Shown piece by piece: positions 1 to 24,796 of a stretch of 24,796 nt of DNA (within the stretch, counting starts at the first letter, position 1; every line of letters begins with the position of its first letter). The DNA comes from Candidatus Heimdallarchaeota archaeon. GTDB taxonomy: Archaea > Asgardarchaeota > Heimdallarchaeia > JABLTI01. The stretch lies in assembly GCA_030614005.1 (NCBI GenBank), contig JAUWKS010000046.1:1-24796 (forward strand). The letters run 5' to 3'. A program made the translations under genes and the position numbers. A model generated the notes under the pieces. The model saw nothing but the letters and a program-made list of their open reading frames with translations, had not been told where the DNA came from and searched no databases.

Positions 1-637
1 CTACTACGAACAAATTAATAATAAAAGTCGTAATGCATCGGAATAAGATTGTTGTACCCATGACAAAAAGATAATTTCCTTTTGGGAAAAGAGCATCTGA
101 GGAATAATCTAAAGATTTGATTACACGATTTTTACCAAGTTCCTTTTTTCGTCCATTAATCTTTAAGATCACCCATGGAACAACAAACATCGTTAAAGAT
201 GCAGTTAATTTAGGAATCATGGCTATCCAACCATATGGTTCATTTGGATAGAAAACAATTGCTCCACAACCAATAGCACAAGCAATTAAACCACTTCGTA
301 TACCGAAAACAAAAAATGCAACTAGTATAGGCACTGTTAGTAAATCAAACCAAGTCATCCCAGGAGCAAATCCGGGGCCTTTAAGGAGACCTTCAACATA
401 CAAATCCCACATAAATCCAATAAGAACACTTAAACCACCTAATATTGCTCCTGAAGCAATCTCAATAGTAAAAGATTTTCCCTTAAATTCTTTTGTTTCA
501 ATTAGGTCAGTGTCCAATTTATCAGATGGAGAACCCATTTCAAGATCAATAGACTTGGAATTAAACTGCTTTTTCTTTGAAGTTTCATCTTCTGTAGTAT
601 TATTATTGTCAATTTCTTTAGTTAATGAATTATCCAA
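1..637 (-). CDS. ECF transporter S-component-like membrane protein (3' end runs off window)
   Basis: Not in ORF track; my translation from TTG at 637 (GGTGA at 643-647; alternative ATG at 538): MDNSLTKE...FTIEIASGAILGGLSVLIG...MTWFDLLTVPILVAFFVFGIRSGLIACAIG...WIAMIPKLTASLTMFVVPW..., open to the window edge. The FDxxxVPILxxFxxFGxxxG pattern and several TM segments resemble ECF S components. Confidence 0.6.
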   Translation of the reverse strand, partial: MDNSLTKEIDNNNTTEDETSKKKQFNSKSIDLEMGSPSDKLDTDLIETKEFKGKSFTIEIASGAILGGLSVLIGFMWDLYVEGLLKGPGFAPGMTWFDLLTVPILVAFFVFGIRSGLIACAIGCGAIVFYPNEPYGWIAMIPKLTASLTMFVVPWVILKINGRKKELGKNRVIKSLDYSSDALFPKGNYLFVMGTTILFRCITTFIINLFVV

Positions 638-797
638 GCATTGTCACCCAGACGTTTTTGGTTAGACAAAATACTTTGCCTAAAAATTATGTGATTAGGT
701 TCTTATAAATAGAAATTGGATTTACTCAATTATGAGTGATACTACAAAAAAGTGATTAATCGTTTCAAAATTGAAAACGAATCAAAAAATCTGACTG

Positions 798-840
798 AAA
801 AATAGAAAGTAGGAAGGGAAGGAAAAAGGTAAGGAAAACG
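798..840 (-). terminator. Pyrimidine/oligo-U tract, probable terminator of the ribosomal protein operon
   Basis: Minus strand directly after the rpl31e stop reads CGTTTTCCTTACCTTTTTCCTTCCCTTCCTACTTTCTATTTTT; archaeal terminators are typically U-rich tracts. Confidence 0.4.
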
Positions 841-842
841 AT

Positions 843-1220
843 CTAGTCGTCTTCTTCTTCCTCGATATCTTCGTCTTCGGGTGGGCGGAGCTCGCCGCGT
901 CCTGGTTTTCTGCGGACTTCGGGAATTCTTGCCTCAGTAGCAACTTTCTTTTCAACTAAATAGAGTTCTACAATACCATCTTCATCTTTAATTGCACGTA
1001 CACGCACTTTTCGGGGTGGCTTTTGTATGCCGCGTGCCCAAATGAATTCATTCAATTCATTGTCGATAATGATATCCTCAGCTTTCATATGACGGTAAAT
1101 GAATTCCTTCATAATTCTAATAGCACGAGGAGCACGTTTATAGCGTGTAGATAATTTAAGCTTCGGATAGAAAGGAATGGTGTAAATTCTTTCCTCGATT
1201 TCAACTTCTTCTGAGCTCAT
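843..1220 (-). CDS. rpl31e: 50S ribosomal protein L31e with C-terminal basic/acidic extension
   Basis: ERIYTIP, RAPRAIRIMKEFI, IDNELNEFIWARGIQKPPRKVRV are L31e signatures; position downstream of L39e is conserved in archaea. Confidence 0.97.
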   Translation of the reverse strand: MSSEEVEIEERIYTIPFYPKLKLSTRYKRAPRAIRIMKEFIYRHMKAEDIIIDNELNEFIWARGIQKPPRKVRVRAIKDEDGIVELYLVEKKVATEARIPEVRRKPGRGELRPPEDEDIEEEEDD

Positions 1221-1259
1221 TAGGTATCATCTCACTTAATATCAATTTATTAATTATAA

Positions 1260-1415
1260 TCACACTTTCAGATTATTTCTCTGCCAGTGTCGCTTCTTAG
1301 GGTGGTTCCTAACTTTACCTGAGGTTTTCATTACAACCCATGTAGGCACCCCGTGTGTTCGCTTTTTTGCTTTAGCCATTCTTAATTTTTTTCCTAGTGG
1401 TACACTTCGACCCAT
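1260..1415 (-). CDS. rpl39e: 50S ribosomal protein L39e (51 aa, missed by ORF track)
   Basis: My translation: [51 protein letters not shown]; VPxWVxxKT and HPKxRHWxR motifs, canonical position. Confidence 0.97.
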
Positions 1416-1436
1416 TATTTTTTCCTTCCTTTGTTA

Positions 1437-1775
1437 TTATTTTCTTTTAAACTCGATGGTGCTTTCTCTTTTTCCAGATTGCAATCGTCGCAAGATTTCC
1501 ACCAATTGTTCTTCAGTCATTGGGCCACGAAGGTTCCCACCTGACGCTAATTGAATTAGTTGGTTTTCTAATTTTTCAGCAAATTCGGTTCTAGCCATTT
1601 TGATATTTGCTAATCGATCTCTTGCTTTTGGTGTGAGAATTTGTCGTAAGATCACTGCTTTTTGAGCATCTATTTCTGTTTTTTGGGCTTGTGCTTGAGC
1701 TTGTGTGCTTGCTTGAGATTGTAATTCTGCTTCTCTTCTTTTTCGCAATTCTTCAAGCTCTCTGTCTTCGGACAT
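1437..1775 (-). CDS. PDCD5/TFAR19-family DNA-binding protein
   Basis: LRQILTPKARDRLANIKMARTEFAEKLENQLIQLA is the PDCD5 core; conserved location between S19e and L39e. Likely start is ATG 1775 (MSEDRELEELR); track ORF extends to 1805. Confidence 0.93.
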   Translation of the reverse strand: MSEDRELEELRKRREAELQSQASTQAQAQAQKTEIDAQKAVILRQILTPKARDRLANIKMARTEFAEKLENQLIQLASGGNLRGPMTEEQLVEILRRLQSGKRESTIEFKRK

Positions 1776-1812
1776 TTTTTTTCTCTCACATATACTAGTC
1801 ATCATTCAAGAA

Positions 1813-2253
1813 CTAATACTTTTTGAGTTCTGGATATCGTTCTTTTATTATTTTTGCTGCAGTCTTATCGAGCATTGATCGTCCTTTTGCTGAAATAACT
1901 CTACCTTTTCTGTCAGAGGCTACTAAACCAGCTACTTCTAATTGCTGCAAAGCTTTTCGTATGACTGATCCACTTGCTTTAGTAAACTTTTCGGGTCTAT
2001 TTCTTCCTCTTCTTAATCCACCATACTCTTTTCTTAGGTGGGAAGTTCCGATTGGACCACTAACATAGAGCTTTCGCAATAGAGATGCAGAGCGGATAAA
2101 CCACCAATTTTCTTCTTTTGGGCCATGTTGTTTAAATGATCCTGTCTTAACGTAAGGTGCCCATTCAGGTGGAGTTATTTTCTTTGATTTCTTTAGTTCC
2201 TTTGCAACTTCTTTGATCAAGTCTTCTGCAGGAACGTCATAAGCCGTTGGCAT
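1813..2253 (-). CDS. rps19e: 30S ribosomal protein S19e
   Basis: MPTAYDVPA, PPEWAPYVKTG, WWFIRSASLLRKLY, SGSVIRKALQQLE are S19e signatures. Confidence 0.98.
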   Translation of the reverse strand: MPTAYDVPAEDLIKEVAKELKKSKKITPPEWAPYVKTGSFKQHGPKEENWWFIRSASLLRKLYVSGPIGTSHLRKEYGGLRRGRNRPEKFTKASGSVIRKALQQLEVAGLVASDRKGRVISAKGRSMLDKTAAKIIKERYPELKKY

Positions 2254-2777
2254 TTTTATATAACCTTGAAATTTTTTTGATTGATTTTTCTCTGCCTATG
2301 TTCCATGCTTACTCATTCATTGAGTTATTAGCACACTCAGATTCAGCTTTATTCATGGACAAAGATTAGATGCATCTCAGCATCACTACAAAGATAAAGT
2401 TTTCTTTATCACTTGACGAAGTTGAGACTATCTGTTTATAATTCTTTCTTTCAATAGAAATTTTTTCATTCTCATTTTGTGGTTTTCCACAAGATAAGCC
2501 ATTTATTACCAAGTTCGCTTTTCAGAGCAGATAATTTCTAAAACTATTCGCTTCATAGCTCTTTGATTCTACAAACAGTCAATTCAATTGATTGATAAAT
2601 GTAAGTATAACATTAGAGCACCAAAAAGGCATCTATTTTACTTTAAGAAAGAAATTCTACTATTCGTTTTCGAAATGAGGCGGTTTGTTCCAATTAATCA
2701 CTTTTATATTAGTGAATTGCAAATAAATAATAAGGGTAATCACCCAATAAGAATTAGAGATAAAAATAGTATCAGTA

Positions 2778-3494
2778 TTGAATAAAAAAATAAAAGTTGT
2801 TGATAGTATAATGGTTAAAAATATTCCTGATCTTGTCATTGCTCGCGAAGCTCGTTGGATGTATGAAAAAGGTCGTGGTTTTGAGCCTATCAAAGGCGAT
2901 ATGACTCGATGGAAAGGACTTATTCCAGGTAGAGGCGAATTTTCCAATCGCTTTTTCACTGTTGAAATTGAAATTATTGGGGGTTTTCCAGCTACTCCTC
3001 CTATTGTCAAAATGATTTCTGAAGTAGAGCACCCTAGAGTTACAAAAGGAAAAATTATTGATCTCTGGATTGTTAAGAAATGGAATCCTGAGTATCATAT
3101 ATTCCAAGTTGCTAATTCCATTAAGGGGTTATTTGCTCGTGAACCTCTACGACCTGCTAAACATTTACTTGAGAAGGGTGCCAGACCAATTTCGGCTGCA
3201 TCAAGACCTGATAATGCAGTTAAAGTCTTTACTCGACAAAAGGCTCAACTTGAAGATGTTCTACGTCAAAAAGAACAAGAACTAGCTAATATTCGTGCTG
3301 GTATGAGTGGTAAATCATCTCTTAATCGAAGCTCAGAACGTGAAAAATACCTTGAGCGCCGAAAGCTGCAACTTGAAGAAGAACTCTTTGATTGCGAAGA
3401 GAAATTCCATTGGGCAGATTATTCAGCTACTGATTTTGCAAAAAATTATCTTCGTATTCGTAAGCAACTTCAGATCATTACACAGATAAGTTAG
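2778..3494 (+). CDS. UEV (catalytically inactive E2-fold) + coiled coil + Vps23/Vps37-like C-terminal helical box; ESCRT-I-like protein
   Basis: UBC fold pattern WKGLIPG...FTVEIEIIGGFPATPPIVKMISEVEHPRV...IDLWIVKKWNPEYHIFQVANSIKGLF with Asp where E2s have the catalytic Cys; coiled coil KAQLEDVLRQKEQELANIR; C-terminus LEEELFDCEEKFHWADYSATDFAKNYLRIRKQL resembles Vps23 steadiness box/Vps37 Mod(r). TTG start 2778, alternative ATG 2811. Confidence 0.75.
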   Translation: MNKKIKVVDSIMVKNIPDLVIAREARWMYEKGRGFEPIKGDMTRWKGLIPGRGEFSNRFFTVEIEIIGGFPATPPIVKMISEVEHPRVTKGKIIDLWIVKKWNPEYHIFQVANSIKGLFAREPLRPAKHLLEKGARPISAASRPDNAVKVFTRQKAQLEDVLRQKEQELANIRAGMSGKSSLNRSSEREKYLERRKLQLEEELFDCEEKFHWADYSATDFAKNYLRIRKQLQIITQIS

Positions 3495-3653
3495 CTTATT
3501 TGTTGTTTTCCTTTTTTTCTCAGCTCATTTTCCGCTGAGATTTTTCTCTTATTTGTTCAAGTTTTATCTTCTAAACATTAATTTGAATGATAGTATTAAA
3601 ATAAGTAAGAGTATACTTTCTTTGATTGTTTGTAATTATCTTGGTGATTACTG

Positions 3654-4862
3654 TTGATTGTTATTATTATTGCGGCTGGACAAGCAAAACGATTACGACC
3701 CTTGACAGAAACTCGTTTGAAGGGATCATTACCCATAATGAATGAACCTCTTTTAGTTCATATGGCAGATATGATTGAAGAATCTGGTTTAATGGATAAA
3801 TTGGTTATAGTGGTTTCTCCAGGTCAAGTTGAAAAGATGCGTGCTATTTTTGCTAGTAAGGAATATTCCAATAAAATAGAGGTTACTATCCAAGACCCTG
3901 CACAAGGTACTGCAGACGCTGTTGCACAAGCAGAACCATTCGTTGGTAATGAAAAACACTGTTTAGTTATGAATGGAGATATTCTTGCTCCTTTGGATGC
4001 AATCATTCCTGAACTAATTGATCATCATAAAAAAATCAATGCTAAATGCTCTATGGTTGTTTTCCCAGGAGAAGATGAACGATATGGATTACTTCGAATA
4101 ACTGATGATGGGAAAGTTCTTGATATTAAAGAAAAAGCAAAAGGAGATTCTAATGATGGCGAACAAAAGTACATCAACGCAGGAATTTATCTTTTTGGTA
4201 ACGATCTTTTTGATACTATACGGGCAACGCCTCTTTCAGAGAGAGGTGAATACGAAATAACTGACACTATTTCACTTCTTGGTAAGAAAGGAGCAATTGG
4301 TGCACTAATTACGAATAATTGGATGAGTATTGAGAACCCGATTGATTTATTCAATGCTCAGAAATTTTTCCCGCCAAAAGAAGAAACGCTCAAAATGCAA
4401 TTTCATTCTGGCGGAGAAATAGGTTTCAAAGCTGCTGAAGATATATTCTTTGATGCAGAAATAGAAATAGAATTCTCTAGTGTTTTCTTTAAAGGACCAG
4501 TTCTTGTTGGTAAAGGAACTCTAATTGAAACTGGATCTAAAATCGGTCCACGGGTCTATATTGGTTCTGATTGTGAAATTGGTGGTGATAGCATAATTGC
4601 TGAAACATTAATGATGAAAAAGTCTCGCATTGAAAATAGTTGTGAAATTGCATCCACAATCATTGGGGAAGAAGTAGTAGTGGGTTCTAACTCAAAAATT
4701 ATCCCCATAAAACTTTCAAAGGAATTATTGAATGGTAATCGCGATCGCAATAAGCTAAATGATTTTATTATTATTGGTGGGAAATCAATCTTATCAACAG
4801 GAGTCACCATTACAAAAGGTTGTAAAATTGCAGCTCATTCTATAGTGAAAAAGGATGATTAA
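3654..4862 (+). CDS. Sugar-phosphate nucleotidyltransferase with C-terminal left-handed beta-helix (GlmU/MPG1-like)
   Basis: IIAAGQAKRLRPLT, QGTADAV, VMNGDI, INAGIYLF, RGEYEITD, then hexapeptide repeats (GPVLVGKGTLIETGSKIGPRVYIG); GGTGA at 3643-3647 before TTG. Confidence 0.9.
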   Translation: MIVIIIAAGQAKRLRPLTETRLKGSLPIMNEPLLVHMADMIEESGLMDKLVIVVSPGQVEKMRAIFASKEYSNKIEVTIQDPAQGTADAVAQAEPFVGNEKHCLVMNGDILAPLDAIIPELIDHHKKINAKCSMVVFPGEDERYGLLRITDDGKVLDIKEKAKGDSNDGEQKYINAGIYLFGNDLFDTIRATPLSERGEYEITDTISLLGKKGAIGALITNNWMSIENPIDLFNAQKFFPPKEETLKMQFHSGGEIGFKAAEDIFFDAEIEIEFSSVFFKGPVLVGKGTLIETGSKIGPRVYIGSDCEIGGDSIIAETLMMKKSRIENSCEIASTIIGEEVVVGSNSKIIPIKLSKELLNGNRDRNKLNDFIIIGGKSILSTGVTITKGCKIAAHSIVKKDD

Positions 4863-5529
4863 ACAAATGATCAATTCTTTAAAATGTATTATCTTTGATT
4901 TCGATAATACCCTAGTTAAATCGAATATAGATTTCCCAAAAATGAAAATCGAAATGGCACGCTTAACAAATAATTTCGGTTTAGAATTCGGAAGTGAAGA
5001 AGAGATTCCTCACAAATACACCGCAGGAAATATCATCGATAAAGCTGAATCTTTTGATAAAAGAAATGGTACTATGTTAGTACCAGAATTATGGCAAGTT
5101 GTCGAAGAATTTGAACGTAAAGGAATGGAAAATATTACAATAGATCAAGATGTTCTTTCTATGTTAAATTCTATGAAGAGTTTCAAAATTGAAACTACAC
5201 TGTTAACCAATAACGCTTGTAATCCAACTGTTGAAGTTTTAAAAAGATTCAACATACTAGACTATTTTTCTATGATTGTTGCCCGAGAAGACGTTAAGAA
5301 GATGAAACCAGACAAAGAAGGCATTGATCTCATTTTATTTAAAATGAATCTTCATCCAGATGAAGTCATTTTTATTGGAGATTCTTGGGTTGATGCGAAG
5401 GCAGCAAATGAGGCAGGAGTACCTTTTGTTTTAATTCGCAATGACTTATTAGATGCTCAAAAATATGGAATAACCATTTGGAAGCATATTCGCTCGATGG
5501 CAGAACTTGTCCAGATTATAAAAAAGTAA
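4855..5529 (+). CDS. HAD-superfamily hydrolase (phosphoglycolate phosphatase-like)
   Basis: Motif I FDFDNTL, motif II LLTNN, motif III/IV KMKPD...FIGDSWVD; overlaps the upstream gene by 8 nt. Confidence 0.9.
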   Translation: MIKQMINSLKCIIFDFDNTLVKSNIDFPKMKIEMARLTNNFGLEFGSEEEIPHKYTAGNIIDKAESFDKRNGTMLVPELWQVVEEFERKGMENITIDQDVLSMLNSMKSFKIETTLLTNNACNPTVEVLKRFNILDYFSMIVAREDVKKMKPDKEGIDLILFKMNLHPDEVIFIGDSWVDAKAANEAGVPFVLIRNDLLDAQKYGITIWKHIRSMAELVQIIKK

Positions 5530-5537
5530 GAACTCTT

Positions 5538-6491
5538 TCACTGATATTCCTTTTCTAACCATGAAATGTATTTCTTAATTCCATCTTTGATTGAAGTTTT
5601 TGGTTTCCATTGCAATGCTTTTGTGGCTTTTGTAGTATCAGATACTGCTTTTCTAACATCTCCTGCCCAACCTCGTTCACCACCTGTATAAGAATATTCT
5701 ACATTTTCTAGTTCCATTGCTGCCACCACACCATCAGCAATTTCATTTACAGTTACTCCTTCAGAAGTTGCAATGTTAAAAGCTGTATGTCCACTTAATT
5801 GTGTTTGTAATGCGCGGATATGGGCTTCCACACAATCATCAACATATAGATAGGATTTTATTTGCTTTCCATTACCGAGAATTTCCAATGTTTGTGGATT
5901 CTTTTTTAATTTCAAAAAGAAATCTCGCATTACTCCATGATTTGATGGAGGTCCGAAAATATTGCCTAACCGCAATGAAATGGCATCAATTTCATATAAA
6001 CTAGCATAACTGGCCAAGTATTGTTCGCTTGCTGCTTTTGAGGCTCCATAGTGGCTAATTGGATCCAATCGATGATCTTCAGGAGTTGGTATTACTTTTG
6101 TTTCTCCATACACTGTTCCTCCTGATGATGCAAAAACAACTTTTGATATTTTATTATTTGTCATTGCTTGTAGGACGTTTAATGTTCCTAAAACATTGAT
6201 TTCAAAATCCTTGAAAATATTATCTTTACTAGTTCTTACATCCGGATTTGCTGCTTCATGTATTATTGCATCATAGTTTCTGAATTCTTTTTCGAGAAAC
6301 TTTGAATCCATTATACTTCCTTCAACAAAAGTACATCTTTCTTTATTCTTCATAGGTTCCTCAATATACTCTACTTTCCCCGCTGACAAATCATCAATTG
6401 CTTTTACTGAATAACCTTCACAAACCAATTTTGTAACAATATTACTACCAATGAATCCACATCCGCCAGTAACAATTATTTTTTGACCCAT
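5538..6491 (-). CDS. NAD-dependent epimerase/dehydratase (UDP-glucose 4-epimerase-like extended SDR)
   Basis: VTGGCGFIG Rossmann motif, FASSGGTVYG, YGASK catalytic YxxxK, LRLGNIFGP, YLYVDD. Confidence 0.92.
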   Translation of the reverse strand: MGQKIIVTGGCGFIGSNIVTKLVCEGYSVKAIDDLSAGKVEYIEEPMKNKERCTFVEGSIMDSKFLEKEFRNYDAIIHEAANPDVRTSKDNIFKDFEINVLGTLNVLQAMTNNKISKVVFASSGGTVYGETKVIPTPEDHRLDPISHYGASKAASEQYLASYASLYEIDAISLRLGNIFGPPSNHGVMRDFFLKLKKNPQTLEILGNGKQIKSYLYVDDCVEAHIRALQTQLSGHTAFNIATSEGVTVNEIADGVVAAMELENVEYSYTGGERGWAGDVRKAVSDTTKATKALQWKPKTSIKDGIKKYISWLEKEYQ

Positions 6492-6630
6492 TTTTCTTCA
6501 CCATTTATTTCAGCTAATAAGTTCATTCTTTATAATAAAAACTTTTCAATCGTTTTAAACCAATCTCCTATTTAACCACAACCATTTTTAACTGCAGAGA
6601 AACATTTCATCTTAACTGGAGAGAAAATCC

Positions 6631-7332
6631 TTGGATAGAAAGCTACTCCTGATGGTTCTAAAAAAGACAAAAGATGTCCCGTATCTTCTATTGAAAGAAT
6701 TGAAGGAAGAAACTACTCCTAGCAGAATAAATTCTTTTCTGAAGGAAATAGAACAGATTGGAATACAACTACAACCGACAATAGATGGTAACTTTCAAAT
6801 TACTCGAGAGCAGAGAGCTCAGTTAGTAGTCTATGGTGCAAGGAATGAGGTAGATTGGGATAAAATCATCAAACAATTATCCTGGCAAGAATTTGAACTA
6901 TTAACAACAATGGTCGGCGATGAGTTCGGTTATGTAGCAAAAACAGGATTGAATTTCTCGACAGAAGAGCGAAAATATCAAATTGATGTTATCTTAAAGA
7001 ATTCACCTTACATAATTCTTATTGATTGTAAACATTTTGGAGGTACAGGAAAACAATCAATATTACGTACTGCAGCTACTGAACAAATAATTCGTGCTGA
7101 AGCGCTAGTAGCGAATTTCAATGAACTGAAAGGTAAAATTAATGTGAGAAAATGGAAGAGGGTTATAGTATTACCGATGATAGTTACATGGTTAGATGAT
7201 TCAGTCTATTTTCATGAAAATGTACCTGTCGTCCCTTTTACAAAATTACACTCGTTTTTCACTGATTTCTATTTGTATATAGATGACATTTTTCAGATAC
7301 CTGTGAATCTTTCTAAGAAAAAAGAAAATTAG
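6631..7332 (+). CDS. PD-(D/E)xK restriction endonuclease-like protein (Mrr-cat/NERD-like)
   Basis: LSWQEFE...YQIDVI...IILIDCKH provides the E...D...DxK catalytic set. Confidence 0.75.
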   Translation: MDRKLLLMVLKKTKDVPYLLLKELKEETTPSRINSFLKEIEQIGIQLQPTIDGNFQITREQRAQLVVYGARNEVDWDKIIKQLSWQEFELLTTMVGDEFGYVAKTGLNFSTEERKYQIDVILKNSPYIILIDCKHFGGTGKQSILRTAATEQIIRAEALVANFNELKGKINVRKWKRVIVLPMIVTWLDDSVYFHENVPVVPFTKLHSFFTDFYLYIDDIFQIPVNLSKKKEN

Positions 7333-7534
7333 CTGCTTTTCTTATGCTAAAGAAGGTGCTCTAGAGGAAAAAATAATATTCTCTAGATGTTTTAATGTTT
7401 AAGAAGAAGGTCAAGTTATATATTCCTCAAACTAAATGATTAATAAAGCGAAAAAGTATTATCAAGCTTACTTGTGCAAGTAATAGTGATAATCATTGTA
7501 TAGTGAAAAAACGTATTATTGAAGAGGACTGAAT

Positions 7535-9166
7535 ATGCCCGAACTTCAACCACCTAACGCTGATGAAATTAAAAGACAATCTGTTGTTCGTTTTCTTGCA
7601 GAAATGCAAGATTTAAAGCAGAAAATTGAACTTGAGTTTTCCTCAAGGTTTGATGAACAAAAAAACAATTTTCTAGCTACTTCCAAAGCTAGCTATTCTC
7701 CAGTAGAGATTGGTACCATCTTTGATACCATCAAATCTCTTGAACTGGATTATATGAAGAATATCTTAACCAATGCTTCTGGTAATGGCAGTAAAATTCT
7801 TGGTAACACTTTAAGTAGTGCCCTTTCTGGCAACTTAAGTTTTAGCGGTGAAGCAACTCAAAGAATAGCTGAATTGGAACAAGAAACTAATCGATTGAAG
7901 ATTGAACTTATCGAAAGAGAGAAAACATTTGAAGCTGAACGACAGACATCCAAAAATAGAGGGGAAGGTCAGATTGGAGAACTTAATAGGCTCCAAGAAA
8001 TTACTGATGAACAAAAACGTACTATTGATCTGTACGAAAAGCAAGTTATGGAACATGGTGAATCCTTAGTCAATCAACGAATGGAAATTGAGGATTTACA
8101 AACTCAACTTGGTGACCTATCTCAACAAAGGGAACATTCAGATGTCTCTTTGAAAGAGAAAGAAGAATTAATTGTTGGACATGTTAAGGATATAGAATCT
8201 TTGAAGGAACAGCTAACCTCAATGGAAAAACGTCTTTCCCAAATGAAGTCTGTTAGTTCCGAAAAATTCGAAGCAAAATCCAATAAACTTGAGGACCTAC
8301 TCAATCTTGAGAGACAACGAGCTGATGAATTAGAAGTGAGTATGAAAGAAGCCACAACAGCAGTTAGTAGTTACAAAGAAGCTGTTCAAGAAAAAGATGC
8401 GGAAATTGACAAACTTCGAAAAACTGTTACAGGCACTAAAGCAGAAATTGCTTCTTCCTCTACAGAAAAGGATGCAAAAATCAAGAAATTACAGGATAAT
8501 CTCAAATCCCTTGAGCATCAGCTAACTGATAACAAGAATTCCTTAGAGCGAACTGAAAAGAAAACTGAGAATCTCAGCACTGAGCTAACTGAAAAAGGAA
8601 AAGCAATAGATGCACAAGATGACGAGATTCGTGCACTTAAGGAACAACTCGCAGATGCGAAGGATAACGTTTCATCTGAAAAATCATCTCAAGAAACAAA
8701 AATCAATGATTTGTTGAAAGAGAAAACCAACAATGAAGCTGAGCTCAATACTCTCAAGAAAGAAATAAGGGATCTTAAGAAATCATTTGATGGCAAAGAG
8801 AAATCTATTACAGAAATTTCAAAAACTCAAGAGGTTATCGAGAAAGATAGAGATGCCATTCAAGAAGAACGAGACAAAATTATGATTCAACTTGAAAATC
8901 TAAAAAGTAGTGTTGGCGATTTAGAAAAAGCAGCTAATGAGAAAGAATCTATAATCAAAAGCCTCACCAAATCATTACAAGGTATCCCAAAATTCCGAGT
9001 CTTTTTAGCTATCCAAGATATTGGTGGAGAAATAGCTATTAAGGATCTTTCCAAGATTGTTGGACAATCAAATAATGTGGTTGAACACATTGTATCTGAT
9101 TTGAAAGAAGATGGTTTAGTAAAAGTTACTAAAAAAGAGAATAAAACCTTTGTAAACAGGGTGTAG
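7535..9166 (+). CDS. Long coiled-coil protein with C-terminal winged helix-turn-helix
   Basis: About 370 aa of E/K/L-rich heptad-like sequence, then KFRVFLAIQDIGGEIAIKDLSKIVGQSNNVVEHIVSDLKEDGLVKV, a wHTH pattern. Confidence 0.7.
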   Translation: MPELQPPNADEIKRQSVVRFLAEMQDLKQKIELEFSSRFDEQKNNFLATSKASYSPVEIGTIFDTIKSLELDYMKNILTNASGNGSKILGNTLSSALSGNLSFSGEATQRIAELEQETNRLKIELIEREKTFEAERQTSKNRGEGQIGELNRLQEITDEQKRTIDLYEKQVMEHGESLVNQRMEIEDLQTQLGDLSQQREHSDVSLKEKEELIVGHVKDIESLKEQLTSMEKRLSQMKSVSSEKFEAKSNKLEDLLNLERQRADELEVSMKEATTAVSSYKEAVQEKDAEIDKLRKTVTGTKAEIASSSTEKDAKIKKLQDNLKSLEHQLTDNKNSLERTEKKTENLSTELTEKGKAIDAQDDEIRALKEQLADAKDNVSSEKSSQETKINDLLKEKTNNEAELNTLKKEIRDLKKSFDGKEKSITEISKTQEVIEKDRDAIQEERDKIMIQLENLKSSVGDLEKAANEKESIIKSLTKSLQGIPKFRVFLAIQDIGGEIAIKDLSKIVGQSNNVVEHIVSDLKEDGLVKVTKKENKTFVNRV

Positions 9167-9287
9167 TTCTCCTTCACCATTCTTTTATTGAAATCAAATG
9201 CTTAAAATATCAACGGGTAGTAGACTATTGGGAATTTTAAATATTTTACATTATGAGAAAGTGTGAAGTGACGCATAGATTAAAAGA

Positions 9288-9905
9288 ATGAAAACTTCGC
9301 ATAATAAAGAGGTTGAATTACAATTGACAGATTTATCAGAAACCAATGAAAACGCTTCTCAAAACCATAATAGTAACTCAGATGGAGAAATTGAAGGTTC
9401 TGTTGCTTCTGCAGCTGCATCCCGGAGTGGGAGTATCGAAGAACGAAGTACGTTAGGTTTCAAAACAGTAAAGAATATTTTTTCTAAACAAAAGAAAATA
9501 GCTCTAGTTATTGATGCCCCAAATATTCTTCGTAGAGTGAATAACAAGCAGATTCGTCTCGAGGATATTGAGAGAATTGCTAATAAATTGGGACAAATTA
9601 AAATTGCCAAAGTGATTTTAAACCGTCATGCTCCTCGCAATTTATTAAAAGCAGTCGAAAACAGTGGCTATGAACCTATTGTTGCTTCAAGTGATATTTA
9701 TATTCGCATGGTCATTGAAGTTATGGATAGCGTTTTTTCAAATAATGTTGATATTGTTATTATCGCTAGTAGACATGCACGATGTGCACCACTACTTCGA
9801 GCTGCAAAAGCAAATGGTTTAGACACGGCTATTATTGGTTTTCAACCTGGTTTTAGTATTGCTGTTAAGAATGCAGCTGATATGGCATTTCAGTTAGAAG
9901 TTTAG
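9288..9905 (+). CDS. NYN (LabA/DUF88, TIGR00288-like) PIN-fold protein, active site degenerate
   Basis: ALVIDAPNI, LLKAVENSGYEP, VDIVIIAS, IIGFQPGFSIAVKNAAD match the archaeal NYN family pattern; about 60 aa low-complexity N-terminus. Confidence 0.8.
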   Translation: MKTSHNKEVELQLTDLSETNENASQNHNSNSDGEIEGSVASAAASRSGSIEERSTLGFKTVKNIFSKQKKIALVIDAPNILRRVNNKQIRLEDIERIANKLGQIKIAKVILNRHAPRNLLKAVENSGYEPIVASSDIYIRMVIEVMDSVFSNNVDIVIIASRHARCAPLLRAAKANGLDTAIIGFQPGFSIAVKNAADMAFQLEV

Positions 9906-10027
9906 TTGTTACTAGCTTTTTTCTTTTATTTCTTTTAATTCAAGTACTTGTTAGTATTTAAAAAGCAATTAAGGTACCATCTTTATTTGATTTAATCAAA
10001 TTTCAATTGAATTAAAGGTTGTCTAAT

Positions 10028-11410
10028 ATGAGCCAAAAGATAGTTATTATTGGGAATGGTCCCGCGGGTATGAGCGCAGCAGGCGCAGCACGTTTAGCTG
10101 ATAGAGCAGCAGAAATCACGGTTATAGATTCAAAAGAATATGATACCTATCACCCGTGTGCTATGCCTTTTGTAATAGGTGGATATCTGCCAGATATCGA
10201 CTCCATTATCGAAGACCTTAATTACGAAAGATCAAAGATTACACTTCATAAAAGTTCAATGGTGGAAAAGGTAGATACTGAGAAGAAGAAAGTACACTTT
10301 AAACATAAAAGTGGAGAAGAATCTTCTATTGATTATGATAAATTAGTTCTTTGTATTGGTTCTTATGTTTTTGTTCCACCCATACCTGGAAGAGATTTGG
10401 GCAATGTCTTTACGCTTAAATTTGCAGAAGATGCTGCAGCAATTAAACAAGCAGCCGATGCTAAAGATGTTAAAAATGTTGTAGTAGTCGGTGGAAGTGC
10501 TATTGGCATAGAAGTTGCTTCTGAATTAATTCATTTAGATAAAAAGGTTACAATTATTGAAATGCAACCTCAACTTATGCCTTTCAAAATATCCAGTGGT
10601 TTTGCCAAGTTAGTAAAAGAAAACTTAGAAGAAACTGGTTTGGTTGTTAAAACTGAAATGATGGTTAAGGAAATCATTGGTAAAGGTAATGTTCAGAAAA
10701 TCAAATACGGTAACAAAGATTCTGAAGAAACCATTGATGCAGACCTTATTGTGTTAGCAACAGGAGTTCGATCAAATGTTGAACTTGCTAAAACTATGAA
10801 TCTAAAAATCCACGATAAATTCAAAGCCATTGAAGTCAATGACAAAATGGAAACAAGTATCAAGGACATTTATGCTGCTGGTGATTGTGTAGTTGTTAAT
10901 AATTTGGTTACAAATAGTACAAGTCTTGCTATGTTAGCTGGTCCAGCTGTTAGACAGGCAAGAGTTGCTGGAATAAATGCTGCAGGTGGAAACAATTCAT
11001 ATCCTGGAAGCGTCAATTCCTTTATTGTTTCTTCAAGGACTTTTTATGTTGGTCTTGCGGGTTTAAATGACGAGCAAGCAAAGGAAAGAGGAATCGAAAT
11101 TGTTACGGCAAAACTTTCTGCCCCCATTAGGCCACACTATATGCCTGAAAGCAAAGAAATTACCATTAAACTTATTGCCCAAGCAAATGATGGAAAAATA
11201 CTTGGCGTAGAAGTAATAGGTGAAGAAAAAATTGATGAAAATGTCAATTATGTTGCTTTTGCATTACAAACTGGTTTAACTGTTTATGATATAATGAATA
11301 TTGACTTTTGTTATGCCCCCGCTGTTTCTGAAACAATTTATCCTTTAGTAAAAGTTGCAGATGTTTGTATTCGTAAAATTGAGCGAAAAAAAGCGAAAGC
11401 ACAAAAATAG
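10028..11410 (+). CDS. FAD-dependent pyridine nucleotide-disulfide oxidoreductase (NADH oxidase/CoA-disulfide reductase family)
   Basis: IIGNGPAG FAD motif, YHPCAMPF single redox Cys, VVGGSAIGIE NAD motif, TSIKDIYAAGDC, C-terminal DFCYAPAVS. ATG 10028 favoured (AAGGT upstream); track starts at TTG 10019. Confidence 0.9.
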   Translation: MSQKIVIIGNGPAGMSAAGAARLADRAAEITVIDSKEYDTYHPCAMPFVIGGYLPDIDSIIEDLNYERSKITLHKSSMVEKVDTEKKKVHFKHKSGEESSIDYDKLVLCIGSYVFVPPIPGRDLGNVFTLKFAEDAAAIKQAADAKDVKNVVVVGGSAIGIEVASELIHLDKKVTIIEMQPQLMPFKISSGFAKLVKENLEETGLVVKTEMMVKEIIGKGNVQKIKYGNKDSEETIDADLIVLATGVRSNVELAKTMNLKIHDKFKAIEVNDKMETSIKDIYAAGDCVVVNNLVTNSTSLAMLAGPAVRQARVAGINAAGGNNSYPGSVNSFIVSSRTFYVGLAGLNDEQAKERGIEIVTAKLSAPIRPHYMPESKEITIKLIAQANDGKILGVEVIGEEKIDENVNYVAFALQTGLTVYDIMNIDFCYAPAVSETIYPLVKVADVCIRKIERKKAKAQK

Positions 11411-11473
11411 TTGTCGACAAAAAAATAATTGAAAGTTTTCCTGAGAAAGGAAAACTCTTCTATCTCTTTTTAA

Positions 11474-13342
11474 CTAATTTATCGAAACAATGCTCTTACA
11501 ATAGAAAACATTGATGAGATAAATCACTTCTAATTTTAGAACATCACCGGCTTCTAGGAATAGTACTTGTTCCCAATAAGTTAGATTTAGATAATTTTGA
11601 GTGAACCATACTGTTTGATTTTCACTAACCGGTGTTACTTCCCCTTCTGGAAGATATGTTAGGTTACCATAGGCTACGTAAATTGTGTCCCCATCTTTTT
11701 CAAATGAGGTTATTGCTTCAATTTCCAATGTTTCTGTATAGTTTGAAGTTGAGCTTCCTTCATCTCCTAGCATTATCAAATAACTATCTAGTGCTCTTAT
11801 TAACACTGTTTCCACTGTGTCGCTTGGATCAGCAAATTCTACAATGGTTTCTATACCACTCGTATCAAATGGATTTGTTATAGTTATTCCTCCAAATCTT
11901 AATTGCTCGAATTGAATTGGAACAATATATGCATAGTCAGATATGTTTTGGTATTTATCTCTCACTGGATACAATAATGGTAATATTGGATGGTAATTAT
12001 GTTCTGTTGTTCCTACTTCAACATCAATAGCAGTTGCACAATGTATCAGTGCATTGTAGGTATCAATTGGTTTTGGATAAAGATTGGACCAATCAAAGAA
12101 GAAGATACCAGATCCATTTGCTTTTATTGCACCCCTCAATAACTGGCTTTCAGATTCAGGTTGTGTGAGCATAACATATTGTGATGTTTCACCAGTATTT
12201 GCATCATAAATAACTCTAACATCATCATACCAAGAAATTCCTAGTTGCTCTGTGGTAGTAAAGAAGTATTGAAATTCATGATTGCCTTTTCTGTGTCTAC
12301 CCCATTTATTAATATTAAATTCTAACCAATCCTCAGGGTAACATTGAATTCGAGCATAATGTGGTAAATCTTCGAGTTCTGTATGGTCTTTGATCAAATT
12401 GCCTAATGAATCATATTCAAGCACGCCACCAACTTTTTCTAAATAGGTCGTCATTGCTATTCCGTTGACGTTTTCAATTGTCAAACTATTTGAGATTGAA
12501 TATGGTACAAGTAACCGCATTTGATTTTCATCATTCATTGAGAAATAGCTGTTATCGCCAGCTCTGTAATTAGGATTATATTTCCAGATAATTCTGCCCA
12601 ATGTCTTTGATCGGACTAGATAATGGCCAATTGTGAAGGATTGCTCAATGACTACCACATCTGCACCTGGATCTGTCAAGTCTACTCCAACAAAACCAAA
12701 AATGGAGTTCCGTTTCCGTTCAGCGTTATCCGTTCCAACATGAAACGAATCCGTACCTATCACACCAATCCACATCAATTTTCCATATATTTTACCGACA
12801 TGCATTTCTAAAATCATTGTATTGCTACCAAATGGAGATGATTTTTGGATGATTTCTTCTGCAAGATCACTATCGACCACACGTAAATGGTCACCCGTAA
12901 CAATGTTGTTGAAAGGCAATTCCCCTTCAGGAAATTCAAGTACTGTGTCGAAGTAGCGCGCGGTATCAAACCCCCTATAAATCGCAGCACTCAGACCAAA
13001 ATAAGCAGGTGTTATAATCAGGAGAATGCCTACTACTAATACAATGATCTTCTCTGGCGATCTTCCTAATCTACCGAAACTTTTTGAGAATAATCTCAAC
13101 ATAACGATTATCATAATACCACCAAGTAATAGGCCTACCACAATTACTGTACCCCATGTTGGCAAAGAATACCAAAATTGTGTTAGAGAGATGAGAAATC
13201 CTGCTACGAAGGCTCCACCACCAATGATGCCCATTGAAGGAGTTGCTTCTCCTTTCGCTATCCAAACTACAAGAGTAGCGAGAACGCCAAATATCGAACC
13301 CAGAATAAGTGCCAATAGTGCAAAATGCATGCCATCAATCAT
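11474..13342 (-). CDS. Uncharacterised membrane protein: about 4 N-terminal TM helices plus large, probably extracytoplasmic, domain
   Basis: Hydrophobic segments in the first about 120 aa, then a T/N/Y/D-rich soluble region with several N-x-S/T sequons. Confidence 0.7.
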   Translation of the reverse strand: MIDGMHFALLALILGSIFGVLATLVVWIAKGEATPSMGIIGGGAFVAGFLISLTQFWYSLPTWGTVIVVGLLLGGIMIIVMLRLFSKSFGRLGRSPEKIIVLVVGILLIITPAYFGLSAAIYRGFDTARYFDTVLEFPEGELPFNNIVTGDHLRVVDSDLAEEIIQKSSPFGSNTMILEMHVGKIYGKLMWIGVIGTDSFHVGTDNAERKRNSIFGFVGVDLTDPGADVVVIEQSFTIGHYLVRSKTLGRIIWKYNPNYRAGDNSYFSMNDENQMRLLVPYSISNSLTIENVNGIAMTTYLEKVGGVLEYDSLGNLIKDHTELEDLPHYARIQCYPEDWLEFNINKWGRHRKGNHEFQYFFTTTEQLGISWYDDVRVIYDANTGETSQYVMLTQPESESQLLRGAIKANGSGIFFFDWSNLYPKPIDTYNALIHCATAIDVEVGTTEHNYHPILPLLYPVRDKYQNISDYAYIVPIQFEQLRFGGITITNPFDTSGIETIVEFADPSDTVETVLIRALDSYLIMLGDEGSSTSNYTETLEIEAITSFEKDGDTIYVAYGNLTYLPEGEVTPVSENQTVWFTQNYLNLTYWEQVLFLEAGDVLKLEVIYLINVFYCKSIVSIN

Positions 13343-13433
13343 CCATATGTTTAAGGTTTTAACAACTTCTTTAATTTAAATGAATATTGTTCTAGAAAAA
13401 TAATAGTAGAAGTAGTTTAAATAGATTCTTTCT

Positions 13434-15137
13434 CTAATAAAGACTAATCAAATCTGTTGTTTTAGCTAATACTCTTCCAATACGGTTGCTGTAAGAAATT
13501 TCTAGTTCACTCATTCCAAGACCATCCAAACTAATAGTTGGTTTAATCGTCCTTTGTGAATTCGGCGGTATTTTTTTCCCTACAATTGAGCGTATTTTGA
13601 TTATTCCATCTACATATTCTCTTATTTCGCAGCATCCAGTGAGAGTGCTTTCTGAATGGTTAATAAGGATAATTTGTGGTTTAAAAGAGACCCCTTGTTT
13701 TATCGCATCAGGCATTTCCACTTTTAACTCGAGCATTTTCTGCTTCTTTTTTGAAATAGCAATTGGTTTATTTCTAGTAATTTTTACAAAATCAACCCCT
13801 TGTTTTTCATTTCCGTTAATAATTTTTATTTTACTCAGCTCAATTATTTTGGGTTTAATTTTTGATGAATCAAAAATTTGTGGTCCAATGATTTTCACGG
13901 TTTTGTTTATTACTGGATGGTTAATCGCTGAGTGATTATTTCCATTACTTAGAACAATATTCCAGATAATATCAACATCAATTTTCTGAGTAGGTTCTAT
14001 TACTTGATATTTGTAAGCTACTTCTTTAGCTAAAGTTCCACCCATCCAATTACCTCGAGTAACGATGATATTTAATGGTAAAGACCCGAGAATAATTTCA
14101 CTGCCTCTCTGCATTGTAAGATCTATAGGAATCCATCTCCCTTGAACTAAGAATTCTGCTGTAGCGTGTCTCTCCCAGATTTGAGCTAAAGCAAAGCCGG
14201 CATTGGTTCTTGCAGGTATACCAGCAGCACGGCAAAGAGCAACAAATAAGGCAGCAAATTCAGTGCAATCACCTTTCCCCTTTTCAATAGCAAAAGCTGC
14301 ACCGAATTCTCCCGGTTGTATTTCATATTTTATCGTTTTTTGTACTTGTTTTGCTGCTCGTTTTGCAAAAGTAAGTGGATTGCTATCTGGAATCTTTGCA
14401 GCCATCTTCACTATTTTAGGATGATTACTTTCAATATGCGGTTCAGGTTGCAAATATTTTTGTAAGAATTTTCTTTCATAGGGATTTGCTTTCTTAATTT
14501 TAGAAATCCTTTGAGGGATAATCAACGGTTTCATTTCAACTTCAGCACTATAACTCAATAAGCGCGATTCTTTTGCTTCCATTCTATTTGCTGAGAAATG
14601 CGTCCAATGATTTCCCTCTACATCAGTTGAAATTTTTAAGTTGCTTGGATGAATTTGTAAATTGCTCACTATTTGCTGCGGAGAAATAGTTAATGGTAGT
14701 GCAATGAATGCTGAAAAATTGCCTACTGGTTTTTCACTGATGTTTATTACTTTTAATGAATAGTTAAGAAGCCATTTTGGATTATGCATTCGGTTTATTA
14801 CATGAGCATTGGTTCCAGCTTGGAAGTAAAAAAAGCAACTGGTTATTATTTTCCCATTAGTATCCAGTACACTAGTTAAATAACGACCACTGGTCCAATT
14901 TTTTGGAATTATGATATCAAAATAAACAATTTTTGTATGATCAAATACAGGCAAACTAGAATTAACAACTCTAATTTCATATGGATTTAGAACTTCAACT
15001 TTGGAAGCGTTTACAATTGTGGAATCATTCATAGCTGGTATGACCATTAATCTGAGCTGTTCTCCACTACTTATTGGATTTGTTTTAGTGATTGCTATTT
15101 CACCGATTGTGGTTGATTTGAACGCTTTAATTTGCAA
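13434..15137 (-). CDS. Transglutaminase-like cysteine protease-fold protein flanked by beta-rich domains
   Basis: GDCTEFAALFVALCRAAGIPAR...RHATAEFL...WIPIDLT gives an intact Cys-His-Asp triad; no signal peptide seen; Lys-rich linker before the C-terminal domain. Confidence 0.88.
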   Translation of the reverse strand: MQIKAFKSTTIGEIAITKTNPISSGEQLRLMVIPAMNDSTIVNASKVEVLNPYEIRVVNSSLPVFDHTKIVYFDIIIPKNWTSGRYLTSVLDTNGKIITSCFFYFQAGTNAHVINRMHNPKWLLNYSLKVINISEKPVGNFSAFIALPLTISPQQIVSNLQIHPSNLKISTDVEGNHWTHFSANRMEAKESRLLSYSAEVEMKPLIIPQRISKIKKANPYERKFLQKYLQPEPHIESNHPKIVKMAAKIPDSNPLTFAKRAAKQVQKTIKYEIQPGEFGAAFAIEKGKGDCTEFAALFVALCRAAGIPARTNAGFALAQIWERHATAEFLVQGRWIPIDLTMQRGSEIILGSLPLNIIVTRGNWMGGTLAKEVAYKYQVIEPTQKIDVDIIWNIVLSNGNNHSAINHPVINKTVKIIGPQIFDSSKIKPKIIELSKIKIINGNEKQGVDFVKITRNKPIAISKKKQKMLELKVEMPDAIKQGVSFKPQIILINHSESTLTGCCEIREYVDGIIKIRSIVGKKIPPNSQRTIKPTISLDGLGMSELEISYSNRIGRVLAKTTDLISLY

Positions 15138-15178
15138 GTAAACACACCCAACTTATGAATTATAATCATTTTTTGATA

Positions 15179-15529
15179 TTACTTCTTTACTCGTTTTTTC
15201 CGTCCAGATTTTGAGTCAAGTACTTTGATACTTTTTTTAGGCAAGATTTTTACTGTAGATTGTTTTAATGGTCTATTTTGTAATAGACTGTTGTTTGAAA
15301 AGATTGGTTTTGGCGGAAGAATTTTCAGAAATTTCAATGCGTGTTCTTTAGCACCTAACAATCTCGCTGCTGGGCATGCTGAATAATTTTCTACTGCTCG
15401 TAAACAATCTGAACAAAAATATGCTTGGCATTCCGAGCAAATGAATAATTCTTTACCATCTCTCATTGTAAGGTCAAGATGCTTATTGCACAAAATGCAA
15501 CGAATTTGTTCTGTCCTAGTATCTACCAA
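15179..15529 (-). CDS. RING-like zinc-finger protein with Lys-rich tail
   Basis: C11-x2-C14...C31-x2-C34-x4-C39-x2-C42...C52...H63: eight potential ligands; FICSECQAYFCSDC...CP spacing resembles the C4C4 RING-like domain of TFIIH p44/Ssl1. Confidence 0.7.
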   Translation of the reverse strand: MVDTRTEQIRCILCNKHLDLTMRDGKELFICSECQAYFCSDCLRAVENYSACPAARLLGAKEHALKFLKILPPKPIFSNNSLLQNRPLKQSTVKILPKKSIKVLDSKSGRKKRVKK

Positions 15530-15647
15530 TTAAATCACAACCAGACTTTAAATTCCCTTATAATCAATTATTTAGATTAAGAAATATATACACTTAGTCT
15601 TCTGAGTGTACTATTTCTTCTAAATAATCCTGCGTATGTTGGTAGTA

Positions 15648-17153
15648 TTACTTCATTATTTTCTTCTGCATTATTGTAGCGATTTTCGTTAATGGTATTA
15701 TTTCTTGTTCGCCAGAAATAATATTTCGTAAAGTTACAGCATCATTTGCGAGGTCTTTCTTACCAACAATTATCATCCATTCGACCTTTATTCTCTCAGC
15801 ATTTTCAAAGTGTCGCTTCATTTTCCAGCTAAAGGGATTTAAGATAACTCTCAATCCTTTTGCGCGTAGTTTATTTGAAAGATCAATTATTATTGAAAGA
15901 TCATCTAATTTTATTGGAGCAATATAAACATCACAAGTTTCCATTTTTGGATATTCTACTTCTAAGTCGCTCATCAACTCCATTAGCACTGTTTCACCGA
16001 AACCAAATCCTACTCCTGTAAGTGGTTGACCACCTAGAATTGCCACCAAATCAGCATATCTGCCTCCACCGGCAATTGCTCGTGGAAGAATCCCCTCTTT
16101 ACTCCAGGCTTCGAAAATAATTCCAGTATAGTAATCTAACCCTCTCGCTAAACTTCCATCATAAATAATGAAATCAGTTATTCCAAAGCTATCTAGAAGT
16201 ATAGCTAAATCTTCGAGATTCTTCAATGCTTCACCGGAATTTTCGCCAGGATAAAGCTTTTTGGCTTTCTTAATGAAATTCTTTGGAGAATCTTTAATTT
16301 CAGACAATTCATACAAGATTTCTGCTTGCTCATTTGAAATTTCTAGCTTTTTCAAAGCATCAATTAGTGATGCTTTACGTATTTCCTCGAATCCATCAAA
16401 TATTTCTTCTGTAACTTTCGTTTTGGGAATTTTCTCAAATATTGATTCATTTGGTTTTTTTACATTGCGAATTGTTAGAGCAATATCAATTATTTGATCC
16501 TCGTCAAAAGCTCCTTTGAGTATTTCTTGAATACGTTCTTGAAACAACTTGCCCTTTCGATCAAATAACCTGAAAACGGCTAAAAAATCATTGATTTCAA
16601 GAGAGAGCATAAATTGTTGCATAAACTCTCTGTCATTAACTTGAACAACAAATTGTTCTTTGGACAATCCACATTCATTAATTATTCTCGCTAGAATGGT
16701 TATTATTTCTGCATCTGCATAAATTTCATCTATTCCTAAAATATCTATATTATATTGCCAGAATTCTTTTACTCTTCCTCTTTGGAGTGTTTCATCACGA
16801 TAACATTTTGGAAATGAAAACCAGCGAATTGGTTTTGTGTAGTACTGCTGTTTTGCTGCAAGCATTCGAGATAAGCTTGGAGTTAACTCGGGAATAAGAA
16901 CGAGCTCTTGACCACTTCTACTTTCAATTTTGAAAGTTTCTTTAATTAAGCCTTCACCAGATTTTAGCTCATACAACTTTCTTAGTTCAATGGATGGGGA
17001 TACATATTCAGCATATCCATACTCATGAGAGATTCGTCGCATTGTCTGTAAAACAAAATCTACTTTTGCGTAATCTTCTGGATAAAAATCTCTGAAACCA
17101 GCTGGCCTGCCTACTTTTAGTTTCTTCATTTCTTCTTCTGTCAAATGAAACAC
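15648..17153 (-). CDS. hisS: Histidine--tRNA ligase
   Basis: GFRDFYP, LIPELTPSLSR, motif 2 YRDETLQRGRVKEFWQ, ARGLDYYTG, GGGRY, C-terminal anticodon-binding domain. True start may be TTG 17144 (GAGGTG 6 nt upstream). Confidence 0.97.
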   Translation of the reverse strand: MFHLTEEEMKKLKVGRPAGFRDFYPEDYAKVDFVLQTMRRISHEYGYAEYVSPSIELRKLYELKSGEGLIKETFKIESRSGQELVLIPELTPSLSRMLAAKQQYYTKPIRWFSFPKCYRDETLQRGRVKEFWQYNIDILGIDEIYADAEIITILARIINECGLSKEQFVVQVNDREFMQQFMLSLEINDFLAVFRLFDRKGKLFQERIQEILKGAFDEDQIIDIALTIRNVKKPNESIFEKIPKTKVTEEIFDGFEEIRKASLIDALKKLEISNEQAEILYELSEIKDSPKNFIKKAKKLYPGENSGEALKNLEDLAILLDSFGITDFIIYDGSLARGLDYYTGIIFEAWSKEGILPRAIAGGGRYADLVAILGGQPLTGVGFGFGETVLMELMSDLEVEYPKMETCDVYIAPIKLDDLSIIIDLSNKLRAKGLRVILNPFSWKMKRHFENAERIKVEWMIIVGKKDLANDAVTLRNIISGEQEIIPLTKIATIMQKKIMK

Positions 17154-17478
17154 CTCAGATCTTTCTTGGAAGAATTTTTTCTTTCAACTAATATAACTTG
17201 TTTATTGGATGAAAAAATCTCTTCAGCTGTGGAACAATATCTAGTATAAAATCTTAGCTTTTCAATTTTATTATTAGTGAAGTCGATCCCACATTAAATT
17301 TCACCTAATGAAAACACAAAATTAGATTTATTTAACTATTTCCCTCCAAGGTAGAGAGAATAAATAAAGTTAAAAAATTAATAATATAGTTAATTAGCAA
17401 TGAGTGTTTCTAAATAGTAAACCAAATGTTTAAAAGATTAGAGAATCAGTGTTCATTGAAAAGTGAAGGATTCAGCTA

Positions 17479-17922
17479 ATGGGTTTCTTAAGAACTACAA
17501 CCGTAGAAGCGATAATGATTAAACCTGAAATAGTGGACGAGAATACAAACTTCGTTGAAGTAACTAAAATACTGCTTAAAACAAAGCGAGGGTGTGTTTT
17601 TGTGACAAGATTTGGGAAATTAATTGGAATAATTACAGATAGAGACATTCAAAGATTGATTTTAAAAGATGGAGGAATCATCTCTCCTGAAACTACTGCA
17701 AAAGAATTCATGATAAAACCAGTTGTTTCAGTAAATAGATCAACCTCTATTGATGAAGCAGATCAAATTATGCATAAGGAAAAAGTAAATCGATTAGCAG
17801 TTATAGATTCAAACAATAACGATGAGATTATTGGATTAATTGATTATAATTCAACACACTCTGAGATAGTAACAAAATTCGCAAAATCATTATTGCATCG
17901 AAATCAATACAAAATAAGATAA
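17479..17922 (+). CDS. Stand-alone CBS-pair protein
   Basis: Two CBS repeats: IMIKP...GKLIGIITDRDI and FMIKPVVSV...VNRLAVID...IIGLI. Confidence 0.88.
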   Translation: MGFLRTTTVEAIMIKPEIVDENTNFVEVTKILLKTKRGCVFVTRFGKLIGIITDRDIQRLILKDGGIISPETTAKEFMIKPVVSVNRSTSIDEADQIMHKEKVNRLAVIDSNNNDEIIGLIDYNSTHSEIVTKFAKSLLHRNQYKIR

Positions 17923-18002
17923 GAAAAATCAAACAACATTATTCTAAATTTAAAAAACAAAAAATGGGATTAGGTAGAAACCTAATTCCAAATATAAATC
18001 AA

Positions 18003-19526
18003 TTACCCTAAACTGCCAACTTCTTTTTCTACTTCTTCAAGAATTTCACATGATTTGACCAATGCTTTCATAGCATTGTGATCGTCGAACAATGGTCTAT
18101 CCTCATCAAGGAAATCAACATGTTTGCGAATAATTTCTTTGGCTTTAGTAACCCCATCACCAAATTTGAACTCTCTAAAGTCTAATGCTTGTGCAGCAGC
18201 CATATATTCAATGCCTAATACACCATATGCATTATCCAAGATTTGATTGTTCTTTAAAGCAGTATTCATACCCATTGATACAAAGTCTTCTTGATCTGCA
18301 GCAGCAGGAATAGACTGAATGCTTGCAGGAGCTGATAAAATTCGCATTTCAACGATTTGCATACCTGCAGTATATTGGCTTAACATTAAGCCAGACATTA
18401 AACCTGCGTTTTTGGTTAAGAACGGTGGTAAACCTACACTGAGTGCTGGATGGTTTAATCTGTTCATTCTTCTTTCAGACATAACACAAATCATGGTTAC
18501 TGCAACACCGGCCATATCCATTGGTAATGAAACAGGTGTTCCTTGAAAGTTTGCACCAGTGATAGTTAATTTTTCGTCTGGGAAGAAGACTGGATTATCT
18601 CCGACGCCATTTAGTTCGATTTCGACTTGTGAGCGAGCCCAAGCTAATGCGTCATGTGCTGCACCAATTACTTGAGGAGCGGAACGCATAGAGTAAGCGT
18701 CTTGTACTTTTACTTTCAATTTTGCTTCATACAAGTCTCCGCCTTTGAAAAGTTTGGACAAGGCTCTTGATGTTCTTATTGCTCCTGCGAATCCCCTAAT
18801 TTTATGTAATTTTGGAGTGTAAGGTTTCATATTACCCATTAAAGCTTCAATTGACATTGCACAAGCGATTTCTGCTTGTTTCATGAAATTCAATGCATCA
18901 TACAACCAAAGAGCACTCATTCCCGTAAGGAAATTAGAACCATTAATTGCTGCTAATCCATCTCTGGGTTCTAATCCAGGGACTTTTATCCCTGCTTTTT
19001 CCATTGCCTCTTTTCCAGAGATTAATTTACCCTTATAGAAGGCTCTTCCTTCGCCCATAAGTAGTAAAGCAATTTGTGACATAGAACACAAGTCACCAGA
19101 AGCACCAACAGAACCCTTTTCACAGACTTCAGGAGTGACGCCTTTATTTAACATTTCAACCATTGTTTCAGCAATAATCACTCTGTTACCAGAGTTACCA
19201 TGAGCGAGAACATTAATTCTACCCAGTATTGCAGCTCGAACATGTTCGATTGGTGCTGCTTTTCCAATACCAGCAGCATGATTGTAAATCAAATATTTTT
19301 GGAATAAATTTACTTCTTCACCTTTAAGAAAAGTTTCACTGAATTCGCCGATTCCAGTAGTTATTCCGTACATTACTTCATTTGCTTCGATTTTTTCTTC
19401 GAGCATATCTCTGCATTTTTGCATGCGTTTAATCGCATCAGGATGTAACTTTACTTTTTCATTGTGTCGTGCGACTTTTACAACATCTTCAATTGTTAGT
19501 CCAGCACCTTCTATTGTATAGGTCAT
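18003..19526 (-). CDS. MIO-dependent aromatic amino acid ammonia-lyase (HAL family, divergent subtype)
   Basis: [18 protein letters not shown] (MIO-forming ASG), GLAAING, QDAYSMRSAPQ, DNP, QEDFVSMG. Likely start ATG 19526 (MTYTIEG; AAGGTGG upstream) rather than track GTG 19622. Confidence 0.93.
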   Translation of the reverse strand: MTYTIEGAGLTIEDVVKVARHNEKVKLHPDAIKRMQKCRDMLEEKIEANEVMYGITTGIGEFSETFLKGEEVNLFQKYLIYNHAAGIGKAAPIEHVRAAILGRINVLAHGNSGNRVIIAETMVEMLNKGVTPEVCEKGSVGASGDLCSMSQIALLLMGEGRAFYKGKLISGKEAMEKAGIKVPGLEPRDGLAAINGSNFLTGMSALWLYDALNFMKQAEIACAMSIEALMGNMKPYTPKLHKIRGFAGAIRTSRALSKLFKGGDLYEAKLKVKVQDAYSMRSAPQVIGAAHDALAWARSQVEIELNGVGDNPVFFPDEKLTITGANFQGTPVSLPMDMAGVAVTMICVMSERRMNRLNHPALSVGLPPFLTKNAGLMSGLMLSQYTAGMQIVEMRILSAPASIQSIPAAADQEDFVSMGMNTALKNNQILDNAYGVLGIEYMAAAQALDFREFKFGDGVTKAKEIIRKHVDFLDEDRPLFDDHNAMKALVKSCEILEEVEKEVGSLG

Positions 19527-19742
19527 ATTTTTCCACCTTGAGTGAATAATTGTTAAAGTATTTGACACAAGTTTAAAATCTTTATCTAGAAAGTATGGGA
19601 TGAGGTCGTTTCGCTCTCCCACAATTTACCCACAAAAAGTGATTTTACGAATTCTTACGTATAACCTGAAATTTTTTTCTCAAAAAAAGTATATAGTAGT
19701 TTAAGACTATAGTTATTGTGATAGAATAGTGATTGATGGAAC

Positions 19743-20243
19743 ATGAATTCATTGTTTTTTATTAAGAAAAGAAAGTTAATGTCAATTCTAATATTTGTAA
19801 TTATTTTACTAGGATTTCAAGCTAAAAACATTTCTGGACATATTCCAGGCAGATTCTGGTTAGCTTATGATTTTGCAACTGAGACACTAAGCATAGATAT
19901 TGAGCACCCCAGAATGTATCCCGATTTACATTACATTGATAATGTGGTAATATGGAAAAATGATGTACTTGTTCGAAATGAAACTTATACTAGTCAACTT
20001 GATGACAATTATCATCTCTATTTCGTTATCAATGCTTCTCATTTGGACGTATTCAAGGGTTATGGTCGCTGTAATATTGGAGGAAATGCAACAGATACTA
20101 TTACAGTTATTGATCCTAATGCACCTTCGGTATCTTCATCTTTAGGCTTTATATCAGGATTCTCAATTTGCTTAGTTATGTTGGGTATTGGAACAATAAT
20201 TCTAGCAACTTCTATTAATAACAGATACAAAAGAAAGAATTAG
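19743..20243 (+). CDS. Secreted, C-terminally membrane-anchored protein with superoxide reductase (desulfoferrodoxin Fe-domain)-like motifs
   Basis: Signal peptide (KKRKLMSILIFVIILLG), then GHIP...EHPR...LHYID...RCNIGG, then a TM helix and basic tail NRYKRKN. Confidence 0.55.
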   Translation: MNSLFFIKKRKLMSILIFVIILLGFQAKNISGHIPGRFWLAYDFATETLSIDIEHPRMYPDLHYIDNVVIWKNDVLVRNETYTSQLDDNYHLYFVINASHLDVFKGYGRCNIGGNATDTITVIDPNAPSVSSSLGFISGFSICLVMLGIGTIILATSINNRYKRKN

Positions 20244-20296
20244 TAATACTAGTTTTTTCTTTATTTCGAATTGAAGAAACTGGCTAAAAAAAAATT

Positions 20297-20403
20297 TGGT
20301 GCAGAGAGGGAGAGTTGAACTCCCAGCTCAGGAGCCACAATCCTGAATGTTGTCAGTGTACTTCAGAGAGAATGCTTTTCACTAAATTTACACCATTTCA
20401 GCC
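20297..20403 (-). tRNA. tRNA-His(GUG)-like element; 3' two-thirds canonical, 5' half abnormal (intron-containing or degenerate)
   Basis: Minus strand: anticodon arm CAGGA-TT GTG GC-TCCTG (anticodon at 20336-20338), variable AGCT, T arm GGGAG-TTCAACT-CTCCC, acceptor 3' strand TCTCTGC, A73, encoded CCA at 20297-20299. Candidate 5' part G-GCTGAAA-TG-GTGT (20390-20403) pairs with D-stem ACAT but leaves a 39-nt D-loop. Confidence 0.7.
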
Positions 20404-20430
20404 AATTGGTTAATTCAATTTTTATCACAA

Positions 20431-22149
20431 TCAGGAGACTGCTTTTACGATGCTTCCATCAATTACCTTTGCAGCTATTTTCTCTATATCGGTATAAATT
20501 ATTCTATCGTAAGTTAATGTTGGAATAATGGTTCTGATATATTGATAAGCTTTGAAAGTCTTATCTCCTAGAGCATCTTCTGGAGTTAAATTTTGAGTTT
20601 CGCATCTTAGATCAACACCTTGTGCTGCTAACATCATTTCTATAGCAATGATGTAGACTAAATTTTCATTTATGGCCACAACATTTCTTGCTGCAATTGG
20701 ACTCATGCTAACATGATCTTCTGCATTTGCGGATGTTGGAATTGAATCTATGGACGCAGGGGAAGCTAATACTTTGTTCTCAGAAGCTAGTGCTGCTGTA
20801 ACATATTGTGGCATCATAAACCCACTATTTAACCCTAAAGCTTCTCTGTGGATTAGAAATGCACCCAATCCCTCATTCCTAGAGCCGTCAACTAATTTTG
20901 CACAACGTCTTTCCGCAATATTACCTAATTCAGACATTGCTATTGCTAGATGATCCATAGCAATTGCTATTGGTTCGCCATGAAAATTACCACCAGAATA
21001 AATATCAAATTCTAATGGATTTTCCCTCTTAATGAATATCAATGGATTATCTGTTGCTGCATTTATCTCTCGAGATAATATTGTTTTAGTATTATCCATT
21101 ACATCACTGATTGGTCCTAGTACTTGTGGGGAGCATCGAATTGAATAATCATCTTGTAATTTTGGCAGTGTTTTTATGAAGGTGTTCTTTCCTAAACCGC
21201 ATTTTGGACAGGTCCAATCTTCTGGCAGATCCTCAAAAAGAGTCCATTCATTAATTCCGCGATTTGTATCACCCATTTCGGAATCGTAGTAGTATCCACA
21301 AAATTCTCCAAAACAAGTATAGACATCTCCATAGATTTTCACTAGTTTACTCCCTTTATAGAATTCTCTTATTTTTCGAGCAATTGCTATTTGCCCTGGG
21401 TGATGTCTAGCTAAATGTATTCTCTCATCAAACTGTTGTTTAGCAGCTTTTAGAGCTTCCATTGTTAATACAAGCGCTATTAGTGAATTCTCCAATAAAT
21501 TATACGAATCCTTTATTGCCATGCAAGCAATTCCGGCAGAATATTGTACACCATTATTTAAAGCCAACCCTTCTTTATATGATAATTTTGTAATTGGTAT
21601 ACCAGCTTTTTCTAAGCCATCTTTTGCATCAAATATTTTACCTTTATATTTTAAATTCTTATGACCATCACCTATCATTGCTAATGCCATATGTGAAAGT
21701 TGGGCTAAATCACCACTCGCGCCAACAGATCCTTTACATGGAATGATTGGTAATACATTGTCATTTATCATAGCCATTAGATTCTCCATTGTAGAGAGTT
21801 TACAACCAGAATGCCCTCGAGCCAATGCAGCAACCCGCAAAACCATCATTGCTTTTACCTGTTCATCTTTTGCCGGTTCACCCACTGCGACAGAATGGCT
21901 CCGGATTAAATTTATCTGTAATTGCTCAGCATCTTTCTCCCGGATTACGATGTCCCTTAGAGAACCGAAACCAGTAGTAATTCCATAGACTTTCTGTCCT
22001 GATTCCACAGCTATTTCAATCGCTTTTCTAGCTAATCGTACTTTTTTCTTAACTGGTTCCGAGAGAGTTAATTGGTAATTATTTCTCACAATGTTGCATA
22101 CATCTTCATGTGACAAACCTTTTTCTTTAAGAACAATAGTTTTTGCCAA
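20431..22149 (-). CDS. hutH: Histidine ammonia-lyase with internal rubredoxin domain
   Basis: [15 protein letters not shown] (HAL-type His), [47 protein letters not shown]; about 52-aa rubredoxin insert. TTG start with AGGAG upstream. Confidence 0.9.
21170..21325 (-). other. Rubredoxin domain inserted in-frame in the ammonia-lyase
   Basis: [48 protein letters not shown]; contains the rubredoxin pattern L-x3-W-x-C-P-x-C-G and CGYxYD...GD...FEDLPEDW. Confidence 0.92.
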
Positions 22150-22294
22150 GTCATTTTTCTCCTAAGTTTGGATTAACTAGAACTGCTTTTATAACAACAG
22201 TATTTGTTAAGCAAGCTAAGAAACAGATGAGTTTTTGAAATCATCTATTAAACCCGAAATAGAATTGATAAAAAAAAGTAATAAAAATCCTCCA

Positions 22295-22591
22295 CTAATC
22301 CTCTTGATAAGCAGCTTTGAGCATTTTTCTTTTCCGATAATTTCCACCCTTAAAATGTAAAATGCATTTGAATTTAGGATAACAATTTGGAGGAGGTGAT
22401 TCTCTATATTGAATATCCCGTTCGGATAAGATCTTAATCGTTTTTGGTTTAGGTTTCTCGTCTATAGCTTCATCTTTTAAATCAAAGTTCTCAATTTCAT
22501 CAGTTATTTCATCTTTACTATTTGATGAGCTAATTTCGAAAGCAAACTCATTGAAATTATCAGTTGATTGATCATCTTCCCTTTTCTTCAA
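22295..22591 (-). CDS. Small hypothetical protein (acidic N-half, C-x5-C-x2-H C-terminal segment), last gene of the Ubl operon
   Basis: TTG start overlaps the E2 stop (TTGA), GGAGG upstream within the E2 3' end; 98 aa with no recognised family. Confidence 0.6.
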   Translation of the reverse strand: MKKREDDQSTDNFNEFAFEISSSNSKDEITDEIENFDLKDEAIDEKPKPKTIKILSERDIQYRESPPPNCYPKFKCILHFKGGNYRKRKMLKAAYQED

Positions 22592-23367
22592 ATTATACGT
22601 ATGCCTCCTTTTTTCTTATCCTTAATCTTTTGTGAGGAGCCTTTCGTTTCTTCGGCCTCTTTTGGAATAATTCTAATTGCACTTTTTTCTTTACCAACTT
22701 GTTTTTTGTTATCTTCACCGATTATTTTTATTCCACCACCACTATCTTTCAGAGAAGCTTTTTCGTGTTTTGTATCCCAATTAACTAACATTGCTTTGTG
22801 TATATTTTCTGCATCTTTTTCGAACCAACGCATAGCCAATGTATTCATTCCAGAATCCTCTTTGGGGTATAGTTTGGGTGGGCGTATTCTTCTTGGATCC
22901 ATTAATAGATGGTAAATTAAATCTATCAAAATTCTATCCACTTCTCCATTTACTATTATACAAGCATCTCCTCTGCTGGACATGGATATTCTTGGATGCC
23001 AAAGTCTTGTTACAGATTTCATTTTTATGTGGGATAAGTTTGCTGGGTAAACCCTTGGTAGATGTATCGTAAATTTATGAGTGTAACCAATGTTCATTTG
23101 TTCTTTTTGGGCTGATTGACCAACCAAACCAGGAGTTCTTCTAGTAGTAAACAGTATCTCTCTAAATGCCCCATCTTGATATTTTCCTGTTATTTCTACA
23201 GTATAATCCTCTTGTACCCATTTGTCACCTTTTCGTGCGAATGGTTGCCATTTCCATCCTTCTTTTTTGAAGAAATCTTCCATTGAATCATAAAAAACAT
23301 TTATTGATTCAGCTATTCGGGCATTTACTACGGTTGCTGGGAAATTTGCTCTTGAAATTTTTTTCAC
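22588..23367 (-). CDS. E2 ubiquitin-conjugating-enzyme-like protein with intact catalytic Cys
   Basis: HKFTIHLPRVYP...TRLWHPRIS...GDACI...DSGMNTLAMRWF parallels the UBC pattern (FPxxYP, HPNI, GxICL, DPLNxxAA); low-complexity tail. Confidence 0.85.
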   Translation of the reverse strand: MKKISRANFPATVVNARIAESINVFYDSMEDFFKKEGWKWQPFARKGDKWVQEDYTVEITGKYQDGAFREILFTTRRTPGLVGQSAQKEQMNIGYTHKFTIHLPRVYPANLSHIKMKSVTRLWHPRISMSSRGDACIIVNGEVDRILIDLIYHLLMDPRRIRPPKLYPKEDSGMNTLAMRWFEKDAENIHKAMLVNWDTKHEKASLKDSGGGIKIIGEDNKKQVGKEKSAIRIIPKEAEETKGSSQKIKDKKKGGIRII

Positions 23368-23471
23368 CTTTACTTTGATTTCATTAAGATAAGTTGGGGA
23401 TTAATTGATCTATAATCCCCTGAAGATTATTATCTAACTAGTTTTGTTGTTGAGGGTTCGTTTCGGGGTTT

Positions 23472-23783
23472 TTATCCAACTTGAGCACAAGCATCAAGTT
23501 TGAAGCGTTCATTTGTTTCTAGTATTGGTTCTAATGAACCGAATGTTGCTGCAGGAGGTAAGGCAGTATTACCTGTTGATTTTCGCATTAGTACGAAACT
23601 AACATTTGGTTGCCCTACTTTTTCTTTGGCCCATTTGGATATGTCTACTCCTTCATCTACACATCGTTGTACTAATGTTTTAACAACTTCATCTATGGTA
23701 GATTCTTCTTCAACAGCTACCCTAAACTCTTTTTGTCTAGGCTCTACATCAACGATTATTTCTCGCCATATTTCTTCGCTCAT
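23472..23783 (-). CDS. Ubiquitin-like (beta-grasp) modifier ending in -AQVG
   Basis: Predicted beta1 WREIIVDVE, beta2 KEFRVAV, helix STIDEVVKTLVQRC, beta3 SFVLMRK, LPPAATFGSL (ubiquitin LxDxxTL-like), beta5 RFKLDA, terminal Gly then stop; lies between E1 and E2 genes; AAGGTG upstream. Confidence 0.82.
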   Translation of the reverse strand: MSEEIWREIIVDVEPRQKEFRVAVEEESTIDEVVKTLVQRCVDEGVDISKWAKEKVGQPNVSFVLMRKSTGNTALPPAATFGSLEPILETNERFKLDACAQVG

Positions 23784-23909
23784 TTGTTAACACCTTTAAT
23801 TGATTTTTTTTTTCTTTACTGCATAATTTCTTATTACTACTGTTGGATGCTGCTCTGCATCTTTGATAACCCAACAATAATTGATTGATGGAAATTACCG
23901 ATGTGAGCA

Positions 23910-24764
23910 TCAATTTTTCCTTCTTGCTCTACAAGTTACATCTACACATTTTGGATTGGGCATAATATCTCCAATAGTCAATTCATGATTTCTAAGGTCA
24001 TACCTAATCATTTTGCCAAAATTAGGTTCTTGGCCTTTTGTAATATTCGGGTATTTACCCTTTCCATCGCTACTAATGAGAATTTTAGTTGCTTCAACTG
24101 ACATTATTCCACCAACAATTGAAGTTAATGTACTAATCATTGGAAATTTAGGTAATGTGTCAATGAAAAATTCATCACATTTTAGCGTTACTTGATGATT
24201 CATTATTGAACGATAATAATCCTCACTCCATAAGCAAACGGCACAAGCAGTTTCGCCAGGAATATATATTTCAGCTTCTAAAAATGATCTTCCCATAGCA
24301 CCATTAACAATTGGTAATGGAGTTTCTAACATTAAATCTGCGAAGTTTAGCATATACCTTGCATAATCATTGTCCAATGCCATAATAATAAGGTCTACAT
24401 CATAAACTTCTAAGGGTGCTTCTTCTATTCTTACATCATAAGGTGTAATCTTTGTATTCGGAGCAATTTCCGGTAAACGCTTTGTTACTGCTTCAACTTT
24501 TGAAATATTTTTATGATCTTCAAGTCTGAAAAATATACAGCGATTTATGTTTGATTTACTCACTATATCGAAATCAACTAAACGAATATGACCTACACCC
24601 AGCATACCAAGATTTTTACAAACCTCATTTCCAACGGCTCCAGCACCAACACACAGGATTGTACTATCTTTTATTCGTTTGAGGTTATCTGTTCCGTAAT
24701 ATCGTCTATTACGATCTTCAAGATCATCCTCATAAAATCCTACATTTAGTGGTTTTTCAGTCAT
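23910..24764 (-). CDS. E1-like Ubl-activating enzyme (ThiF/MoeB family)
   Basis: CVGAGAVGNEVCKNLGMLG, LVDFDIVSKSNINR, SKVEAV, MALDN, zinc pairs CAVC and CVDVTC, candidate catalytic Cys in TLKCDE. Confidence 0.93.
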   Translation of the reverse strand: MTEKPLNVGFYEDDLEDRNRRYYGTDNLKRIKDSTILCVGAGAVGNEVCKNLGMLGVGHIRLVDFDIVSKSNINRCIFFRLEDHKNISKVEAVTKRLPEIAPNTKITPYDVRIEEAPLEVYDVDLIIMALDNDYARYMLNFADLMLETPLPIVNGAMGRSFLEAEIYIPGETACAVCLWSEDYYRSIMNHQVTLKCDEFFIDTLPKFPMISTLTSIVGGIMSVEATKILISSDGKGKYPNITKGQEPNFGKMIRYDLRNHELTIGDIMPNPKCVDVTCRARRKN

Positions 24765-24768
24765 TTTT

Positions 24769-24775
24769 TCACCTC
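24769..24775 (-). promoter_or_regulatory. Shine-Dalgarno site of the E1 gene
   Basis: GAGGTGA on the minus strand 4 nt before ATG 24764; similar GGTG(A) motifs precede several other genes. Confidence 0.7.
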
Positions 24776-24796
24776 TTTATCGTGCTGTATATTCAA

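Follow-up and report, generated by a model that had tools for sequence, protein, structure and literature searches.

A probable decaying duplicate of an intron-containing tRNA-His gene behind hutH1 in a Heimdallarchaeota genome

A short element behind a histidine ammonia-lyase gene of a Candidatus Heimdallarchaeota archaeon is probably a decaying duplicate, or pseudogene, of an intron-containing tRNA-His gene that has moved by duplication; this reading, like the splicing, the lack of function and the order of events that go with it, we infer from sequence comparison. The element lies in the window, which here means the entire 24,796-nucleotide stretch of DNA that was analysed (contig JAUWKS010000046.1, called C94). 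The window belongs to a metagenome-assembled genome of 3.6 Mb (G000) that is 90% complete and has an estimated contamination of 3.4%, and its two closest relatives, CSMAG_879 (G001) and HM7_B34 (G010), are both deposited as Candidatus Heimdallarchaeota. A preliminary description of the window had listed five options for the element, two of which, a non-canonical intron-containing tRNA and a decayed copy, hold together.

By descent the element is a tRNA-His gene: it has a GUG anticodon, and the cloverleaf around it is homologous to that of functional tRNA-His genes. It runs from 20402 (position 1) to 20297 on the minus strand. Exon 1 (positions 1-15, 20388..20402) comprises the 5' acceptor strand with a private G6A change (20397), U8 G9, the D-stem strand 10-13 and A14 A15, and matches the three intact copies described below save at position 6. 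Exon 2 (positions 16-76, 20297..20355) carries the anticodon at 20338-20336, A73 at 20300 and an encoded CCA at 20299-20297. The anticodon arm, T arm, A73 and CCA are all canonical. Re-reading of the sequence bore out the preliminary description of the 3' part and its CCA, of a gene start 28 nt past the hutH stop, of a D-loop region of 39 nt without GG, and of acceptor mismatches at 3:70 (U-U) and 6:67 (A-C), which leave five of the seven pairs found in the stem of a functional tRNA. Neither ARAGORN nor Rfam reports a tRNA-His in the unspliced window; with 32 nt removed from the element, ARAGORN calls tRNA-His(GUG).

The surroundings of the element are conserved. The order is hutH1 (histidine ammonia-lyase, 20431..22149, minus strand), the element, a 166-aa gene on the opposite strand, hutH2 (18003..19622, minus strand), which is the second gene of histidine ammonia-lyase type in the conserved cluster, a CBS gene and hisS (15648..17153, minus strand), which encodes a 501-aa HisRS of the long type that, in the genomes compared, goes with an A73 tRNA-His without G-1. 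The gene hutH1 is the upstream neighbour of the tRNA-His site in nine relatives as well as in G000, and the clustering of tRNA-His with two histidine ammonia-lyase genes and hisS (15648-22149 in the window) recurs across the family. hutH1 itself contains an inserted rubredoxin domain (residues 277-324), and its counterparts in relatives of the family are similar in length.

A DNA search for related copies returned three close ones, on contig C64 of the same genome, in G001 and in G010. All three have the same 106-nt layout as the window copy, and in each of them GG is present and the acceptor stem is free of mismatches. Five intronless tRNA-His orthologues in the genus have a D region that is shorter by exactly 32 nt, and taking 32 nt out after A15 leaves a 7-nt D-loop like theirs; three further species of the genus have a tRNA-His intron at 37/38 instead. 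The difference in length, a register scan and pair counts over the four copies together point to a 32-nt D-loop intron (20356..20387, minus strand), most likely at 15/16, a cut site favoured by both homology and geometry. The 15/16 register places the central helix on positions 10-13 with four of four pairs (three of four in G001) and gives every copy a 3-nt bulge, a 5-bp inner helix and an outer helix of 0 bp. In the window copy, exon bases 20393-20390 pair with intron bases 20361-20358 to form the central helix, and 20386-20382 pair with 20366-20362 to form the inner one, in which the four copies display one compensatory change. The motif is of the relaxed kind (4-bp central helix, 3-nt bulge, inner helix), which two-subunit endonucleases are able to cut (PMC5829648), not the strict BHB with both bulges and an outer helix. 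In computed folds, by contrast, the 15/16 central helix loses out to one displaced by a single base, which would put the cut at 16/17; either cut removes 32 nt.

The BHB trials of the preliminary description gave no clean loop because the helix used there, AGTG/CACT, is private to the window copy, while the conserved motif is that of positions 10-13. As a central helix AGTG/CACT was rejected, being found in no other copy. The helix does exist, as does the CTCTCTG repeat reported alongside it, but neither appears to carry meaning: both were made by private substitutions of the window copy, and a 7-nt direct repeat of this sort arises in 29% of dinucleotide shuffles, which is chance level.

The 15/16 geometry is repeated in a tRNA-Gly intron of the same genome and in three 29-nt tRNA-His introns of family f3. 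Within that family, L091, L092 and L094 have 29-nt tRNA-His introns at 15/16 that differ from each other, and L090, L093 and L095 have inserts of about 39 nt near 25/26; in G017, two tRNA-His copies lie 3 kb apart and their introns differ. G000 encodes two EndA paralogues, on C82 and C9, one of them with a Tyr-His-Lys-type catalytic stretch, as well as RtcB, and the intron would be removed by a two-subunit splicing endonuclease acting at the relaxed bulge-helix motif, the exons then being joined by RtcB. A search for the intron sequence elsewhere in G000, which bears on transposition between tRNAs, gave no significant match. There is a remote chance that the insert is not spliced at all, the functional tRNA of the intact copies having an enlarged D arm: the outer helix is absent, the central helix is weak, and some Asgard D-arm insertions without a canonical motif may not be introns, according to a preprint (10.64898/2026.10.13.758758). 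That said, the insert varies where the exons do not, its inner helix is kept by way of the compensatory change, and its geometry is that of the other 15/16 introns. Moreover, a 32-nt insert adjoining G18 G19 would block the tRNA elbow.

Read as an intron-containing gene, the window copy has taken on changes of its own. Six of its private changes fall in the exons, namely G6A, G19A (20353), G28A (20344), U38C (20334), C48U (20325) and G70U (20303), and three in the intron; the three intact copies together have one private exon change and six in the intron. The exon counts (6/74 against 1/222) differ at a Fisher p of 0.001, a value overstated by the relatedness of the sequences. Within the window copy, exons and intron have changed at the same rate (6/74 and 3/32), whereas in the intact copies the exons have been spared (1/222 versus 6/96, p 0.004, again overstated by kinship, only four intron-bearing copies being compared and all of them related). 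Three of the changes are damaging and uncompensated: two break acceptor pairs, and the private G19A removes the second G of G18 G19. None of the damaging bases is conserved in the three intact copies, and in the 25 intact relatives read the acceptor stem has 6-7 pairs and GG or its equivalent is always present, with a GC-C variation in one f2 copy. The acceptor pairing probability falls to 0.06, compared with 0.98 in intact copies, and the fold z-score is -1.3, compared with -3.6 to -4.2.

Some features do speak against decay. The anticodon, both hairpin arms and the CCA are intact, and the spliced form is still accepted by ARAGORN. The window copy might then be a weakened yet working second tRNA-His, cut from hutH1 read-through, so that supply would follow histidine catabolism. 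Besides the intact anticodon, T arm and CCA, this is favoured by G28A, which converts a G-U pair to A-U, by C48U, which fits A15, by a splice motif that can still be drawn and by the G that now stands ahead of position 1. We regard it as very unlikely all the same, given two uncompensated acceptor mismatches and a lost G19 that set the copy apart from the 25 intact relatives, a predicted misfold, a genome without a Thg1-like repair enzyme, and the ruin of the same site in G010. The G ahead of the 5' strand (20403), although present as the preliminary description had it, derives from a 4-nt insertion and does not occur in the intact orthologue.

That insertion belongs to a wider rearrangement of the leader. 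In nine relatives, tRNA-His is preceded by a conserved T-rich TATA motif 32-41 nt upstream. The window leader, from the hutH1 stop to the gene (20403..20430, minus strand), measures 28 nt, as against a leader 73 nt longer in G001, and does not contain the TATA motif; at the junction, the sequence between two similar A/T-rich repeats appears to have been deleted, with 4 inserted nt that supply the G at -1. A genome-wide TATA regex over the tRNA leaders of G000 was noisy, about half of them being without a match, and the call of promoter loss therefore rests on the comparison with orthologues. The window copy is left with no promoter of its own, and read-through from hutH1 is possible, such that the copy may be transcribed as the hutH1 3' end.

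The search for another tRNA-His proposed in the preliminary description was successful, for an intact paralogue is found at C64:3436-3331, with seven of seven acceptor pairs and GG. This copy has a TATA-like motif of its own, in common with the syntenic copy of G010. Together with the lack of conservation of the damage, it largely bears out the plain-pseudogene outcome that had been foreseen as one possibility. The retained intron argues that the C64 copy was not made from a mature tRNA. As an observation on its surroundings, the gene content on either side of the C64 gene (600-11300) is unlike that in G010, as in an insertion hotspot, and the flanking genes encode a 900-aa beta-propeller protein, a beta-lactamase-fold protein, an aldo-keto reductase and a solute-binding protein.

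Since tRNA-His stands behind hutH1 in nine relatives, the window site is taken to be the ancestral one. G001 has an intact tRNA-His that is syntenic with the window site, and G010 has its intact gene at a C64-type site. The ancestral site of G010 retains a short leader like that of the window and a 35-nt tRNA-His remnant, as would be left if the gene had lost the part between two of its CTGAG repeats (0/5000 shuffles). This remnant (L116:2679-2713; contig C13 of G010, near 30678) has a new GC-rich hairpin, which arises from four changes within six bases. The intron variants group according to site, that of the window with that of G001 and that of C64 with that of G010, and three stages can be lined up: intact (G001), decaying beside an intact new copy (G000) and remnant (G010). 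Trees of the three genomes conflict, hutH1 grouping G000 with G010 and hutH2 grouping G001 with G010. G001 is 64% complete and its contig ends 7 kb short of the C64-type site, so a second copy there could be unassembled.

The course of events may be pictured as follows. The tRNA-His of the family would have sat behind hutH1 under its own promoter, and an ancestor of G000, G001 and G010 would have gained the 32-nt D-loop intron. The whole gene, intron included, would then have been copied to a new site of the C64 type with another promoter, after which the old copy could lose its promoter and mutate freely. In G000 the presumed outcome is a copy in which two acceptor pairs are mismatched, G19 has become A and the 5' strand is predicted to misfold, and in G010 only a remnant; the working tRNA-His of the G000 organism would be supplied by C64.

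It could be asked whether the pairing of a damaged and an intact copy is an artefact, through an assembly error or through the binning of C64 and C94 from different organisms, in which case the window copy would be the sole tRNA-His. The genome is assembled from a metagenome and its estimated contamination has been given above. The prospect nonetheless appears remote: an ENA assembly (L127), whose reads may be common to both assemblies, carries the identical element, C64 and C94 both have 34% GC and both share 127-nt overlaps with other contigs of the bin, and G010 independently has a C64-type gene and a ruined ancestral site.

Two further options of the preliminary description, half of a split (trans-spliced) tRNA and the att scar of an integrated element, are not supported and have next to no likelihood. 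The acceptor mismatches would agree with either, and a two-subunit Asgard EndA could in principle process split tRNAs (PMC5829648), but the homology of the 5' part to exon 1 of the intact copies is plain, and a scar would duplicate the 3' end, not an entire gene with its intron. A search of the 90% complete genome for a separate 5' half yielded nothing beyond tRNA-Leu genes and two coding-like stretches that have no D stem, and no partial 3' copies were found in G000. Viral contigs scanned for the tRNA-His 3' end as an att site gave no match. Scans of metagenome contigs with two patterns had no hits; a Dependentiae match proved to be coding sequence and was set aside as chance. Other tRNA oddities were seen elsewhere in G000. 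On C63, one 5' part and one 3' part, both tRNA-Leu-like (near 28622 and 53782), stand 25 kb apart and are possibly the ends of an integrated element; on the minus strand of C55, near 7080 and 8907, are two isolated, att-like tRNA 3' ends (T arm, acceptor strand and CCA); and on the plus strand of C77, near 21485, is a second tRNA-Asn-like gene with an intron, which ARAGORN does not report and which appears to have several mismatches, possibly another decaying copy.

A dead tRNA gene may nevertheless be put to another use. The window copy has a 12-bp helix, with two G-U pairs, between 20407-20396 (-5 to +7) and a segment of the trailer (20278..20289, minus strand), which competes with the acceptor stem. 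It is improbable, though compatible with death as a tRNA, that the gene has been retained to give the hutH1 mRNA a structured 3' end, and equally improbable that the new helix there keeps RNase P and RNase Z away from the acceptor stem and closes a long stem by which the transcript is protected or ended. The helix occurs in the window copy alone, its duplex energy (-16.9 kcal/mol) places it above all 32 other tRNA genes of G000, and it stands out from trailer shuffles (p 0.001-0.003). On the hutH sense strand the two non-Watson-Crick pairs are both G-U, the G010 remnant likewise folds into a new stem (p 0.034), and convergent gaps in G000 are often structured (38% with z below -2). On the other hand, the stem was noticed post hoc and has a p of 0.04 against whole-gap shuffles; the nine in-gene substitutions stabilise the new fold no more than random ones do (35% of simulations were as stable); the 3' arm extends beyond a T9 tract after the CCA (20286..20294, minus strand), a likely terminator judging from archaeal U-tract termination, and may be untranscribed; and the stems of G000 and G010 have no common sequence or structure, while a template-switch mutation could yield such repeats. 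The helix may thus be an early reuse as a hutH1 3' stem, the product of a template switch, or chance.

The prospects are poorer still for a regulatory role, in which the hutH1 mRNA would have recruited the retired tRNA-His as a histidine-sensing RNA element for its 3' end. It is just as hard to credit that the kept GUG anticodon arm is bound by an anticodon-reading, G-1-independent HisRS, or that the RNA switches between a tRNA-like fold and the closed 12-bp stem and so links histidine breakdown to supply. The location and, weakly, the stem are in keeping with such a role, and the loss of the anticodon arm in G010 weighs against it; the tRNA-mimic option of the preliminary description finds little support on the same evidence.

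One character of the decaying copy is not a product of decay. Every one of the 25 intact tRNA-His genes that were read in families f1, f2, f4 and f6 has A73, with A or T at -1, and A73 in the window copy is therefore no sign of damage. Family f3 has G-1 and C73 in six tRNA-His genes. Thg1 (PF04446) was found in none of 77 Heimdallarchaeia genomes, but it was found in 14 of 300 from the phylum and in the control. The HisRS proteins of A73 families are about 500 aa long with a single motif-2 pattern, whereas those of f3 have 437-449 aa, a different pattern and 23-27% identity (16 proteins from five families, which are not independent). The A73, the lack of an encoded G-1 and the absence of Thg1 together suggest that this Heimdallarchaeia lineage likely charges tRNA-His without G-1. 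The "eukaryote-type" A73 of the preliminary description is thus real and lineage-wide, but without Thg1 the arrangement is closer to G-1-independent systems than to the eukaryotic pathway.

Taken alone, the element is unremarkable, probably a tRNA pseudogene whose intron is of a known kind. It illustrates neatly how the gene for an archaeal tRNA that is essential and single-copy can change its place, the stages being laid out across three sister genomes, and it warns that genomes of this sort look to standard tools as if they had no tRNA-His. Of more importance than the pseudogene is the division between A73 without G-1 or Thg1 in four families and G-1/C73 with a different HisRS in f3. Reviews hold that archaea use C73 and, where G-1 is not encoded, have Thg1 (PMC3245924, PMC4338351). 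Known tRNA-His systems without G-1 are those of some Alphaproteobacteria and protists (PMC3064791, PMC4338351), and a literature search found no published account of A73 tRNA-His without G-1 or Thg1 in Heimdallarchaeia. Charging without G-1 would probably amount to an undescribed histidine identity rule in archaea close to the eukaryotic root, and if true would bear on when A73 and the dependence on Thg1 arose.

Each part of the picture has counterparts in known systems. Asgard tRNA D-arm introns are already published (Goswami et al., 10.64898/2026.10.13.758758; Valentin-Alvarado et al. 2024, PMC11291895) and resemble the present one in being short (median 22-23 nt there, 32 nt here), missed by standard finders, recently gained on a shallow branch and accompanied by two EndA paralogues; here, the gene is in addition duplicated and the window copy is decaying. 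In the main text of the preprint, no mention of tRNA-His or of the locus described here was found. The tRNA-Glu D-loop intron of Methanopyrus kandleri, with its relaxed BHB (HBh', hBH, BHL) and (alpha-beta)2 EndA (Kaneta et al. 2018, PMC5829648), likewise has a 4-bp central helix, one clean 3-nt bulge, an inner helix and no outer helix, and differs in that the intron described here is at 15/16, uses the D-stem strand 10-13 as central helix and is known from its sequence. Pseudogenes of tRNA that stem from duplication and turnover, known chiefly from eukaryotes (PMC2888827, PMC4981973), also involve a redundant copy, a lost promoter and uncompensated stem mismatches; the present case is archaeal, and its three stages (intact, decaying, remnant) are spread across sister genomes. 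As to histidine identity, Caulobacter crescentus (PMC3064791), Acanthamoeba and Trypanosoma (PMC4338351) share with the lineage, the intact C64 gene included, A73, no encoded G-1, no Thg1 and a longer, divergent HisRS. Compared with Caulobacter, the lineage is archaeal, has G1-C72 in place of G1-U72 and a 7-nt D-loop, and is so far known through its genes.

Follow-up and report, generated by a model that had tools for sequence, protein, structure and literature searches.

At one end of a contig from Candidatus Heimdallarchaeota archaeon (GCA_030614005.1 JAUWKS010000046.1), four neighbouring genes appear to encode an E1, a ubiquitin-like modifier (Ubl), an E2 and a small protein of 98 residues, which raises the question of what kind of conjugation system they belong to and on what that system might act. 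The window analysed here is the whole stretch of 24,796 nt and corresponds to the entire contig (C94). An earlier note on this DNA had described the four genes as a compact, non-canonical operon with neither a JAB/MPN nor a RING gene in view, and as a second modifier pathway running parallel to the canonical one.

The window holds the 3′ half of a nine-gene cluster

All four open reading frames within 22295-24764 were found on the minus strand, co-oriented as the earlier note had them (Table 1). They are the 3′ half of a nine-gene Asgard cluster that comprises SMC, kleisin-position, kite-position, Zn162, JAB, E1, Ubl, E2 and small-protein genes. The window ends just 32 nt upstream of the E1 start, which is why the JAB and RING genes seem to be missing. 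Read as its reverse complement, the end of the contig matches the end of C84 exactly, an overlap shared with no other contig, and on C84 the JAB gene ends 12 nt ahead of the E1 start and is itself preceded by Zn162 and the SMC operon. This join is confirmed by single contigs in L019, L020 and L021, which carry the same nine-gene order; in G081, from the same genus, the kite and E2 starts lie 3225 nt apart, compared with 3218 nt in the joined contigs. The reported lack of JAB/MPN and RING is thus a contig-end artefact, the neighbouring contig carrying both a JAB and a RING/U-box-like protein. Likewise, the label of a compact and non-canonical operon, given for want of these genes, does not survive the joining of the contigs, which adds a JAB, a zinc protein and an SMC-kleisin-kite operon.

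Table 1. Positions of the cluster genes and associated features (window numbering unless contig C84 is named)
Feature	Coordinates	Strand	Details
E1, small ThiF/MoeB/UBA-type adenylating enzyme	23910..24764	minus	284 aa; Pfam ThiF; candidate catalytic Cys196 codon 24177-24179
Ubl, beta-grasp modifier	23472..23783	minus	103 aa; ends ...AQVG; Gly103 codon 23475-23477
E2, divergent UBC-like enzyme	22588..23367	minus	259 aa; WHPR...AC; Cys136 codon 22960-22962
E2 C-terminal Lys/Glu-rich tail	22591..22755	minus	three short hydrophobic motifs
Small 98-aa gene	22295..22591	minus	overlaps E2 end; ORF and orthologs
Assembly overlap with contig C84 end (reverse complement)	24670..24796		exact, last 127 nt of C94
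SMC	C84 (L003 coordinates) 9206-12193	+	ORF and family search
Kleisin-position gene	C84 (L003 coordinates) 12183-13088	+	position; 301 aa
Kite-position gene	C84 (L003 coordinates) 13085-13714	+	position; 209 aa
Zn162	C84 (L003 coordinates) 13735-14223	+	Cys-rich, 162 aa; ORF
JAB	C84 (L003 coordinates) 14258-14893	+	211 aa; Prok-JAB PF14464, 9.6e-9

E1 and JAB

The E1 matches Pfam ThiF at 4e-39, and its best PDB sequence matches are the active adenylation domains of UBA1 and UBA6 (1e-17 to 2e-14), followed in descending order by MoeB, UBA3, ThiF, SAE2 and UBA5 (4e-10 for UBA5). In NCBIfam, the best matches are ThiF and MoeB, all far under their cut-offs. The protein has neither a separate Cys domain nor a UFD. 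Across 8 orthologs drawn from two classes, the invariant residues include G40-x-G42-x-x-G45, D131, the four cysteines of a zinc set (C174-x2-C177 and C273-x4-C278) and C196, which lies between both cysteine pairs at the crossover-loop position; the nucleotide loop GAGAVGNE is also conserved across orthologs. By these motifs, the protein appears to be an adenylation domain with a nucleotide loop and a candidate catalytic cysteine, and the nucleotide-binding, zinc and cysteine motifs that the earlier note had picked out are all among the invariant positions. The catalytic residues of the JAB protein (E78, H145-S-H147, S156 and D159) are likewise intact and invariant.

The E1 resembles MoeB/ThiF in size, zinc site and crossover-loop cysteine, and would also suit a sulfur carrier such as MoaD, ThiS, Urm1 or SAMP, with the E1 forming a thiocarboxylate and the Ubl not being attached to proteins. 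We give this reading almost no credence, since a dedicated E2 with an invariant cysteine, a JAB, precursor tails and Ubl-E2 fusions play no part in sulfur transfer. Moreover, no rhodanese or sulfurtransferase occurs among the neighbours, and the Ubl ends in VG where known carriers end in GG.

A beta-grasp modifier ending in Val-Gly

The predicted structure of the Ubl is a beta-grasp (pLDDT 86). Its terminal Val-Gly is invariant across the family, in keeping with the C-terminal glycine claimed earlier, and in this genome the mature form is directly encoded, giving a beta-grasp modifier with an exposed C-terminal glycine. In one class, the Ubl carries variable tails of 1-3 residues after VG, and natural Ubl-E2 fusions also occur (P0090 and P0100); together, these tails and fusions imply proteolytic maturation and provide clear biochemical predictions for the new Ubl and E2 families.

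In Foldseek searches, the top PDB and Swiss-Prot matches of the Ubl model are SUMO1/2/3, Smt3 and the SUMO-like domains of Esc2/Rad60. Under VIA-align, these SUMO-type matches tie with other beta-grasps, among them a BilA-type Ubl (8tyx), and identity to SUMO in the fold alignments is about 12%. The Caldiarchaeum ubiquitin:Rpn11 complex is also among the fold matches. The Ubl has no Pfam match at E <= 1, and hence neither a PF00240 nor a Rad60-SLD/SUMO profile match, while a search of PDB sequences with the family profile returned nothing meaningful. The suggestion of a SUMO-like modifier therefore stands as a lead only, based on the nearest Foldseek matches and on SIM-like motifs in the E2 tail. 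Membership of the SUMO family by sequence was considered and rejected, given the missing profile match and an end in VG rather than GG.

A divergent E2 with a repeated-motif tail

The E2 scores below the Pfam UQ_con cut-off (E 0.0027; 17.8 bits against a 27-bit threshold). Its family profile matches PDB E2s across the active-site block at E 0.002-0.03, the best matches being E2 G1, K, N and R2, with no special similarity to Ubc9. An hhalign comparison with the genome's own canonical E2 (probability 83.6%, E 8e-6) aligns Cys136 with the catalytic cysteine, and both H124-P125-R126 and C136 are invariant in the family. Atlas features place the protein nearest to 'ubiquitin-conjugating enzyme E2' clusters (0.94). 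The alignments thus point to a UBC fold with an HPN-type motif and cysteine, and they bear out the catalytic cysteine proposed in the earlier note as the probable active site.

The cysteines of the E1 and E2 also bear on Bub, one of the systems to which the locus had been compared. Bub works through serine oxyesters, with an E1 that lacks a catalytic cysteine and with a Ser-His protease (PMC11601596). The cluster shares with it a diverged E1/E2/Ubl operon and Ubl-E2 fusions that would need cleavage, BubAB in the one case (PMC11601596) and P0090/P0100 in the other. The comparison is rejected because Cys196 and Cys136 are invariant, and the cluster protease is, unlike that of Bub, a JAB metalloenzyme.

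A UFM1-like system was likewise considered, for the VG end and the small E1, and set aside. The UFM1 system (UBA5, UFC1 and UFM1) has a small single-domain E1 with its catalytic cysteine in the adenylation domain, its mature modifier ends in Val-Gly, and UFC1 is not known to have an HPN-like motif. The cluster resembles it in having a small E1 and a VG-ending modifier, but the cluster E2 has retained HPR, a motif of HPN type, the E1 matches UBA5 less well than UBA1, MoeB or UBA3, and SUMO, not UFM1, dominates the fold matches of the Ubl.

Beyond the UBC-like region, the E2 tail carries the motifs GGIKII, AIRII and GGIRII-stop, which are candidate SIM-like strands for docking the Ubl. Motifs of the form [IV][KR][IV][ILV] occur at 0.55 per 1000 aa genome-wide, and the E2 is the only one among about 2941 ORF-proteins that has at least 3 of them within 60 aa, as well as the only one whose sequence ends in the motif. 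The three tail motifs are retained in the second Asgard class described below, though the linkers differ.

The small 98-residue protein

The TTG start of the small gene overlaps the TGA stop of the E2, with GGAGG 13-17 nt upstream, and the L019 ortholog shows a classical ATGA overlap with the E2, an arrangement consistent with the translational coupling that the earlier note had put forward. The GGAGG ribosome-binding site is provided by the last KKGG codons of the E2, and part of the conservation of this C-terminal KKGG may therefore be due to the overlapping site. The N-terminal half of the small protein is acidic and probably disordered. It is accompanied by a single I-x-I-[IL] motif (TIKIL) and by a conserved block, ERDI..E..PPN[FY]SP.F...H. 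Three Asgard lineages have an ortholog after the E2 gene, and I54, E57, P67-P68-N69, P72 and H79 are invariant among these proteins. No family match was found in Pfam, NCBIfam or PADLOC. A complex prediction of the Ubl with the 98-aa protein scored 0.10 against a mark of 0.32, a value that weighs neither for nor against binding.

A second SMC operon with a zinc protein

The cluster SMC is the second SMC paralog of the genome. The best eukaryotic match of its profile is Smc6 (2e-22, 82 bits), compared with about 1e-11 to 1e-12 for SMC1A or SMC4. The canonical SMC of the genome, taken as a control, matches SMC2, 3, 4 and 1 at 1e-79 to 1e-60, and neither Smc5 nor Smc6 is in the list of its best 60 matches, which reaches down to about 7e-14; the canonical gene adjoins ScpA, and ScpB lies elsewhere in the genome. 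In terms of relative similarity, the cluster SMC thus appears closer to Smc5/6 than to SMC1-4. Phylogenies group such second archaeal SMC operons with Smc5/6 (bioRxiv 10.1101/2024.01.07.573240; PMC8665677).

The two genes that follow are putatively a kleisin and a kite, by operon position and by weak Atlas features (MAGE 0.81; MksE/DUF4194 0.77-0.80). Their sizes, order and overlapping starts fit SMC partners, and the 209-aa kite-position protein has a C-terminal winged helix. An hhalign comparison of both families with the genome's own ScpA and ScpB found no similarity, a search of PDB sequences with the kite-position profile found nothing, and Pfam scans of individual members of the kleisin-position family gave noise only.

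Zn162 is the fixed fourth gene of the SMC operon. It is retained there also in lineages that lack the Ubl genes, such as Heimdallarchaeaceae. Fold and HMM searches gave weak matches, nearly all of them to RING, U-box, PHD or SP-RING domains, including that of Nse2, and an Atlas feature search (best 0.76) was uninformative.

Distribution and linkage across Asgard archaea

As judged by sequence searching, the cluster Ubl and E2 are new, small and unannotated families: they comprise 56 representatives at 50% identity among 1.84 billion proteins, and all named matches are 'hypothetical'. The neighbourhoods of the distant E2-family representatives P0108, P0114, P0123 and P0106 were uninformative, being contigs of 1-3 kb.

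Elsewhere, the same genome encodes a canonical 77-aa ubiquitin ending in GG (PF00240, 49.9 bits), a canonical 157-aa E2 (112.9 bits) and other ThiF-type E1s. A genome-wide PF00179 search found three other E2/UEV genes, and the cluster E2 is not among them. These genes uphold the idea that the cluster is an additional modifier pathway, parallel to the canonical one and using a tag of its own. A canonical archaeal ubiquitin operon, as found in Caldiarchaeum subterraneum and in Asgard archaea, consists of ubiquitin, E1, E2, a small RING finger protein and an Rpn11-like JAB (PMC5654768, PMC6043591). The cluster brings together the same five functional roles, with a cysteine-based E1 and E2 and a JAB that would be able to trim precursors, and the fold match to the Caldiarchaeum ubiquitin:Rpn11 complex could also be taken to mean that it is simply this operon. 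We regard that as very improbable. True ubiquitin and the canonical E2 coexist with the cluster in the genome, the Ubl has no PF00240 match and the E2 lies under the UQ_con cut-off, and two large Asgard families lack the cluster E2 family altogether (0/135 and 0/30 genomes). Unlike the canonical operon, the cluster has separate and far more divergent Ubl and E2 families, a VG end, a much smaller E1, an E2 with a long repeated-motif tail followed by an extra small protein, and a location embedded in an SMC operon.

A second Asgard class has the genes in three units lying side by side, namely JAB-E1, Ubl-E2-small-Zn paralog and SMC-kleisin-kite-Zn162, with identities of 35% for the E2, about 50% for the Ubl, about 52% for the E1 and about 30% for the SMC. 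In a third lineage, SMC-kleisin-kite-Zn-JAB-E1 make up one operon and Ubl-E2-small lie elsewhere, on another contig. Heimdallarchaeaceae keep the SMC-kleisin-kite-Zn operon alone, the cluster Ubl system being absent (E2 in 0/30), so the SMC complex can do without the Ubl system. This last arrangement, the separate contig of the third lineage and the gaps of 126 and 104 nt flanking the Ubl gene would all fit a general-purpose second Ubl pathway in regulation or proteostasis, whose adjacency to the SMC is historical and not functional. Such a reading seems rather improbable to us, as the linkage persists in three gene orders across Asgard lineages at 30-50% protein identity. Furthermore, JAB-E1 remains with the SMC operon where Ubl-E2 moved off, and the second class has a paralog of the SMC-operon zinc protein inside its Ubl-E2-small unit.

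A further possibility is an anti-virus or anti-plasmid module. In it, the SMC would sense or restrict foreign DNA, as happens in Wadjet, in Lamassu or when Smc5/6 acts on viral episomes, and a Bil- or CBASS-like Ubl arm would tag invader or effector proteins. The combination of Ubl, E2, JAB and E1, with thioester-type cysteines, is the composition of bacterial Bil (BilABCD; bioRxiv 10.1101/2023.09.26.559546), and eukaryotic Smc5/6 also restricts viral DNA (10.1101/2024.01.07.573240). Among the PADLOC models, Cap2 'E1-E2' and 'JAB' pick up the E1 and JAB, while LmuB (1e-16) and JetC pick up the SMC; the JAB also matches, weakly, the 6A-MBL cap2_3 model. On a 4.4-kb contig, a distant Ubl-E2 fusion has a Rep_1-like gene as its neighbour, which hints at a mobile-element copy. 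These PADLOC matches of the E1, JAB and SMC are, however, to generic catalytic cores. The E2, Ubl and small protein have no PADLOC match, nor do the E2 and Ubl have one in NCBIfam, though those libraries may hold no Bil models. The cluster contains no nuclease or other effector, and so nothing like JetD or LmuA. An antiviral role is disfavoured because defence systems tend to be patchy in distribution, whereas the cluster is near-universal within the clades that carry it (9/10 genomes in its genus, 19/19 in a second family) and has stable surroundings on the chromosome, with an S8 peptidase gene on one side and an aromatic-lyase gene on the other. Unlike Bil, the cluster is archaeal, core-like, apparently outside any defence island and tied to SMC-kleisin-kite genes and a zinc protein. 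Defence is thus an unlikely function, although it is the rival that we take most seriously.

A proposed Ubl pathway for an Smc5/6-related complex

On balance, we favour the reading of the cluster as a complete thioester-type system for Ubl conjugation and deconjugation, one that serves the second, Smc5/6-related SMC complex specifically or acts by way of it, and we consider this somewhat probable. Firstly, a homodimeric small E1 would adenylate the Ubl at Gly103 and then take it onto Cys196, from which it would be handed to Cys136 of the E2. The E2 would in turn attach the Ubl to target lysines, either alone or positioned by Zn162, the likeliest targets being subunits of the SMC complex or adjacent DNA-bound proteins. 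Finally, the JAB peptidase would trim precursors, namely the post-VG tails and Ubl-E2 fusions, and take the tag off. The three E2-tail motifs may dock the SUMO-shaped Ubl in SIM fashion, as may the one motif that the small protein and the Zn paralog each have.

A similar combination is found in eukaryotes, where Smc5/6 has an SP-RING SUMO E3 (Nse2/Mms21), a RING subunit (Nse1) and kite and kleisin partners (Nse3/Nse4). To our knowledge, no other SMC complex brings along SUMO and ubiquitin ligases as subunits, and we know of no pairing of Ubl tagging with an Smc5/6-type complex outside eukaryotes so far. Recent evolutionary work has traced the SMC, kleisin and kite subunits of Smc5/6 to Asgard and TACK archaea, and the ligase functions are regarded as eukaryotic additions (10.1101/2024.01.07.573240). 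An Asgard cluster that joins an Smc5/6-related operon to a full Ubl kit would alter the view of these ligases as eukaryotic inventions. If the coupling is true, protein tagging and chromosome maintenance would have been paired before eukaryotes, and the cluster would offer a minimal expressible system, with one small protein per role, for studies of SMC-directed Ubl ligation.

Like eukaryotic Smc5/6 with SUMO, the cluster joins an Smc5/6-type SMC, kleisin- and kite-position genes, a cross-brace-like zinc protein and a Ubl pathway; its Ubl model has SUMO and the SUMO-like domains of Rad60 and Esc2 as nearest Foldseek matches, and some of its components carry SIM-like motifs. A bolder, and in our estimate improbable, reading is that the cluster is an archaeal antecedent or close sister of the eukaryotic SUMO-Smc5/6 partnership, in which the Ubl would be a proto-SUMO read by SIM-like strands, Zn162 a forerunner of the Nse1/Nse2 RING-type subunits, and the coupling itself pre-eukaryotic. 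Several differences separate the two. The link in the cluster is genomic, a matter of one operon or cluster, and there is one SMC gene, which implies a homodimer. Unlike Nse2 and Nse1, Zn162 is free-standing, with a weak RING/U-box likeness, and is not an ortholog of either. Unlike the SUMO pathway, the cluster has a single small E1 protein in place of Aos1/Uba2, and a JAB metalloprotease takes the place of the Ulp/SENP cysteine proteases.

A nine-gene cluster spans a contig boundary

The window is an entire contig (C94; 24,796 nt) of a 3.6-Mb genome that is 90% complete, and four minus-strand genes at its end encode an E1, a ubiquitin-like protein (Ubl), an E2 and a small protein (see table). 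The E1 matches the ThiF family (4e-39), and eight orthologs from two Asgard classes keep its GxGxxG loop, D131, the zinc set C174/C177/C273/C278 and Cys196, which lies between the two zinc pairs. The E2 scores 17.8 bits against UQ_con, below the cut-off of 27. Its family profile can nevertheless be aligned to the canonical E2 of the same genome (83.6% probability, E 8e-6), with the invariant Cys136 falling on the catalytic cysteine and HPR on HPN, and PDB E2s align to the same active-site block. The E2 stop is overlapped by the start of the small gene (TTGA in the window, ATGA in one relative), upstream of which lies a GGAGG. ORFs, the ThiF match, invariant residues, the E2 alignment and the overlapping start thus uphold the genes and motifs proposed in an earlier note. 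A sulfur-carrier role, which the ThiF match would fit and the aligned E2 cysteine would not, is the least probable reading we consider.

The same note described a compact operon with neither JAB nor RING, which does not hold. Over its final 127 nt the window matches the end of another contig, C84, exactly in reverse complement, and no third contig with this overlap was found in the genome. C84 contributes genes for an SMC protein, proteins at the kleisin and kite positions, a Cys-rich RING/U-box-like protein (Zn162) and a JAB peptidase that keeps E78, H145-S-H147, S156 and D159. In each of three related metagenome-assembled genomes, a single contig contains the full set of nine genes in the same order, flanked by an S8 peptidase on one side and an aromatic-lyase/rubredoxin gene on the other. 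The distance from the start of the kite-position gene to the E2 start is 3225 nt in a same-genus genome (G081) versus 3218 nt across the join. The join, the synteny and this spacing together identify the missing JAB and RING as a contig-end artefact. At its other end, window 1-127 also overlaps the end of contig C91 (locus L014), in reverse complement and from position 73, so that C91, C94 and C84 are probably one continuous stretch; C91 encodes another ThiF-type E1.

Coordinates of the cluster genes and of related and neighboring features (positions without a locus or contig refer to the window)
Feature	Location	Strand	Description
SMC_N protein	C84	operon strand	995 aa
Kleisin-position gene	C84		301 aa; start overlaps SMC gene by 11 nt
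Kite-position winged-helix protein	C84		209 aa; 4-nt overlap with preceding gene
Zn162	C84		162-aa Cys-rich protein; 20-nt gap before gene
Prok-JAB peptidase	C84		211 aa; 9.6e-9; ends 12 nt ahead of E1 start
E1	23910-24764	-	284 aa
Ubl	23472-23783	-	103 aa
E2	22588-23367	-	259 aa
Small gene	22295-22591	-	98 aa
Short Zn162 paralog	L052:8078-8464	-
Short Zn162 paralog	L054:8021-8413	-
Short Zn162 paralog	L055:11141-11536	+
Ubl-E2 fusion P0090	L077:2940-3845
Ubl-E2 fusion P0100	L078:8-901
ThiF-type E1	C91:4879-5880		333 aa
Canonical SMC	L079 (G000:C9:35500-40200):552-4163
Canonical ubiquitin	L017 (G000:C123):7270-7503	-	77 aa; ends RTEGG
UQ_con protein	2778-3494	+	238 aa
NYN-domain protein	9288-9905	+	1.5e-14
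Transglutaminase-core protein	13434-15137	-	2e-20
Aromatic amino-acid lyase (HAL/PAL-type)	18003-19622	-
Aromatic amino-acid lyase (HAL/PAL-type)	20431-22149	-

The cluster SMC is a second paralog resembling Smc6

The genome encodes a canonical SMC of ~1200 aa elsewhere, with ScpA adjoining and ScpB at another site, and the cluster SMC is therefore a second paralog. Searched as a profile, it matches Pyrococcus Smc (3e-23) and human Smc6 (2e-22, 82 bits), with SMC1A (48 bits), SMC4 (47) and SMC3 (35) far below Smc6. The canonical SMC served as a control: it matches SMC2, SMC3, SMC4 and SMC1 at 1e-79 to 1e-60, while the 60 best matches listed for it include neither Smc5 nor Smc6. The Walker-A domain of the canonical SMC begins ~106 codons ahead of the first in-frame ATG/GTG/TTG (552 versus 870), pointing to either an unusual start codon or an assembly error at this site.

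Operon position suggests that the 301- and 209-aa proteins are the kleisin and kite. The latter has a C-terminal winged helix, weak Atlas leads point to MAGE/Nse3 and MksE, and in hhalign comparisons neither family matched the genome's ScpA or ScpB. The SMC results agree with the published second, 'SMC5/6-related' SMC-kleisin-kite operon of TACK and Asgard archaea (PMC8665677; bioRxiv 10.1101/2024.01.07.573240). Neither of these papers mentions a Ubl linkage of that operon, and the latter describes Nse2 and the Nse1 RING as eukaryotic additions.

Linkage of the Ubl module to the SMC operon across Asgard archaea

Of 399 Asgard genomes, 32 carry a member of the E2 family: 9/10 in the genus of the window, 2/2 in a second family of its class, and 1/1 and 19/19 in two families from other classes. 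It was found in none of the 30 Heimdallarchaeaceae genomes and none of the 135 in the largest Asgard family sampled. Proteins of the 19/19 family share ~35% (E2), ~50% (Ubl), ~52% (E1) and ~30% (SMC) identity with the window copies, and the genes lie together in a different order: JAB-E1; Ubl-E2-small with a short Zn162 paralog, on the other strand; and SMC-301-209-Zn162. The 1/1 family carries SMC-kleisin-kite-Zn162-JAB-E1 as one operon, with Ubl-E2-small on a separate contig, and the operon of Heimdallarchaeaceae, Ca. Heimdallarchaeum aukensis among them, comprises SMC-kleisin-kite-Zn162 only. Zn162 consistently occupies fourth place in the SMC operon, in all gene orders compared, Heimdallarchaeaceae included. 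The Ubl module is tied again and again to this operon, and because the linkage outlasts changes of gene order between lineages, it is a classical signature of functional coupling. Mere adjacency of the Ubl genes and the SMC operon, which the Heimdallarchaeaceae arrangement would fit and this signature would not, seems quite unlikely. We lean, if cautiously, towards a complete system for conjugating and deconjugating the Ubl, one dedicated to the Smc5/6-related SMC complex.

In the second Asgard class, the last gene of the Ubl-E2-small unit encodes the short Zn162 paralog (128-131 aa), which has the N-terminal Cys pattern of Zn162 and a tail with two [IV]x[IV][IL] motifs.

A possibly SUMO-like fold and predicted maturation of the Ubl

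No family match was found for the Ubl. Its AlphaFold model (18-sequence alignment) is a confident beta-grasp with pLDDT 86, and its best PDB matches by Foldseek are SUMO1 chains (E ~2e-4, rmsd 2.4-2.8 A, TM by target 0.8). The top 30 Swiss-Prot matches are nearly all SUMO1/2/3, Smt3/Pmt3 and the SUMO-like domains of Esc2 and Rad60, two proteins that act together with Smc5/6. This model-based likeness to SUMO is a lead rather than a classification.

The terminal Val-Gly of the Ubl is invariant, followed by 1-3 variable residues in the 19/19 family (VG-Q and VG-IK, for example). Two distant metagenomic relatives (P0090 and P0100) are natural Ubl-E2 fusions with the junction directly after '...VVGG'. 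From these tails and fusions, the Ubl is predicted to be matured by proteolysis, for which JAB would be the obvious enzyme. P0090, on a 4.4-kb, 32%-GC contig, is flanked on one side by a zinc protein similar to Zn162 and on the other by a Rep_1-like gene (29.5 bits, below cut-off); this latter neighbor hints at a mobile-element copy. The P0100 contig has 64% GC, and the family therefore extends to other lineages.

Candidate docking motifs in the E2 tail and small protein

In the Lys/Glu-rich tail of the E2, a G-[IV]-[KR]-I-[IL] motif occurs three times, the last copy forming the extreme C-terminus. The [IV][KR][IV][ILV] motif occurs 0.55 times per 1000 residues genome-wide, and among ~2941 ORF-proteins the E2 is the only one with three motifs in 60 residues and the only one with the motif as its C-terminal end. 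All three are kept in the second class despite different linkers, and distant E2-family members have similar C-terminal motifs. In the small protein, a single motif of this kind precedes an invariant PPN...H block. Judged by sequence, the motifs of the E2, small protein and zinc paralog look like candidate SIM-type beta-strand docking motifs, with the caveat that the KKGG codons preceding the last E2 copy double as the ribosome-binding site of the small gene.

Comparison with known systems

In composition the cluster equals Bil plus a zinc protein, which would suit a defence module. The E2 and Ubl, however, match none of the PADLOC defence models, the cluster contains no effector gene, and its distribution is core-like, so we regard a defence role as unlikely. 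Bub was rejected, as it uses oxyester chemistry and the present E1/E2 set is cysteine-based. The cluster is not the canonical Asgard ubiquitin system: elsewhere the genome encodes a true ubiquitin ending in GG and a canonical E2, along with two UEV/E2-like genes and further E1s. The reading of the earlier note is thereby supported in part, as a parallel modifier pathway, and a variant of the canonical system is very improbable. No conjugation enzymes adjoin the canonical ubiquitin gene. The E2 family is tiny: a set of 1.84 billion proteins contains 56 of its representatives at 50% identity, and all named members are 'hypothetical protein' entries from Asgard bins.

Other genes in the window

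The 238-aa UQ_con protein (1.7e-12), probably a ubiquitin reader of the ESCRT-I Vps23/UEV type, adjoins ribosomal-protein genes, has no Cys after HPR and continues into a long coiled coil. The window also encodes transglutaminase-core and NYN-domain proteins and two aromatic amino-acid lyases, of which the one directly downstream of the cluster, a conserved neighbor in related genomes, contains an inserted rubredoxin domain (PF00301, 1.4e-14).
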